DNA of 64,000 nucleotides from a virus. The notes beneath the pieces were generated by a model. The model made no database searches, was not told where the DNA came from, and worked only from the letters and a program-made list of their open reading frames with translations. The position numbers were made by a program, and so were the translations under genes. Location of the stretch: positions 32,001-96,000 of the IMG/VR virus record IMGVR_UViG_3300009506_000005. One strand, given 5' to 3'. Positions 1-64,000 of the stretch are shown here, piece after piece (the first letter of the stretch is position 1; each line of letters starts with the position of its first letter).

Positions 1-51
1 AACTACCACCTTCGGATCAGGGATCAGCACTCCAAGAACAGGGAGCGCGCG

Positions 52-408
52 ATGGCGCTCATCAACAAGCTGGAGACGGCGGCGGGAAACAACTGCACCT
101 TCCAGGCGAAGCACCACATCGCGAAGGTGGGGCAGCTTCGTCACCAACACGGACGCGGCGAGTATCCGCGTGTTCGCAGGAACGTGCTTGAGCGATTTCG
201 TGGCGGGCGGCGCCGGCGCGGCAGAAAGACATGCTCTCGATGCGGCGAGAGGACCGAACGCTGGATTCGGATCGAGTTCGGTTGGAGCCGCGGTGATGAC
301 AAGCGCTTGAAGGTGTGCGGTCCCTGCCAGGACGAGCTCGACGACCCCGAACTGCTCGCGCTCTATGAGGAGGACCGCGAGCGGATACGAGAGGAGCAGG
401 TGAGATGA
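52..408 (+). CDS. Hypothetical protein with C-terminal CxxC...CxxC zinc-binding motif (true start may lie upstream of the window)
   Basis: CSRC and CGPC motifs; ATGA overlap with the next ORF. Confidence 0.5.
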   Translation: MALINKLETAAGNNCTFQAKHHIAKVGQLRHQHGRGEYPRVRRNVLERFRGGRRRRGRKTCSRCGERTERWIRIEFGWSRGDDKRLKVCGPCQDELDDPELLALYEEDRERIREEQVR

Positions 409-602
409 GCGATCGGTGGATCAACGACTGGGAGGAGGGCACTCCCTACGGGTCGCCGAAGGACCAGGCGCTCTGGTTTCTCGGCGCCCTGTTCGCCGTG
501 ATCTTCGGCGTCCTCGTGATCGGCGGCTCGTTCCTGATCGAGTCCTGCGTTTTCTACAACGTGGGAAAGGCCGTCTCTGAATTCGGCAGCACGGAGGAGT
601 GA
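405..602 (+). CDS. Small membrane protein
   Basis: One hydrophobic helix; ATGA coupling to the upstream ORF. Confidence 0.55.
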   Translation: MSDRWINDWEEGTPYGSPKDQALWFLGALFAVIFGVLVIGGSFLIESCVFYNVGKAVSEFGSTEE

Positions 603-700
603 CAGCTACAACTTGAGGGCGCCCTTCGACATTGGGTCGAGCTGCGGGAAATAACGTAACGCAACCATGGGCGCCCACCTACTGAACCGGCGGTGATAGA

Positions 701-2095
701 GTGGGGCAGAGACAACGAGAGGAACGCATCCCTCCGCACAACATGGAAGCCGAGACCGCTGTGCTCGGTGCCGTGCTACTGAGCGAGGATGCCCTTGCGC
801 AGATCGAGCACTGGATTGGACCAGGTGATTTCTACACCGGTCAGCATCGCGCGATCTTCAAAGCAATGATCGCCGTGCGTGACTCCGGTGCGGCAATCGA
901 CGTGGTGACTGTGGGGAACCGTCTTCAGTCTGACGGGCAACTGGAGAAGATCGGTGGCGCGATCGCGCTCTCAAAGCTGCTCGACAGCGTGGCCACGATT
1001 GCGAACGCTGAGCACTACGCGAAGATCGTGGCCGAGCTCTCGGCTACGCGCCGTGTCATCTACGCCGCCATGGAGATAGCCGCCCAGGGATTCGCGCAGA
1101 CCTGGGATGCCGAGGACTTCGTCATCGAGGCGCAGAACCAGATCGTCTCGGCGGCCTCGGCGTTTGAGCAACGCGGCGATGGCGTGCAGATGATCGGTGA
1201 CAATATCGATCGCACGGTGGAGATCGCGGTCAATGGCAAAGAGCCAAGAGGGGTTGTGCGCTCGCATATCGCGGCAATCGACCGTCAGTTCGGTGGCCTG
1301 TACCCAGGGGAGCTAACGGTTCTTGGGGCGAGGCCGAGTGTTGGCAAGAGCTGCCTCGCGCTCAACATATCCCTCAACGCTGCGCGGAACGGGAAGCGCG
1401 TGCTCTACTTCACGCTAGAGGATGGGACTGAGAACTTCCGGCAGCGCGCCCTTGCGGCATATTCTCAAATCTCATTTTCCCGGATCAGACACAACGCCGT
1501 TGGCCAGGCGGACAGATTAAAACGCGCGGCAGACAGCCTTCGAAATCTTCCATTCGGGATCGTTGAGACTGCGGGACTGTCGTCATCTCAGATACACGCC
1601 AAGGCCGTCGCCCATCGCGCGAAGATGGGTGGGCTCGACCTGGTTGTCATCGATCACCTGCGCCGCGTGAAGGACAAGGGCCGCGATCGGTATGACAAGA
1701 CCAGTAACGCGGTGGAGCGGTTTGCGGACATGGCGAAGGACATGTGGATACCAGTCCTCCTCCTGGCCCAGTTGAACCGCGGAGTGGAGAACCGCGATGA
1801 CAAGCGTCCGCGCATGTCGGACTTCCGGGAGTCTGGAACCATCGAGGAGGATGCTCGGGCGGTGTGGTTCCTGTACCGAGAGCACTTCTACGACAAGGGT
1901 GCGAACAAGAACGAGGCCGAACTCATCGCATCCAAGGTGAGCCAGGGAGCGCCAGGGGTCGTCCGAATTTGGTGCGAGCTGGAGACCATGCGCTTCGCAG
2001 ACTGGGGAGGCGACGGACAGGCCGATCCATACCACGGAGAAACCCGCGAGCTGTTCGAAAACGAGCAGGGCGATGGGAAAGGGGAAGTATATTGA
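701..2095 (+). CDS. dnaB: Replicative DNA helicase DnaB
   Basis: N-terminal PPHNMEAE..VLGA, Walker A GARPSVGKS, VVIDHL, AQLNRGVENRDDKRP, SDFRESGTIEEDA. Confidence 0.95.
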   Translation: MGQRQREERIPPHNMEAETAVLGAVLLSEDALAQIEHWIGPGDFYTGQHRAIFKAMIAVRDSGAAIDVVTVGNRLQSDGQLEKIGGAIALSKLLDSVATIANAEHYAKIVAELSATRRVIYAAMEIAAQGFAQTWDAEDFVIEAQNQIVSAASAFEQRGDGVQMIGDNIDRTVEIAVNGKEPRGVVRSHIAAIDRQFGGLYPGELTVLGARPSVGKSCLALNISLNAARNGKRVLYFTLEDGTENFRQRALAAYSQISFSRIRHNAVGQADRLKRAADSLRNLPFGIVETAGLSSSQIHAKAVAHRAKMGGLDLVVIDHLRRVKDKGRDRYDKTSNAVERFADMAKDMWIPVLLLAQLNRGVENRDDKRPRMSDFRESGTIEEDARAVWFLYREHFYDKGANKNEAELIASKVSQGAPGVVRIWCELETMRFADWGGDGQADPYHGETRELFENEQGDGKGEVY

Positions 2096-3372
2096 GCGCT
2101 CAAAAGAAGGTGAAGGAAGGTGAAGACCGGGCCACAGTCCTGGTCTGCCAGTGCAGATCACTGGAGTTCGAGGTTGCGAAGGTTCGAAAGAAGTCCATCG
2201 ACCTCAAGTGCTCGCAGTGTGGACTACCTGCCAGCGTGAAGGCGGCCGGGGTCAACTCCGCTCCATTCCCTCGCGAGAGTGTGACGGTGACGTCCAGGCG
2301 AGGAGTCACAACCCCAGGGGACCAGAAGGCAGCTACCAAGTCGAAGGCGAAGAAGAGGAAGAATGGTGGCGCTGAGCCGGAGAAGAAGACGCTGGCCGAG
2401 CGCGGCATGAAGACCTTCCGCTTCCTCGTGACAGAGGAGCAGGCCGAGACGGTGAACCGAGCCTTTGAGGCGATCCGCTTGCTGAACCTGCGCGATGAGC
2501 GCTTCCGCGCGCAGACCTACCAGGCTCACGCCATCGAGTACATGGCTGCGGACTTCCTCGGTGGTGTGCCGCCGATCATCCTCTCCATGATTGATGCTTC
2601 CGATGAGCTGATCCAAGAGCAGATCGCGCAAGCGGAGAAGGAGGGCAAGCCGTTCTCCGTCTGGAAGATCCGCAGGCTGCGATCCGAGGCGCGTGACGAT
2701 ATGTTCGAAAAGATCGCCGAGTACAACGAGACCGGGGAGATCGGCGAGGAAGAGGAGCAGGAAGTAGAAGAGACCGAGCCGGTTCAAGACGCAGAGCCGG
2801 ACGAGGATCCTGGCGAGGAGGAAGGTGGGGAAGAGGAAGAGGACGAGGACGACGATGGCACGTTTGCCAGGCCGGTAGAGATAGAGCTGGAGGATGACGC
2901 AGAGGATGATGCCGGCGCCGAAGAGGAGCCAGATGGCGAAAGTGAAGAGGTAGCGCCTGTTGACATCGAAGAATTCGATGGGGTTGCGCAAGTCGATGAG
3001 AAGGACGATGAGGACAGCGGATACATCGACGATGATGGGCGTCTCTACGATGCTGTGGTCTCTGCCTTCCAGGCCGGAGCCATTGGTGGCTACTACGTGC
3101 TCGCTGGGGAGGACGCCTTTGTCAAGGTGCGCGAGCGATGGAACAAGGCCGGTGGGCACTTCCTGAAAGTGATCGGAGATCCATCGACGCTGGACCAGGA
3201 CGGTGAGCGCCCAATCGTTTTCGTCTGGATGGAGGGGGACGAGGACGTGAGTGTTGAGGACAACTACAGGGAGAGGTTCCCTGGACTTGAGGTGACGGTG
3301 ATAGAATTGGTGGACCAGGGAGATCCACCGTGGGAACCGCCGACAATCTCAGACACGAGGATGAAGATATGA
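2092..3372 (+). CDS. Hypothetical protein: N-terminal Zn ribbon and long central acidic tract
   Basis: In-frame TTG overlapping the dnaB stop (TTGA); CQC..CSQC; D/E-rich segment. Confidence 0.65.
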   Translation: MSAQKKVKEGEDRATVLVCQCRSLEFEVAKVRKKSIDLKCSQCGLPASVKAAGVNSAPFPRESVTVTSRRGVTTPGDQKAATKSKAKKRKNGGAEPEKKTLAERGMKTFRFLVTEEQAETVNRAFEAIRLLNLRDERFRAQTYQAHAIEYMAADFLGGVPPIILSMIDASDELIQEQIAQAEKEGKPFSVWKIRRLRSEARDDMFEKIAEYNETGEIGEEEEQEVEETEPVQDAEPDEDPGEEEGGEEEEDEDDDGTFARPVEIELEDDAEDDAGAEEEPDGESEEVAPVDIEEFDGVAQVDEKDDEDSGYIDDDGRLYDAVVSAFQAGAIGGYYVLAGEDAFVKVRERWNKAGGHFLKVIGDPSTLDQDGERPIVFVWMEGDEDVSVEDNYRERFPGLEVTVIELVDQGDPPWEPPTISDTRMKI

Positions 3373-3743
3373 ACAAGGCCAAAGCAGCGAATCCCGAGCA
3401 GGAGCGGAAGACAGACGGAATCGGCGGTGAGCCGATGCCGATGCCGGAGACTGACAAGATCATCGCCAAGGCCACGCAGAGGGAGCTGGACCGCCTGGAG
3501 AACATGGCCATGGTATCGGATGACCCGCGTGTATCGGCCGCCTGCATCGAGTCCGCAGGGCGTCTCAAGGCGTACTGCGCCGCGCTCGCGGCAGAGACGG
3601 ACATCCGGATCATCGGTGCGATGCGGTCCGTCATGGCCATCGACGCCATGAAGCTGCGTGCCGGGGCTCAGGCCGCACAGACAGTGGCCAAGGCCCGGGC
3701 CGAGCTCGGGCTCGATCAGCCGCCTGAGCCGAGCTCGAAGTAG
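3369..3743 (+). CDS. Hypothetical protein
   Basis: ATGA overlap with the upstream stop. Confidence 0.55.
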   Translation: MNKAKAANPEQERKTDGIGGEPMPMPETDKIIAKATQRELDRLENMAMVSDDPRVSAACIESAGRLKAYCAALAAETDIRIIGAMRSVMAIDAMKLRAGAQAAQTVAKARAELGLDQPPEPSSK

Positions 3744-3774
3744 CCCTGTGATACAATCTGCGCGGAGGTGAAAC

Positions 3775-4608
3775 ATGGAAGACAGAGTTTCTCTGACCGG
3801 GAATCCGTTCGAGCAGGACAACGCATTCGTGCTCAACGGAGTTCTCTACGACATCGGGGCCAGATGCGTGAAGTGGAAAGAGGACATCGGGATGAACGCC
3901 TATGACCGCTCGCGCAAAGTGATCGAGGACGAAGACCGCAGGACGGGGAGCGTCTCGAAGCGGGTGATCAAGGGAACCAGGTACTCCAAGAGGCGCGGCG
4001 GGATCTCGGCGATTACCCAGCTCTTCATCCACCATACCGGAGGACCGCTGCCTCGCCGTGCCTTCGATACGCTGCACAACCAGCGCGGGCTCTCCGTGCA
4101 CTTCATCCTCTCGGACAAGGGCGTGCTCTTCCAGACGCTGGACGCGATCGAGAAGGCGTGGCACGCCGGGCGCCACAACAACTGCTCCATCGGCGTGGAG
4201 TGCTGCCTGTACCCCGATGCCGAGCGTCGCCCGAATTACTACTCGCCGGAGAGGTGTGATCGGCTTGACCTCACCCCGCACGTCAAGATGGTGGATGAGA
4301 TCCACGGACGGAAGTGGGAGGTGTACGCGATCACAGAGGTGCAGCTCGATGCATTGTCTCGCCTCTTCGCCGGGCTGTGGCGCGCGCTCAAGTTGCAGGG
4401 GGTAGATGTGCCCCCAGGTCCACCGAAGTTTTTCAGGGGAATCGATGACGCGATTCCACACACCGTGATCGACAACCCGCGCGGCTATGTGGGAATGATC
4501 GGACACCTCCAGGCAACGCGCAGGAAGGTGGACCCCGCAGGCTTCCCGTGGGACGCGTTCGAGGAGCAGGTGGCGGATCGCTTCGCCGAGTTCTTGAGGG
4601 CTGCGTGA
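3775..4608 (+). CDS. N-acetylmuramoyl-L-alanine amidase (Amidase_2), probable endolysin
   Basis: IHHTG, SVHFIL, AWHAG, SIGVE, GH...KVDP motifs; SD GGAGGTG. Confidence 0.88.
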   Translation: MEDRVSLTGNPFEQDNAFVLNGVLYDIGARCVKWKEDIGMNAYDRSRKVIEDEDRRTGSVSKRVIKGTRYSKRRGGISAITQLFIHHTGGPLPRRAFDTLHNQRGLSVHFILSDKGVLFQTLDAIEKAWHAGRHNNCSIGVECCLYPDAERRPNYYSPERCDRLDLTPHVKMVDEIHGRKWEVYAITEVQLDALSRLFAGLWRALKLQGVDVPPGPPKFFRGIDDAIPHTVIDNPRGYVGMIGHLQATRRKVDPAGFPWDAFEEQVADRFAEFLRAA

Positions 4609-5525
4609 TGCGACGCCTGCCTTTCTTCGTGCTCGCGGCCGGCATCCTGATCTTCGCGCTGGGAAGTTCCATGTCCCGCGTGCTCATTGACGAAGGGTCA
4701 GAGCAGGATTTTCCCATCTGCGAGTACGCAGAGCCGCTTGACATCGATCCGCTTCCGGTGACGGAGTTGGACGACTCGGAACTACACGCCAGTGCGCCGA
4801 GGCAAGATGGGTTCCCCAGCATCGAGCAGCTCAAGCTCATCGGCCGCATGGCTCGGGGGGTGATCCGAGTTGCGCACCACAAGGGCGGCGGGAAGTGGTG
4901 GGAGTGCGGAACGGCATACTCCGAGGAAGAGGAGCAGGACGCTGCACTGGATTGGGCGTACAGGATTGTCTTCCTATCCTGGGAGTACTCGGACGTCGGA
5001 ACTGACGGTGGATTCATCATGGAGCCGTGGGGTGTCTTCGGTACCGCGGCGAATGAGTGTGGCTTCGATCGCTGCGCTCTCGGGCTCTACCCGAGGAAGT
5101 GGGCGTACCAGGAGGGCATCATCAAGAAGCGGCGCCGTTGCATATCGCACACGGCTGAGGAGATTTCTCGTGCGGTGATGTCGGAGGATGGTCTTGAGCA
5201 GTGGAGAAGTACGGGAATCGATTCTGGCCCGCTTCATGAGCTCTGGCTGTGCCGGGACTCTGGATGCAAGCCGAAGTACAACATCTCTCTTCCGCGCATC
5301 CCGTTCTCCGAGGTCATGTCGCTAGGAAAGGGATTCGAGTACAACGTGCGCCAGATGCGAAAGCGCGCTGATAGGAATAGTACGAACAGGCCGTGGCGAT
5401 GGTGGAGGGGGAGCGAGACCCATTGGTACGATGAGAAGATCGTCCGCTGGGCGCGCATGGGTGGCGCGTCCCTAGAGGAGATAGGTCCGGCTGGCCCGGG
5501 CCAGAGAAAGGACGGAAGACGATGA
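4608..5525 (+). CDS. Exported protein, possible lysozyme/lytic transglycosylase-like fold
   Basis: N-terminal signal/anchor; TAANECGFDRCA and DSGPLHE resemble SLT ES and GLMQ motifs; adjacent to the amidase. Confidence 0.45.
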   Translation: MRRLPFFVLAAGILIFALGSSMSRVLIDEGSEQDFPICEYAEPLDIDPLPVTELDDSELHASAPRQDGFPSIEQLKLIGRMARGVIRVAHHKGGGKWWECGTAYSEEEEQDAALDWAYRIVFLSWEYSDVGTDGGFIMEPWGVFGTAANECGFDRCALGLYPRKWAYQEGIIKKRRRCISHTAEEISRAVMSEDGLEQWRSTGIDSGPLHELWLCRDSGCKPKYNISLPRIPFSEVMSLGKGFEYNVRQMRKRADRNSTNRPWRWWRGSETHWYDEKIVRWARMGGASLEEIGPAGPGQRKDGRR

Positions 5526-5908
5526 CGGACTGGACGAAGCAAGAGCAGCTGGTAGTTGGTGTCTACCTCGCGCCGAAGCGCGGGGCGAAGGCGAGGGGCG
5601 GCGCACCGCTCATCGACACGTTCGTGCTGGACCCCAAGGTCAAGGCGCGCAAGAGGTGGGACGATGTGAAGGCCGCGGTGAAAGCCGAGGTAGAGGCGAG
5701 GGGCTATGAGCTCAGGACGGTTTCCATCATCGCGGAGCAGAAGTCCGATATCCACGTCTCGGCCTACGTCCACGATCGCGGCCAGGGCATGAACGCCCTG
5801 CTCCAGAGGTCGAAGCCCGTGCGCAGGGATGGTCCGCACGGTGGCCCGCTCGGGCGCCACGTGAAGAAGAAGACCGCGCAGACCATCGCCCGCAACCGAG
5901 GTCGTTGA
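5522..5908 (+). CDS. Hypothetical protein
   Basis: Coupled ORF in the operon. Confidence 0.55.
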   Translation: MTDWTKQEQLVVGVYLAPKRGAKARGGAPLIDTFVLDPKVKARKRWDDVKAAVKAEVEARGYELRTVSIIAEQKSDIHVSAYVHDRGQGMNALLQRSKPVRRDGPHGGPLGRHVKKKTAQTIARNRGR

Positions 5909-6318
5909 TGGGCGATCGGAAGTGGGAGGAGCTGATCGCCGATCGCTCTGGTCCATGGCAGATGAGGATCGGCGATGGAGATGCTGGCGCAGTTCTGCCT
6001 GGCAAGGCTCCGTACCCAGATCTCACGGTGCGGAAGGAACTGTTGAGCGAGGTCGATCGCCTCGTCTACCACACGATGGAGGTGGAGGCCTCGGCGGATT
6101 TCACCGAGCGGCGCGAGCGCTACATGATCGGCCGGCTTGTGGCCATCCTCAAGAGTGGCCATGAGGTTGAGTTCGAGCGAGAGGTGCTCCCATCCGCGGC
6201 GATCGAGGGGAACGTAGACACCCGCAGATGCGCTGCTTGTTCCAGGCAGATACCGGCTGGCGAGGCCAAGGTAGTTGACGGCGATGCCTACCACGCCGCC
6301 TGCATCGAGGAGGAGTAG
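5905..6318 (+). CDS. Hypothetical protein with C-terminal LIM-like Zn finger
   Basis: CAAC...YHAAC. Confidence 0.55.
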   Translation: MMGDRKWEELIADRSGPWQMRIGDGDAGAVLPGKAPYPDLTVRKELLSEVDRLVYHTMEVEASADFTERRERYMIGRLVAILKSGHEVEFEREVLPSAAIEGNVDTRRCAACSRQIPAGEAKVVDGDAYHAACIEEE

Positions 6319-6320
6319 CC

Positions 6321-6680
6321 GTGTCAGGCAACATCCGCCACGAGGGTGCGATTGTCAGGGCTCATTACCCGGATTCCGGTGACATCAACGGACGTGCTCC
6401 TCGGCATCGCGTGATCATCGTCCAGGTCAGTGGTGCGCAGCGGGAGATCGTCACGCTCCAGGTACACAACGGGGTTCGCTGGGAGTCCGGCACCTGCGTG
6501 GGACGGTGGCCCGAGGGCTTGGTCAGGAGAGACATCCCGGCGCGTGACCGGATCAACTACCTGCGGGAGAAGTTCGGGGCCATGGTCTGCGTGGGCCCGG
6601 CGGACTTCCGCATCCTCGATCAGCTGTATCGAGATGCACTCAGCGCGATAACAGGAGGGAACTGTGTCAACCAAGACTGA
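6321..6680 (+). CDS. Hypothetical protein
   Basis: SD GAGGAG upstream. Confidence 0.5.
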   Translation: MSGNIRHEGAIVRAHYPDSGDINGRAPRHRVIIVQVSGAQREIVTLQVHNGVRWESGTCVGRWPEGLVRRDIPARDRINYLREKFGAMVCVGPADFRILDQLYRDALSAITGGNCVNQD

Positions 6681-6990
6681 GATCATCGAGGCCATCCAGG
6701 CTGCGGCAGACGCCACCGAGAACGACGGGATACGCTCTGCTCTTGGAGAACCTGGCGAGGTGGTGACGATCGAGGGCCTCAAGCGGCGCACTGGCGCTGC
6801 CTGGGAGGACACGCCTACCTCGCTGGAGATCCAGTACGAGGGCCTCGCAAACTGGCTGGACTCCCAGGGCATCGGTGGGTCCTTGAAGAGCAAGATCAAC
6901 GAGCTGATCAGTGGCTATACGCAGCTGAAATCCGATTACAACAACGGGGTTGTTCCAACCACCGCACCGGATATCAGCCCTCTTCCATGA
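6664..6990 (+). CDS. Hypothetical protein
   Basis: SD AGGAGG upstream of GTG. Confidence 0.55.
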   Translation: MSTKTEIIEAIQAAADATENDGIRSALGEPGEVVTIEGLKRRTGAAWEDTPTSLEIQYEGLANWLDSQGIGGSLKSKINELISGYTQLKSDYNNGVVPTTAPDISPLP

Positions 6991-7370
6991 CGGCATTCCC
7001 CAAGAACAAGCCGCACCGCTCCCGCGAGTTCCTGGCCTTCGCCAAGGGCTTGCCCGGGCCGTGCTGCATTTGCTGGCGGGTGAACGGCAGGAAGCGCCCG
7101 GCAGAGGAGCTCCACCACTACGGGGAGAAGGGTGCTGGCCAGAAGTGTTCGGACCATGAGGTGGCCCGGATCTGCGCGGAGCACCACCGCCGCTACCAGG
7201 GGAAGCGGAGGATCGGCTTCATGCGCGCCGGCGAGATCGAAGTGTTGGAGGCGCTGGAGTCGGACAACGTGAAGCTCCTCTCGGCGTGGGCCACGAAGCT
7301 GGAGGGCGATCTCGACTTGCTACGCTCGGCCAATCGTGGCACAATATCCGGCGCGAGAGGGGAACAGTGA
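6987..7370 (+). CDS. HNH-like nuclease (DUF968/Ref-like)
   Basis: PCCIC...LHHYG..GAGQK.SD...ICAEHH. Confidence 0.7.
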   Translation: MTAFPKNKPHRSREFLAFAKGLPGPCCICWRVNGRKRPAEELHHYGEKGAGQKCSDHEVARICAEHHRRYQGKRRIGFMRAGEIEVLEALESDNVKLLSAWATKLEGDLDLLRSANRGTISGARGEQ

Positions 7371-7515
7371 AATTAAAACGAGCGGGGAAGGCCAAGGACA
7401 GCTGAGAAAGCCCTGGGAGGCGCGAGAATCGCCTCCAGGCGAAACCGAGGGGGATGCTCACGGAAAGACGAGAAAGCCGCTCAGAAGCTATTCTCGTCAA
7501 CCTCAGGAGGGTCCC

Positions 7516-8175
7516 ATGGCGAGCCTGACATGGTTACAGAGATTCAACGAGCTCCGGCGTGTGCTGGTCCAGGTTGTTCCGGGGCTCGAAATAAAATACA
7601 AAACGGACTCGGTTTTCTGGAGGATTCTTCCCAGGATGTGGAGCCGGGAGACCACCACAACGATGGGGGCGACCATCTGGTTCCCGACCAGGGAGTACGT
7701 AGTGCAGAACCCGCGGGCCGCGTTCTACACCCTGGCCCACGAAGGGGTGCACGTGTTCTCGTTCTACGCGGGGCCGGTGGCTCACGTCCTGGGCTACGCC
7801 TTCCCCCAGATCCTGATCGCTCCACTCGGCGTGGCGGCCATCGTGCTCGGTGCGAGCGGATCGTTGTGGTGGATCCTGCTCGCCGTGCTCGCCCTCACAG
7901 CCTTGGCCCCGTGGCCGGCTCCATTCCGAGCGAACGAGGAGGCGAAGGCCTACACCATGGGCATCGCCATCCAGTACTGGAGAGGGCAGCCGAAGATCGA
8001 CAGATACCGCAGGGCGATGGCCGCCAAGCTCAGAACCTGGATCTACTGGCGCTCGGTATGGAGCAAGCGCCATTCGTTGAAGCTGATCGATTCCTATGCA
8101 GACCGGATCGAAGGCGGTGGGATCTTCCGTGTCTCGCAGGCGTTCCGGTTGGTGCAGTCTATTCTCATGGAGTGA
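7516..8175 (+). CDS. Membrane-associated zincin-like metallopeptidase
   Basis: HEGVH (HExxH), downstream EEAKAY, two hydrophobic helices; SD AGGAGG. Confidence 0.65.
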   Translation: MASLTWLQRFNELRRVLVQVVPGLEIKYKTDSVFWRILPRMWSRETTTTMGATIWFPTREYVVQNPRAAFYTLAHEGVHVFSFYAGPVAHVLGYAFPQILIAPLGVAAIVLGASGSLWWILLAVLALTALAPWPAPFRANEEAKAYTMGIAIQYWRGQPKIDRYRRAMAAKLRTWIYWRSVWSKRHSLKLIDSYADRIEGGGIFRVSQAFRLVQSILME

Positions 8176-8179
8176 GTTG

Positions 8180-8434
8180 ATGGCAAAGAGGAAGAAGAAG
8201 CGCAAGAAGAAGAGCACGATGTGGCAGGACCGGCTGAGAGCCGAGCGCATCCGATCCGTGCGAGAGGCCATGGAAAAGAGCGAAGGTCTCGTGCCGGAGG
8301 CGGCTGTGATCCTCGGCATCGGAGAGCGCACCCTGCGCCGCTGGCTGAACGAGCTCAAGCTCGGTCACCTCTCGCGCTTTCGGAGAGGTGGTGAGTACTC
8401 GAAGAGATCCAGGATCGAGGAGGCCGCTTCATGA
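8180..8434 (+). CDS. Fis-type helix-turn-helix protein
   Basis: AMEKSEGLVPEAAVILGIGERTLRRWL. Confidence 0.75.
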   Translation: MAKRKKKRKKKSTMWQDRLRAERIRSVREAMEKSEGLVPEAAVILGIGERTLRRWLNELKLGHLSRFRRGGEYSKRSRIEEAAS

Positions 8435-9024
8435 GCAAGCGTCCGCCCCCCGCCATCTTCGCCGTGGACCCCGGGGCCAAGTCCGGCTACGCCGTGGTCA
8501 CGTGCGAGCTCTCACCGCGGCTGCTCTACTTCGGGGTGGTGAAGGCCAAAGAGACCAGCGTCACAGGGCTCGTGGAGGGCGTGCTCAAGTGCATGGCCAA
8601 AGACTTCCCCGGGGTGGAGATCGAGCGCGGCGTCATCGAGGATCAGTACCTCGGGGTGGTGAAGCGCAGGAAGAAGGGGGCGAAGGCCGGTGAGGAAGAA
8701 CGGACGATGATCCCTCAGTCCATGAAGAAGGTCGCCCGGGTTGCCGGCCGCTGGCAGGAGGCGTTCCTCCGCAACGGGATCCCCTACCGCGAGGATGATG
8801 ACGACATCCACCCGCAGTCCTGGCAGTCCAAGGAGCTCGGCACTGGATCTCGCAAGGGGCGCGATGTGCTGCGGCAGCAATGCGCCGCGAAGGTGGCCGG
8901 GCTGTATGGTGGTGGGCGGGTGAAGATTCCGGAGAACGCCGACTCCGCAGTCCTCATCGCCCGGTATCGCGCGATCGAGGTAGGCCGCAAGCTCTCGCAG
9001 GGGGTCCTGTTTGGGAGCGCCTGA
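8431..9024 (+). CDS. RuvC-like Holliday junction resolvase
   Basis: FAVDPGAKSGYAV, VIEDQY, PQSW, ADSAVLIA. Confidence 0.8.
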   Translation: MSKRPPPAIFAVDPGAKSGYAVVTCELSPRLLYFGVVKAKETSVTGLVEGVLKCMAKDFPGVEIERGVIEDQYLGVVKRRKKGAKAGEEERTMIPQSMKKVARVAGRWQEAFLRNGIPYREDDDDIHPQSWQSKELGTGSRKGRDVLRQQCAAKVAGLYGGGRVKIPENADSAVLIARYRAIEVGRKLSQGVLFGSA

Positions 9025-9049
9025 TCAACCGAGCGAGATTGAGGAGTGG

Positions 9050-9490
9050 ATGGTGAGCGAGCGAGTCATTCCAGTCGAGCGCGATCATGACCTGGCCCAG
9101 GCCAAGGCGATCCAAGACTACTGGGCGATGCGCACGGTGCGCGAGATGGAGAAGGGGCTCATTCCATCGCGGACGTTGAAGCTGAACGTGGGCGGCGTGG
9201 ACTTCTACGTGCACGTGGGCTACCTGGACGGCGTTCCTGTACACATCATGGTCGATGGCTTCAAGGAGGATGACAACCGGCAGAGGGCTCCGCTGGAGCT
9301 GCTCTGCGAGCAGGTGAGCGACGGCATGCGCCGAGGTCTCTTCGGGCTGGAAGAGGTTCTCGCCACGTGGAGGGGGACGAGCTTCGCCCCGTGTGGCCGC
9401 TGCCCTCAGCTTGGCGATCGCTTCGTGGGCTCACCGCTCGATGCGATTGGATGGTACTTGATGAAAGGAGAAGGAGATGGCAGAGGCTGA
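9050..9490 (+). CDS. Stand-alone TSCPD-like domain (class II ribonucleotide reductase C-terminal type)
   Basis: KLNVGGVDFYVHVG, LEEVLATWRGTSFAPCG, SPLDAIG. Confidence 0.7.
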   Translation: MVSERVIPVERDHDLAQAKAIQDYWAMRTVREMEKGLIPSRTLKLNVGGVDFYVHVGYLDGVPVHIMVDGFKEDDNRQRAPLELLCEQVSDGMRRGLFGLEEVLATWRGTSFAPCGRCPQLGDRFVGSPLDAIGWYLMKGEGDGRG

Positions 9491-9971
9491 TCAGCGAATC
9501 ACTGATACCGAGATCGCGGAAGCGGAAAGGCTGTGCAAAAGGCTAAAACAGCCATATGGCTTCCTGGAATCTCACGTTGCGCTTTTTATTCGAACAATGC
9601 TCACGCTAGTCCCTCGCCTCTGTGCGCGGGCGCGGGAGCAGGCGGGGGAGATTGCGTTGCAGGAAATTGCAACCAATGAGGCAGAGGCCAGAGCCACCGT
9701 GCAAAGGGAGCGCGCCGAGGCCGCCGAGTCCGCGCTGGAGGCGGTGAGGGAAGCAAGCGAGTTCGTGGTTGCTACGGCATGGGGAAATACATACGGGTTG
9801 GACATAGAGGATGTGGTCGCCGCCGGACGCCTTGCTGCAAAGGAGATAATCTCAGTGCTCGGAGAAGATTGGGCTCGGAAGCTTCTTGCGAAACAAGGGC
9901 ACTCTGAGGATAAAATTCGCGACATCCTGGCTGGCAAATGGACCGCCATCATGCCGATGACAGGTGGCTGA
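9477..9971 (+). CDS. Hypothetical coiled-coil protein
   Basis: SD AAGGAG; coupled. Confidence 0.55.
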   Translation: MAEADQRITDTEIAEAERLCKRLKQPYGFLESHVALFIRTMLTLVPRLCARAREQAGEIALQEIATNEAEARATVQRERAEAAESALEAVREASEFVVATAWGNTYGLDIEDVVAAGRLAAKEIISVLGEDWARKLLAKQGHSEDKIRDILAGKWTAIMPMTGG

Positions 9972-10785
9972 GGTGCAGAATACCAAGATCGACTGGGCTG
10001 ACATGAGCGCGAACCCTACGACGGGATGCAGCACAGGAGGCTGCAAGTTCTGCTACGCTCGCCGCTTTGCCAAGCGCCTCGCGGGCAAGGAGGGCACGGT
10101 CTATCACCGGCTCAGGGAGAAGGGCTTCGACCCGTTCACGCCAGCCATTCATCAAGATGTCCTGCGGAAGCTGGACGCGGACCTGGCCAAGAAGCGGAAG
10201 CCGCAGACCATCTTCCTCGGGAGCATGTCCGACCTTGGCTCGAAGCGATGGCGGGTGACGGACGTCCAGGACGGGGAGCCCATCGTGATGGAGGCGCTGT
10301 CCCGGGCCCTCGTCCAGAGCAAGATCAAGAAGCTGATCCGCAACCACCCGCGCCACACCTTCCTCATCCTGACAAAGAACACCGAGGGGCTCGCCGGCTC
10401 GTGGCCGAAGAACGCCTGGATCGGGGTGAGCACACCGACGTCTGCCGAGGCGCGCGAGCGGGTGCCCGTACTCTTCGAGGAGGTGGAGGAAGCGGGCGGT
10501 CACTTCGTCTCCATCGAGCCCCTCCTTGACACCGGGTTCCAGCCACGCACCCTCGTGCTTCCGATGCGCTCGGGCGGTTTCATCTACACCAAGGAGCCGG
10601 ACTGGGTTGTGATTGGAGCGGAGACAGGAGCAGGGAAGAGGCCGTCCACAGAGGTGCGGGATGCGGCGATCAAGATCTGCGATTGGTGTGCGAACCACAA
10701 TGTACCTGTTTTTGTCAAGGACAACCTTCGCAGTGAATACGAGGACATAGCGTGGCCAATGGCGTTCCCCGAGTGGAGGAGATAA
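9964..10785 (+). CDS. DUF5131 / phage Gp37-Gp68 family radical-SAM-like protein
   Basis: TKIDW...NPTTGCSTGGCKFCYA, SMSDL, LTK, SIEPLL, WVVIGAETG. Confidence 0.88.
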   Translation: MAEVQNTKIDWADMSANPTTGCSTGGCKFCYARRFAKRLAGKEGTVYHRLREKGFDPFTPAIHQDVLRKLDADLAKKRKPQTIFLGSMSDLGSKRWRVTDVQDGEPIVMEALSRALVQSKIKKLIRNHPRHTFLILTKNTEGLAGSWPKNAWIGVSTPTSAEARERVPVLFEEVEEAGGHFVSIEPLLDTGFQPRTLVLPMRSGGFIYTKEPDWVVIGAETGAGKRPSTEVRDAAIKICDWCANHNVPVFVKDNLRSEYEDIAWPMAFPEWRR

Positions 10786-11792
10786 TGGACTTCAAAAAAA
10801 TGGCTGAGGAGAACAGGATTCTGGAAGTCCGAATAGGCTCCCATCTCTTTGGAACAAATACGCCGGACAGCGATCTCGATCTCTTCGGGGTCTTCATGCC
10901 GTGTGACGAGACCTTGTTCGGATTCCAGAGGTGCGAAGAGGTTGATCTTGGAACGGCGTGCAAGGACGACACGGGGCGCAACACGAAGGACGCCGTTGAT
11001 CGGAAGCTCCACGATTTTAGAAAATTCGTGCGCCTGTTGATGCAGAACAATCCGAACATCCTCCATGTCATCATGGCCGATGAGCGTAATATCGTATTCA
11101 AGGATGAGCATGGCTTCGCCGAGAGACTGTTCGAGATGGGGCCGAAGTTCCCGCACAAGGGAGCGCACCACCGGTTCGTTAAATATGCCGAGGCGCAGGG
11201 CCACAAGATGAGGATCAAGCCTCAGAACTACAGGGCGCTGGAGGAGGGGCTGGAGGTGCTGGAGCAGCTGGACAACAATCAGGTGCTCGCCGATGTGGTT
11301 CGGTTCTGCGATGAGGCTCAGAAGCGGGGGATAGGAGTTGGCGTGCCGTTCAAAGACAGCGGGAAGGGGAAGCACATCCAGTGCGGCGACCTGCACTTTG
11401 AGCGCGGGGTGTTCGTGAAGAAGGCCAAGAAGATGATCCGTGAGCGGCTGTCGAAAGCGACGGGGCGGCACGTGCTATTCACCAAGTTCGGATACGATGT
11501 GAAGTTCGCGTCCAACTTGATCCAGCTACTCAATGAGGGGATTGAGTTGATGGAGACAGGATGGATCCAGATGCCGCTTGCCTATGCCCAGGACATCCTC
11601 GATGTGAAGGCTGGGAAATATACGGCTGAGCAGATCGCTGAGTGGTCAGAGCAGCTGGTTGAGGAAGCTCGGCGCGCCTACGAGCGCACGGATCTCCCGG
11701 CGCACCCTCCGGCTGCGGAGATAGAAGAGTTCTTGATGCTTGAGGTTTGGCGGTGGGCGAGTGATAGGACTCGCTTCTGGGGGAAGGTATGA
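10785..11792 (+). CDS. RlaP-like Pol-beta superfamily nucleotidyltransferase
   Basis: GSHLFGTNTPDSDLDLFGVF, NPNILH, GYDVKFA, ILDVKAG. Confidence 0.85.
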   Translation: MDFKKMAEENRILEVRIGSHLFGTNTPDSDLDLFGVFMPCDETLFGFQRCEEVDLGTACKDDTGRNTKDAVDRKLHDFRKFVRLLMQNNPNILHVIMADERNIVFKDEHGFAERLFEMGPKFPHKGAHHRFVKYAEAQGHKMRIKPQNYRALEEGLEVLEQLDNNQVLADVVRFCDEAQKRGIGVGVPFKDSGKGKHIQCGDLHFERGVFVKKAKKMIRERLSKATGRHVLFTKFGYDVKFASNLIQLLNEGIELMETGWIQMPLAYAQDILDVKAGKYTAEQIAEWSEQLVEEARRAYERTDLPAHPPAAEIEEFLMLEVWRWASDRTRFWGKV

Positions 11793-12013
11793 CCCGTGAG
11801 GACCGGATCCACTGGGAGATCGAGCAGTGGGAGGCGAACCTCCGTGGTGTCCGGGAGATGGCCGTGGAGATGGGTGACCCCATGCTTGGCGCGCTGACAA
11901 TCGGCGGCCAGGAGGAGCGCGCGATCGAGAGCCTGCGCGATGAGCTGAAACAGATCGAACTGCAACGACTGCGAGAGGAAGCGTGGGAAGACCACTGGCT
12001 TCTGGAGCTGTGA
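11789..12013 (+). CDS. Hypothetical protein
   Basis: ATGA coupling. Confidence 0.5.
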   Translation: MTREDRIHWEIEQWEANLRGVREMAVEMGDPMLGALTIGGQEERAIESLRDELKQIELQRLREEAWEDHWLLEL

Positions 12014-12014
12014 T

Positions 12015-12539
12015 ATGACTGGATCTGGACAACTTTCTCTCCAGATAGATTCCGTAATAGGGAGCAGTTCAGGCGCTGTGTTATCAGATTGTGAGAGCTA
12101 TCGATATCTTCTCTGGCGCAGGTGGAACGATAGCTTTCCAATAATTTCATGGATTATGCTGAACCCATCTACCGCAGATGCGAGCATCGATGATCCTACC
12201 ATTCGTAGAGTCATCAACTTCTCGAAACGGTGGGGATTCGGATCGTGCTACATCGCCAATCTCTTTGCATTGCGGGCGACGGATCCACGTGAATTACTCA
12301 AGCATTCGGATCCTATTGGACCGGAATGCAATAAGCATATAGTCGAAGCGGTTCGCATTAGCAGCAAATTGATTTGTGGGTGGGGGGTTCACGGGTCCCT
12401 TCAAGGCAGGGATTCCGACGTCCTTTCGATCTTGGAATGCGGGGCGGTACCTTACCATCTTGGTCTCACAAAGGGAGGGTATCCAAGGCATCCGCTGTAT
12501 CTGGCGTCTGATACGGAACCAGTCGCATGGGAGAGATAG
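12015..12539 (+). CDS. DUF1643 family protein
   Basis: YRYLLWRRW, MLNPSTAD..DDPTIRR, NLFALRATDP, PRHPLY; visibly lower GC. Confidence 0.88.
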   Translation: MTGSGQLSLQIDSVIGSSSGAVLSDCESYRYLLWRRWNDSFPIISWIMLNPSTADASIDDPTIRRVINFSKRWGFGSCYIANLFALRATDPRELLKHSDPIGPECNKHIVEAVRISSKLICGWGVHGSLQGRDSDVLSILECGAVPYHLGLTKGGYPRHPLYLASDTEPVAWER

Positions 12540-12728
12540 CTATGGAAGACGGCATCGCGACAACAGATGAGAAGATCGAGTGGCTCGCCGAGCTCCTCGA
12601 TGAGGACCCGTGCCCTTTGTCCGTCAGGGAGCAGGAGTTCATTGCGGACATGAGCGAGAACGTGAGCGAGTTCTGGCACGCCACCGAGAAGCAGGAGGCG
12701 TGGATCGACAGGCTGTACGAGAAACACA

Positions 12729-13349
12729 TTGAAGGTTGAGGACATCAAGCATTCGATCGAGCTGAGCGGAGCGGAGGCCTGGGCCATCGTCACGGGGGTC
12801 CCCTCGTTCCCGCTCTGCGCCTCGGAGGATGAGCCATTCATCGTGACTGCCGAGGGCGTCAAGGTCTGCATCGCCACCATCCGCGAGGGGAGCGCTGCCC
12901 TCTTGGCGTTGGCCTGTGCCCATGCTTCTCACGGGGCGCACCCCAAGGTGGCAGGGGTGATGGGGGAATTGCGGGAGCAGGTGAAGGCAGCCGGTCTGGA
13001 CAAGTGGATTCGCTTCCAGGACTCCAGCATCTGTCCCGTGTGCGGGGGTGCCGAGTGGTTGCCGCCAGATAGCGAGCAAGCGCGCGGACTTGTCGTCATG
13101 GCTCATTCCTTTGGGATCTTCCGAGGTATCAAGATTCCGAAGGCCGCAGAAGGTTTGACCGACATAGATCAACTAAGTATGATCAGGGAGCTTTTCGCAG
13201 GTATCACGCTTCCCCGCGAGACCGCCCGCGAAGCTCAAGGCGCCTCGGCTTCTCTGTTCCCCCTCGGAGGAGGCCGGGGCGTCGGTTTCTCTGCACAACA
13301 AAAAGGACAAGGTGAAGAACATGATGGAAGAGACTCCGCAGACGATTGA
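12729..13349 (+). CDS. Hypothetical protein
   Basis: Fills the operon; CPVC motif. Confidence 0.45.
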   Translation: MKVEDIKHSIELSGAEAWAIVTGVPSFPLCASEDEPFIVTAEGVKVCIATIREGSAALLALACAHASHGAHPKVAGVMGELREQVKAAGLDKWIRFQDSSICPVCGGAEWLPPDSEQARGLVVMAHSFGIFRGIKIPKAAEGLTDIDQLSMIRELFAGITLPRETAREAQGASASLFPLGGGRGVGFSAQQKGQGEEHDGRDSADD

Positions 13350-13665
13350 GATCCAGGTGTACTGCGCTCAGGAGCGTGAGGTGGTGGGGACTATCAACGC
13401 CGTGCCGAGCCCAAGGGACGGCCGCGTGGTCATAGACGCTGGCCTGGTCTGGCGCTCGTTCATCCCCACGCAGGAGAAGTTCAAGCTCACCAAGCAGCCG
13501 AACGACGGTGACTTCCTAGCCTGCCCAAACTGCACCGGCCATCTCTCGCTGAGGGGAGAGGTGATGGTGACGAAGCCAAGGCAGCGCGGCGCGGAGAAGG
13601 AGCGTGGATCGATCCCGGAGCAGGTTGTTCCCATCGTCCTCGCGGCCACAGCCGTTGAGGGCTGA
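13312..13665 (+). CDS. Hypothetical protein
   Basis: Fills the operon; CPNC motif. Confidence 0.5.
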   Translation: MKNMMEETPQTIEIQVYCAQEREVVGTINAVPSPRDGRVVIDAGLVWRSFIPTQEKFKLTKQPNDGDFLACPNCTGHLSLRGEVMVTKPRQRGAEKERGSIPEQVVPIVLAATAVEG

Positions 13666-13666
13666 C

Positions 13667-14062
13667 ATGCTGGACACGCTCAAGAGCCTGACCGGCCAGT
13701 GGAGCGGGGCGCCGATCTGGAAGAAGGTGCTCCTGGCCATCGGCATCGTGCTCGTGGCCGTGCTCGTGGCAGTGACCTTCTGGCTGTACCTCAGGCCGAA
13801 GGATGACGATGACTCACCGGCCTTCAAGGTGGCCGAGGACCGGGGCGAGGTGATCGATGGGATCGTCGCCCGGAACGAGGAGCGTGATCGGGAGCTCGCC
13901 GCGGATGGCGAGAAGTTGCGCACCGAGCGCGAGGACATCGAGAAAGAAATCGCCGAGTCAGGCGAGGGAAGGGAGGCGTTCCATGAGGAAGTGGATCGCG
14001 CCGCTGCTCGTGGTGACATCGCTGGCATTGACGCTGCCCGCGATCGCAGACGACAACGATAG
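13667..14062 (+). CDS. Membrane-anchored coiled-coil protein (i-spanin-like)
   Basis: N-terminal TM helix followed by a charged helix. Confidence 0.55.
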   Translation: MLDTLKSLTGQWSGAPIWKKVLLAIGIVLVAVLVAVTFWLYLRPKDDDDSPAFKVAEDRGEVIDGIVARNEERDRELAADGEKLRTEREDIEKEIAESGEGREAFHEEVDRAAARGDIAGIDAARDRRRQR

Positions 14063-14459
14063 CGGACCACCATCCACCCGCAGGCAGCTTCCTGCGGGGA
14101 GGGAGGTGGAGGTGGACGGCGTGAAGCTCAAGGCGTTCACCGCCGAAGAATACGCCGAGATCGTGAAGCTTGAGGATGACTACCTCTGGTTCTTCGGGAA
14201 CTGGCCCAAGCTCCAGCTCGCCCTGGAGAAGAGCAAGGGCGAGACGCTTGTGGGGCAGGAGCGCTTGCACCTATGCCGCGAGGACCTCGGCCTGGTCAGG
14301 ACGGACAGGGAGATCCTGCGCAAGGCATGGAAGGAAGAGCGGCGCCTGCGCCTGGATGAGAGGAACGCAACGAAGGCCCGGGAGTGGATCCCCTGGGGAC
14401 TTGTAATCGTGCAGTCGATAGGATTCGGCGTCGTTGGCATCTACGCCGCGAGCCAGTAA
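13983..14459 (+). CDS. Signal-peptide protein with coiled coil and C-terminal TM helix (spanin-like)
   Basis: MRKWIAPLLVVTSLALTLPAIA signal; C-terminal WIPWGLVIVQSIGFGVVGIYA; overlaps the previous gene by 80 nt. Confidence 0.55.
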   Translation: MRKWIAPLLVVTSLALTLPAIADDNDSGPPSTRRQLPAGREVEVDGVKLKAFTAEEYAEIVKLEDDYLWFFGNWPKLQLALEKSKGETLVGQERLHLCREDLGLVRTDREILRKAWKEERRLRLDERNATKAREWIPWGLVIVQSIGFGVVGIYAASQ

Positions 14460-14486
14460 CGCGCGATAGCGCAGACGAGGTAAAGA

Positions 14487-14972
14487 ATGTTCAGAGAGAA
14501 GTTCCAAAGTAAGGTGAAGAAGCTCAACCTCAAGCGGGGAGAAGACGAGCCCGGCATCCTCACGGAGATGACCCTCCAGGGGGAGATCACGGACTCGCAG
14601 CTCGTGGACCTGGGCTCCGAGGTCCTGGCCATGGTGGAAGCGCGGAGCGCGGGAGACACCCGGGTGCTGCCCTTCAAGACGGCGGAACTCGACCAGGACT
14701 ACTCGGACCTCTCGCTCTATGTCTACGCCACGCCGGGCATGGACCCCGAGCCTCGGGGCAAGTTCCAGACGGAGGGTGTGAGCGTCAACAAGATCAAGCT
14801 CGTGAAGAGCGAGGAACAACCCACCCGTCCAGACCTCCAGATGTGCGTGAAGATCCCTCCGCTCAAGGCGGACGATCTGATCTGGCTCATCCAGCAACTG
14901 GGCCACTCGATCTCGCTCAAGCTGACCAGCTCGCAGACCGAGCTCCCTCTCGATGGGGACGACGACGATTGA
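14487..14972 (+). CDS. Hypothetical protein
   Basis: ORF with acidic C-terminus QTELPLDGDDDD. Confidence 0.6.
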   Translation: MFREKFQSKVKKLNLKRGEDEPGILTEMTLQGEITDSQLVDLGSEVLAMVEARSAGDTRVLPFKTAELDQDYSDLSLYVYATPGMDPEPRGKFQTEGVSVNKIKLVKSEEQPTRPDLQMCVKIPPLKADDLIWLIQQLGHSISLKLTSSQTELPLDGDDDD

Positions 14973-15098
14973 GCAAGAAGAGCCACAGGAAGAAGCGCCG
15001 TCGCAAGGAACGGAAGCGGGTTGAGCAAGAGGAGCGCGAAACACGATCGCGCGATCAGGCTGAGGAGCCGGAAACCCGCACCACGACTGGCGATTCCC

Positions 15099-15127
15099 TT
15101 GACTCGCGTGATCGTAGATCGTAAGAT
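15099..15127 (+). promoter_or_regulatory. Sigma70-like promoter
   Basis: TTGACT-17-TAAGAT. Confidence 0.6.
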
Positions 15128-15360
15128 CTAAAGACGTTCTTGAGAGGGGGAACGATGCCTGAAAAACCGATCCGTCTGGAGCTGCCAAGCTGGAAGATTT
15201 CTGTCTTCGTCCCATCCGATTACCGCCAGGATCTGACCGCCTACTACCGCACCGGTGGGGAGATCGCCGTGGGGTTCGAGCAGGATGTGGCCCGGCCACT
15301 TCCAGTTCCAGAGCAGTCTCCTGATTTCGCTGGTTCGCAGCTTGTTCGAGGACGCCCGCG

Positions 15361-15939
15361 ATGAGCAGGAAGCTCCCGGAGAAGATGCGGGCGATCACGC
15401 TGTATCCAGAATGGTGTGAGGCAATTCTCACCATGGGCAAACGCGTCGAGAACCGCACCTGGGTTCCACCCTTCGAGAAGCGCGAGCTCATTGCCATCCA
15501 CGCCGGAAAGCGGAAGCCGAGCGCCCGGGACATGCGGCTCATGATCGAGACAGCGCAGGCCATGGGATGCAACGTGGCCACCCGCGGCTCGAAGGTCCCC
15601 ACATGGAGCGAGAAAGACATGGGCATGACCCGGTGGATCTCGCCGTCTGAGATTGTGCGCGGTGCGATCGTATCAGTCGCCGAGTACGGCGGCTGCTACA
15701 CGAACAACGAGTGGCCCTGGGCAGCCGATGGAATGAGGCACTGGAGGCTCTCGCTCGTGGTGCCGCTGCCCACGCCGGTCCCATGCCGCGGGCGCCAGGG
15801 CGTCTGGCACGTGCCGTCGGAAATTCTGTGTCAGATGGAGGAGCAGTTTCCCGAGCCCCCCTACAGGGACATCCACTCGCTCAAGGTGCTGACGGAGCAG
15901 GAGCGGCAGTACCTACGAGGAAAGGCGGCGCAGCCATGA
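15361..15939 (+). CDS. ASCH domain protein
   Basis: AITLYPEW..AI..GKRVENRTW, IAIHAG, PVPCRGRQGVW. Confidence 0.85.
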   Translation: MSRKLPEKMRAITLYPEWCEAILTMGKRVENRTWVPPFEKRELIAIHAGKRKPSARDMRLMIETAQAMGCNVATRGSKVPTWSEKDMGMTRWISPSEIVRGAIVSVAEYGGCYTNNEWPWAADGMRHWRLSLVVPLPTPVPCRGRQGVWHVPSEILCQMEEQFPEPPYRDIHSLKVLTEQERQYLRGKAAQP

Positions 15940-16448
15940 ACAATAGCGGACGCGAGACACGGACGAAGGTGGGCAAGGGCGCGGCGTGGGTCGGCGGTGT
16001 ACTCGGTGCGCTCGCGACCGTCATCGTCGCGGTCACCGGGCTCATCAAGGCGATGGACACCGAGACGAAGCATGGCGCCAGCTATGAGGCCACGGCGATC
16101 CGTGTTGAGTTCCTGGCGGCCGAGCTGGAGGATCACGGCGAGCAGATCGAGAAGAACCGCGAGAAGCTCGGGGACGCGACCACGGCTGCGAAAGTACTGG
16201 CCGAGCGCCTTGAGTACCTGATCCGGGAATCACGGCGAGCAGATCGGCGCGCTGCTATGTCTCACGGAGGTGGAGCGGGTGGCGGTGCAACCGCTGGGAC
16301 GGAGTCCGGCGATGTTGCCAAGGAGATTGACGAGCTTCTCGATGAGGGTCGGCCCAAACCAGCGGCGATGCCGAGGCCCAAGGCGAAGGCGCGTGGCGAG
16401 GAGAAGCTGCCTGCGAGCCTCGATGCTCTCGTTCAGAAGGCGCTGTGA
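15936..16448 (+). CDS. Single-TM coiled-coil protein (possible holin/lysis accessory)
   Basis: One TM helix then coiled coil; ATGA coupling. Confidence 0.45.
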   Translation: MNNSGRETRTKVGKGAAWVGGVLGALATVIVAVTGLIKAMDTETKHGASYEATAIRVEFLAAELEDHGEQIEKNREKLGDATTAAKVLAERLEYLIRESRRADRRAAMSHGGGAGGGATAGTESGDVAKEIDELLDEGRPKPAAMPRPKAKARGEEKLPASLDALVQKAL

Positions 16449-16634
16449 TGGAGATGGAGCGGCCAATGCCTGAGTACTCCGTCGGGACGTGGGTCACGGT
16501 GAAGGCCGTGAGTAACAAGTTCCAGAACCGCAAGCGCATCCGTGGTGTGCGATGGATAGAGGAGCGTGACCGCTGGGAGTACGATGTGGGTCTGCTCTCC
16601 ACTGTCCCGGCCGAGGCGCTGGAAAGGTAAAGAG

Positions 16635-17156
16635 ATGGAGAAGCAATTGGTCTACCTGGCATGTCCCTACTCCCATGACGAGGCGCGTGTTCGCCTCCAG
16701 CGCTTTCGCGCTGTGAACGTGGCCGCGGCGACGTTGATGGCTGAGGGTGTCTACGTCTACTCCCCTATCTCGCACACTCATCCAATCGCCGAGGCAGGCG
16801 GCTTGCCCCTCGGTTTCGACTTCTGGGAAGGGTATGACCGCGCCATTATCTCTGCGTGCAGAGCGCTCGTCGTCCTCAAGCTCGATGGATGGGAGGAGTC
16901 GACTGGCGTGCAGTCTGAGATTGAGATCGCCGGCGAGCTAGGAATCCCTGTCGAATACATGGAGCCGCTCCCCGTGGAGGGCGAGCAGGGGCTGTCTTTC
17001 TCCTACACCCCGGAGACGGACGTGATAATGATCGAGGGGATCAAGTACTCTGGCGTCCTGTTCCGCATGTTCAGTAGCAGTACCTTTGCGCCGGGGACCA
17101 AGCTGGAGATCGTGAAGCGGGAGAACGACTTGGTGACCGTGAGGAGGTTACGATGA
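16635..17156 (+). CDS. DUF1937 family (nucleoside deoxyribosyltransferase-like) protein
   Basis: VYLACPYSH, YSPISHTHPI, GWEESTGVQSEI. Confidence 0.85.
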   Translation: MEKQLVYLACPYSHDEARVRLQRFRAVNVAAATLMAEGVYVYSPISHTHPIAEAGGLPLGFDFWEGYDRAIISACRALVVLKLDGWEESTGVQSEIEIAGELGIPVEYMEPLPVEGEQGLSFSYTPETDVIMIEGIKYSGVLFRMFSSSTFAPGTKLEIVKRENDLVTVRRLR

Positions 17157-17303
17157 AGACACCTGGAACTTATGATGGTGAGCGCGCCATCCTCGTAGAG
17201 GAAGGCGGTGGCACCTGGATCGTCGCGCTGCGTGGCGTGGCCTACGTGGTGCTGAGCAACGACCCTGACGACCCGCTGTGGACTCCTGACGAGTAGGACG
17301 ACG

Positions 17304-17936
17304 ATGGCTGGACTCTCTGACAGGGTGGACAAGCTGAGCAAGGCGAACCGCAGGCTCTCCGAGGTGGAGCTTGGCGCTGCCACGGAAATCCAGGAGGGAC
17401 TGGAGCGCATCGAGGCTGGATTGGAGGACGTGAAGGTCCAGCCCGCCATCGACCAGGAGGTCTCGTGGTGGGATGACGAGGACCTGTTCCGCTCGGAGGT
17501 TGCCCAGGGCCATGCCTGGGAACGGTGGGTGGCCACGTGGCTCAAGCTCAACGGCCTGTCCGTGGAGGTCCAGGAGCAGACGGTGCGCGATGGGATCGAG
17601 GACCGAGATCGCTACAGCGGGACCACGGACCTGATCGTTGAGGGCAAGCACATCGAGGTGAAGAGCAGGCGCTTCGCTTTCTCCAGTGCCCCCGACCCCG
17701 TGTTCGTGATGCCGGTTCGCGACTGGGAACTGTACCGGGAGAAGCCCTGGGCGGTGGTGATCGTCTTCCGCTTCTGCGGGACGATGAAGGCGGTGCCCGG
17801 CGTGGAGGTTCCGAGGCTGGAGACGAGGACGGCCTTCGACAAGATAGTCCGCCAGGAGCGCGATAGCTACGCGGTGAGGAAGGCGCACATGCGCTCGATG
17901 AACACCCTGGCCGACGCCCTGAGGAACCCGAGGTGA
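17304..17936 (+). CDS. PD-(D/E)xK nuclease-like protein
   Basis: GHAWE...TDLIVEGKHIEVKSR. Confidence 0.65.
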   Translation: MAGLSDRVDKLSKANRRLSEVELGAATEIQEGLERIEAGLEDVKVQPAIDQEVSWWDDEDLFRSEVAQGHAWERWVATWLKLNGLSVEVQEQTVRDGIEDRDRYSGTTDLIVEGKHIEVKSRRFAFSSAPDPVFVMPVRDWELYREKPWAVVIVFRFCGTMKAVPGVEVPRLETRTAFDKIVRQERDSYAVRKAHMRSMNTLADALRNPR

Positions 17937-18220
17937 TGGAGCGATGGAGGAGAGTCAGGCAGCGGTTCGAGAAGGTGGTGAGGGCGATGCTCTCCGTGGC
18001 CCTTGGCCATGTCCGAATTGTGGTGACGAACTGGGCATCTCGACTGTGGAAAAACGCGCGAAGGTGCTTCGCCCTGGGGACAAGGACTTCGTCACTGTCG
18101 TTTATGCTTTCGCCCGGTGCACCGCGTGCAGGACGCGGATTGACGCAGCGGGAATCGGCCGCGAGGATGCGGCGCAAGACCTCGCGCGAATCATACGTGC
18201 GAGGGGAGAGGTAAGGAACG

Positions 18221-18448
18221 ATGGCAAAGGATAAGAAGAAGACCGCGAAGGGAAAGACCGTTGAGACGCCGAAGACTCCGGCGCGCTGGTTCAACGCCAT
18301 GCAGCGAGACAAGGCGCTCGCGCACGGGAAGGACAACTCGCTCGACGTCTACGAGGTCACGCACGGGAAGCACAAGGCCGGCTTCTTCGTTGGCGACAAG
18401 CTCCCGAAGACGGCTACGGGTTCCACTGTCAAGAAGATCACCGAGTAA
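18221..18448 (+). CDS. Small basic hypothetical protein
   Basis: SD and codon pattern. Confidence 0.55.
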   Translation: MAKDKKKTAKGKTVETPKTPARWFNAMQRDKALAHGKDNSLDVYEVTHGKHKAGFFVGDKLPKTATGSTVKKITE

Positions 18449-18482
18449 GGTGCTCGGCAAAGGTAAAGAAAAGAGGTAAAGG

Positions 18483-18914
18483 ATGAGACTCGAATTCACG
18501 GGACACAGTGACGACGCCGTCCAGATCGAGCGCTACCGCTCGGGGAATGTGGACGAGGAGCCGGAGACGGACGAGGCTTCGGCAATGGGCGAGGGCGCGT
18601 TCCAAGCGTCCTTCAACGTGCTCGGTCCGGGGAAGGTGTGCGGCGAGTGCGGACACGAGAGCGACGCGGAGACGCTCGCGATCGTCTTCGCCCACTTCCT
18701 CCCGACCGGGTGTTGGTCTTTCTCGATCTCGCCCGTCGAGGAAGACAAGGCGCTTCCCGCGGACTGGAAGGTCACGACGATCCAGGGTCACGGCTACTCG
18801 ACCGCGCTTGTGATCAACTCGGAGCACGCGCTCGGAGTGAGCAGCGGCAAGGGAGGGAAGAAGATCTTCTCGGTGCCGACCCCGAAAAGCGAGGCCGAAG
18901 AGGTGACCGAATGA
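18483..18914 (+). CDS. Hypothetical phage protein
   Basis: N-terminal F.GHSDD motif; coupled to the next gene. Confidence 0.6.
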   Translation: MRLEFTGHSDDAVQIERYRSGNVDEEPETDEASAMGEGAFQASFNVLGPGKVCGECGHESDAETLAIVFAHFLPTGCWSFSISPVEEDKALPADWKVTTIQGHGYSTALVINSEHALGVSSGKGGKKIFSVPTPKSEAEEVTE

Positions 18915-19363
18915 AGGCCGCCGAATTCCTCCGCTCGTTCAAGTTCCGCGTGACCATTGACGGGCGCTTCGTCGGGATCTCTCGCGTCTCCGAAATCGAA
19001 TATCTGATCGCGCGCAGCGGGAACGGCTACTGCAAACCGATCACGATCGAGTCCGCGCCGAAGGCGGGGACGGGTGGACTCGCGGAGGCGCTCGGCTCTC
19101 GGCCGTGGGCGCGGCGTGACGTGACGCTCACCGAGAGCACGCGAGAGGGCGAGACCGGCCGCGTGATCCGTCTCCGCTCTTGCAAGCTCAAGGGCTACAC
19201 GATCGCGGAGCATGACGCGATGGCGGACGGCGTGGTGATCGATCGCGTGAAGCTCCACCCGAAGCGGATCGATATCGTGGCGGGGCCGGCGAAGTCCTAC
19301 GTGAAGCCGCGGCCCGTCGCGAAGATCGAGCCGGGCCTCCCGCCTTCGGAGGTGTCGCCATGA
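18911..19363 (+). CDS. T4 gp19-like tail-tube homolog outside the structural module
   Basis: FKFRVTIDG, RRDVTLT, RVIRLRSC, DAMADGVVIDRVKL match the gp19/Afp tube pattern. Confidence 0.55.
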   Translation: MKAAEFLRSFKFRVTIDGRFVGISRVSEIEYLIARSGNGYCKPITIESAPKAGTGGLAEALGSRPWARRDVTLTESTREGETGRVIRLRSCKLKGYTIAEHDAMADGVVIDRVKLHPKRIDIVAGPAKSYVKPRPVAKIEPGLPPSEVSP

Positions 19364-19656
19364 ACCCGGAGACCAATCGGTTCGAGCAGCTCCGCGAGTC
19401 AACCGAGGAAGAGACGGCGGAGATCAACAAGCGCATGGTGGAGAGCCTCAAGAACTTGGCGAAGGTTGCGTCCGGCTCCTTCCTCTTGCGCCCGGACGGC
19501 TCGCCCGTCCCCGGCCACTGGCCGATCCTTTCGGTGGGAACGAAGGTTGAGATCGAGGGGTACACGTTCCGGGTCGGCTACATCGGGGAGAGCGTGGTTC
19601 TCTTGGAGCCGATCGGGATCGTGGAGATCGGGAAGGGCGAAGAGGTGACGCCGTGA
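19360..19656 (+). CDS. Hypothetical protein
   Basis: Coupled at both ends. Confidence 0.6.
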   Translation: MNPETNRFEQLRESTEEETAEINKRMVESLKNLAKVASGSFLLRPDGSPVPGHWPILSVGTKVEIEGYTFRVGYIGESVVLLEPIGIVEIGKGEEVTP

Positions 19657-19858
19657 TCGATCACGATTGCAGCGGAGAGGGTTGTCTCGTGTGCGCGTGG
19701 GTCGAAATGTTCAAGTGCATCCGAGACTCCGTCTTCGATTTCGTGGACTGGTTTTTCGAGGCGCTCGGAGGCTCGAACGGTTGCCGGTGTCTCTATGCCG
19801 CGGCGATGGACGAGCGCGCGGAGGGCGTGGACGTGCGGCCGATCGTGGAGGTGCGCGA

Positions 19859-20230
19859 GTGAGCGGCGTTCACATCGAAGAGGCGCGCCCGGTGCGCTCG
19901 TGGGGATCGCGCATGGTCTACCGCGTCTCGTGGTCTTGCTCTTGGTGCGAGAGGCCGGTTGAGATCGAACTCGACACGGAGATCGGATCGCGCGAAGCCT
20001 ACCGCCGGGCGGAGGCCGTCAAGGATCTCCCGTGCCTCTTCTGTCTCGTTGGCGTTCCCCATCGGACCTACTCGGAGACCGAGGGAGGCGAGACGGTTTG
20101 CACGGAGCACCGCGCCGCGCCGCTCGTGACCGTCGAGGAGTCCTACCTCGAAGCGCTCGAAGAGTACCAGCGGAGCAAGGGAGAGAGCGGCGGCGTGCTC
20201 ACCTTGCGAGACGAAGGGGGGATCGAGTGA
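19859..20230 (+). CDS. Hypothetical Cys-rich protein
   Basis: GTGA overlap start; CSWC and CLFC motifs. Confidence 0.5.
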   Translation: MSGVHIEEARPVRSWGSRMVYRVSWSCSWCERPVEIELDTEIGSREAYRRAEAVKDLPCLFCLVGVPHRTYSETEGGETVCTEHRAAPLVTVEESYLEALEEYQRSKGESGGVLTLRDEGGIE

Positions 20231-21345
20231 GCGCACGCGAGCCGGCCTTTGACGCGGGAGCAACCGCGGCCGATTACGCGCGAGCTGCTCACGCTTTGAT
20301 CCGTGGTCACTTCACGACGCGCGAGGCTTGGGTCGAGATGCTGGACAAGGTGAGCGGCCCGGAGATTTCCGCGGACGTGGACGCCATGCTTCGCGAGTGC
20401 CTCGATCGGTTCGGCTACGTTCCCACGCTGGCGGCCCTCGTTCGCGAGAGCGCGAAGAGGGAGGCGGCGAGGAACCATCCGACCGTCAAGGACTTCGCCC
20501 CCTCGGATCTCAAGGCCCTCTACCCCGCGAAGGTGATCGAGGTGGAAGCCTACGAGATCGGAGCGGCGCAGATCAACGCACCGCGGATCGCCTACGAGAT
20601 CCCGTCCAGCATTGCGGATCGCGTCTCCGGCCCGTTGACGGGATGGGCCGACCCGCTCTACCAGTGTTACGCGCCGGACGTCCAGATCCCGATGGCGGGG
20701 GACGCGGTGTTGATCTCGTTCGTTGAGGGCCTCTCATACGGACGCGCGATCTGGCACCTCGGGCTGCCGGTCTCCGTATCGAGCGCGCTCACGAAGGACA
20801 TGATCGAGCAAGCGATCGAGGACTTCCAACAAGTCCCCCCGCCGGCCGGTGGCGATCGCTACTCCGAGGCCATGCTCCGAAGAGAGGCGAAGCGGTTCTC
20901 CGATCGCGCGCTCAAGGACTACACGGACGATATCGCGAGCATGACGATCGCGGTCAACGGCGTTCCGCATCCAGCTCTCGCCGGCTCCGGCTCGGACGCC
21001 AACTACGCGACGGCGAAGGCGCAGCTCGATCAGTTCGAGAACAATTTCTACGAGTGGGCAATGGGGAGAGAGACCTCCGCTATCGCGAAACAAGTGGACG
21101 CGGAGATCATGGCGCACTATGAGGGCGACGCCTCGCGCGTGACCGCGCAAGAGGTCGCGGACTCGATCTCAAAGGTTCCCGGGGTTGCGGCTGTGGTGAC
21201 GCCGGATGGCGGCGAGGTGAGGGTGAGCAGCTCGAAGGAAGAGGCGAGGACGGAGATCGAGATCATGGCGCGCGCGGTGTGCGAGGACATCGATTCCTCG
21301 GAGGTTGGCCGCGAGTGGGACGCGGCGAAGAAAGGGGGCGCATGA
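20227..21345 (+). CDS. Hypothetical mosaic protein with portal-like and capsid-like segments
   Basis: GTGA overlap start; see findings. Confidence 0.55.
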   Translation: MSAREPAFDAGATAADYARAAHALIRGHFTTREAWVEMLDKVSGPEISADVDAMLRECLDRFGYVPTLAALVRESAKREAARNHPTVKDFAPSDLKALYPAKVIEVEAYEIGAAQINAPRIAYEIPSSIADRVSGPLTGWADPLYQCYAPDVQIPMAGDAVLISFVEGLSYGRAIWHLGLPVSVSSALTKDMIEQAIEDFQQVPPPAGGDRYSEAMLRREAKRFSDRALKDYTDDIASMTIAVNGVPHPALAGSGSDANYATAKAQLDQFENNFYEWAMGRETSAIAKQVDAEIMAHYEGDASRVTAQEVADSISKVPGVAAVVTPDGGEVRVSSSKEEARTEIEIMARAVCEDIDSSEVGREWDAAKKGGA

Positions 21346-21560
21346 TGGCGAAGCTCGACTTCTCGCTACCGATCGAGATCGTCGTCTCCGCGGAGGTTCC
21401 CGAGGACGGGATCTATCTCGCGAGCGGGTTGAAGTTCGAGCCGAACCCGGAGGGGCCGGACACTCCGCCAGCGTTCGAGGTGCGGACCGAGGGCGAGCGC
21501 GTCGAGCTGATCAGCCGTGGCCGCGTGCGCTTCACTGGCGCGGCGAAGGTGAAGCTATGA
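21342..21560 (+). CDS. Hypothetical protein
   Basis: Coupled at both ends. Confidence 0.5.
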   Translation: MMAKLDFSLPIEIVVSAEVPEDGIYLASGLKFEPNPEGPDTPPAFEVRTEGERVELISRGRVRFTGAAKVKL

Positions 21561-22108
21561 AGATGGCGATCCCCGAGCCGGGCCACTTCACGGCCAAGCA
21601 ACGCGAGCGCCGCCTCGACGGTTGCCGCCGGTGCGGGTTGTGTTGTGTCCTCTTCGCGATCTCGAAGTGCTCACGCGCCGACCGGGATCGACTCGGCCCG
21701 GAGTTCTTCGTCGAGCGCGAGGACGGCGGGATCGAGTTGCGGAGCGCGCCGCGTTCGTTCGTCCCGTCCGAGGTAGGCGGGACCGCTTGCGTCTTCTTGG
21801 AGTTCGACGGGGAGCGCGCGCGCTGCGCGGTCAACGAAGAGAAGCCGGGACTCTGCGCGCGTTGGAGTTGCGGCAAGCCGCAAGCCGCGGCGCTGATCGA
21901 TTGGGCGCTCGCGAACCGTCTCGGCCGCCTCTCCGCGGAGGCCGAGCGCACGCACGATCTAACGTGCCGATGGATCGACGCATGGGAAGAAGACCGGCGG
22001 AGCCGGACGCCAGCTCGACACGAGCGAGAGCGCCAGCTATGCGCGGATCTTTGGGAGAGCTATCGCGCGTTGCCGGGACATCCCGAGCACGCGGAAGGGA
22101 GAGCATGA
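21557..22108 (+). CDS. YkgJ-like CxxCxxCC cysteine-cluster protein
   Basis: CRRCGLCC, ACVFL, CAVNEEKPGLC. Confidence 0.78.
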   Translation: MKMAIPEPGHFTAKQRERRLDGCRRCGLCCVLFAISKCSRADRDRLGPEFFVEREDGGIELRSAPRSFVPSEVGGTACVFLEFDGERARCAVNEEKPGLCARWSCGKPQAAALIDWALANRLGRLSAEAERTHDLTCRWIDAWEEDRRSRTPARHERERQLCADLWESYRALPGHPEHAEGRA

Positions 22109-22524
22109 TGGGCGAGTCAAGTTTCTCGGTTGAGATTTTCGACAAGGACGGGAACTACCGGAGGACGCTCCGGGTCGTCATGGCCGGCGCGGTGATCTAC
22201 GTCTTCGCGGACGGGGACAACGATCGCGAGCTGGCGCGCGGAGAGTTGAAGGCCGCCGGGTTCGTGAAGTGGGAGCACCAAAACGGGATCTACAATTCCG
22301 AGGTTCAGACGATCGAAGAGGCGGCCCTCGCGTTCGATCCCGAGGCGGAGCCGGAGGTCACCGAGGAAGAGCCGAAGCCTTCGACGATCCGCGAGACCGG
22401 CTACACGCTCGAAGACATGGCCGCCGCGTGGAGCGCTGGCCGCGCGAACTTCAAGAGCTACGGCGAGGCGACGGGAGACGCGCCGGACTTCCTATCGTGG
22501 ATCAAGGAGCGCAACGACGGATGA
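22105..22524 (+). CDS. Hypothetical protein
   Basis: Coupled ORF. Confidence 0.55.
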   Translation: MMGESSFSVEIFDKDGNYRRTLRVVMAGAVIYVFADGDNDRELARGELKAAGFVKWEHQNGIYNSEVQTIEEAALAFDPEAEPEVTEEEPKPSTIRETGYTLEDMAAAWSAGRANFKSYGEATGDAPDFLSWIKERNDG

Positions 22525-22729
22525 GCCGCGCTCGTGATCACCTCGCCGGTCCCTTCGTTGTGGACCGTGCCGCGCTCGACTTCTTGACGCCGGAGAGCGT
22601 CCGGTCTATTATGGCCGTCCGGGGGAAAAGGCCCCCGCAAGGTGAAGAACAAGAGGAGCCGCGCAAGGCTCCAACGCTGCGAGCTTCGATCGCTGATCAG
22701 CTCGCGGCCAAGGTAAAGAGAGGGGAACC

Positions 22730-23161
22730 ATGAACGAGTCGAGAGTGGAGGACGCGGCGCAAGTGATCCGCGATTTGCGCCGCGAGTTGAGGGAGGCGAG
22801 GAAGGTGATCAAGCTACAGGGCGAGATCACGGATAACCTCCGATCTTCCTCGATTGTGCGCGCGGAGTGTGAACTCTTCCGCGAGCTGCTACGCGCGCTC
22901 GTGGATGAGTGCTCGCCAAAGAGGATACCGGGGGACAAGAAGTTCCACGGGACCAAGGCACCGTCGAAGCACTTGCTCGAACTAGCGCGCAAGCAGATCG
23001 GCCAGCCGCTAGAGAAAGTAGACGCGGGAATCCCGGTCCAGTGTTCCGATTGTGGGCGCGAGGGGTTCGTCCGCTTCCGTCCCGACTTGCTACAGATCCC
23101 ACAACTTGCGGAGGGGCCGTTCGTCACCATCGAAGAGCTGGATCGAGAGGTGACGCCGTGA
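22730..23161 (+). CDS. Hypothetical protein
   Basis: SD; ends in the EVTP junction motif. Confidence 0.55.
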   Translation: MNESRVEDAAQVIRDLRRELREARKVIKLQGEITDNLRSSSIVRAECELFRELLRALVDECSPKRIPGDKKFHGTKAPSKHLLELARKQIGQPLEKVDAGIPVQCSDCGREGFVRFRPDLLQIPQLAEGPFVTIEELDREVTP

Positions 23162-23565
23162 GCGCGCGCGTAGAGATCACCGAGAGACTCGGGGCGCTGC
23201 GCGCGGTGGCGCTCGACGCGACGCCCGGACCGTGGACGATTTCCTCGGACGGGAACGGGAATGTCTCCGGCGTGATGCCGGAGCCGGAGGTTCTACACGA
23301 CGGGGAGATCTTCTTCGCGCACAACCGAGAGCGCGAGAACTTCGAGGCGGACGCGGAGTTCATCGCGGCGCTCGATCCGCCAACGGTGATCGGCTTACTC
23401 GACGCGCTCGACGAAGTGATCGCAGCGCTTCACCCGGAAGAGGGATCGAAGTCAGTGGGTCACGCTTCGTTGATCTCGGTCGGCAAGGCGCGCCACGCTC
23501 TCGCGATTCACGGGATCGCCTTCATGGACGGTCTACCGCCGGATCCGGAAGAGGTGACGCCATGA
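23158..23565 (+). CDS. Ead/Ea22-like protein
   Basis: ATPGPW...ADAEFIAALDPPTVIGLLD. Confidence 0.75.
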   Translation: MSARVEITERLGALRAVALDATPGPWTISSDGNGNVSGVMPEPEVLHDGEIFFAHNRERENFEADAEFIAALDPPTVIGLLDALDEVIAALHPEEGSKSVGHASLISVGKARHALAIHGIAFMDGLPPDPEEVTP

Positions 23566-26021
23566 GCGAGCGAATTCCTATCACCGAGAGGCTCCACGCC
23601 TTGCGCGCCGTCGCCATCGGCGCGAACGCCGGCATAGTGTGGGAAACATTCCTCGCGGACAAGGAAGTCTTCCGCGTCGTGACGGAAGAGATCTCCCACC
23701 ATCCGAGCGTGACTGTCGCGGAGTGCAAATGGGGCAGTTCACCGAAGGAGAATGCGCGGCACATTGCCACGTTCGATCCCCCCACCTGCATCGAACTGCT
23801 CGACCTGATCATATCGTTGCAGCGGCGCATAGAGGATCCGGACACGGAGCTTTGTGACAAGAAGGCGCCTGAGTACGAGGTGGTCACTCTCGATGATCGT
23901 CTTGAATCCGCCATCGGGCATCTCTCGTCGCATCTCGGGGTCATCAACGTAGACCTCGCCGCGCTGATCGATGCGGCAATCGCCGAGCTCGTTCGCCAGC
24001 GTGAGCGCGGTGATGCCCTCGTCCTCACCGTGGAGATCCTGTCCAAGGCCGTCGAGTCCGCGCGATCGGAGTTTGTGAAGAGCGCCTCCGAGGGTGCTGC
24101 GATTCGTAAGCTCATGGACAAGGTCGGCGAGCTGGAGTCCGAACTGGATTCCGCCAAGGATCCCATCCCAATGGACAACGCCGAGCGCGAGATCAGGCGA
24201 GCGCGCGAGCAGCGGGACAGCATCTCCGATCAGTACGCACGCCTCTTGGCCGAGCTCAACCCGGGGCGCGAGGACCCGATCCTGGTTGTGAAGAAGCTCA
24301 AGGAGGCGTCCTCCGGTCCGGGCGAGAAGCAGCTTGAGCACATGAAGGACAAGGCGCGCATTCAGGCGAGTTCCCTCCAGCGCTTCAAGCGGGACGTCAC
24401 TGCCGAGCTCGGGCTTGGGGAGGACGCCAGCGTGCCCGTCATCCTCTCCGCGATCGGCCGACTCGATGGAGATGGTGGTGCCGCGGCAAAGCTCTACTCC
24501 GAGCTGTGCGAGCGCATCAAGCGGTCCCACAAGGAGAACGGCGGCCGCGAGGACGAGGGCTTCTTCTCGTTCGTCGACCGCATCTGTGGCGAACTCACAC
24601 TCACAAACGAGACCCTGGGGCGTGTGCGGCGGGAGAGGGACACAGCCCGGGCGAGGCGAGACGAGCTGCGCTCTCAGCTCATCAACTCCAAGGCCGAGCG
24701 AGGCGCCGAGGCCGAGGCTCTCCGGGTCGCGTTTGAGCAGATGTCCGAGCGCAGCGACCTGGACAACATCTCCGTCTGCGATGAGATCGTGGCCGTCCTG
24801 GAGCGCGTGGACGCCGAGGAGTCCCTGGCCTACATGGAGAGGCTCAAGTCGATGGGAGCGCAGCGGGACAGTGCCATGTCAGCTCTGGAGGAGTTGGAAG
24901 CCACGGTCAGTCTCATCGGGGACATGATCCAGCGGTATCAGGAGCACGGCATCCCCTCGCCGGCGAAGCTCGTCTCGCAGCTGGCCGAGGTCATGGAGAA
25001 CCCCGAGGAGGGCCCGCCTCTGGACCACGACGCGATGAAGCCAGAGAAGATGCTGGCTGCGGACCTCAACGAGGAGATCGCCGTCGCGGACTTCCTGCGC
25101 CGGAAGGTGGACGCCTTCGGCCGCTGGTTCAAGGCGAACTGCGTGATGACAAAGACAGACGAGAACGGCACGCTGGAGCTGGACGGCATCGCCCCGGGTG
25201 CGGAGCCGGCCGAGGAGTTCGAGCGCCTGCTCTCGGACAACGAGTACTTCGGAGAGGAGCCGCGCAGTGGATACTGGAAGTGCAACAACTGCGGCGACAT
25301 CCAGGACAAGGAAGAGGAGGTCAAGTGCTGGGCCTGCGGCAAGGGAGAGATGATCTATCACGAGGGCGTACCAGGCCACACCGAGAATCCCGATGTCCTG
25401 TACGACAAGTGGATCAAGGACATCATGTCCCAGACCGCAGAGCCCACACCCCATGATGTCTTTGCCTACGCCTTGGGCGCGAACGGATGGGTCGCTGTTG
25501 AGGAGGAGGATGGGAAGTGGTTCTGGGTTCTCGATGAGACCGGGTTCCCAGGGTTCAAGGGGCGTGTGCAAGCCTCGGACGCGGATGTCTTGGACGCCCT
25601 GGACAGGGACGACTACGAACACATGGTCAAGCTCCTCGGCGGAGGATGGAGCGAGGAGGCGCGCCAGTCGATTACCAAGAACATCATCGATCCCGCCAGT
25701 GATGTCTGGGAGCAGTTCGAGAAGTGGGCAGATCCCACCCGCGCCGGCGTCCGTCCCCAGCTCATCGGCGAGCCCAAGGAATGGGAGTGCGTGTACTGCT
25801 CAACCATCAACCAAGGGCGCTTCTCTTGCCGAGTGTGCGGCTCAGGCATGGGCTTCGAGGCGGCCGTTGCCACCAAGGCGAACCGCTGCGGTGACTGTGC
25901 CCTCTTCGATGGCGGTGGTCCGGATGACCGCTACGAGGAGTGTGTGGAGGGCCACGCCGAGGACATCACCGCGGACTCGCCGGCCTGCGATGAGTTCGAG
26001 GAGAGGGAGGTGGAGGAGTGA
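23562..26021 (+). CDS. Ead/Ea22-like N-terminus fused to a long coiled coil and Zn-finger modules
   Basis: NARHIATFDPPTCIELLD; WKCNNC..CWAC; WECVYC..CRVC. Confidence 0.7.
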   Translation: MSERIPITERLHALRAVAIGANAGIVWETFLADKEVFRVVTEEISHHPSVTVAECKWGSSPKENARHIATFDPPTCIELLDLIISLQRRIEDPDTELCDKKAPEYEVVTLDDRLESAIGHLSSHLGVINVDLAALIDAAIAELVRQRERGDALVLTVEILSKAVESARSEFVKSASEGAAIRKLMDKVGELESELDSAKDPIPMDNAEREIRRAREQRDSISDQYARLLAELNPGREDPILVVKKLKEASSGPGEKQLEHMKDKARIQASSLQRFKRDVTAELGLGEDASVPVILSAIGRLDGDGGAAAKLYSELCERIKRSHKENGGREDEGFFSFVDRICGELTLTNETLGRVRRERDTARARRDELRSQLINSKAERGAEAEALRVAFEQMSERSDLDNISVCDEIVAVLERVDAEESLAYMERLKSMGAQRDSAMSALEELEATVSLIGDMIQRYQEHGIPSPAKLVSQLAEVMENPEEGPPLDHDAMKPEKMLAADLNEEIAVADFLRRKVDAFGRWFKANCVMTKTDENGTLELDGIAPGAEPAEEFERLLSDNEYFGEEPRSGYWKCNNCGDIQDKEEEVKCWACGKGEMIYHEGVPGHTENPDVLYDKWIKDIMSQTAEPTPHDVFAYALGANGWVAVEEEDGKWFWVLDETGFPGFKGRVQASDADVLDALDRDDYEHMVKLLGGGWSEEARQSITKNIIDPASDVWEQFEKWADPTRAGVRPQLIGEPKEWECVYCSTINQGRFSCRVCGSGMGFEAAVATKANRCGDCALFDGGGPDDRYEECVEGHAEDITADSPACDEFEEREVEE

Positions 26022-27232
26022 CTGATTCCAAATGCGTCACCCATCACCACGCTTGCGATTGCCGAGAGGCAAAGTTCGCGGAGCAGGAGTCCAGGTTGCG
26101 ATCGATTCAGAACGCCATCCGCGCATTCGACCGCATCGGAGAGCCTGCCGGCGAGCAGGTGGCGTCACTTCTTTCCTCCATCCGAGATCTCTCCGGTGCA
26201 AGACCGCCCGGGCCAGTACTGTCTGAGGTGGAGAATCTCCAGGCTCGTTCCCGCACACTGGAGGTAATCGAGACCACGATGCGCATGTCCAGGTCCTGGC
26301 CGGACGGTCTATCGCTATCGGAGGCTATCGCCCAGGGACTGGATGAGCGGGATCGCGCGATCGCAAAACTGGAGAGAGAACGGGAGAGACTGCGCAAGCT
26401 GCTCAGGGACAAGGCCGAGGGAGACCCCACCAACTACGCGGCCAAGGAGGCGGTAGTCCTCGCCGATCCAGACGCCGCCCACGCCGCGGTGATCAACGAC
26501 CTCAGGCGGGAACTGGCCCGGGCCAACGAGGCGAACCGTGAGCTCGTTCAGGCCGCGGTGGACAACGAGACGCTGATCCAGGGGATGAAGGCCGACCTCA
26601 AGCGCCAGGGTGAGTGCATCTCCGAGGTGGTGAAGTGGGGGAGGGGCGTGGATCTCTGGGGCAAGTCCCCGGACGTGCCTGCGGCCGAGGGTCTCAAGGA
26701 CGCTCTTGCCATCGCCCTGACCCTGGACGGTGACCCTGTGGTCATGGCTGCTCTGAGTCCGGCCCGGTCCCTGGTCAATGACATCCTCCTGAGCGAGCGC
26801 AACCACTGGAAGGACCAGGCCGAGGCTCACAAGGACGGCGTGGACATCGAGCTGGATGCGCTCAACGAGCTCGGGCTGCGGACGCGGACCCACCACGTGG
26901 ACGAGAGCGGCGGGTTCGTCTCCATCCTCCTGGACAACGCTGAGGTGGAGATCCGGACGGTGGACGAGAGGGACGCGGACCGGACGCGCTACAACGGGAA
27001 GCGTGAGGTGCTTATCACATGGTGGAACGAAGCGATCGGATCGAACGATGATCCCGAGCAGACCTACTGGTTCGGCGGCGACCCGAGCAACCCGAAGGAT
27101 CACGAGTACAGGAGGGTGCCGCGTGCCGATGGAGACAAGTGCGATCGCTTCGTCTGCATCCACTGCGGGGCCGTGGCCTGGCACCATACCGCGGCGAGGC
27201 CATGTACGCGCCAGATGGAGGCAACACAATAA
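26018..27232 (+). CDS. Hypothetical coiled-coil protein
   Basis: CVTHHHACDCRE N-terminus; GTGA coupling. Confidence 0.6.
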   Translation: MTDSKCVTHHHACDCREAKFAEQESRLRSIQNAIRAFDRIGEPAGEQVASLLSSIRDLSGARPPGPVLSEVENLQARSRTLEVIETTMRMSRSWPDGLSLSEAIAQGLDERDRAIAKLERERERLRKLLRDKAEGDPTNYAAKEAVVLADPDAAHAAVINDLRRELARANEANRELVQAAVDNETLIQGMKADLKRQGECISEVVKWGRGVDLWGKSPDVPAAEGLKDALAIALTLDGDPVVMAALSPARSLVNDILLSERNHWKDQAEAHKDGVDIELDALNELGLRTRTHHVDESGGFVSILLDNAEVEIRTVDERDADRTRYNGKREVLITWWNEAIGSNDDPEQTYWFGGDPSNPKDHEYRRVPRADGDKCDRFVCIHCGAVAWHHTAARPCTRQMEATQ

Positions 27233-27835
27233 TCACGGGTATCATCGTCATCGGAATTCTCTCCGGCGCCATGCTCTTCCTCGTGGCCGAGAGCGAGCTC
27301 AGTATCGGGATGCGCCTCTTTGCCCTTGTCCTCATCGCCTGCTTCGCCTTGGCTGGGTCGTGGCTATCCTGGCGCTTCCTCCGCCCGGGCGCCGCCACCT
27401 ACTCCTCAGCGACCCCCGATACCCCTCCCAGAGTCCCCCCTCCCTCCCAGTGCTGCCCATGCCCTGTCACTGACACTCGCCCGCAGGGCGGGGGTTCCCC
27501 GTGACGCCTTCCCTCATCGCCGCGGTGGTCTTCTGGACCTGCGCCGTCTTCTGTGGCTCGATGGCCCTGGTACGCGGTGGAGAGAAGCTCGCCCCGTTCG
27601 ATCGCGCCCTGATCCCCACGTCCCTCGCCATCCTCAGCGCCGTCCTCTGGTATGTCATCGGGACGAAGGGCATCCCCCTGGAGTAGCACGTACCGAATCA
27701 GATTGACGTCCCTACGCTCCCTCACCTTCCCCTCCAATCCCACTCCAACCAACGAACCTGTCGATATTCCTAGCCTTGTCATCCTGTCACCATGTCTTGC
27801 CATCTTGTCGCAGGTGTCTTGCCACTCTGGCGTCC

Positions 27836-27864
27836 TTGACACGACAGCCCCACATCGCTACCAT
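27836..27864 (+). promoter_or_regulatory. Sigma70-like promoter predicted to give a leaderless transcript
   Basis: TTGACA-17-TACCAT with 7 nt between it and ATG 27872; no SD. Confidence 0.6.
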
Positions 27865-27871
27865 CCTTCCC

Positions 27872-28678
27872 ATGGCAGGCAAGCGCAAACCACTGAAAAC
27901 TCAACGCCGTAAGTGCGGACCCAAACCACCCGGCGAGGAGATCAACTACAAGTACATCGACCGACTCATCGTCCATGGCGAAACCAGAGTAGACCCAACT
28001 ACCAAAGAAAAAATGGTCACTTACCCCACATACAGGGAACTCGCCGCACGATTCGGAGTCTCGCATACCACCATCTCCAACTACGCCAGACGACATAACT
28101 GTATAGAAAGACGCAAGAAAGCCATCCAGCGGGAGCACGAGAAGATTGACCAGACACTCGCTGAACTGAGGTCGGATGCCCGCGCCCTCTCGATCGAGGA
28201 TGAGCTTCGCATGGTTGACAGTGCCCTCCTCGATGCCTGGACCCGGATCAAGGAGGGGGGGCTGAGAGTCGACTCCATCTCTGACCTCAACGTTGCGATA
28301 AGACTCAAGAAGTTCCTCATGGGTGACGTGGAGAGCCGCGTCGCCGTCCAGCATGGGATCGCCATCGAGGACATCCAGAAGCGGCACCAAGCTGCGGTGA
28401 AGCTGGCGAACACGGTCGCGGACGAGGCCGAGCAGGAGCGGGCCCGCCTCCTGGCTGGCGAGGTGGATGACGCCCCCATCGACGTGGAGTTCACCGCAGA
28501 GGACAAGAAGCCCGAGGAGAGCTCGCCGGCCGAGGAGCCCGCAGGACCCCAGGAGAGCCACGAGGATGCGCCTGAGGAGCCGAATGAGGACGATCCCTTG
28601 GCCACCATCATGCGGCTGGAGAACGAGAGCACAGAGCAAGAGAGCGGCCCGAGGCCTCCTCTGGTAGCTGGGGCCTGA
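27872..28678 (+). CDS. Probable terminase small subunit (HTH plus helical oligomerisation region)
   Basis: TYRELAARFGVSHTTISNYA HTH, helical core, DLNVAIRL..FLMG, IDVEF, acidic tail. Confidence 0.55.
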   Translation: MAGKRKPLKTQRRKCGPKPPGEEINYKYIDRLIVHGETRVDPTTKEKMVTYPTYRELAARFGVSHTTISNYARRHNCIERRKKAIQREHEKIDQTLAELRSDARALSIEDELRMVDSALLDAWTRIKEGGLRVDSISDLNVAIRLKKFLMGDVESRVAVQHGIAIEDIQKRHQAAVKLANTVADEAEQERARLLAGEVDDAPIDVEFTAEDKKPEESSPAEEPAGPQESHEDAPEEPNEDDPLATIMRLENESTEQESGPRPPLVAGA

Positions 28679-29340
28679 ATTATATTAGGGCTCCTTAGGC
28701 CCTCACACCATCCGGTCATCGCATCAATCTGCCGAACGCTGAACAAGCTGGTCTCATCAAACCGCCGGCTGAGACCTGACCCGCCTGTGGATCGTTCGGC
28801 TGACCCCCCTCGCCAGCCTGGCCGATTGCCTACTTCACGTAATAGTGGCAATGGTTTCGGGGTGTGCTCGTATGATTCCGCGTAGTTACGAGAGAGCGTG
28901 GCCCCTGGATGCCAGGTACCCGTTGCCACTTTCGCTAGCTGGACCAGGGGCCGACGCCTACCGCAGAGGGCGACGACCCGTAAGATCCTGTAACCATTAA
29001 TAAAACCCAAAATTTCAAAAATACTGTAATTCAGGGTAGGCGCATCCCCCTCCACACACTGGGTGGGATCTGGTTCCTTTCCAGGGAAAGGCTAATGATA
29101 GTGGGTAGTTAGTGGGTTTACAGGGGGAGTGGGCGGTTTCTGGAACCTTTCCACGTTAGTCTAATGAAAACGTGGAGTTATGAGAATTCGCAAGGTTTCC
29201 AGTGGATTGTTGTTGGATGTGGGAGATGGTAGCGGAGAGTATCGATGTAAAGGAATGGGGCCGATGGAGGCTGTATTGTCAATCGAGGATGGTGTGTGAT
29301 GGCGGTTTGTTGCTCACGTATGAGCGGCGAGGGCGGTTGT

Positions 29341-29440
29341 TGTTCATGGATCGGGGTTTGATTTCACGAAAGGGCCTTTCTGTTTCACGGATCGGGGTTT
29401 CGTTTCAGGAATGGGGCTAGAATTTCACGGATCGAGGATT
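29341..29440 (+). repeat. Five degenerate ~20 bp tandem repeats (consensus ~TTTCACGGATCGGGGTTT), iteron-like
   Basis: TTCA cores at 29343, 29363, 29384, 29404, 29424. Confidence 0.75.
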
Positions 29441-30023
29441 CTGAAAATCCGGGATCTTGGGGGTGGTGGGGATTTGAAGCTTGACGGAAAGAAAGTGGTG
29501 TGGATAGTGTCGGGGGTGAGCCGGTCTCCGGCGGGGTGCTTGGTCTTGGAGCTGCGATGCCCCCCCCCACATCCACGCGAGACCATGTGCTGGAGGCCGG
29601 CGTTTTTTCTTGGTCCTGTTCCTCCTTCATTCAGTGGACTAGATCGCGGGATTCTTGGGTGGAGTAGTCCAGGGGCTTCGTGAGGCTGCGGAGAATGGGC
29701 GTGAGGGGGCGTTTGGGAGTGGACTAGTTGATGGGTAGGTAGTGCGTAGGTAGTCCACTGAATGCGATTGTGGGGAGGCTGGGAGGGGAACGGGGGCCCC
29801 GCCCGCGGGGCGGGCTCCTGGGGCTGGGAGCAGAGGGCTTGGTGGCCGGGCCCGGGGGGAGTGGATCCGCTTGGTGGCGGCGCCCGGAGCATGGGAGATC
29901 ATCTGCTTCCGCTGGTCTTCGATCGCGCGCACGCGACTTGACCCCGCCCAGCTGTCGTGCGAGGATGGATCCAGATGCCGGGATTGAGCATCGAGACAAC
30001 CGAAAGGAGAAGGAGATGAAACG

Positions 30024-30404
30024 ATGAGAATCACTGCAAGGGCCCTCGCTGTGGTTGTGCTCCTGGCCGCGCTCGCGTTCTGCGTCGTGGCCTCCGCCGA
30101 CCAGATCGAGATCACCAACCACGAGACGGAGATCGCCGCGGTGGACACCGACAACGTCAGCACCGCCCCGATCGAGGTCTTCAACGGAGGACATCCCCTC
30201 GTCTCCCACGTGGACGACGCCGGGCTGAGCGTGATCGTCTGCCATACGGACGGCCGAGCCGTGGCCACGGCACACGTAAGCGCGACCACTGAGGATGACT
30301 ACTTGAAGGAACAAACATCAACACGGAAGTGGGTGAACGCTTGCTCTGGCGCTACTCTGCCACCGCGGCGTATCCCATTCATCGCTGGATTCGTGGGTGA
30401 GTGA
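30024..30404 (+). CDS. Secreted hypothetical protein
   Basis: Signal peptide; SD AAGGAG. Confidence 0.6.
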   Translation: MRITARALAVVVLLAALAFCVVASADQIEITNHETEIAAVDTDNVSTAPIEVFNGGHPLVSHVDDAGLSVIVCHTDGRAVATAHVSATTEDDYLKEQTSTRKWVNACSGATLPPRRIPFIAGFVGE

Positions 30405-30451
30405 ACTCGTTCTTTCCTAGATTGATGCCCTGACCAGTCAGTACGATCCGA

Positions 30452-31018
30452 TCAATCCGAAAGACGTTTTTCAATGGCAAGGTCCAAAGTGGACAGGGCC
30501 CGGATCCGGTTGCGGAGAGACCGTTTCTTCTCGCGATCGTCCGTGGCCTCCAGCTCGGTGGAGAGATCGCTGATCACCGCGTTGAGCCAAGTGCACGCCC
30601 GCTCCCACTCCAGGCGGGGCATGGCGACGGAGATCAGCTGGGTGCGGCGCTCCTCGTCGTACACATCATCCGCGCGATCCTTACCAATGTCCTGGCGCAT
30701 GGCGAGTACCTCGCGGCCGAGGTCGGTGATCGCGTAGCCGTCTCCAGCCTGTGGAACGTGAACCAGGTTCCTCGTGATGAGCAGCGTCGAAACAGATGGC
30801 AGCTTGTTCCCCTCGGACATGGTGAGGAGATCCCCAATCATCTTGGCGTTGATCGTCTCGGCGAGCATGGCCACCTCCTGAGCGTGCTCCCCGTAGGCGG
30901 TCAGATTCCCGTCTCTCTTCGCCAGGCCGCGTCGCACGAGCTGAGACACTGCATCCGGGCTCGGCTTGATGGTGGGATCCGTGAGACACTCGCGCTCCTC
31001 CTTCGTGAGCTTGATCAT
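30452..31018 (-). CDS. Hypothetical protein, winged-helix-like repeats
   Basis: LVRRGL..LTAYG and YAITDLGREVL. Confidence 0.55.
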   Translation of the reverse strand: MIKLTKEERECLTDPTIKPSPDAVSQLVRRGLAKRDGNLTAYGEHAQEVAMLAETINAKMIGDLLTMSEGNKLPSVSTLLITRNLVHVPQAGDGYAITDLGREVLAMRQDIGKDRADDVYDEERRTQLISVAMPRLEWERACTWLNAVISDLSTELEATDDREKKRSLRNRIRALSTLDLAIEKRLSD

Positions 31019-31674
31019 CGCCCCACCTTCTCGCGGAAGACGGCGACCTTCTTCCTGAGCTTGGCCTCGTACCGCGAAAGCTGCTCGATGGCCTTGCGAA
31101 TTGGAGCGCGCTCCTCCCGCGGAACCAGCACGAGCTTCTCGGAGAAGAGGACCACGGCGCCGGCAAGCGCATCGGCCAGGGCACCCGCATCATCGATCCT
31201 CGGAGGTTCGAGGAGCTGGACGCGGCCGCGTTCCTCCATCTTTGGAACCTCTCCTGGTTCGTCGACAAGCAGCCCACGATCCACGGCCTCCCAGTACGTG
31301 ACCAGGCCACGATCGCTGATCACGTTGCGCTTCTGGTTCCTGTCATACTTGATCAGCCGGTAGCCGCGGAGGATCATCCAGATGTCCGTCTTGACGAAAC
31401 GCCTGGCCCATGTTTTCTCATCATCTGCGAGTATCTTGATAGCCTCGACAATCTTCTCACGGTTCTTCTTTTTTTCGAGCTCGTCCATGGCGCGGATCGC
31501 CTCGGTGCGCAGTTGCCCGGCAGATGTCCGATTCCATGATCGTCCATCTCCTTCCGGAGCCGATTCGAGCAGACCGAGATCGCGCAATTCGATCGCCGTA
31601 TCCGCGCTTCCGGTGATGTCCCCGCGCAGCATGTCCCGCTGCTCGTCCGTGAGCTTGAGGGGCAGGCCGGTCAT
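31015..31674 (-). CDS. Hypothetical protein, winged-helix-like
   Basis: LRDLGLLE...RTSAG; coupled. Confidence 0.55.
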   Translation of the reverse strand: MTGLPLKLTDEQRDMLRGDITGSADTAIELRDLGLLESAPEGDGRSWNRTSAGQLRTEAIRAMDELEKKKNREKIVEAIKILADDEKTWARRFVKTDIWMILRGYRLIKYDRNQKRNVISDRGLVTYWEAVDRGLLVDEPGEVPKMEERGRVQLLEPPRIDDAGALADALAGAVVLFSEKLVLVPREERAPIRKAIEQLSRYEAKLRKKVAVFREKVGR

Positions 31675-31913
31675 CTGGCCTTCCTCTTGGCCAGGGCCGC
31701 GGAAACTGTCTCCGCGATCCCCAGCGCCGTGAGCAGACGGTAGAGCCGCGGACGGTGGATGCCGAGCTCCTGGGCCAAGGCAACCAAGGTCGGCTGCTCG
31801 ATGGACTCCACGGCTGCGAGAACCTCTTCCAGGGCCCGGGCCGCTACCCGGCGATCGAACTTGCTGCGGTTGTCCGTGAAGACGGAGATGGAGTTGGAGT
31901 TGGGGCCGGTCAT
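31671..31913 (-). CDS. Small HTH protein (paralog of 40939-41208)
   Basis: TLVALAQELGIHRPRLYRLL. Confidence 0.65.
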   Translation of the reverse strand: MTGPNSNSISVFTDNRSKFDRRVAARALEEVLAAVESIEQPTLVALAQELGIHRPRLYRLLTALGIAETVSAALAKRKAR

Positions 31914-32305
31914 GATGTGCCCTCCTTGTCCAGGTGCTCGCGGAGGAGCTTGTTGATGCGGCGGGCCATCCTGATCTTCCCCGTCTCGTAGGGATCCCGA
32001 GAGGTCCGCCCTTCGAGTGGCTCGGTCTCGGCCATCACCGCCTTGAGCGCAGCCCCGGTTCTTTCGAGCTCCTCGATGGCCGCCGGCACGCCCTCGGCGA
32101 TCTTGTGCTTGCAGAAGCGCTGCGACAGCGTGTTGCACTGCTCCTCGTACTCGCGCAGGCGCATGATCTCCTTTCCCATGTCCTCGAACACGACGAGAAC
32201 ATGGTTGCAGGCCTTGTGGCCGCACTCCGAGCATTCGACAACCCACTCTCCTCCGACCTTCCTCGTTATGATCTCAGGCATGCGATTCCTCCTTTCTCGG
32301 CCCAC
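31910..32305 (-). CDS. Hypothetical protein
   Basis: Coupled leftward operon; start uncertain. Confidence 0.5.
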   Translation of the reverse strand: MGRERRNRMPEIITRKVGGEWVVECSECGHKACNHVLVVFEDMGKEIMRLREYEEQCNTLSQRFCKHKIAEGVPAAIEELERTGAALKAVMAETEPLEGRTSRDPYETGKIRMARRINKLLREHLDKEGTS

Positions 32306-32726
32306 GCATGACGGCCTTCTCCAGCTGTCTCATGAGGTCTTTCCCGCGCTCCCGCAGGTGCTGGTACCGGTGTTGATGTTTCTTGGCCTCCTCACAGACC
32401 TCACAGAGCTCCTCCGCCTCCATGTCAACCAGGCACGGGTCACGGCCACTATCCAAGCGGCACTCGTTGAGCAGCTCGTTCCGCTTGTTCTTCGACACGA
32501 TCTTCTGGCGCCGGACCTGGACGAGTTCGATGGCGATCTCCTCGATCGTCTTGCCTCGCCTCGGTTCTGGCACCTTGGGCTCAAGCCAGTAGTGCCCTTC
32601 GTGAAAAGGGCACCGGATCGGATTCCTGTTCTCGGCCGCGATCTCTTTCCGCGTGATCGGCTCCTCGTAGACCTCTACGTCCAGCCAGATCTCACGCCCG
32701 CACTTCTGACAGATGAACGCTCTCAC
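32274..32726 (-). CDS. Hypothetical Cys-rich protein
   Basis: CQKC, CEVC. Confidence 0.5.
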   Translation of the reverse strand: MRAFICQKCGREIWLDVEVYEEPITRKEIAAENRNPIRCPFHEGHYWLEPKVPEPRRGKTIEEIAIELVQVRRQKIVSKNKRNELLNECRLDSGRDPCLVDMEAEELCEVCEEAKKHQHRYQHLRERGKDLMRQLEKAVMRGPRKEESHA

Positions 32727-32729
32727 CCA

Positions 32730-33068
32730 TCACCTTCCTTTCTTCCTTCTCGTGAACCCCGCAGTCTGTGAGTCCTCGCACATGAGCTCGCCAGCGGCGC
32801 AGCTAGCTGAGAAGCAGGCATCACAGACGAGCTCGCCTTCCTCCTCCCCATCTCCCTCGCACTCCGAGATGAGACGGAGCAGGTCGTTGTAGCGGAACTC
32901 CACGCGCTCGGCGTGCTCCTTGCAGTTGCTCAGCCATTCCCTGGCCTTGATCGGATCCGGGTTGTCTCCGCGCAGGTGCACCTTCGCTGCGGAAGCCATC
33001 CTCGTCACGAGGTCCGCGTCAGACTGCAACTGGAACGCAGCCTCGGCCGCCAGCTCAAGCTTGGTCAT
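32730..33068 (-). CDS. Hypothetical protein
   Basis: Leftward operon with SD. Confidence 0.55.
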   Translation of the reverse strand: MTKLELAAEAAFQLQSDADLVTRMASAAKVHLRGDNPDPIKAREWLSNCKEHAERVEFRYNDLLRLISECEGDGEEEGELVCDACFSASCAAGELMCEDSQTAGFTRRKKGR

Positions 33069-33239
33069 CGTCTCCCTCCTCGATGGTGTAGACAGCGAAA
33101 CTCGTGGGCGCCGCGTTGCCCATCTTCATACCCTCGATCGCGAGATCCACATCCACGTAGTTCCCCTCCAGCTTGGAGCGGAGCTCTTCCATGGTGATCT
33201 CCTCGCGGTCTCCGTTGTCTTTCCACGTGCGGATGATCT

Positions 33240-33584
33240 TCATCTCATCTCCTTTCTTGATCGCTCCCGGCAATCCGGGCAGCGGTTCAGTAGTTCGGTC
33301 AGAGCTGCGCATCGATCGACACGGAACTCCAGATGCTCATTCGGAAGGTAGGAGAAATCAGGCTGGCTCAGAGGGCTCTCGTGGCGATGTCCACGGCGCA
33401 GCATCTCTGCGGCAAGCTCATCATGGCGCAGCTTGTACGATCCGGGCTCGATCTGGTTTCCCGCAACGCGGCCGGCGATGGAGTGGCGCTTGGCCCAGCT
33501 CGGCATGAACTTGTGGAGTTCGCCGTGCTCGCCGAGTAGGTGACGCTGGCAGAGGATACAGGGATCTGCCATCCACATTCTCAC
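33240..33584 (-). CDS. Pyrimidine-dimer DNA glycosylase / endonuclease V-like protein
   Basis: MRMWMADPCILCQRHLLGEHGELH...RHDELAAEMLRRG; GTGA overlap start. Confidence 0.75.
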   Translation of the reverse strand: MRMWMADPCILCQRHLLGEHGELHKFMPSWAKRHSIAGRVAGNQIEPGSYKLRHDELAAEMLRRGHRHESPLSQPDFSYLPNEHLEFRVDRCAALTELLNRCPDCRERSRKEMR

Positions 33585-34329
33585 GGGAGCACCTCGCAGT
33601 ACTTGGGATCGATGGTAAACACGAAGTGCCGCCGCTCGTAGTCCGTGTCGCCCAAGTAATAGGACCAGCGGTTTTTCAGGTGGCGCGGGTTGTCGGCACA
33701 CCGCGCACGGATGCGCAGCTTGCCGGACAGGGTGCATACGCTGAGCACCTCGCCGCGGGCCACGTTGTAGCCGGTGTTGGGGCAATCGACGCGCACCCAG
33801 TCACCGCGCTGCGGGATAGGTGATTCGAACAGTGGGAGGGTCTGGGTCATTTCTCTCCTAGAGCACGGCGAACGGGTTGAACGAGTCCCCGATGTTGAAG
33901 CGGCCGTGGCGGGTGTCCACCGCGTAGCCGAACTTGTTCCAGATTGCCTTGGCAACCGCGGCGCGATCGCGGCCGGCGGCGAGCCACTTCTGAGCGTAGG
34001 CAACGGCCTCGACCATAGCCAGGCCGATCCGAGTCATTCTCGTAATCGGCCCGGTCTGGGCAGTCCCTCTGTCAAAAGAGAACAGCGCTGGCCACGCAGA
34101 CGGCCACACCTCGCCGCCATAGGATGAAACGTGGCCGTCTTCCGTGTTGACGGATATTTCGCACCACGCCACGCGCCCGTTTCGAGGCGACCATCCGTCG
34201 GCAAGTTCGCCACCTCAAGCCGAACACGCACATAACCAGGAATGCCAGCCTTGTGACCAAAAACTTTGATCATTGGATTTCTCATGTTCCCCTCCAGATT
34301 GGCGCAGAGATCATTCATGGTGATCTTCA

Positions 34330-34719
34330 TCACGCCGCCATCTCGCGCGCGGCCTCGATCTCGCGCTGGCACTGCTCGGCGTAGGCCTTGTTTCCCCACT
34401 TCTCGGCGCGCTTGATCCGGCGAGCTTGCTGCTTCTCGAACGCCGCCAGGACCGCGGTGAAGAGATCGTGCCCGGGGTGCACGCGGATGCGGTCCTTCTC
34501 GAAGTAGTCCTGGTTGTAGTCCGTGTTGTTCTCCACCTCGAACATCTCGTGGATCTCGGCCGGGAACCCGGAGTACTCGCTCGCGTAGATGACCAGCTGG
34601 TCCTTGATCTCGCGCTCGCCGCTGACCCAGTTCTGGATGACCGAGTAGTGCGCCTTCACAAGCTTCTTCTCGCCGTTGATCTTGAGACCGTTGTAGAAAA
34701 ATTTGATCGTGGTTGCCAT
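34330..34719 (-). CDS. Hypothetical early protein
   Basis: IKFFYNGLKING, VENNTDYNQDYFEKDRIRV; strong codon bias. Confidence 0.7.
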   Translation of the reverse strand: MATTIKFFYNGLKINGEKKLVKAHYSVIQNWVSGEREIKDQLVIYASEYSGFPAEIHEMFEVENNTDYNQDYFEKDRIRVHPGHDLFTAVLAAFEKQQARRIKRAEKWGNKAYAEQCQREIEAAREMAA

Positions 34720-34734
34720 GTTCGTTCTCCCTTC

Positions 34735-34971
34735 CTAGAGCACTTCGATGGAGGTGACGCGCTCGGAGCCGCGGTAGTTGACCAGGAACCAGACCGAGGC
34801 GTTGTGGATGTTCTGGATAATGGACATCCGTCCGCCGCGGGGGCCCACGAGGTCCATGCTGAACCCGCCGATCTTCGTGACCGTGAACTTCTTGGTGCCG
34901 TTGATGACGATGTTCGCGCCCTTCGCGATTCCCTGTGTCATGCTGTCCTCCTTGTGTGTCCCCGTTGCCAT
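34735..34971 (-). CDS. Hypothetical early protein
   Basis: LVGPRG motif; SD AAGGAGG suggests the internal ATG is the real start. Confidence 0.6.
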   Translation of the reverse strand: MATGTHKEDSMTQGIAKGANIVINGTKKFTVTKIGGFSMDLVGPRGGRMSIIQNIHNASVWFLVNYRGSERVTSIEVL

Positions 34972-34977
34972 GTTCTA

Positions 34978-35006
34978 AGTATGGACACATTGGCCGAGTG
35001 TGTCAA
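34978..35006 (-). promoter_or_regulatory. Sigma70-like leftward early promoter
   Basis: TTGACA-17-CATACT with an AT-rich UP-like tract upstream. Confidence 0.65.
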
Positions 35007-35239
35007 CCTAAAACAGCAAAAAAATCGAAAAAAGTTACAAGCTGGCGGAATCATGTGAGTTTTAACGCTTAAATAAACGGCGAATTCTGCGACAGGCATG
35101 GACGTCGAGACCCGTACTTGACGGGTACTTGATCGGAAACGGGTTGACCGCCGGCGCCGTCTCGCGGTAGCCTATGGGCCTGGGACCTCCTTTCAGAAGG
35201 CTGTCGCACGGGCCACATACCCGGGCGTCAGTCTGCCCC

Positions 35240-35268
35240 TTGACCGCCCGGCCATTTCCGGCTATCGT
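35240..35268 (+). promoter_or_regulatory. Sigma70-like promoter
   Basis: TTGACC-17-TATCGT; a second TTGACC-18-TAGCCT lies at 35144-35173. Confidence 0.5.
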
Positions 35269-35318
35269 CGGGGTCAGGTAGTTCTAGAAGGCAGACAACT
35301 AGAAAGGGAGGTGGTCAG

Positions 35319-35633
35319 ATGATCATCAAAGTGCAGGCTTCCAAGGACAGGAACAAGTGGTGGTTGATGGACAACCTGGCGAAGGTCAGGTTCCAGGATC
35401 GCGCGGACGTGCTCGAAGATGGAGAGGGGTTCAAGGAGGGTGCCTTCGACATCGATCTGCGCGGGATGCTGAACGAATACGACAACAGGCGGACCGAGTA
35501 CTCCGTGATGGTGGTCCGGGATCGCGACGGCAAGGAGACCTCGGTGCTCTTCGATGGCGTGGCCTACATCATGAACGACCAGGGCGAAACCGTGGAGAAG
35601 GTGGTTGGGAACCTGGAGAAGGAAGGGATGTAG
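35319..35633 (+). CDS. Hypothetical protein
   Basis: AYIMNDQGETVEK motif; SD GGAGGT. Confidence 0.7.
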   Translation: MIIKVQASKDRNKWWLMDNLAKVRFQDRADVLEDGEGFKEGAFDIDLRGMLNEYDNRRTEYSVMVVRDRDGKETSVLFDGVAYIMNDQGETVEKVVGNLEKEGM

Positions 35634-35639
35634 ATTCAA

Positions 35640-35711
35640 TGCGGGGTGACGCAGTGGCAGCGTGTCGGGCTCATAACCCGAAAGTCGGCGGTTCAATTCC
35701 GCCCCCCGCTA
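35640..35711 (+). tRNA. tRNA-fMet (CAT), initiator type
   Basis: Cloverleaf; anticodon arm TCGGG-CTCATAA-CCCGA with three G-C pairs; 1:72 mismatch; T-loop TTCAATT; no encoded CCA. Confidence 0.9.
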
Positions 35712-35911
35712 CAAAGGCCCGTTCGATTCGGGCTCGTTCGCCGAGGGCGTGGTCGCGAAGGGAGCTGGGTTTGACTCCCAGTGATATGTCCGGCGTCACA
35801 GAGGCGCCGGTAACTCCGCAGAGACATATGGCGCGGGCTGCCTCGCTCGTGAGGGACACGGCGGAATCCGAGGTCCTGGAGGCGCTATTTTTTCGATGAA
35901 AGGAGGCTGGC

Positions 35912-36382
35912 ATGAAGTGGGAGGAGACGGAGGCGGACAAGTGCCGCTACGGTGAGATCGCATCGCGCATTTTCGGCGAGGCGGAAATCATCTGGGAGCG
36001 CTCGGAGGCAGGCTACCAGGGATCGGCGAACGTACTGGCGGCGATGCCGGACGGCACCTTCGTTCACTACGAGTGGACCTACGGGTCGTGCTCCGGCTGT
36101 GACGAGTGGGAGGCGCGCGGTCTGTCCGACGATGAGGTCGAGCAGGAGATGCGCAGCGCCATGGCCGTGCTCAAGGACGTGGAGACGCTTCGGAAGTACC
36201 TGCACCTGACCGAGGGATTCGAGGACGCGGAGGCGCCCTCGGCGAACACGCCCACGAACGGCGGAATCGTTGGTCCGCTGCGCGCGCTCTGCGGCACGGA
36301 CGGAACTGAGTTCCAGGCGATGGCCTGCGCCGCGCAAGAGTGGCTGGCGAAGCGGGAGGTGGGCGATGCAGCGCAAGGTTGA
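35912..36382 (+). CDS. Hypothetical phage protein
   Basis: GYQG...YGSCSGCD motif; SD AAAGGAGG. Confidence 0.75.
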   Translation: MKWEETEADKCRYGEIASRIFGEAEIIWERSEAGYQGSANVLAAMPDGTFVHYEWTYGSCSGCDEWEARGLSDDEVEQEMRSAMAVLKDVETLRKYLHLTEGFEDAEAPSANTPTNGGIVGPLRALCGTDGTEFQAMACAAQEWLAKREVGDAAQG

Positions 36383-36656
36383 GACGTTCGATCTGGAGCA
36401 GGCCTACGATGAGAAGATCACCCCGCTCATGGATCAGATCATCGAGATCTGCCAGGAGCACAAGATGCCGATGATCGCGGACTTCATCTACTGCGTCAAT
36501 GATCAAGGGCTCCTGAGCGGTTGCGAGACGCTGCTCAACGGCTTCGAGAACAGACGCATCGACACGATGGACGGCGCGCACAACGCGCTGCGGGCACCCG
36601 CTCGTCTCACGGCGTGGATGGATCCTCCGAGGAATTCTGGAGACGGCCGTGGCTGA
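36366..36656 (+). CDS. Hypothetical phage protein
   Basis: YDEKITPLMDQIIEICQEHKMP. Confidence 0.65.
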   Translation: MQRKVETFDLEQAYDEKITPLMDQIIEICQEHKMPMIADFIYCVNDQGLLSGCETLLNGFENRRIDTMDGAHNALRAPARLTAWMDPPRNSGDGRG

Positions 36657-37503
36657 TCACGACGAAAACGGCGAGGGCTGCCTCCAGGAGAAGTGCCCCT
36701 ACTGCGCTGAGGAGTACTGCCCGATCTGCCAGCCGTGCTTCGCCGCAGCCATCGCGGAGATCGCCGCCAAGGACGAGGTGATCGAGCACGCGCGCCAGGC
36801 CATCGAGGAGGCTGGCTTCCAGAGCATTCACGGCCTGGTCAAGGAGCTCAGCGTCAGGACCAAGGAGCGGGACGAGCTGAGCAAGCGCAACGAGTGGCTA
36901 GAGGAGCGCGTTCCGCATCCAGGGGCTCGGATCGCGTTGAAGGACATGGAGAAGGTGAAGGCCGAACTGGACGACCTGCGCAAGAGGAACGAGATCCTTC
37001 GCAAGGATAATCTTGAGGTCTCGATCGAGCGCTCGGAGAGTGACGAAGTCCGTCGCCGGCAGAAGATAGAGCTGGACCACGCGAAGCGGATGGCCGAGCG
37101 CCTACGCCGTGAGCGGAACGCGCGAGTCAACACGTCGGTCCTGGGCGCACTTTCCGAGGAACTGGAGCAGGACAACCGAGCGAGCGAGGCCAGCGAGGTC
37201 CGGAGCTTGATGCATGAGATCATCGCGGTCCGCGGTGCGAACTCCGGAGACCTGACCTTGCAGAACTCGACGGTGGTTCGCGTTGGCGCTGTCCTTGTTG
37301 GTGATTCCGGAGGCATGCAGTGGGCTGTCCGCGCCACGGCCGTCGGACGCCAGTCGTTCCTTGGAATCACGGTAGACTCCATGTGCGGCCTGAAACTTTC
37401 TGGAAGGGAGGAGCACTACACCATGACGCAGCCGATCACGTGGAGGCCATGGGAAGAGGTGTTCCCGGATCGTTCAGAGCCCGAGGTCGCCGATGGGGAG
37501 TAA
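36649..37503 (+). CDS. Hypothetical coiled-coil protein
   Basis: Coupled ORF. Confidence 0.55.
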   Translation: MADHDENGEGCLQEKCPYCAEEYCPICQPCFAAAIAEIAAKDEVIEHARQAIEEAGFQSIHGLVKELSVRTKERDELSKRNEWLEERVPHPGARIALKDMEKVKAELDDLRKRNEILRKDNLEVSIERSESDEVRRRQKIELDHAKRMAERLRRERNARVNTSVLGALSEELEQDNRASEASEVRSLMHEIIAVRGANSGDLTLQNSTVVRVGAVLVGDSGGMQWAVRATAVGRQSFLGITVDSMCGLKLSGREEHYTMTQPITWRPWEEVFPDRSEPEVADGE

Positions 37504-37762
37504 GCCGACGCTCAGCTGCGAGCCCCCTGACCACGAAGCGTTTCACGAGGGGATGATCGCGAGCAAACAGAGCGATGGAGACCCTGGGGTTGTTTCGAAC
37601 CCATACCCGAAAGGGACCGACAAGTGGTTCTCCTGGAACAGGGGCTGGAACACTCACTACGACAAGAAGTGGAAGGAGCCATCCTTCGAAGGCCTGCACC
37701 GCCAGGCCACGCCGGAGGAGATCGCGGAAGTGGAATCTCAATCTGGTTCAGCCGAGGGTTGA
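37493..37762 (+). CDS. Rmf/CrpP-like small protein
   Basis: AFHEG..A...NPY.....WNRGW pattern. Confidence 0.5.
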   Translation: MGSKPTLSCEPPDHEAFHEGMIASKQSDGDPGVVSNPYPKGTDKWFSWNRGWNTHYDKKWKEPSFEGLHRQATPEEIAEVESQSGSAEG

Positions 37763-37787
37763 CCGCTCCACGCTTCCCGGGTACTAT
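37759..37787 (+). promoter_or_regulatory. Sigma70-like promoter
   Basis: TTGACC-17-TACTAT. Confidence 0.55.
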
Positions 37788-37793
37788 CTGATC

Positions 37794-37869
37794 GCGTCGC
37801 TTGCCACGACGTCTCCTTTCATCGGGGGCGCCCCGGGTTTTCAGCCATTGCTCGGGGCGCCGTTTTTTT
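37794..37869 (+). ncRNA. Candidate ~75 nt small RNA with an anti-Shine-Dalgarno seed
   Basis: Promoter, 5' hairpin, CTCCTTTCATCG, then terminator; no ORF. Confidence 0.45.
37827..37869 (+). terminator. Rho-independent terminator
   Basis: GGCGCCCCGGG / CTCGGGGCGCC stem followed by a T7 run. Confidence 0.75.
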
Positions 37870-37968
37870 GTATCCTGAAAGAAGAAGGGCCGGCCCTAAT
37901 CGGTCGAGGTGAGATTGCTCTGGGAGAGCGGACCGAAGAGGGCCGGCCCGGCAGGGCTCTTCGAACTT

Positions 37969-38172
37969 CTAGCAGGCCACCGGGATGTCGAGCGGGCGCT
38001 TCTTGCAGTGCTTGCCGTTCCGCTCGCTGATCCCGTCCCTGTATCCACGCCTGTAGGCCCGGGCATACGCCCTCAGGGCTCGATCATTGAGGCGCCCCGT
38101 CTCCAGTGCGGGATCCATCGGCGCGCAGCTCAGCGCGTCTTCACGGCCTTTCTCATACGCTCTGCGGTTCAT
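37969..38172 (-). CDS. Small protein with an Rmf-like AYxxG repeat pattern
   Basis: RAYEKGREDA...AYRRGYRDG. Confidence 0.45.
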   Translation of the reverse strand: MNRRAYEKGREDALSCAPMDPALETGRLNDRALRAYARAYRRGYRDGISERNGKHCKKRPLDIPVAC

Positions 38173-38435
38173 GACTTGGTCTCCTTTCCGAGAATCCAAT
38201 CCAGGCCACGATCTATGTTGAGGTCGATCCTGGTCAGTGTTGAGAGTGATCTGCGGATCTTCGTCCGCTGCTCGCTGTCCACGGCGTTGGCGAGCTTATC
38301 TCCGAGCGCCTCCATGGCTACATCCAGGGCCTCGCGCACTTCTTCGAGCGGCAAGAGCCCATCTTCCTCCGGCTCTCCACCGTTCTCCCGCGCCTCCTCG
38401 ATGCCCTGCATGTGGATCTCAGCTTCGATCTTCAT
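38169..38435 (-). CDS. Hypothetical protein
   Basis: Coupled. Confidence 0.5.
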   Translation of the reverse strand: MKIEAEIHMQGIEEARENGGEPEEDGLLPLEEVREALDVAMEALGDKLANAVDSEQRTKIRRSLSTLTRIDLNIDRGLDWILGKETKS

Positions 38436-38811
38436 CTTTCAACTCCTTCATCGCTTGTTTCACAGCGGCCCACGCCTCTTCCTCTGTTCCGTATCCCTTA
38501 CCGCTCAGGCCGTACTCCGTGTCGTATCCGGTGTGCCTGTGGAACGCCCAGTAGCGCCAGCCCACAGCCAGGTGGAGCAGGCGCACGGCGAAGACCGGCT
38601 CACAGCCGGCCGCCACGTTCTCGCACGCTGCGATCACCGATGGCAGGTCGCCGCCGTGGATCTTTTTGAGATCGTGGCCCTTGGCGATCCACTCCTCGCC
38701 CTGGCCGCTTCCGATCCAGATATCGTTCTCACGAACGATCTCGAACATGAATCCGGCGCTCTCGCCGGTTGCGCGAGCCTTGTTGTGGTATGTCCAGTTG
38801 ATGAGGTCCAT
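38419..38811 (-). CDS. Hypothetical protein
   Basis: SD; lies in the amidoligase operon. Confidence 0.5.
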   Translation of the reverse strand: MDLINWTYHNKARATGESAGFMFEIVRENDIWIGSGQGEEWIAKGHDLKKIHGGDLPSVIAACENVAAGCEPVFAVRLLHLAVGWRYWAFHRHTGYDTEYGLSGKGYGTEEEAWAAVKQAMKELKDEDRS

Positions 38812-38814
38812 CGT

Positions 38815-39681
38815 TCACTCCCCGTTCCCACACACACGGAGATGGGATCCCATGGACCCCTGGTACTTCTTCCAGTCGCCCTCAGCCACGCGAGAATAGC
38901 CACGGACGCGATCCCGATGCAGGGTGTAGGTCTCCACCACCTCGCCGCCCTCCAGCTCAATCTCGCGCCTCTGATAGAACGCGGGGTGCCCTTCAAGTCG
39001 ATCAAGCATCTGGAGAACCTCGGCGTTCACCTCGTAGAGCTCGCCCACCACCGATTCGTCTTCGAGGTCCTCGCGCTCCACCATGCCGGGGTAGGCGCCG
39101 AGATCGTAGAGTGCGAAGCCACCACGAGTCCGTGCCCGGCCAACGAACTTGGCGCCCGGTCCGGCGAGCAGGGGATGGTTATGAAGTCCCCTGAGGAGCG
39201 AGCCGTAGACGAAGACCACGCGCGGCGCGAACGCCCGGCCAACGGCATCGCGAAGCGCGGAGACGCCGATCCCATGGTCTCGGCAGCCGCGCTTGATTAT
39301 CGCTACATACGATGAGGAAGGCGGGGACTCCGTCTCGCCATCGTCGCGCACGTAGGTGATCGCCTTGTGCTCTCGTCCCTGATCGTCATGAACGATGATC
39401 GCCGTCTGAGCGTAGCAACCGGAGTTCGCTCCCTCGTATCTGTCCAGCGTCTTCACCTGGTCCGGAGTCAGGCGGTAGAGAACTCCGGGCACGCTGTTCC
39501 CTTCCTCGGGACGAATCGTCGCCGGCGCGCCTCCCCACGTTCCAGCATAACCAGCGAAGGCCAGGCGATGATCGCGGAGATGGGCAACGGGCCCTTGGAG
39601 CACATCTCCCAGGCGTCTCCGGATCTGCTTCGTGGAGAGATTCGAGCCATACGCGAAGTAGTTGGTCAGCTTTCCCTTCAT
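38815..39681 (-). CDS. Tandem gamma-glutamylcyclotransferase (GGCT/AIG2-like) protein
   Basis: YFAYGSNL...LDRYEG and VFVYGSL...LDRLEGHP. Confidence 0.88.
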   Translation of the reverse strand: MKGKLTNYFAYGSNLSTKQIRRRLGDVLQGPVAHLRDHRLAFAGYAGTWGGAPATIRPEEGNSVPGVLYRLTPDQVKTLDRYEGANSGCYAQTAIIVHDDQGREHKAITYVRDDGETESPPSSSYVAIIKRGCRDHGIGVSALRDAVGRAFAPRVVFVYGSLLRGLHNHPLLAGPGAKFVGRARTRGGFALYDLGAYPGMVEREDLEDESVVGELYEVNAEVLQMLDRLEGHPAFYQRREIELEGGEVVETYTLHRDRVRGYSRVAEGDWKKYQGSMGSHLRVCGNGE

Positions 39682-39718
39682 CGGTCTACCTTTCTGGCCG
39701 CTTGCCCGGCCGTCGTTC

Positions 39719-40696
39719 CTATTCGGTTCGGAATGGACGCTCGGAGAGCAGTTCCCGTGCCGTGGCGAATGCTGCCCCAACCATCCCGGAGTGGACCATC
39801 ATGAGCCTGGCGCTCTCCCTCGTCACCTTCTCGTTCTGAGCGCAGCGGGCGCGCTTGTTGTTGATGGCGCGCGCCGAGAGAGCCGTCACGAGCTGGACCC
39901 AGCTCTTCACGTAGCCAGCGTGAAGGGTGCGGCTCTTGAAGTTGAAGCAGCGGAACTCCACCGTGCGGCCACCGGTGTTGAAGAAGGCGTGGAGATTCAG
40001 AGAGCGATACCGGGAGCTGTCATAGTGGCGAACGTCACGAGCGCCCTCGAACGAGTAGCAGCGGTAGTGGTTCTCCCAGTCACGGCCGTACCATTCGCGG
40101 CAGAGCTTGTCGAGGGTGATGCCGCGCATGCCCTTCACCTTCGAGATGAAGTCTGCGGGAGAAGTCTGGCACCACCTGCGGATGCGGTCCTGGCGAGCGC
40201 CGATCATCCGAAGAGCCAGCCTCTCGTTGGAGTACCAGATCTTGACGAGGCGCCCGAGAGCCGAAGGATCCTGCTTGAATTTCTCGCCGCCCACGTGGAT
40301 GTGGACTCCGCAGCTGTTGTCGTTGCGCGCGCCAGCCTCGCGAAGAGCCCTGACGATCTTCTGGAGCATCTCCATGTCATCGTCCTCTCCTGTGATTCCC
40401 TTGAGGACCGGGGAGACAACCTCGCCGCCCATCGGAGAGCCGTCAGCCACGCTGCCATCGTACATGACGATCCAGTCGCGCCCGTCTGCCATCCGCACAC
40501 CGTACTTGTCATAGAACCCTCCGATGTGGTGAACCGTGCCATTCACCGTCTCGGCGATGACGCTGGCCGCGCGGGACTTGGTGAGGCCCACATATTCGAT
40601 CTCAACGCCGTAGGTCAGCTCGTTCATCGTCTCGAAGTTGGCAGCGTTATTGTGAGTGCTGGTCATCGTGGCCTCCGTGTTCCCGTTGCGCGTCAT
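39719..40696 (-). CDS. Putative amidoligase (Amidoligase_2, COOH-NH2 ligase)
   Basis: TYGVEIE, DGSV, EVVSPVL, SCGVHIHVG, RYRSLNL, TVEFR. Confidence 0.88.
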   Translation of the reverse strand: MTRNGNTEATMTSTHNNAANFETMNELTYGVEIEYVGLTKSRAASVIAETVNGTVHHIGGFYDKYGVRMADGRDWIVMYDGSVADGSPMGGEVVSPVLKGITGEDDDMEMLQKIVRALREAGARNDNSCGVHIHVGGEKFKQDPSALGRLVKIWYSNERLALRMIGARQDRIRRWCQTSPADFISKVKGMRGITLDKLCREWYGRDWENHYRCYSFEGARDVRHYDSSRYRSLNLHAFFNTGGRTVEFRCFNFKSRTLHAGYVKSWVQLVTALSARAINNKRARCAQNEKVTRESARLMMVHSGMVGAAFATARELLSERPFRTE

Positions 40697-40938
40697 GCCC
40701 TAAGATTATGCATGGTTCATGCCATGTTTGCACAACGCTTGAACACTCGAAAAGTTCAATAATTTCGAGAAAAGGATCAGGGATCGATCACGTCTCGTTG
40801 CACGGCTGTGTGGTGATTCTGCGACGGTGAGACATGTGGTTTTGTGTAGTATGATTGCTAAATGTTCAAGCATTGTGCATTGTTGATGTACAACACTTGA
40901 ACCAAGACAATTTTGTCAGCTGCTATGAAAAGATTGCA

Positions 40939-41208
40939 CTACGCTTGTGCACGGTCACTTGAGAGCTTGTTCGCGGTGAATATCGCGTTGATTTCCTTGC
41001 GGATTTTTAGAGTAGAGCAGAGTCTTGCTGCTCTGTTCCTCGGGATTTCGAGCTTCTCGGCGAGGCCGCCGATCGTCGTCACGTCCGGGTCCCTTGCAGC
41101 CTTGATGATGACCTCGATCGCCGTTCCTTCCATGGTCCTGTCGAAGTAACTGTCCGAACCAGCTGCGAATTTCAGTGCTCTTCCAAGGTTCCTGTCGCTC
41201 TTCTTCAT
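40939..41208 (-). CDS. Small HTH protein (paralog of 31671-31913)
   Basis: TIGGLAEKLEIPRNRAARL. Confidence 0.6.
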   Translation of the reverse strand: MKKSDRNLGRALKFAAGSDSYFDRTMEGTAIEVIIKAARDPDVTTIGGLAEKLEIPRNRAARLCSTLKIRKEINAIFTANKLSSDRAQA

Positions 41209-41356
41209 CCACTCACCTCCGCATCGGGTAATGCAGACAGCGTGCCAGGATGTCTCTGGCACGACGATTGCACAGCAATTGTGCATTGAGAGGCGAGTGA
41301 AAAGGCTTGCTTTTCGTGTTTCACTGTGAAACACTATCGAGCGCGAAGGAGGGCGG

Positions 41357-41614
41357 ATGATCGGACTCTGGATCTACCTTGGGATCGGCGTGCTTTGCGG
41401 GATTGCGTGCTTGGTTCTCCACGCCTACGTCAGCTTTCAGGCATGGAAGCTGAGCCGCACAACCGAGGCGAAGCTGGGGAAGCATGTCGATGTCCACCTC
41501 ATGGATCAGTTCTCCATCCTGGAGCTCACCGTGGTCATCTTGCTTTGGCCGGCTGTAGCCGGCGGTGTCGTTGCGAGGATCGCGATGATGAGGATCAAGA
41601 AACGTGGCGGATGA
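41357..41614 (+). CDS. Small two-TM membrane protein
   Basis: Two hydrophobic helices, LLWP motif. Confidence 0.55.
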   Translation: MIGLWIYLGIGVLCGIACLVLHAYVSFQAWKLSRTTEAKLGKHVDVHLMDQFSILELTVVILLWPAVAGGVVARIAMMRIKKRGG

Positions 41615-41864
41615 ACTGCATAAGCCGGACCGGTGCGGATGGTGCGGCAGTGTGACCGGACGCCTGCACTGGTTCGGGAGAGCGTTGGCCTGGGTCTGCT
41701 ACCGCTGCTTTCATGGTAGTGAGTACGACAGGCGCAAGGAGGCGGGTGAGTTTGATGACTGAGTTCCTGAGAACGGCGTCCCTCTGCATCCTGATCCCCA
41801 TCGGTGTCGTTCTCTTGTTCGGCATCGTGTCCGAGATCGTCCAGGCGATCTGGAGGAGGCTGCG

Positions 41865-42188
41865 ATGAGCGATCTCTCAGAGAACCTGGCCCGGATTGTC
41901 GGGCTCAAGAATGGGAGGATCGAGGAGCTGGAGAAGGCGATCGGAGCGATCGCCGGCGCCATGAAGGCGGATGAGGAGAGCGGGATCGCCGTCGTGGGCG
42001 CCGCCCCGAAAACGTGGGAGGCGATCCTGGACGCGGTGGAGGCCCTGAACTTCACCCAGATGGACGCCGGAAGGTGGGGAAGGGAGCGGGCCGAGCTCGA
42101 AGCGAGGATTGCCGAACTGGAGACGCAGCTCCAGCAACTCAAGGCAGATGCAGTCCAGGCCATCGCGCCCAGCGCGGGAGACGCATGA
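41865..42188 (+). CDS. Hypothetical protein
   Basis: SD GGAGG. Confidence 0.55.
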   Translation: MSDLSENLARIVGLKNGRIEELEKAIGAIAGAMKADEESGIAVVGAAPKTWEAILDAVEALNFTQMDAGRWGRERAELEARIAELETQLQQLKADAVQAIAPSAGDA

Positions 42189-42467
42189 AACAGCGGGTGA
42201 GAACCCGGGAAGGAGACGCAATGGAGAACTCGAAGAGGCAGACGAGGCGTGGCAACCTCATCCGCATCGAGGAGAAGGAGGGCGGCCAGTACGTGAAGGC
42301 GGAAATACTGGACAAGGTGGCCCGGGAGGTGCGCGGCCTCATAGATGCGTGGGACGGATGCGGTGGCTGCGCCAACGAGAAGATGACGGTTGAGATGAGC
42401 GCAGCTATCGCGAACGCGCGGGCCATGGTCAAGGCGATCGACGACGCCTTCGCCGCGGAGGGGTGAC

Positions 42468-42956
42468 ATGAGCGAGAAGAAGCAGGAGAAGCGGATTGAG
42501 GAACGGCACTGCACGGAGCTCGATCTGGAAGCCGAAGACGTTGGGCCGATCGCCGCAGCTTTCACGAAGGAGATCAAGCCGATCGTCGATCAAATGCGCG
42601 AGAAATGCGTGGAGCTGAACATCCCGTTCTTCACCTCGTTCGTGCTCGACAGAAGGGATGATCTCGGTGGCGTCGCCTCAGCGAACCTCATCTACTACGG
42701 GGCCGTTGGAGAGGACGACAAGCCAAGGGATGAGGATCGCGCTCTTCCCATGAGCAAGCTTGCCCGCGTCGTCATCGATGGCTGGCAGCCGCTTCCGCCG
42801 CAGATGGCGGCGAACGCCGTGCGGGCAGAGGCCGCGAAGAAAGCCCTGGAGCCGGTGCTGCGCGAGGTGCTGTCGAGGCACACGGACTGCGACTGCGAGA
42901 TGTGCCAGGCGGCGCGCGGGGCACAGGATGCCAGGGACAAGGATCTGATCAACTAG
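42468..42956 (+). CDS. Hypothetical protein (resembles 36366-36656)
   Basis: FTKEIKPIVDQMREKCVELNIP versus YDEKITPLMDQIIEICQEHKMP. Confidence 0.6.
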   Translation: MSEKKQEKRIEERHCTELDLEAEDVGPIAAAFTKEIKPIVDQMREKCVELNIPFFTSFVLDRRDDLGGVASANLIYYGAVGEDDKPRDEDRALPMSKLARVVIDGWQPLPPQMAANAVRAEAAKKALEPVLREVLSRHTDCDCEMCQAARGAQDARDKDLIN

Positions 42957-42965
42957 GGAGGTGGG

Positions 42966-43355
42966 ATGAGCAGGAGGAAGACGCGGCGCCGGCGCCTTGC
43001 TGAGATCGAGGGCAGGCGAGAACAGCGCGCCGAGGAGAAGAAGCGCGAGCAGAAGCTGGCCTACCAGAAGTGGAAGTCAGCGACGAAGATCGTGAAGCTC
43101 TCCATTCGTGGCCGGGTCCCGGAGGATATCCCGTCGAAGCTCCGTGCGAAGGTTCCAGGGCTCTTCATGACTAGGCAGCACACGATCACAGAGAAGCTCG
43201 GCGAGTGGAACGAGGCCGCACGGGAGAAGGGTGAGGAGGAGCACTCGCTGGAAGATGCCATGGCTCAATACGTGATGGAGTGCGTGGGCAATGGAGACCT
43301 CAGCCCCCTCGAAGGAGAACCCGAGAAGGGCGACCTGATCGTTGTCCTGAGGTAG
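42966..43355 (+). CDS. Hypothetical protein
   Basis: SD GGAGGT. Confidence 0.55.
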   Translation: MSRRKTRRRRLAEIEGRREQRAEEKKREQKLAYQKWKSATKIVKLSIRGRVPEDIPSKLRAKVPGLFMTRQHTITEKLGEWNEAAREKGEEEHSLEDAMAQYVMECVGNGDLSPLEGEPEKGDLIVVLR

Positions 43356-43595
43356 GTGATGGGGCTGGAGACCGTCCAGGCGAAGCCAGGGGATCGGGTG
43401 GACGTAGAGCGCTTTGAGCGCCTGCGAGAGGAGCGGGGATTCAGCTACTCGCAGGTGGCCGGATCCCTTGGTATTTCACGGGCCACGCTCTGGCGGCGCC
43501 TCAACGGGACCCATCCATTCCGGCGCCTGGAGATACAGCGCCTCGCCGAGGTGTTCGACGCCAACGTAGCTTGGCTTGTGGGCCGCGATGGTTAG
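43356..43595 (+). CDS. XRE-family HTH regulator
   Basis: LREERGFSYSQVAGSLGISRATLWR...LAEVF..NVAWL. Confidence 0.8.
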   Translation: MMGLETVQAKPGDRVDVERFERLREERGFSYSQVAGSLGISRATLWRRLNGTHPFRRLEIQRLAEVFDANVAWLVGRDG

Positions 43596-44225
43596 AGTAT
43601 GGTATGATCATACCGTGCGCTGCTCGATGCGGCGAAGGAGGATCGTCATGGACCTGGAGATGAAGGAGATCCGCGCGTGCCCCGCGTGCCGAGGCAACTC
43701 CTTGACCGCGGCCCGGGTATTCAGTGACGGAGTGAACTGGAGAGCTGTCGTGATCTGCAAAAACTGTGGGATCCTCAGAGATGGATCCGAGCAGTACGAT
43801 GACGAAGCAGAGGCTCGCCTTGTGCTAGCCTCCGTGCCACTGCCTCCGATTCAAGGCGGCGTCCGAGTGAGATGGCAGACGCCTGGGTGCGGGCCGCGCA
43901 GGTGCCAGCGAGAGGGTACTATTGTTGCCTGGGTTCCGGCTTTCAAGGATGCTGGGTCGTTCCTTCCGGATGACGGCGACAGGAGGATGCTGCGTTCCAG
44001 GGCCCTCGCCAGCCAGCCGCGATACCTGATCGCCGTGGACAGGGGTGGCGTGACGGAGTACATGACCGCGCCAGCAAACTGGGTCGAGGTCAACCGTTGA
44101 TCGGCTACCTCATCGCGTTCGCCGCGATCATCTTCCTCACAATCGGAGGTCTTGCGGCAGAGGATGTCATGGAGTCACGGAAGCGCCGGCGCGACGACGC
44201 GCGACTAGGTAAAGGGAGGTGAAGT

Positions 44226-44906
44226 GTGAAGAATGATCGAGTGGCAGCCGATAACTACCCCACTCCAGAGGGGCTCGCTGCGTGGATTGCGGACCATGCG
44301 CTGACCGAGTTCGAACGCTGGAAGCAGGCGAAGAGAGACGTGATCGAGTTTCTGGAGCCTGGGTGCGGGGAGACGGCACCGTTCGCGAGACACGCAAACG
44401 AACGCGATGACGTGCACGCAACGGCCATCGAGTTGCGGCCGATCGACGTCGAGGCCATCTGTCAGTTACCAGGTGGGAGCGGGCTGAGCGTGGCGCATGA
44501 CCAGGACTTTCTCGATCGGGCGTCTTCGTTCTTCGAGAAGCGGCGTGGGATCGTTGACGTGATCGCAGGGAACCCTCCGTATGCCTACGCCATGCAGTTC
44601 GTCAAGGCGAGCCTGGAGCTCCTCGCCCCGGATGGCGTGGCGTCCTTTCTCCTGCGTCTCGGGTTCCTGTCCTCGAAGGCGAGGCGCGAGTTCTTCGCCG
44701 AGATGCCACCTACCATCGTGACGGTTCTCCAGCGCCGGCCATCCTTCGTTCATGGCAAGACGGACTCCCAGGAGTACGCGGTGATGACCTGGTTCGGGAA
44801 CGCGACCCAGGGACTACGCGATCCTCATGAGATGAGATCGTCACCCCTGCTCAAGTGGCTGGACAACTCGCAGATCCCCAACGGAGCGAAGCACCCCAAA
44901 TATTAG
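44226..44906 (+). CDS. Amino (N6A/N4C) DNA methyltransferase-like protein
   Basis: DNYPTP, LEPGCGE, DFL, GNPPY, LLRLGFL, RPSF. Confidence 0.82.
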   Translation: MKNDRVAADNYPTPEGLAAWIADHALTEFERWKQAKRDVIEFLEPGCGETAPFARHANERDDVHATAIELRPIDVEAICQLPGGSGLSVAHDQDFLDRASSFFEKRRGIVDVIAGNPPYAYAMQFVKASLELLAPDGVASFLLRLGFLSSKARREFFAEMPPTIVTVLQRRPSFVHGKTDSQEYAVMTWFGNATQGLRDPHEMRSSPLLKWLDNSQIPNGAKHPKY

Positions 44907-45541
44907 CAGGGCAAGTTGTCGATAGCTGATCGGACACGGTCATCGCTCGGAGCTGCGTAGATGGTTGTCGTGTGGATGTCCGCATGCCTGGCAAACCGCT
45001 GGGTGAGCCTCAGGTCACCCGCCTGTTCGTAGACATTCTGGATCGCCGTGTGGCGCAGGGCGTGGAAGGTGAAGAGCGGGTCGGAGAATCCAGCGCGCCG
45101 TTGCATCTTGCGCCAATTGTGACGCAGGGTGCGAGTGCTGATCGGAGTCCCCCTAGACGTTGTGAAGAGTGGGGAATCGCTCCTCGTTGGCTCAAGCATT
45201 CTCTTCTTCCAGGAGATGAACTTCGAGAGCTTCGTCCTGAGCTTCTCCGGGACGAACACCTCCTGGACGTTCGGCGAGCTCTCCCTGCTCTTTCCCTTGA
45301 ACGTGCGCAGACGAATGCGGTCCCGGACTCCGCGATCTGCGCGGTAGACGTCTCCGATGGAGAGGGCGGCGATCTCATGCTCGCGGAGGGCCGTGCCGAG
45401 GGCGATGGAGACTACCATGTGGTCCCGGTACCAGAGATCCACGGTTCCCTCGTTCGTCCCCATGATCATGGGGCTGAGGACCCTCTTTTGCTCCTCGGCC
45501 GTGAGAGTGCGTGGAGCCCGCTGTCGTGCTCGCTCGATCAT
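44903..45541 (-). CDS. Tyrosine recombinase, catalytic domain only
   Basis: TALREHE (R), KGK, FHALRHT, RHAD, TTIY (Y). Confidence 0.88.
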   Translation of the reverse strand: MIERARQRAPRTLTAEEQKRVLSPMIMGTNEGTVDLWYRDHMVVSIALGTALREHEIAALSIGDVYRADRGVRDRIRLRTFKGKSRESSPNVQEVFVPEKLRTKLSKFISWKKRMLEPTRSDSPLFTTSRGTPISTRTLRHNWRKMQRRAGFSDPLFTFHALRHTAIQNVYEQAGDLRLTQRFARHADIHTTTIYAAPSDDRVRSAIDNLPC

Positions 45542-45906
45542 GACCTACCTCCTCTTCCGGGGATGCGGTCCGCGCGGACGACAGAGACGTTCTCGTGACT
45601 CACGAGCAGACACGAGCCGTTGACGTTGACGGTGAGCGCTGTGAGCTGTGCCAGATACTCCGGCGAGCCATAGCACCACCCCTTGCTTCCAGCGAACGGT
45701 CCGCCGGTGATGAGGACAGTCGTCCTCCACGGGGGCAGCATCCTGAGGCAGTTGGCCCGTGGCCACGCAACCCCGCCTCCTTCGAGTTTCACGCCGACGC
45801 GCTGGGCTAGCCTGGCCCGGCGCTCGATCTCCATGGGGGCGAGCTGGACGATACCTGATCGCCCCGCGTGCTCCCCGTTCTCGATCCTGACTTGCGTCTG
45901 TTCCAT
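45538..45906 (-). CDS. Hypothetical protein with KOW-like motifs
   Basis: VRIENGEHAGRSG and VLITGGPFAGSKG. Confidence 0.5.
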   Translation of the reverse strand: MEQTQVRIENGEHAGRSGIVQLAPMEIERRARLAQRVGVKLEGGGVAWPRANCLRMLPPWRTTVLITGGPFAGSKGWCYGSPEYLAQLTALTVNVNGSCLLVSHENVSVVRADRIPGRGGRS

Positions 45907-45918
45907 CGGAATCTCCTT

Positions 45919-46398
45919 TCAGAGCGGCCTGACGACCGCCTTGTTCAAGATGAGAACGCACTCCACGTCCCAGCCATACATGCTGGGATTCGTCAGCCGT
46001 GTGCGCCACTGTCCGGCCTCCGTGAGGTAGATGACGTCCAGCTGCTTGGCCATCGCCTCGAAGTCCATGACAGTGAGGTGCCGGAACGATCCACTGCGCC
46101 CGTAGGCACGGATGAGCGCCCGGAGATCGCACATGCCGTCCACGGTGAAGATCCTGGCGAAGGGGCAGAGCGTGAACTCAAAGAAGACCGCGAGGTCATC
46201 GGTGTTGAAGCCTTCGTCCTCGCACCACTCTCTCCACGGATCTTTGCCCGGCCCCACTGGACACGCCCAGAGGCCACCCCTCGGCTTCACGAAGTCCGGG
46301 ATGTTGGTGATCACCTCGAAGAGAGCTGGGTCAAAGCGCTCGTGGCCGTAGTGCCTGTAGACTGTCTCCATCGCTTGCCTCCTTTCAGCCTGTCGCAA
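45919..46398 (-). CDS. Hypothetical phage protein
   Basis: KPRGGLWACP...YGWDVEC. Confidence 0.65.
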   Translation of the reverse strand: MRQAERRQAMETVYRHYGHERFDPALFEVITNIPDFVKPRGGLWACPVGPGKDPWREWCEDEGFNTDDLAVFFEFTLCPFARIFTVDGMCDLRALIRAYGRSGSFRHLTVMDFEAMAKQLDVIYLTEAGQWRTRLTNPSMYGWDVECVLILNKAVVRPL

Positions 46399-46496
46399 TC
46401 CAGTATGGTCGCGAAAGTGGCAATTGTCAAACTTGGCCGAGTGGAAAAAGCAAGAAAGTTCGAAACGAGCGGATCGTACAGTCGAGGAGCGCGGTG

Positions 46497-46524
46497 TTCA
46501 CTTCTGGCCGAGCGTTGATATAAT
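46497..46524 (+). promoter_or_regulatory. Promoter for the packaging/head operon
   Basis: Extended -10 TGA-TATAAT; weak -35 TTCACT. Confidence 0.5.
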
Positions 46525-46579
46525 GGAAGCCACGATCGCCGGAAGACGTTGAACGCGGTGCGATCGGATCGGTGTTTAG

Positions 46580-48025
46580 ATGGTTCTCGCCATAACGAAG
46601 AAAACGGAATCAGATCTCACCGACTGGCTTGCCACGGAGGCCGGGTTCCTCCAGGGGCTGTGCCGGTATGACGAGGAGCCGATCAAGCTCGACGCCTACC
46701 AGGCGGCGTTCCTGTCCCAGGACAACAAGTACCGCTGTGTGGAGAAGGCCAGGCAGGTTGGATTCTCGTTTCTCTTCGCCCTGGAGGCCGTGGCCAGATG
46801 CCACCTGCGGCCAGCTCAGACCTCGGTCTTCGTGTCCTACAATCTGAGCGACTCCAAGGAGAAGATCGGGTACGCGCGCCAGCTCTACGAGGAGATGCCC
46901 GCCGCGTATCAGAAGAAGCTGATCGTTGACTCCAAGCTGGAGCTCGCCTTCGAGAGCAACGGCTCCAAGAAGGTGAGCAGGATCATCTCCAACCCCAGCC
47001 GCGCGCCCCGCGGGAAGAAAGGGGACATCTACCTGGACGAGCTCGCGCACTATGTGGACGACAGGAGCGTCTACAAGGGATCCACCGCGCTCATCCTCCG
47101 CTCCCGCGGCCAACTGTCCATCTGCTCCACGCCCCTCGGGCGCCGCGGGGTCTTCTGGGAGATCGCGCGCCAGGAGCTCAAGCCGTACCGAGCCTACAAG
47201 AGACAGCGCGTGCCGTGGTGGCTCTGCCGGTTCTTCTGCGTGGACGTGGAGAAGGCAGCCGTGGATGCGCCGCACATGCCAACGGAGGATCGCGTCAAGC
47301 GTTTCGGTTCGGAGGGCATCGTCGATCAGTTTGATTCCCTCCTCCTCGAAGACTTCCAGCAAGAGTTCGAGCACGAGTACATCGATGAGAGCTACTCGTT
47401 CTTCCCCTACGACCTGATCATGCCCTGCACGGACGACCCCAGGGAGGGCGAGCTGGGGGGCTTGGACTTCTGGCGTGACGTGACCGATGCCGGCAGGGTA
47501 AGAGGGCGCCTCATTGCGGGGTTCGATGTCGGGCGTCACCGGGACTTGTCCGAGCTCGCCATCTTCGAGGAGATAGGAGAGCACAAGTTCTGCCGCATGC
47601 TCCAGCGCTTCGATCGCGTGCCGTTCGCCGTCCAGGAGGAGGAGTGCCGGCGCGTTCTCAACACCCTACCGATCGCGCGTTTCTGTATCGACTCCACCGG
47701 GATCGGGATGCACCTGGCAGAGAACCTCTCCGTGGACTTCCCGCAGATCCAAGAGGTCACGTTCAGCAACGAGGTGAAGGAGACCCTCTGCAACGATTTC
47801 AAGATCCTGCTCCAGCAACGCAGGATGACGCTCCCGAGCGATCGCGAGCTCGTGGCGCAGATTCACTCCATCAAGCGCCGTGTCACCTCCACGGGGAAGG
47901 CCAAGTTCGAATCGGAGTCCACAGGGAAGGGGCATGCCGATCGATTCTGGGCGTGTGCCCTCGCTGTGCAGAAGGAGCGTGTCCCCATAGGCAAGCCCAG
48001 CGTGGGCTTCCGGGTAGTTGGATGA
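46580..48025 (+). CDS. terL: Terminase large subunit
   Basis: EKARQVGFS Walker A, IYLDE Walker [28 protein letters not shown]. Confidence 0.93.
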
Positions 48026-48070
48026 GACGGCGGCACCCGTGATAGGATTGCCGAAACGAAAGGATCAGAG

Positions 48071-48367
48071 ATGAGACCTCAGCAAAAAGCACTTGATATC
48101 CCGGCCGCCATCGGCCAGGGGGCGCCCATCGATGTTTTCAACTTCCGGGATTCCTCGGTTCAGATCGGCGGCACGTTCGTGGCCACCATCCAGATCGAGG
48201 GGCGCCTGGACGATTCGATGCCGTGGAGCGCGATCGGTTCTCCCGTGACGGCTCCCGGGTTCGTGGACCTCCCCCACATCGTGAAGGACATCCGTGCGAA
48301 TGTGACCGGATACACGTCCGGCACCCCCGAGGGCTTCTTCGCTGGGTTCAACGCGAGGACCGAGTAA
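48071..48367 (+). CDS. Small beta-rich hypothetical (possibly virion) protein
   Basis: Lies between TerL and portal; TAATG coupling. Confidence 0.6.
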   Translation: MRPQQKALDIPAAIGQGAPIDVFNFRDSSVQIGGTFVATIQIEGRLDDSMPWSAIGSPVTAPGFVDLPHIVKDIRANVTGYTSGTPEGFFAGFNARTE

Positions 48368-50187
48368 TGAGCGATGCGCCTGACAGCGTGAAGCTCAAGG
48401 TCGTCGAGAGTGCTGCGGACGGCACGGAGAAGAACAGGGAGATCATCTTCAAGGTAGCTGGAGAGGGTGCCGGCCTGGAGAGCAACGCGGTGGTCTCCAC
48501 TCAGGAGACGGAGAATGGGTTCCTCGCGCTCGGAGCAATCGACCCTCCATACCCGCCAGATTCTCTCTGCCGCATCTTCGAGCACTCAAATTCGCTGAGG
48601 CAGTGCGTGGACGCATACGTCACGAACATTGAGAGCTTTGGCTTCCGGCTCGATCCGTTGATCGACTTCGAGAGCAGTGAGGCCGATGAGCAGATCGCCG
48701 ATGCGATCTGGTTGTCTCGCGGAGGTGGCAGCGATCGGCCGTCCGATCAGGAGGTTGCCGAGAAGAAGAAGGAGATGGTGGCCGAGGCCGTCATGGAGAA
48801 GGCCAGCCTTCTCCGCTTCTTCGGTCAGGTGGGACTCGACCTCAACCTCACGTCCCTGCGCAAGAGAAAGCGCGGAGACCAGGAGGTGCAGGGGAACGCG
48901 TACTGGGAGATCCTCAGGAGCAAGAGCGGGGAGCCGGCACGGTTCGTCCACGTTCCGGCGCAGACCGTCCGCTTGATGCCGCTCGATCCTCGCATAGTGA
49001 CCGTCAGGGAGAAGGTGAGGTCCTCGGTCTTTGCCTACACGGAGAAGCCGGCGAGGAAGCGCTTCCGCAAGTACGTCCAGATGATCAACGGGATGCCCAC
49101 CGTCTACTTCAAGCAGTTCGGCGATCCGCGCACCTACTCGAAGAAGACAGGGGATGAGATCAGAGATCCCGAGTCTCATCAATGGGACTCAGGAGATGGT
49201 CCGGCGACGGAGATCATCCACTTCGAGATCTACTCGCCGAGGAGCGCCTACGGCGTGCCGCGGTGGATCGGTGCTCTGCTTTCCGTCCTCGGTTCTCGCA
49301 GTGCCGAGGAGGTCAACTACTACTACTTCGAGAACAAGGCCGTTCCCCCTCTTGCCATCCTCGTGAGCGGGGGACGTCTGGCTGAGGAGGCGATCCCTCG
49401 TCTGGAAACGTTCATCAAGGAGAACCTCCAGGGCTCCACGAAATCATTCCACAAGATCATGATCCTGGAGGCTGAGGGGGAGAAGGGTGGCGGAACAGCC
49501 GGGAACGTGAAGATCGAGATCAAGCCCCTGACCGAGGCCATGATACAGGAGGAGCTGTTCTCGAAGTACGATGAGCGGAACATCGACAAGGTGGGGGAGG
49601 CGTTCCGTCTTCCGCGCATTCTCCGCGGGCAGTCCAAGGACTTCAACCGCGCTACTAGCCTGAGCGCCTTGCGGTTCGGCGAGGAGCAGGTCTTCCAGCC
49701 GGAGCGTGACGAGTTCGATGCGTGGATCAACCGCGAGATCTTCCCCCTGCTCAACTCGCGCTACTGGATTTTCCGGACGAACGCACCGCTCACCCGCGAT
49801 CCAGAACGCATGACGGAAATGGTCGTGAAGCTCGTGGAGGTGGGTGTTCTGACTCCGAACGAGGGGCGCCTGCTCGCGGGAGACATCTTCAACAGGGACT
49901 TCCGGGAGATCCGCGAGGACTGGGGACGCCAGCCGTTGAAGATGACTCTTGCGGGGATCAAGGGAGGGAACGGCCAGAAGGGTGCCGATGGCATGGCCCT
50001 CGACGTTGTTGGTGGAAACGATCTGGACAAGATGCGCGATGGAGATGGGCGGGAGACGGTCATGTTCAAGGTAGCGAATCTTCAGGCGCTCCGGGACCTC
50101 TGCGATCAGCGTCTATCGGACATCGACGATCATCTGCTTGCCCAGGATCTTGAGGCGTTCCCCGAGATGGACGAGCTGGAGGAGTAG
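48367..50187 (+). CDS. Portal protein (PBSX/XkdE-like)
   Basis: GNAYWEI, YGVPRW, YFENKAVP, AFRLP..LRG...FNRAT, LTPNEGR; genomic position. Confidence 0.92.
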   Translation: MSDAPDSVKLKVVESAADGTEKNREIIFKVAGEGAGLESNAVVSTQETENGFLALGAIDPPYPPDSLCRIFEHSNSLRQCVDAYVTNIESFGFRLDPLIDFESSEADEQIADAIWLSRGGGSDRPSDQEVAEKKKEMVAEAVMEKASLLRFFGQVGLDLNLTSLRKRKRGDQEVQGNAYWEILRSKSGEPARFVHVPAQTVRLMPLDPRIVTVREKVRSSVFAYTEKPARKRFRKYVQMINGMPTVYFKQFGDPRTYSKKTGDEIRDPESHQWDSGDGPATEIIHFEIYSPRSAYGVPRWIGALLSVLGSRSAEEVNYYYFENKAVPPLAILVSGGRLAEEAIPRLETFIKENLQGSTKSFHKIMILEAEGEKGGGTAGNVKIEIKPLTEAMIQEELFSKYDERNIDKVGEAFRLPRILRGQSKDFNRATSLSALRFGEEQVFQPERDEFDAWINREIFPLLNSRYWIFRTNAPLTRDPERMTEMVVKLVEVGVLTPNEGRLLAGDIFNRDFREIREDWGRQPLKMTLAGIKGGNGQKGADGMALDVVGGNDLDKMRDGDGRETVMFKVANLQALRDLCDQRLSDIDDHLLAQDLEAFPEMDELEE

Positions 50188-50196
50188 AGCACGCGG

Positions 50197-52296
50197 ATGT
50201 GCGGAAATTGCCACGCGGTCACGTCAGAGCCCGCAGAGGGGTTTGCTACACTCTGGCCACCGGCCTTTCTTGGGAACGATCAGGGTTCAGCCTTTAAGCT
50301 CGCCGGCATCTCCGGTGACACTCCGCGCGCTGCGAATGGATACGGATTGATCGGACCGAGCGGCGAGGCCATCCGCGTGAACGCCAGGACGATCGAGGAG
50401 GCCCGGGCCATCGCCTTCCTCGGAACAGCCGCTGGCCCGATCGACATCCTGGAGGCCGTGGCCATCGGCAAGGATGATCGGGTGGTGTTCCAGAAGCGCG
50501 AGCGCTTGCAGGTCGCCAAGGGCCGGGATGTCCACCGCGGAGTCATCGTGAGCTCGAACGGCTCGGTCACGAAGGCCAAGCTCCCACGCAACCCGCGCAA
50601 CCCTGAGAACTTCGACGAAGAGGTGGAGAAGCTCTCGAAGAAGACGAGCGCGATCGACAGGAAGTACCTGCTCCCGGCTGTGGCCTCCTATGTGGCGATG
50701 CTCAACCGGCAGAAGTGGGACGAGATGACGAAGGCGCAGATCAACAGCGCCTTCAAGAAAGCGGACGCAGTCTTCACCAAGAGCGTGGCAACGCAGGCGA
50801 CGAAGGCCATGCCGCCGTGGGCCAAGGCAACCGGTGACAGCGGAGTTGTTGTGGGCAAGGGCGCCTTCTACTCCGTGCACAAGGAGTATTTCGATCACAT
50901 CTCGATTTCCTGGGACCAGCCGAACACTGTGGCCATCAAGCAGATAGGCGTGCAGGGCGGATGGTGGTACAGGAACTCGGCTGGCGTCCGCTCCACGGCT
51001 CTCACAGCCGAGGCCCGCAAGATCGTCGAGCGCGGTATGCAGCAAGGGTTCGGCCGGGACCAGATCGCCAAGGACCTGCGCGCGCAGCTCGGCCGCAGCT
51101 GGAGGGCTGCGGGTTTCAACTACGCAAGGGTGAATGCGGCCGTGGCCCTGGGCCGTTCGCGTTCCTATTCAGAGCTAAAGAGTTACTTGAGCGCTGGCAT
51201 CGAATGGCTTGAAATTAAAGCAGTTCAAGACGAGAGGACCACAGACATCTGCAAAGCTCTTGATGGGCAGGTTGTGAGCGCGTCGGCTGTGGACTCGGTG
51301 AATGAGGCTGCGGCGAATGTCAGGCGCCCAGAGGACATCAAGGTCGTCAATCCATTTCTGCGAGAGATGAGGAATCCACAGACTGGATTGAAGGAGATTC
51401 GGACGCGCACTGGCGTGAAGTTCGCAACGATCCTCTCTCCCGGAGCTGGGCTTCGCGACCAGAAGGGCGTCTACGCCTTCTCGAAGATGGGAACGCAGAT
51501 GGCAGCGGAGGGCGTCGGAACTCCACCGTATCACGAATTATGTCGTTCGTGGACCGAACCAAGAGGGGATATCTTCCAGGTTCCACGCGGGATGCAGCTC
51601 CGCTCGCCTCTCCAGCGCACCATTCCGCCGCCCAAGGTTCCGCGCGAGGTGAAGAGGCCGCACGAGCCGCTCAGGGTAGTGAAGAGCCCCACGCCGGGCA
51701 ACCCCACGGTGATGGGCGTCCCGAGTGATCTGGACCGCCTGGACCCCACGGGACGCTTGCTGGAGATGGATCCAGGGCGTCCCTTCGCCCTGCGCCCTGG
51801 GAAGCACGCCTCTTTCGCGACATTTCGCCCGAACGCAGCGGGCAATGCGTTCGTGACCGGATCACGCTGGCAGTCCCTCGAACTCGATCCGCGTCTCGCC
51901 CGCATGCCTCGATACGCTGATTGGGATCAGACGGACGCGCTCCGCAACTTCAAGGCCGATGCCAGAGATCGCGTGGTCAACCTGTGGTCGAGGGCCATGA
52001 ACCAGATTGAGGATGTGAAGGCGATCATCTTGTCGGAGTCCACGGGCGCTCGCCGGGTGAGCCGCGTGTGGCAGGTTTTCGATGCGCGGACGGGGAAGAA
52101 GACGTTCTACAGGTTCGATCAAGCGAAGCGCCCCACGCGCAAGTTCCTGATCGAGCTATCGAACGCGGATGGCCAGAAGGCCGCGAAGCTGATACGCAAG
52201 CTCCAGGATACCGGATACATCACGAGAGCGTCGAATCCTGACAAGGTGTTTGGCAAGCTCGCGAAGGAAGTGGACGAGATAGGCAGGCCGCTCTAG
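50197..52296 (+). CDS. MuF / SPP1 gp7-like minor head protein with N- and C-terminal extensions
   Basis: AVQDERTTDICKALDG and PPYHELCRS; follows the portal. Confidence 0.85.
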   Translation: MCGNCHAVTSEPAEGFATLWPPAFLGNDQGSAFKLAGISGDTPRAANGYGLIGPSGEAIRVNARTIEEARAIAFLGTAAGPIDILEAVAIGKDDRVVFQKRERLQVAKGRDVHRGVIVSSNGSVTKAKLPRNPRNPENFDEEVEKLSKKTSAIDRKYLLPAVASYVAMLNRQKWDEMTKAQINSAFKKADAVFTKSVATQATKAMPPWAKATGDSGVVVGKGAFYSVHKEYFDHISISWDQPNTVAIKQIGVQGGWWYRNSAGVRSTALTAEARKIVERGMQQGFGRDQIAKDLRAQLGRSWRAAGFNYARVNAAVALGRSRSYSELKSYLSAGIEWLEIKAVQDERTTDICKALDGQVVSASAVDSVNEAAANVRRPEDIKVVNPFLREMRNPQTGLKEIRTRTGVKFATILSPGAGLRDQKGVYAFSKMGTQMAAEGVGTPPYHELCRSWTEPRGDIFQVPRGMQLRSPLQRTIPPPKVPREVKRPHEPLRVVKSPTPGNPTVMGVPSDLDRLDPTGRLLEMDPGRPFALRPGKHASFATFRPNAAGNAFVTGSRWQSLELDPRLARMPRYADWDQTDALRNFKADARDRVVNLWSRAMNQIEDVKAIILSESTGARRVSRVWQVFDARTGKKTFYRFDQAKRPTRKFLIELSNADGQKAAKLIRKLQDTGYITRASNPDKVFGKLAKEVDEIGRPL

Positions 52297-52337
52297 TTGC
52301 GGCGAGAACAGGTCAAGAACCAACGGAGGTAAAGAAA

Positions 52338-52772
52338 ATGACCGAGGAAGAGAAGAAAGACGGGAAGGGGAAAGAGGGCGAGAAGGACGGGAAGGACGAG
52401 AAGAAGGGTGACGAGGAGAAGAAGCCCGAGGAGGGAAAAGGGGGCGAGGGTGCCGCTGGCGACAAGGGCGGTGATGACAAGGAGAAGGATGGGGACGACG
52501 CCAAGGGCAAGGATGGCGGCGGTGATGACAAGGGGGACAAGGGTGGCGACGATGGAGGCGAGAAGCCGGTCAAGGACAAGCCCGAGTCCGGCGGTGAGGG
52601 TGGCGGCGGTAGTGACAAGGAAGACGGGAAAGGCGGGGACAGCGGGGGTGACGAGAAGGACTCCGGTGGTGATGGAGACGGCGACAAGGACTTCGCGTGG
52701 CCCGCTGATATGAACGCCAAGGAAGAGGACGAGAAGGACAAGATCAGCTTCGGAGACGACCCCGTCTTCTAG
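52338..52772 (+). CDS. G/D/K/E low-complexity protein with a scaffold-like C-terminus
   Basis: Low-complexity body; WPADMN...ISFG. Confidence 0.65.
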   Translation: MTEEEKKDGKGKEGEKDGKDEKKGDEEKKPEEGKGGEGAAGDKGGDDKEKDGDDAKGKDGGGDDKGDKGGDDGGEKPVKDKPESGGEGGGGSDKEDGKGGDSGGDEKDSGGDGDGDKDFAWPADMNAKEEDEKDKISFGDDPVF

Positions 52773-52781
52773 GAGGTCCCC

Positions 52782-55700
52782 GTGGGCAAGAGAGAAGGGA
52801 ACTATCGAGCGCCGACCGGGAAGGTCTCGGGTGGCAGGAAGCCGGCGGCGAAGCGCGAGGACGTCGAGGCGACGATCGAGCTTGGCGAGGAGTCCGCTAC
52901 CGCAGTGCTATCAGCGCGTTCGCTCGCGCAGAAGTTCGCCGAGGTGGCCGCTGGGTTCGATGACGATGTGATCGATCCACTTCGCGAGTGCGAGGTGGGA
53001 GAGAACGCGGTGGAGATCCTGGAGATCCTTCCGCTCGTCTCGAAGAATCTGGCAGCCGAGTTCTCACGCCTCCAGGATGAAGGTGGCGATGGGGAAGTCC
53101 CGCAGGTGGATACGGGCGATCCGCTGGAGATCGGCGCCGCCCTTCTCTCTTGCTCAGCGAACGTCAGGAAGTCCCTGGAGGACGCCCCGCGGGACATCGT
53201 AGAGGCCGTGGACCAGGGCATCGATTCCCTGCGGGCCTTTCTCTCGTTGCCGGATCAGCTCGATGGAGAGGACCATGCGGCTGAGTTCTTCACGAAGGCT
53301 GACCGCATTCCGAAGCCGTTCCGCTCGCCGGGTGGAAAGGCGCAGCTCGTCAACGTTCTTCTGTCCAGGGTTCCCGAGCACAAGGTCTACGTGGAGCCCT
53401 ACGCTGGCTCGGCCACGCTGTTCTGGGCGAAGAAGAAGGTGGAGAAGGAGGTGCTTTCTGACCTGAACGAGGGCGTCGTGGGGCTGTTCAAGTTCTTGCA
53501 GGAGGCCGGAGAGGCGGACTTCGAGTGGATGCGGAAGCAGATCTGGGGCTACGACGCGGTCAACTTCAATAAGCTCAAGGAGAAGGAGAGCGGCTCCGCA
53601 CGCTACAAGGCATATCGCTTCAAGTACCTGAACCTCTACTCCATGCGCGGGCGTGGCGAGACCATCGATGATTCCCCGCGCTCTCGCGGTCAGACGGGTG
53701 CCCTGTTCCTGCGGAACCTGGAGCGCTACAAGGAGCGCCTCGAAAACGTTCGTGTCATCCACGGTGACGCCCTGGAGGTGATGAAGAAGTACGATCGCTC
53801 TGGCGTCTTCATGTACATCGATCCTCCCTGGCGTCCAGAGCAGGGTTCTCCCGAGTGGAAGGCCTACGACCACGAGGCGTTCGAGAAGGCGGTCAGTGGA
53901 CTGAAAGCGAACGCCTTGGTCTCCTACCAGGGGAAGCTCGTACTGGGAGATGGATGGCGGAAGCACAAGCACACGAGCGTGCTGGGTGGCATCTCTAAGG
54001 AGACCACGCAATCCCTCTACTGGAACTACAACTTCCGTGGCGTTGAAGCCAAGCGCGAAGGGACGTCCGGATGCGAATTCTGCGATGCTCTCGCGGCCGA
54101 AGCCTTCGTCTGGGATGGCGGCATCATCAAGTCGTGTCACGAGCACGAGAGCCAGGCGCGCGAGCTGATCGAGAACGTGAACAAGTCCGAGGTCCTGGCC
54201 GTCCGGGATTGCGAGCTACCCGAGCAGGAGGAGGTGGCGAAGCTCTCCATCGATGAGATGAACCCGCGCAGCCTGCGAGAGGTCAGCGACAGGGAGCTGC
54301 TATCCCTCAACCGGCGCCTGCATCAACTGTATGGCAAGAACTTCGAGGGCAACGACAAGATCACGTCTGGAGACCTGAACCGAGAGGATCTGGTCAACGC
54401 CTACATCTTCGTCTCGAACGAGATGAAGACGCGGGAGATGGAGCTGAACGATACTTCCTTGGCGATCGAGGCGCGGACGCTCGCCAAGGAAGAGGGGAAG
54501 AAGGAGCTTGCTCCGGTACTCCCGGGATCATCCGGCGCGCATCCGCTGATCAAGATCGAGGAGGTGCTCCCGCACTTCAAGTCCTTCAAGATCCGCATGC
54601 CGTTCCTTTGGCTCGTTGGCTCGCTTGCGAACATGGGCAAGACGGAGAACGACATCGACCTCCTCGTGAAGGGGCCCTGCTCCGAGGAGCTGCTCCAGGT
54701 GCTCAAGTTCCGTCTCGGGCGCATGTTGCCGCCGGAGCTGAGCAAGCGCCTGTCGGTGATGGAAGACGAGCTGGGTGGCCCGTTCACCTCGCATGTGGAG
54801 CTCGCCGACCTCGTGGTGGAGATGAGGCCGGCGTTTGCGGTCAAGGAGATGGCGCTCGCCAAGCAGGACGACCCGCTCCTGGACTTGCCGAAGGAGGCCG
54901 GGAAGAAGAAGGCCGTCTTCCAGTACCACGCACGTGGGTCAAGCTTGCATCTGGATCTCAGGATGGAGCTCGCCGACTTCCTCGTGGGCTGGACCATGGC
55001 CAACCAGCGCTCTGGTAAGGTGCCAGTGATTGAGACGATGGACGAGTTGAAGAGGATCGGCTCCTCGTTCTCGCCGGACGGTGACCAGTACACGAAGCCC
55101 TTCCGCTCGCCAGCGAGACTGGCTGCGTTCCCGAAGAGCAGGCAGCCGGAAGTCTGGCTGGGGATATCAGCCAGGCGGTTCGAGCCCGGCGAGGTAGGCG
55201 CCTCGCGGAACGAGTACGGCGTGATCGTGGCCGTGGATCGGCCCTCTGTCGAGTACGGTACCCAATCAAGCCGCTTCCACGAATACTTCTTCACTGGGAA
55301 GGACGCCGCCGTGCAGGGCATTCTCGCCTTCCGCCAGCTCGTGGGGAGGGGAAAGGCCATCAAGCTGGAGGGCGAGGGGGGCGATCCATTCGAGGAGGGG
55401 CGCCGCACGCCGGCTGGCCGCACCTTCTGGACCTCGATGCTCACCTCCTCGGCGCTACCCTCCGTCCTCAAGCGGCGCGCAGTGCACGAGGGCCGAATGC
55501 CGCCCGATGGGAAGAGCGCGATCCCCATCTCGCTGGAGAGGGTCACGCCCAAGGAGTTCCGCTACTGGGAGGCCAAGGGTAAGGAGGCACGCGAGATCCG
55601 CGATGCGCTGGTCTCCTCCCGCTTCTTCACCGAGCAGAACGTAGGCATCGTGGACGGCGAGTTCCGGCGCCTCGTCCAGAAGACCTACCTCTACACCGGC

Positions 55701-57671
55701 GACGGCTCTGATTTCACGTTCAAGGCCGAGTCCGAGCCATTCGCCTTGTCTTGGCAGAGGTGGAAGGGTCAGAGCGTTGTGAGGACCGGGCCCAGCCGCC
55801 AGGTGTGGCACCTGACAGTCGGTGGTCTCCCTGGCTGGAAGCTCCAGCGTGATCCCCTCGCGGGTGACGAGGTGACGGCCGTCGAGAAGCCGAAGGCCAA
55901 CTCCGCGCTCTTCGAGCTCGAAGGTGATGTCGAGCCTGGAAAGGAGCTTGGCGGCGAGGTCCTGAACGATACCAAGGCCACGCCCTCGGAGATCTCCATC
56001 GTCGATGAGGGCCGGGCGGAGATCATCGACAGGAAGCCCGGGCTCATCCGCCTGCGGTTCAGGGGCAAGAAGCTCCAGGGGATCTACACGCTGGAGGCCG
56101 AGGAGAAGGGATCGGAGATCTGGACGTTCGCCAAGGATGCCGAGGCAGAGAAGAGAGAGGAGGACGACCCCTGGAAGACGGGTGATGTGGAGTTGGCGGA
56201 CATCGAGGACACGGAGAAGGCGATCCCCGTCCGTGGAGGGGTGCAGATCTGGGACCCTGAGAAAAAGGACCCGAACGTTGACCGCGAGCAGCTGGAGCCA
56301 CTGGCCATCTTTTCTCCGATGAAGCCGGCGAAGCGGTTCGATGACACGGCTGCGGCCGTCAAGGAGTGGGGCCATGGCGCCGCCATCGAGCACGGCGTGT
56401 TCGTGGAGCCCAAGGAGAACGGTTTTAGATTCAGCGTCCAGAAGAAGGGCGATCAGGTCTTCTCGTTCACCGAGGACGAGAAGCGGGACTTGCTTCCGCT
56501 GCTTCCAACGGTGCGCGAGGCTCTGGAGAGAATCCCCGGGGAATGGATCCTGGACACCGAGTTCATGGAGGAGGAAGAGGGCGGTGGGTTTGTTCCGCGT
56601 CGTGACTTGGCGAGGTTCAGGGGGAAGGAGCCGCAGGACGACAAGCGCGTGCGCTTGAAGGTGGTTGACCTGCTCTACCACAACGGCCGCAACTTGCTCG
56701 GACGCCCGTACCACGAGCGCCGCTCTGCCCTGCGTCGGTTCTTCGATGGGAAGAAGACGCTGGGACCGCTGGTCATCACGCCCACGAAGCTGGCGAAGAG
56801 CGCTGAGCAGCTGCAACGAGCGATCGCCTGGGCTCGCAAGGTTCCTGGGTCCGAGGGCGCCATGCTCAAGCTGTACGGATCCACTTACTCCCTCGGTGGC
56901 GAGAACTCGGCGTGGGCGAAGATCAAGGACTCGCGAGAGATTCGCGCCATCGTCTACGAGAGACATCCTGTCAAGGATTCGCCCGGGGTCTACAACTTCT
57001 TCGGCGCCGTGGGGCCCGTGCGCGAGGATGAGTGGAATGAGACTGTGGAGGTCGGAGGAAAGACCTACACGCCGGTGGGGCGCACCTTCAACTCGAAGGA
57101 GGAGGCCGAGGTCGGAGATGTCATCCGCGTGGAGGCCACGGAGATCCTCGTTGACGCGAGTGGCGACAAGAAGTCACTGCGCTGGTTCACGCCCACGGTG
57201 ATCGAACGGGTGGACACGAGACCAATGACGGCGGCCGATGTCGTAAGGCTGGCGAAGCCCGAGGAGATCAAGAAGATCGCGGACGCCATCCTCCAGCGCG
57301 AGATCCCCATCTTCAAGGCTGACGAAGAGCGGCTCGTCTACGGCGAGGTCCTCATCCCCGAGGAGGTGGACGCGCAGAAAGAGATCTACAGCGAGGAGGA
57401 GGTGCGCCAGGCGGCCCACGGGTTCATGGAGAACTTCCAGAACCTCGGTGTCATGCACAAGGAGCTCGCGAACGGGCGCCTCAAGATCCTGGAGAGCTTC
57501 ATCGCCCCGGTGGAGATGGAGATCGCTGGGAAGAAGATCAAGAAGGGCACATGGCTCCTCGCCGTCCGCGTGATTTCGGACAAGCTGTGGAAGCAGGTGA
57601 AGGACGGAAAATGGACCGGATTTTCTATCGGCGGATCGGCCGTTCGCGTGGCGGAAACCTCGGCAACTTGA
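52782..57671 (+). CDS. Polyprotein: Dam-like methylase + nucleotidyltransferase + LigD 3'-phosphoesterase-like domain(s) + ATP-dependent DNA ligase + XkdF-type prohead protease
   Basis: PGGK/EPYAGS/DPPW; VGS..NDIDL; QYHARGSSLHLDLRME; EPKENG/LDTEF/VDLL/EGAMLK/WAKIK; LVYGEVLIP...MH...ESFIAP...GFSIGG. Confidence 0.88.
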   Translation: MGKREGNYRAPTGKVSGGRKPAAKREDVEATIELGEESATAVLSARSLAQKFAEVAAGFDDDVIDPLRECEVGENAVEILEILPLVSKNLAAEFSRLQDEGGDGEVPQVDTGDPLEIGAALLSCSANVRKSLEDAPRDIVEAVDQGIDSLRAFLSLPDQLDGEDHAAEFFTKADRIPKPFRSPGGKAQLVNVLLSRVPEHKVYVEPYAGSATLFWAKKKVEKEVLSDLNEGVVGLFKFLQEAGEADFEWMRKQIWGYDAVNFNKLKEKESGSARYKAYRFKYLNLYSMRGRGETIDDSPRSRGQTGALFLRNLERYKERLENVRVIHGDALEVMKKYDRSGVFMYIDPPWRPEQGSPEWKAYDHEAFEKAVSGLKANALVSYQGKLVLGDGWRKHKHTSVLGGISKETTQSLYWNYNFRGVEAKREGTSGCEFCDALAAEAFVWDGGIIKSCHEHESQARELIENVNKSEVLAVRDCELPEQEEVAKLSIDEMNPRSLREVSDRELLSLNRRLHQLYGKNFEGNDKITSGDLNREDLVNAYIFVSNEMKTREMELNDTSLAIEARTLAKEEGKKELAPVLPGSSGAHPLIKIEEVLPHFKSFKIRMPFLWLVGSLANMGKTENDIDLLVKGPCSEELLQVLKFRLGRMLPPELSKRLSVMEDELGGPFTSHVELADLVVEMRPAFAVKEMALAKQDDPLLDLPKEAGKKKAVFQYHARGSSLHLDLRMELADFLVGWTMANQRSGKVPVIETMDELKRIGSSFSPDGDQYTKPFRSPARLAAFPKSRQPEVWLGISARRFEPGEVGASRNEYGVIVAVDRPSVEYGTQSSRFHEYFFTGKDAAVQGILAFRQLVGRGKAIKLEGEGGDPFEEGRRTPAGRTFWTSMLTSSALPSVLKRRAVHEGRMPPDGKSAIPISLERVTPKEFRYWEAKGKEAREIRDALVSSRFFTEQNVGIVDGEFRRLVQKTYLYTGDGSDFTFKAESEPFALSWQRWKGQSVVRTGPSRQVWHLTVGGLPGWKLQRDPLAGDEVTAVEKPKANSALFELEGDVEPGKELGGEVLNDTKATPSEISIVDEGRAEIIDRKPGLIRLRFRGKKLQGIYTLEAEEKGSEIWTFAKDAEAEKREEDDPWKTGDVELADIEDTEKAIPVRGGVQIWDPEKKDPNVDREQLEPLAIFSPMKPAKRFDDTAAAVKEWGHGAAIEHGVFVEPKENGFRFSVQKKGDQVFSFTEDEKRDLLPLLPTVREALERIPGEWILDTEFMEEEEGGGFVPRRDLARFRGKEPQDDKRVRLKVVDLLYHNGRNLLGRPYHERRSALRRFFDGKKTLGPLVITPTKLAKSAEQLQRAIAWARKVPGSEGAMLKLYGSTYSLGGENSAWAKIKDSREIRAIVYERHPVKDSPGVYNFFGAVGPVREDEWNETVEVGGKTYTPVGRTFNSKEEAEVGDVIRVEATEILVDASGDKKSLRWFTPTVIERVDTRPMTAADVVRLAKPEEIKKIADAILQREIPIFKADEERLVYGEVLIPEEVDAQKEIYSEEEVRQAAHGFMENFQNLGVMHKELANGRLKILESFIAPVEMEIAGKKIKKGTWLLAVRVISDKLWKQVKDGKWTGFSIGGSAVRVAETSAT

Positions 57672-57735
57672 CAAGCCCTACATTCAGGCGGCAAAATATC
57701 ACCAATTGACACGGGTATTTCGGAGCGGGTAGGAT
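57668..57735 (+). promoter_or_regulatory. Tandem sigma70-like promoters for scaffold and capsid
   Basis: TTGACA-18-CAAAAT (57668) and TTGACA-18-TAGGAT (57706). Confidence 0.6.
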
Positions 57736-57871
57736 CTAGGAAATCGCGCGACTTGGAAGGGGAACCCAACGTGGCGCGGAAGTGAACAAGATGACTGCAT
57801 CCTTGCAAAGTTCCCCATCCCAATCACACGGTCGGATCGGAGCGTTGCTACCTACCCACGGGGAGAGGTAA

Positions 57872-58981
57872 GTGGATTTTCTGGACCACTTGGCGAGCAT
57901 CGAGAAGCAGGTCACGCGCCTGTTGGACATCGAGGTCAAGGAGGTCTCTGTTGTGGACCGTGCGGCCAACAAGCGCCGCTTTCTCATCGTCAAAAGGGAG
58001 GACGACATGCCGGATCCCATCGGTAAAGAAGTGAAAGAAGACGGGCAGGGTAACCTCTCGACCGAGGAGGACAAGATGGAGGAGGAGGACGAGAAGAAGG
58101 CAGACGCCCCTCTTCACGCCAAGCTCGCCGGCGAGGCGATCGACTCCCTCATCATGAAGGTGACCGGCCTGCGGGAGAAGCTCACGAGCGGCATGGCCAC
58201 TCTGGAGGAGATCAACGACCTGAGCAGCGCCTTCTGGCCGCTCATGGACTCCCTGCGCTCGGCTGCGGTGGTGATCGCCAAGGCCGACGTGGAGAAGGCC
58301 GACATGGAGATCCCGAAGCCCGTCAAGGAGGCTGTCCTGCGGACGGCCACCGAGGCGATGGAGCGCCTGCTCTCGGCTGTCAACGGTCTCAAGGAGGCCC
58401 AGACGAACGATGAGCAGTCCGACGCCCCGCTGCCCGAGGAGTACACCAAGGAGTTCAGCGCGATCGCCGGGCTGCTCTCCGGAATCTCCGAGAAGTACCC
58501 GTCGCCGAAGTCCGCCGCCTGCGGGGACAAGGAGAAGGCGAAGAAGGGCGACGCGGAGAAGTCCGATGCCATGGAGAAGGTCATCGACAAGCTCGATGCC
58601 ATCTCCAAGAAGGTGGACAGCGCCCTCTCCAGCGTGAAGAAGGTGGACGAGGAGGAGGAGAAGAAGGGCGACTCCAAGGAGGAGAAGGGCGGCGAGGGCG
58701 AGGAGGAAGAGAAGCCGAAGGCAGAGGAAGGCAAGAAGCCCGAAGGCGACGGCGAGGCCAAGGAGGTGGAGAAGGCCCTGGCCAAGCGCGACAAGGAGAT
58801 CACCGATCTTCGCGAGCAGGTCGCGAAGCAGGCGGAGAAGATCACCGCACTCGAAGAGGCGGATATCGCCCCCAACTCGTCAGCCCCCGAGGGCGTGGCG
58901 AAGATGGAGGAAGAGGATCCGTGCTGGCGAAGTGACATGGCGGACGAGTCCGAGGTGGACGCGGACGTTTCCTTCGATTAG
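57872..58981 (+). CDS. Capsid scaffold protein with an N-terminal protease strand (EVSVVDRAAN)
   Basis: Directly upstream of the capsid; charged coiled coil; protease-type motif. Confidence 0.8.
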   Translation: MDFLDHLASIEKQVTRLLDIEVKEVSVVDRAANKRRFLIVKREDDMPDPIGKEVKEDGQGNLSTEEDKMEEEDEKKADAPLHAKLAGEAIDSLIMKVTGLREKLTSGMATLEEINDLSSAFWPLMDSLRSAAVVIAKADVEKADMEIPKPVKEAVLRTATEAMERLLSAVNGLKEAQTNDEQSDAPLPEEYTKEFSAIAGLLSGISEKYPSPKSAACGDKEKAKKGDAEKSDAMEKVIDKLDAISKKVDSALSSVKKVDEEEEKKGDSKEEKGGEGEEEEKPKAEEGKKPEGDGEAKEVEKALAKRDKEITDLREQVAKQAEKITALEEADIAPNSSAPEGVAKMEEEDPCWRSDMADESEVDADVSFD

Positions 58982-59050
58982 CGAGCGGACGAGGTAAAGG
59001 TCAAGAGAGACGATCAACAGAGCGAACAACTAGAAAGACGGAGGAAACAA

Positions 59051-59986
59051 ATGAACGACAACCGCTCGATCATCGAAAAAGCGGACCTCGCCGTAAGCGA
59101 TCTGATCTCGGGAGGGGGCTATCTCCAACCGGCACAGGCGGCGAAGTTCATTCGGCTCTTGATCAAGGAGAGCTCGGTCATGAACATGGCGTCGGTCAAG
59201 CCGATGAAGGCCCCGAAGGAGCTGATCGAGAAGATCCGCTTCGGTTCCCGGGTCCTGCGCGCTGGCACCGAGGCCGTGGCGCTTCCGGTGGCGGACCGGG
59301 TGAAGCCGGACCTCACCAAGACGGAGCTGGACGCCAAGCTGTTCAAGGCGGAGACGCGGATCAGCTACGAGGCGCTGGAGGACTCCATCGAGAGGGGCCA
59401 GCTCAAGAACACGATCATGCAGGAGCTCGGCAAGGCCGTCGCCCGGGACATGGACGAGGTGATCGTGAACGGCGACACCGCGAGCGCCGACACCTTCCTC
59501 GCGCAGCTCGACGGCCTGCTCAAGCAGACCACGAGCAACGTGACGGACGCCCTGATCGCCCCGCTGGACAAGGACATCCTGCGGGACATGCTCAAGGCGA
59601 TGCCGAGCGAGTGGCTCCGCGACAAGAAGGCGATGCGGTTCATCACCTCCGTGGACGCCCTGCTCGACTACCGCAACACGCTCGCGGACCGCGAGACCGT
59701 GGCCGGGGACCGGTGGCTCACCGAGGACGTGCCGATCATGTACTCCGGTGTGCCGCTCGTGGACGCGCCGCTCTTCCCGGAGAACCTCGGCGCGGGGAGC
59801 AACGAGACGAACGTCCTGCTCTCCGACCCGAAGAACATCCAGGTCGGCATCTGGCGGCAGATCCGCCTGGAGACGCAGAAGGACGCCCCGGCCGGCGTGC
59901 TCATCATCGTGGCGACCCTCCGCTTCGACGTGAAGTGGGTCGAGGAGACCGCCGCGGTGAAGTGCATCAAGGTCAAGGTGGCCTAG
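59051..59986 (+). CDS. Major capsid protein (HK97 fold, XkdG-like)
   Basis: [35 protein letters not shown]; strong codon bias. Confidence 0.92.
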
Positions 59987-60071
59987 AGCGCTTCTTCCCC
60001 GGGGAGAAGGTAACCAAGAACGAACGGGGAGCGCGTCGGTTGGCGTGCTACCCGAAGAAGGAGAGTGAAAG

Positions 60072-60401
60072 ATGGCCCTCACCAACGTAGCATCGCAGAC
60101 CCCCTCCGGCGGCCAGCCGTCCGCACCCCTGCGCGCGGACCGCGTGACGTTCAGCGGAGACAACGCCTACCCCGCCGGCGGGACGCCGGACATGCCGACC
60201 GAGCTCAAGGCCGCGTTCCCCAAGATCCTGCCCACGATCGTGGACATCACGGGGCGGGACTCCACGGGGCAGTACGCCCTGTCGTGGGACTCGGCGAACC
60301 AGAAGCTCCAGATCCTGGACATGAGCGCCACTCCCCCGGCGGAGGTGGCTCCGGGCGATCAGTCCGCCCTCACGTTCCAGGCGACCGTCCTGAGCAAGTA
60401 G
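60072..60401 (+). CDS. Probable head decoration protein
   Basis: Follows the capsid gene; TFSGDNAYPAGG. Confidence 0.6.
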   Translation: MALTNVASQTPSGGQPSAPLRADRVTFSGDNAYPAGGTPDMPTELKAAFPKILPTIVDITGRDSTGQYALSWDSANQKLQILDMSATPPAEVAPGDQSALTFQATVLSK

Positions 60402-60424
60402 CTCCGGCTGGTTGAGAGCACAAC

Positions 60425-60457
60425 AAGAGGGGGCGGCGTGAGCCGCCCGCCTCTTTT
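60425..60457 (+). terminator. Rho-independent terminator
   Basis: AAGAGG-GGGCGGC-GTGA-GCCGCCC-GCCTCTTTT. Confidence 0.7.
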
Positions 60458-60498
60458 CCCGCCTTCATGGCGGCCAGGTAAAGAAGAAAGGACCGATC

Positions 60499-60972
60499 AT
60501 GGCCAAGACTGAGAAGGTTTTAGCGCGTCTCAAGCCCTACAACCCGAAGCGTGGACACGTGATGCAGCGCTACGTGGCGAAGGGCGCCCGCTTCCTCGCC
60601 GGAGTGTGGTACGAGGTTCCGAAGTCCCTCGGGGACTACCTCGCCGAGGTGACTGAGCAGGACCAGGACCCCGATTCCCCCCTCGCGTTCGACGTGGGCG
60701 ATCTGGAGCATGCCCGCGATGTGATGCGGCGCGAGAAGGAGGAGGAGGAGCGGCGCCGGCGCAGGGTCACTGGGACCAAGGTGCGGCAGACGGGCAAGGA
60801 CGGCGTCGTCCGGGAGATCAACCTGGACGAAGAGGACGAGTTCGAGGAGGAGGATGAGCACGCAGCTGCTCTCACCACGGCCGACCTCGAACCCAAGAAG
60901 CCCAAGGCGAAGAAGAAGCCGGCGCCGCGGAAGAAGACCACGAAGAAGGGCGGACGCTCCTCGCGTAGGTAG
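60499..60972 (+). CDS. Hypothetical protein (acidic then basic tail)
   Basis: SD AAAGGA; codon bias. Confidence 0.65.
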   Translation: MAKTEKVLARLKPYNPKRGHVMQRYVAKGARFLAGVWYEVPKSLGDYLAEVTEQDQDPDSPLAFDVGDLEHARDVMRREKEEEERRRRRVTGTKVRQTGKDGVVREINLDEEDEFEEEDEHAAALTTADLEPKKPKAKKKPAPRKKTTKKGGRSSRR

Positions 60973-60983
60973 GGGAGGTTCCT

Positions 60984-61412
60984 ATGCCTCCTGTCTCTTC
61001 GGTACTGGATCTCCGTAATCTGGCGGGCTCCATGCTCGCCACGGTCGCTCCCCTGGCAGTGTTCATCGACGATCCCTGGAGCGCAGCTGTCGGGCTCTCT
61101 ATCCAGCTTCCTGGCGGAGCGGTTGTTAGGGTCGGGGAGAGGGCCCTGGAGCAGGCCCTCGAAGGTCAGGAGGATGAGGCATCTCCAGCGGGGATGTTGG
61201 TCCCGGCCGTGATCGATACGGTGGACTTCCCGCCGGCGCCGATCTTGATCCCTCTCTACGACTTGGAGCACTCGTTCAACGTGATCGAGCGGAAGCCCGA
61301 AAGAACCCCTGCTTCCTGCCAGCATGGAGAGATCGATCTGTCTTGCCGTGCCTGCTACGCGAGGTGGTGGAAGCAGCGCGCCAGGGAGGAGGGGCTGATC
61401 GATGGGTCATAA
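60984..61412 (+). CDS. Hypothetical protein
   Basis: SD GGAGGT; C-terminal CQH..CRAC. Confidence 0.5.
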   Translation: MPPVSSVLDLRNLAGSMLATVAPLAVFIDDPWSAAVGLSIQLPGGAVVRVGERALEQALEGQEDEASPAGMLVPAVIDTVDFPPAPILIPLYDLEHSFNVIERKPERTPASCQHGEIDLSCRACYARWWKQRAREEGLIDGS

Positions 61413-61791
61413 AGCGCGGAGAATGGCCCGTAAGCGGCGGAAGGCCGAGGCCAAGGCGAAGGTCGCCAGGGAGATGGAAGAGCTGGCAGGAGGCAACCTG
61501 AGCGATCCTGGGGCGGCTCTGGGCACACCGAGGATGGAGTTGAGCGAGAACGTCGACCTGACCAAGGCGAGCCCATCTTGCATCCGCTGTCATGGGACGG
61601 GAATCAGGGGTGCTCAGCACGTGCAGACGGTGGAGGGTGTCGAGAGGATACCGATCATCTGCCGATGCGTGACGAGAAACGGTGGCGTGAAGCTGCGTGG
61701 GGCCGAGAGGATCAGCGCGGAGATCGCGAAGAAGAACGCCGATGCCGCGACGGAGATCGCCTCGCAGATGGACCCGGAGATAGAGGCATGA
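61402..61791 (+). CDS. Hypothetical protein with a DnaJ-like Zn motif
   Basis: CIRCHGTG...ICRC. Confidence 0.55.
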   Translation: MGHKARRMARKRRKAEAKAKVAREMEELAGGNLSDPGAALGTPRMELSENVDLTKASPSCIRCHGTGIRGAQHVQTVEGVERIPIICRCVTRNGGVKLRGAERISAEIAKKNADAATEIASQMDPEIEA

Positions 61792-62054
61792 GCGACTGGG
61801 AGGGCAAGGAGTACCATTTCAATGCCGAGGCCGATTCTGTGGCCGCGGCCGGGCTCCTTAGCTCTGGGGAGATCATCAAGCATCGTGGAGGTGCCCTTGT
61901 TCTTCGTTGCCCGTCCTGCAACTCGATGCAGTTCGCCGTGGCGGAAATAGACGGTTCGGATGAAACACCGACGATCAAGACGCCTATCTCCTGTGCCTGT
62001 ACTCGCTGTTCTGTGGAGTTCAGGATCAGGCATGGGAAGGCTGTCCGGGAGTAG
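61788..62054 (+). CDS. Small Cys-rich protein
   Basis: ATGA coupling; CPSC, CACTRC. Confidence 0.5.
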   Translation: MSDWEGKEYHFNAEADSVAAAGLLSSGEIIKHRGGALVLRCPSCNSMQFAVAEIDGSDETPTIKTPISCACTRCSVEFRIRHGKAVRE

Positions 62055-62111
62055 CCACCCCAGATCGTCAGGTGATGAGATCGCATGGCTCACTAGGTAA
62101 AGGGGTGACAG

Positions 62112-62483
62112 ATGGTGGACGGAACGGCGAGAGCGCCGGTTGTGAAAACCACGAGGGATTTGGCCATTGCCGGGTTTCTGTACATGCATGGGCTTCCACT
62201 TCGGAAGGCGGCGAGACAGGACAGGGAGTTCCTGTTCCAGTTCGACGACCCGCCTGACGAGGCGCATCCAGATGGGCGCTGGGAAGAGCTCCACATGGCG
62301 TTCGCGAACTCGGAGTGCGCACGGTACGATGCGTCCATACGCGGGTTAAAGAAGATGGTGAACCGCGAGGGGGCAGAGGCGGTGGAGGATGCGAGAGGGT
62401 TTTCTAACGGCCATCGGAGCAAGCGCAGGAGAAGGCGGTACAACTCTCAGGCGCGGAACGCCAATGGAAACGGGAATCAGTAG
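62112..62483 (+). CDS. DUF5659-like protein
   Basis: TTRDLAIAGFL...FLFQF. Confidence 0.6.
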   Translation: MVDGTARAPVVKTTRDLAIAGFLYMHGLPLRKAARQDREFLFQFDDPPDEAHPDGRWEELHMAFANSECARYDASIRGLKKMVNREGAEAVEDARGFSNGHRSKRRRRRYNSQARNANGNGNQ

Positions 62484-62538
62484 CGCGATATCGCCATGGA
62501 GGCGCAATGGATCGCGAGGCATAAGGCTGGAACTGTGA

Positions 62539-62889
62539 ATGTGGCCAAGGAACCCATTCTTTCGACCCGTTCTCCGCAGGGACTTGCTGGACAACAGCAC
62601 GGACTTCATCGTCGTGGGGGACAAGACGAAAGAGCGGAAGGTGGTCCTGGACTACTCCTACGAGCTGCCCATCGCGGGCAAGGCCATCACCGGGACGTTT
62701 GTCTTCAACCACGACGGAACCAGCGTGGACCTCGACAACTGGTACAGCTTCCTAGACAAGTCGATCACGAAATCCGTGACGTTTGGCGCGGTCCTCTCGG
62801 GATCGGAAATACGCTTGACCATCGTGACAAACAGCGTTGGGGAAAACCCTACAATAAGATACCGCCGCAGTAGCATCGGCGTTGCATAG
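62539..62889 (+). CDS. Hypothetical virion-region protein
   Basis: Beta-rich ORF in the structural module. Confidence 0.55.
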   Translation: MWPRNPFFRPVLRRDLLDNSTDFIVVGDKTKERKVVLDYSYELPIAGKAITGTFVFNHDGTSVDLDNWYSFLDKSITKSVTFGAVLSGSEIRLTIVTNSVGENPTIRYRRSSIGVA

Positions 62890-62898
62890 GAGGAATCG

Positions 62899-63723
62899 AT
62901 GACGAGTCACAACCACGGGCTGATTGGGATCAATGGGAATGTCGAGTTCGGACAGGATGGGCCGAGAGTCAAGGACGATGCTTCTGGGGCGGCGATGGGC
63001 ATCCGCAACTCTGCGGATGACGCCTACATCCCGCTGCGCGTCGGTTCCCCTCTGAGCGAGGACGATGCCGTCTCCAAGAAGTATCTGGAGACGAGAGCCA
63101 ATGCGATCGTCACCGGGCAGATCGATGGCACGTCACCTCCATCTCCCGGGACTCCAGGGAGGCTGTGGATCTGCACGACGGCCGGCGGATCGTTCACGCT
63201 GAAATACCTCTACTACGATACCGGCAGCGCCTGGGATGAGATCGCCCCACAAGAGGGTCTCACGATGCGCGTCACGGATGCCTTGACTGGCGGCACGGAC
63301 GAGTATCTCGCAGATCATATCTACGTCTGGGACGAGGATGGCAGCGTGTGGAAGGACATGGGGCCGAACCCCGCCGAGTCCAACACGCTCAAGGGGTACC
63401 CTGTCGTACTGGATTACACGGACGTGGGCGCGAACCTCATCGTGAAGGTTCCCTCCGGTGCGCGCGTCCTGCGGTGGAAGGTGTACGTCAGCCAGGTGTT
63501 CGATGGCGTCACACCGCAGGCGGAGATCGGCGATGCCACCGACCCGGATCGCCACGCGCCGGCGAACGAGATAAACCTCAAGAAGGTGGGTCTCTACTAT
63601 GGTGAGCTCCTGTATCTGTATGGTGCGGCGACAAACGTCAACCTGACGCTGACCATCGGTGGAACCCCGAGCCAGGGTCAGCTCACGGCGTACCTGGAGT
63701 TCGTCAAGCCAGTGGGGATCTAG
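62899..63723 (+). CDS. Virion structural protein (fiber/decoration-like)
   Basis: DAVSKKYLE motif; G/T/D-rich beta composition. Confidence 0.65.
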   Translation: MTSHNHGLIGINGNVEFGQDGPRVKDDASGAAMGIRNSADDAYIPLRVGSPLSEDDAVSKKYLETRANAIVTGQIDGTSPPSPGTPGRLWICTTAGGSFTLKYLYYDTGSAWDEIAPQEGLTMRVTDALTGGTDEYLADHIYVWDEDGSVWKDMGPNPAESNTLKGYPVVLDYTDVGANLIVKVPSGARVLRWKVYVSQVFDGVTPQAEIGDATDPDRHAPANEINLKKVGLYYGELLYLYGAATNVNLTLTIGGTPSQGQLTAYLEFVKPVGI

Positions 63724-64000
63724 TGACGGATCCGAAGGCCACCTCTGCGAACGGAACGAGCCAGACCAACTGGGAGGTGGGTCCTGACGCAACGCATGGC
63801 GTGAAGAGAGAGAACGGGGAGCTGGCCCTGTACGATCCGGTCAGCGGAACCAGGAAGATGACGGAGCTCGGTGCCAACTCACCTCTCGTGTTGACCTTTC
63901 AAGCATTCCCAACGGCCAACGGTATCATCAACCTCGTTGGTGGTTACGAGCAGACGGATGCTGCGGCGGTCGTGACGAGTGCAGCGCCGTACACATCGGC
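63723..64000 (+). CDS. Virion-region protein, truncated by the window end
   Basis: GTG overlapping the upstream TAG; frame open to the end. Confidence 0.5.
   Translation, partial: MTDPKATSANGTSQTNWEVGPDATHGVKRENGELALYDPVSGTRKMTELGANSPLVLTFQAFPTANGIINLVGGYEQTDAAAVVTSAAPYTS

Follow-up and report, generated by a model that had tools for sequence, protein, structure and literature searches.

The Dar system of phage P1, which includes the methyltransferase DarB, and the T4 proteins IPI* and Alt travel in the capsid: the procapsid takes them up, the head protease cuts them, and they are ejected with the DNA, which they protect. Giant "polyvalent proteins" of conjugative elements and phages were described by Iyer et al. 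(2017; PMC5512222) as polypeptides with 2 to 15 effector domains, encoded, in the case of phages, by genomes with a portal-terminase system. When these carry an assemblin-like peptidase it is always C-terminal, and packaging in the capsid and delivery with the DNA were predicted for them; the introduction of that paper treats capsid-packaged protective proteins.

The window analyzed here is a stretch of 64,000 nucleotides from IMG/VR record IMGVR_UViG_3300009506_000005, a phage genome that is complete at 113,769 bp. Positions 52782-57671 (+) are a single open frame encoding a chain of 1629 aa (~180 kDa), in which DNA-modifying and DNA-repair domains are joined to a prohead protease. The start codon is GTG, with AGGAGG 6 nt upstream as a strong ribosome binding site, and the frame stays open for 1632 codons. 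An identical polyprotein is on record under P0005. An earlier note on this DNA had placed the ORF in the slot between MuF and scaffold/capsid, and the neighboring genes agree with that placement, with a 144-aa ORF between the MuF gene and the polyprotein:

46580-48025, terminase, upstream of portal
48223-50187, portal, upstream of MuF
50197..52296 (+), MuF-like minor head protein (Pfam Phage_Mu_F, 30.7 bits against a cut-off of 29.6; PHROG minor head protein families)
52782..57671 (+), polyprotein
57668..57735 (+), two sigma-70-like promoter matches, by consensus only, at the 200-nt gap before the scaffold gene
57872..58981 (+), scaffold-like protein, directly after the polyprotein
59051..59986 (+), major capsid protein, HK97 fold family (Pfam Phage_capsid, E 4e-14; phrog_1623, E 4e-90)

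The promoter-like sites are the sole two within 50000-60200, and their position after the polyprotein fits few copies of this chain and many of scaffold and capsid. We rejected a frameshift or readthrough product joining polyprotein and scaffold, given the 200-nt gap with promoter-like sites and a ribosome binding site between the two genes.

The polyprotein was divided as follows:

aa 1-175, 52782..53306 (+), N-terminal region, basic at its start and then acidic and helical, common only to the closest relatives
aa 183-383, 53328..53930 (+), D12-class N6-adenine DNA methyltransferase (Pfam MethyltransfD12 PF02086, E 5e-19)
aa 420-575, 54039..54506 (+), Cys/His module (CEFC at aa 431, ..CHEH) and conserved helical region
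aa 605-678, 54594..54815 (+), predicted minimal Pol-beta-type nucleotidyltransferase (AF2 pLDDT 88 and fold comparison)
aa 708-893, 54903..55460 (+), PE1, LigD-type 3'-phosphoesterase fold (AF2 pLDDT 91.5 and VIA)
aa 894-983, 55461..55730 (+), helical extension after PE1, with conserved FRYWE and RDALV
aa 984-1125, 55731..56156 (+), PE2, second LigD-PE fold (structure comparison and profile match)
aa 1185-1382, 56334..56927 (+), ATP-dependent DNA ligase adenylyltransferase domain (Pfam DNA_ligase_A_M PF01068, E 4e-19)
aa 1383-1480, 56928..57221 (+), probable OB domain of the ligase, from conserved sequence after motif V
aa 1512-1623, 57315..57650 (+), XkdF-type prohead protease (Pfam Peptidase_S78_2 PF14550, E 2e-29)

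Methylase, ligase, and protease were recognized by profile. The methylase scores 69.4 bits (Pfam cut-off, 22), has a DPPW motif at aa 347, and matches Dam structures in the PDB. The ligase scores 69.6 bits (cut-off, 26.2); its motif I lysine is K1211 in KENG (codon 56412-56414), EGAMLK lies at 1358 and WAKIK at 1378, and DNA ligases of the PDB match it by sequence (E 3e-10) and by profile (E 8e-14). The protease scores 102.3 bits (cut-off, 24) and matches PHROG head maturation protease families, and its residues K1512, H1559, E1571, and S1615 are invariant across 26 sequences; by sequence, the XkdF profile matched no solved structure. The earlier note's Dam/D12-type adenine methylase and its ATP-dependent DNA ligase with the lysine codon at 56412 are thus borne out, as is its C-terminal XkdF-type protease, with His and Ser invariant and the gene in the head module. 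The Pfam families it had named for these three segments were all recovered. The two it had named for the center of the chain were not: NTP_transf has no match in the polyprotein at E<=10, and LigD_N (PF13298) reaches 15.5 bits, below its cut-off of 31.1. Two distant relatives do exceed that cut-off (L070, 37.4 bits; L079, 32.8 bits).

Per-segment sequence searches of Pfam, PHROG, and the PDB gave no match for aa 1-180, 400-575, 560-720, 700-990, and 960-1180, and aa 1380-1510 has no Pfam match. Residues 480-575 are kept in most relatives, and the 1380-1510 region is kept in relatives as well. The nucleotidyltransferase, phosphoesterase, and ligase domains that form the core match no PHROG family, and an ESM Atlas search with the core gave no usable match; aa 415-700 gave weak leads there (zinc-binding, 0.81; NTP_transf_2, 0.77). 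Because sequence searches were blank for core segments, their folds had to be predicted.

For the nucleotidyltransferase, the fold match is moderate, with VIA Z scores of 6.2 (8xeh_E) and 6.0 (1no5_B), a range that the tool rates as middling. The motif GSLANMGKTENDID (GS..DID, aa 613-626) is conserved, as is the third carboxylate, D676; G613 is kept in 37/38 sequences, D624 in 38/39, D626 in 39/39, and D676 in 40/41. On the motif and a modeled fold, the Pol-beta-type assignment of the earlier note seems likely to be right.

PE1, modeled alone, gives Z 13.5 to 3p4h_A (117/118 residues, rmsd 2.1) and Z 11.5 to 3n9b_A, with the next match at 3.6. Invariant in 47/47 sequences are Q714, H716, H723, D725, and R727, the Gln-x-His...His-x-Asp-x-Arg pattern that we take, from the literature on Pseudomonas aeruginosa LigD, to be the metal and phosphate site; K785, W792, and E834 are also invariant. 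At the positions of His84 and Tyr88 (HPLxY) in the LigD phosphoesterase, an alignment by eye puts QPEVW (Q788, W792) of PE1, so that the chemistry of PE1 may differ. PE2 is structurally the more canonical LigD-PE fold of the two (Z 15.2 to 3p4h and 13.3 to 3n9b; Foldseek E 2.7e-6; profile match to 3p43, E 5.5e-6) and lacks the catalytic His, Asp, and Arg of PE1; judged from these residues, it is probably inactive. The earlier note had seen here a LigD-like 3'-phosphoesterase (QYH..LHLDLR) and a probable degenerate second copy, and the modeled folds confirm both. An mRNA-capping enzyme, with triphosphatase, guanylyltransferase, and methyltransferase parts, was considered and rejected: the barrel has LigD-PE motifs and not those of a tunnel metalloenzyme, the nucleotidyltransferase/ligase domain matches DNA ligases, and the methylase is a DNA adenine enzyme.

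No prohead protease family other than XkdF is recognizable in the complete genome, and the polyprotein ORF contains no SD-preceded internal start that would yield free protease. An XkdF-only isoform was rejected on this ground, and it follows that each protease molecule is made joined to its cargo. In the next gene, the N-terminal scaffold motif EVKEVSVVDRAANKRRFLIVK (57932-57994) hardly varies within the family. A lysine is conserved at K1512, in the scaffold motif, and before PE1; a hydrophobic-x-Lys cleavage code at domain borders is a lead, with a motif too short for a meaningful enrichment test.

The family is large, with 1093 clusters (50% identity) at E<=1e-3, nearly all of 700-2200 aa, and it is nearly restricted to viral metagenome contigs; one scan of genome contigs was blank, and a second found 3 loci only, all on Myxococcales MAG contigs. 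Among 56 distinct complete ORFs in IMG/VR, at least 30 have the XkdF end and at least 32 are closely followed by a related capsid gene, and more than 30 distinct phages of IMG/VR keep the order portal-MuF-polyprotein-scaffold-capsid. Even in a distant relative that lacks XkdF, a capsid gene lies downstream. The cargo varies. Some members lack the ligase, and some of these keep PE1 and XkdF; other relatives have further DNA-repair domains (pyrimidine-dimer glycosylase, PNK 3'-phosphatase, 2H phosphoesterase). Fusion of separate genes by assembly or gene calling has a negligible chance of explaining the ORF, given its 1632 open codons, its strong ribosome binding site, and the same fused architecture at 40-73% identity in dozens of independent metagenomes.

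We favor the view that the chain is a polyvalent head protein, whose repair enzymes would be packaged, freed, and ejected with the DNA; we put the chance that this is correct at about even. For packaging, cleavage, ejection, substrates, and timing, we infer the following course. Since the protease is made only as the tail of the 180-kDa chain, the XkdF domain would carry the attached enzymes to, and probably into, the assembling procapsid, with docking on the scaffold protein through its strikingly conserved N-terminal motif as a likely route. The protease would then probably cut the chain at interdomain linkers, and the invariant Lys1512 before the protease domain is a candidate site. The freed enzymes would remain in the head and exit with the DNA. 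Once inside the next cell, the Dam-type methylase may modify the incoming genome, and the LigD-like module may clean blocked 3' ends and seal breaks. These might be the work of host nucleases, have arisen through damage outside the host, or be nicks that packaging leaves behind.

Several observations count in favor of packaged repair: the domains and folds with their conserved catalytic residues, the fusion to the head protease, the synteny, the size of the family, the promoter-like sites after the polyprotein, the repair domains in relatives, and the precedent of polyvalent proteins. Restriction pressure on the phage also counts for it, as seen in the depletion of CTCGAG (2 sites, 72 expected) and CTGCAG (0 sites, 25 expected); GATC is not avoided. 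Counting against it, 180 kDa per protease copy would take up much capsid volume if the protease is present in as many copies as other prohead proteases are, and a sole ligase could instead serve replication or repair before packaging. The absence of the ligase from some relatives, the Q788 and W792 substitutions in PE1, the LigD_N score below cut-off, the nucleotidyltransferase Z of only about 6, and the lack of Ku weigh on the same side.

Ku was not detected in the complete genome at E<=1, which extends to the whole genome the earlier statement that none is visible, and an AEP-type polymerase domain is absent from the Pfam scan of the polyprotein. Without Ku, classical double-strand end joining is doubtful. 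The suggestion that the genome might be circularized by end joining found no specific support; besides the absence of Ku, the 144-bp terminal repeat of the genome has the look of an assembly overlap. One can envision a fuller version of packaged repair, tentative and on balance doubtful, in which phages of this large uncultured family would preload their capsids with a Ku-independent functional analogue of LigD made of the Pol-beta-type nucleotidyltransferase, the active/inactive PE tandem, and the ligase. This would be tethered to the protease by strand complementation from the scaffold N terminus, cut after the conserved lysines, and ejected with the methylase, re-sealing breaks from restriction, CRISPR, or damage before phage gene expression.

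Late in infection, progeny DNA is the normal target of phage methylases, and it is conceivable, if rather unlikely, that all of these enzymes do their work in the producing cell rather than being injected. The chain would then be a late product, freed by its protease in the cytoplasm or at the procapsid; progeny DNA would be methylated, nicks and blocked ends in concatemers would be removed before or during packaging, and the fusion would serve mainly timing and dosage. The usual late role of methylases and the place of the gene in the late head operon beside terminase and portal agree with this, as does the ligase, since no second one, ATP- or NAD-dependent, is detectable in the whole genome. 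However, the chain holds the only recognizable maturation protease and gives it no separate start, so the chain must reach the procapsid. Timing alone also hardly explains a MuF-scaffold position that is strict across very divergent phages, even those without the protease domain, or why PE1 and XkdF are retained in some members without the ligase.

Repair of RNA is quite improbable as the function. Here, the substrates of the module would be tRNAs or other RNAs that anticodon nucleases of the host or HEPN RNases have broken and that it would heal and seal, and the nucleotidyltransferase would rebuild 3' ends or neutralize a toxin by nucleotidylation. That domain does resemble the MNT antitoxins of HEPN-MNT pairs (8xeh_E, 1no5_B), the 2H domains of some relatives are LigT-like (PF02834/PF13563), and phrog_14859 couples an "RNA ligase" with XkdF. 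The ligase, however, matches DNA ligase families and structures and not RNA ligases, the chain lacks a 5'-kinase domain, the methylase that accompanies the module acts on DNA, and pyrimidine-dimer glycosylase and PNK 3'-phosphatase in relatives are specific for DNA.

Should the favored packaged-repair protein really bring its cargo into the virion and out again with the DNA, it would be the first system for DNA break repair to be delivered by a virion, and a strategy of counterdefense or genome maintenance distinct from inhibitors, base modification, and end-protecting proteins. The head protease would then offer a general handle by which very large enzymes can be loaded. An active and a degenerate PE in tandem, with a Pol-beta-type transferase and a ligase, would be an independent solution to the task of LigD. 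The module is of interest for DNA-repair enzymology and might provide a compact end-healing and sealing reagent.

That leaves the comparison with known systems. Bacterial LigD (POL-PE-LIG), which serves Ku-dependent non-homologous end joining, likewise has in one chain an ATP-dependent DNA ligase, a domain that adds nucleotides, and a 3'-phosphoesterase with the fold seen here. In LigD, however, the nucleotide-adding domain is an archaeo-eukaryotic primase-type POL, whereas here it is minimal and Pol-beta-type; the PE here is duplicated, with one copy degenerate and the His84/Tyr88 equivalents apparently replaced; and the gene is protease-fused, within a phage head module, in a genome without Ku. 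The core has a counterpart in AJP62006.1 of the archaeal virus ANMV-1 (KP703175), an 866-aa "ATP-dependent DNA ligase" that aligns to aa 575-1474 at about 30% identity, covering nucleotidyltransferase, both PEs, and ligase. Across 50,697 phage records, nothing else matches this module. Unlike the polyprotein, AJP62006.1 has neither XkdF protease nor methylase, and it adjoins a MutT-like hydrolase instead of occupying the MuF-scaffold slot.

With respect to loading, the P1 Dar, IPI*, and Alt cargos are separate gene products with short targeting peptides, never fused to the protease, and none has a ligase and phosphoesterase repair module. The canonical XkdF-scaffold family, phrog_3017, shares the protease domain and also the VSLVDRxAN-type motif, but has them in one chain (motif 4-33, protease 35-157, scaffold-like tail); here, the protease closes the polyprotein, and the motif lies at the start of the following gene, that of the scaffold. 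A Rhizobium phage "DNA methyltransferase/prohead protease protein" was discarded as a precedent, being merely a 210-aa XkdF protein. A literature search for a virion ligase or phosphoesterase, or for an XkdF cargo system, found nothing relevant.

The earlier note's statement that no comparable architecture is known was overstated, since polyvalent proteins (PMC5512222) and PHROG families in which XkdF is coupled to a methyltransferase or to an RNA ligase precede it. As in polyvalent proteins, many unrelated enzyme domains (at least seven) are carried on one giant chain whose gene lies beside the portal and terminase packaging genes, both upstream here, and the repertoire of polyvalent proteins likewise includes DNA methylases and minimal Pol-beta nucleotidyltransferases. 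The text of that paper contains no XkdF, LigD-type phosphoesterase, or DNA ligase, and it says that 2H domains in polyvalent proteins are never found associated with RNA ligases, whereas the conserved core here is a DNA end-healing and sealing module. What appears to be new is therefore the cargo: a nucleotidyltransferase, a tandem phosphoesterase, and a DNA ligase.

The polyprotein is encoded in a single uninterrupted frame of 1629 codons (52782-57671, plus strand), and its GTG start has AGGAGG 6 nt upstream, overlapping the stop of the small gene before it. The earlier note had placed it in the slot of a maturation protease, and the gene order bears this out, with MuF and a 144-aa ORF before it and scaffold and capsid genes after it.

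46580-48025, large terminase, upstream of the polyprotein
48223-50187, portal, upstream of the polyprotein
50197-52296, MuF-like protein, upstream of the polyprotein
52338-52772, 144-aa ORF of no family, between MuF and the polyprotein
52782-57671, plus strand, polyprotein
57872-58981, scaffold-like acidic coiled-coil protein, downstream of the polyprotein
59051-59986, HK97-type major capsid protein, after the scaffold

The 144-aa ORF is conserved in the closest relatives (L003-L005). The source record, an IMG/VR virus of 113,769 bp with a completeness rating of 100%, of which the window covers bases 32001-96000, has an exact 144-bp repeat at both ends (1-144 and 113626-113769), more likely an overlap from circular assembly than a biological terminal repeat marking real ends. 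A misassembly of the polyprotein itself is excluded by its many independent homologues.

Three of the domains claimed from the sequence were recovered, each well over the Pfam cut-off.

aa 183-383, MethyltransfD12, E 5e-19
aa 1185-1382, DNA_ligase_A_M, E 4e-19
aa 1512-1623, Peptidase_S78_2 (the XkdF head-protease domain), E 2e-29

A PDB sequence search also matched Dam methylases and ATP-dependent DNA ligases. DPPW is present in the methylase; the ligase has motif I (KENG), EGAMLK and WAKIK, and the lysine codon singled out at 56412 is exactly K1211 of motif I. Outside these three domains, no segment had a match by sequence in Pfam, PHROG or PDB. LigD_N reached only 15.5 bits, under the Pfam cut-off, which two distant relatives passed.

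The structure of aa 570-1135 was predicted from an alignment with 46 relatives (pLDDT 88). Because each LigD structure could align to one domain only in this large model, the first of the two LigD-type 3'-phosphoesterase-fold domains (PE1) was folded separately, as aa 700-985 (pLDDT 91.5). Residues 605 to 678 resemble HEPN-MNT-type minimal nucleotidyltransferases, with Z scores of 6.2 and 6.0, a range that the tool calls middling; essentially all relatives having this domain retain the Pol-beta signature G613...D624-x-D626 together with a third carboxylate, D676. PE1 alone is a LigD-phosphoesterase barrel (Z 13.5 over 117 of the 118 residues of 3p4h, rmsd 2.1, and Z 11.5; the next chain scored 3.6), followed in the predicted structure by a helical extension. 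Its Q714, H716, H723, D725 and R727 are conserved in 47 of 47 sequences, forming the Gln-x-His...His-x-Asp-x-Arg pattern that we take, from P. aeruginosa work, to be the metal and phosphate site of the LigD phosphoesterase. A provisional alignment by eye puts QPEVW in place of the LigD HPLxY, and by the same means the invariant K785 and E834 would be new relative to LigD.

The second domain, PE2 (aa 984-1125), matches archaeal and Pseudomonas LigD phosphoesterases (Z 15.2 to 3p4h, rmsd 2.0 over 112 residues; Z 13.3 to 3n9b), with a Foldseek E of 2.7e-6 and a sequence-profile E of 5.5e-6, and as modeled it is structurally the more canonical of the two. Where the catalytic motif is expected it has W..WHLTV, and relatives vary there. 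PE2 can fairly be called a degenerate second copy, as had been suggested, having the fold without the catalytic motif.

The polyprotein belongs to a large family. In a word-indexed search, 59 giant relatives of 985-2373 aa had the same parts, and an exhaustive phmmer run with the core over 1.84 billion cluster representatives gave 1093 matches at E<=1e-3 (744 at E<=1e-10), nearly all of 700-2200 aa. The invariant core consists of the helical region, nucleotidyltransferase, PE1 and PE2. Around it, methylases number 0-3 at varying positions, the ligase is missing from some relatives, and others gain cytosine methylases, inteins, 2H phosphoesterases or a metallo-beta-lactamase domain; more distant relatives have the order nucleotidyltransferase-ligase-PE1-PE2. 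Among these distant relatives, single ORFs join PE1-PE2 to extra domains of DNA-repair type, namely to a pyrimidine-dimer DNA glycosylase and DUF6884 (L043:3989-7663), to a metallo-beta-lactamase domain (L048:6809-11518) or to a PNK-type 3'-phosphatase (L050:7025-11194).

From 80 IMG/VR loci fetched, 56 distinct complete ORFs were obtained. XkdF lies at the C-terminal end in at least 30 of the 56, at least 32 have a capsid gene related to this phage's immediately downstream, and portal and MuF precede the ORF wherever the contig extends far enough. At one distant-relative locus without XkdF, a major head protein is still encoded a few genes downstream. Among 50,697 GenBank phage records, the module occurs only in the archaeal virus ANMV-1, and among 185,579 species genomes at three loci, all on contigs of Myxococcales metagenome-assembled genomes (MAGs). 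One of these contigs, JACPVI010000063.1 (105,832 bp, groundwater), has polyprotein genes near both ends (L086 and L087; P0009 and the partial P0022). The contig is probably an entire phage genome that binning placed in the MAG, and this is at most a weak hint of the host.

XkdF is the sole detectable prohead protease family in the genome; searches for HK97-type S78, ClpP, S49 and T4-type S77 proteases were negative at E<=1. Ahead of the protease domain there is no in-frame start preceded by a ribosome-binding site, so each protease is made joined to about 1500 residues of cargo. In 26 family members H1559, E1571 and S1615 are invariant, as is K1512, in a hydrophobic-hydrophobic-Lys context at the N-terminal border of the protease, and the chain always ends about 10 residues beyond GFSIGG. 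The next gene, the scaffold, always opens with a near-invariant EEVSLVDRAANkRrFLvVK, its only well-conserved part; in this phage the motif is EVKEVSVVDRAANKRRFLIVK (scaffold aa 21-41, window 57932-57994), which hardly varies across 26 related phages, in contrast to the divergent rest of the scaffold. Canonical XkdF-scaffold proteins (phrog_3017) carry motif, protease and scaffold tail on one chain, whereas here the protease ends the polyprotein and the motif opens the next gene. Given the single chain of phrog_3017, this suggests that the scaffold N terminus may dock on the protease or complete it in trans, by strand complementation, drawing the polyprotein into the procapsid. The only sigma-70-like promoter matches within 50000-60200 fall in the 200 nt that separate the two genes.

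57668-57735, two sigma-70-like promoter matches, TTGACA-18-CAAAAT and TTGACA-18-TAGGAT, 10/12 each, consensus matches only

They are followed by GGAGAGG, a ribosome-binding site, and the GTG start of the scaffold gene. These consensus matches suggest that scaffold and capsid may be expressed separately from, and higher than, the polyprotein.

We favor, with about as much belief as doubt, a polyvalent head protein that would protect and repair the incoming genome. The protease end would take the polyprotein into the procapsid, where it would probably be cut between domains, and the freed enzymes would exit the head along with the DNA. Once inside the next cell, the methylase would shield the genome just delivered, while blocked 3' ends would be cleaned and breaks sealed by the unit of nucleotidyltransferase, phosphoesterase and ligase. 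Such breaks might be due to host nucleases, to damage incurred outside the host or to nicking during packaging. We infer all of this, packaging, cleavage, ejection and substrates alike. Of the possible sources of breaks, damage incurred outside the host is the one that the extra repair domains of relatives favor. Several palindromes are strongly avoided in the whole genome (CTCGAG, 2 observed against 72 expected; CTGCAG, 0 against 25; CGTACG, 2 against 17; CTAG, 65 against 144), a sign of past restriction pressure. GATC is not avoided (1240 against 1256), which is compatible with, and no proof of, Dam-type protection of that site.

Phage methylases usually work late, in the producing cell, and progeny DNA is their usual target. 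In the main rival reading the enzymes would likewise act there, on progeny DNA that is still to be packaged. A DnaB-type replicative helicase (window 701-2095, Pfam E 2e-59) shows that this phage brings replication genes of its own, and despite these no ligase was found in the genome beyond that of the polyprotein, which also favors late action. We consider this rival rather unlikely. That the module repairs RNA is a weak reading and seems very improbable. Genome circularization by end joining, raised earlier, has no specific support, with the terminal repeat looking like an assembly overlap and Ku absent from the genome and not only from the window.

The earlier view that no characterized system has this architecture was too strong. 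Iyer et al. 2017 defined the "polyvalent proteins" of phages and plasmids, in which an assemblin-like peptidase is always C-terminal, capsid packaging is predicted, and DNA methylases and minimal Pol-beta nucleotidyltransferases are among the domains (PMC5512222). Since, in addition, existing PHROG families join XkdF to a methyltransferase (phrog_1530) and to an "RNA ligase" (phrog_14859), the design principle was already known. XkdF, LigD-type phosphoesterases and DNA ligases go unmentioned in the text of PMC5512222, end-healing and sealing cargo of the LigD kind was not found in the literature searched, and the three core domains of the cargo match no PHROG family. In ANMV-1, an 866-aa protein whose annotation reads only "ATP-dependent DNA ligase" (KP703175, L001:3200-5800) aligns to nucleotidyltransferase, both phosphoesterases and ligase and has no protease; its gene adjoins those for a MutT-like hydrolase and a 1166-aa hypothetical protein. 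Compared with LigD, the cargo replaces the primase-type polymerase by a Pol-beta-type transferase and carries two phosphoesterases in tandem, one predicted from its residues to be active and one degenerate. The unit would work like LigD, yet it is not a LigD: neither Ku nor the AEP polymerase is present, and the phosphoesterase active site seems partly different. Against the literature searched and the PHROGs, what appears to be new is this LigD-like end-healing and sealing cargo on an XkdF protease.
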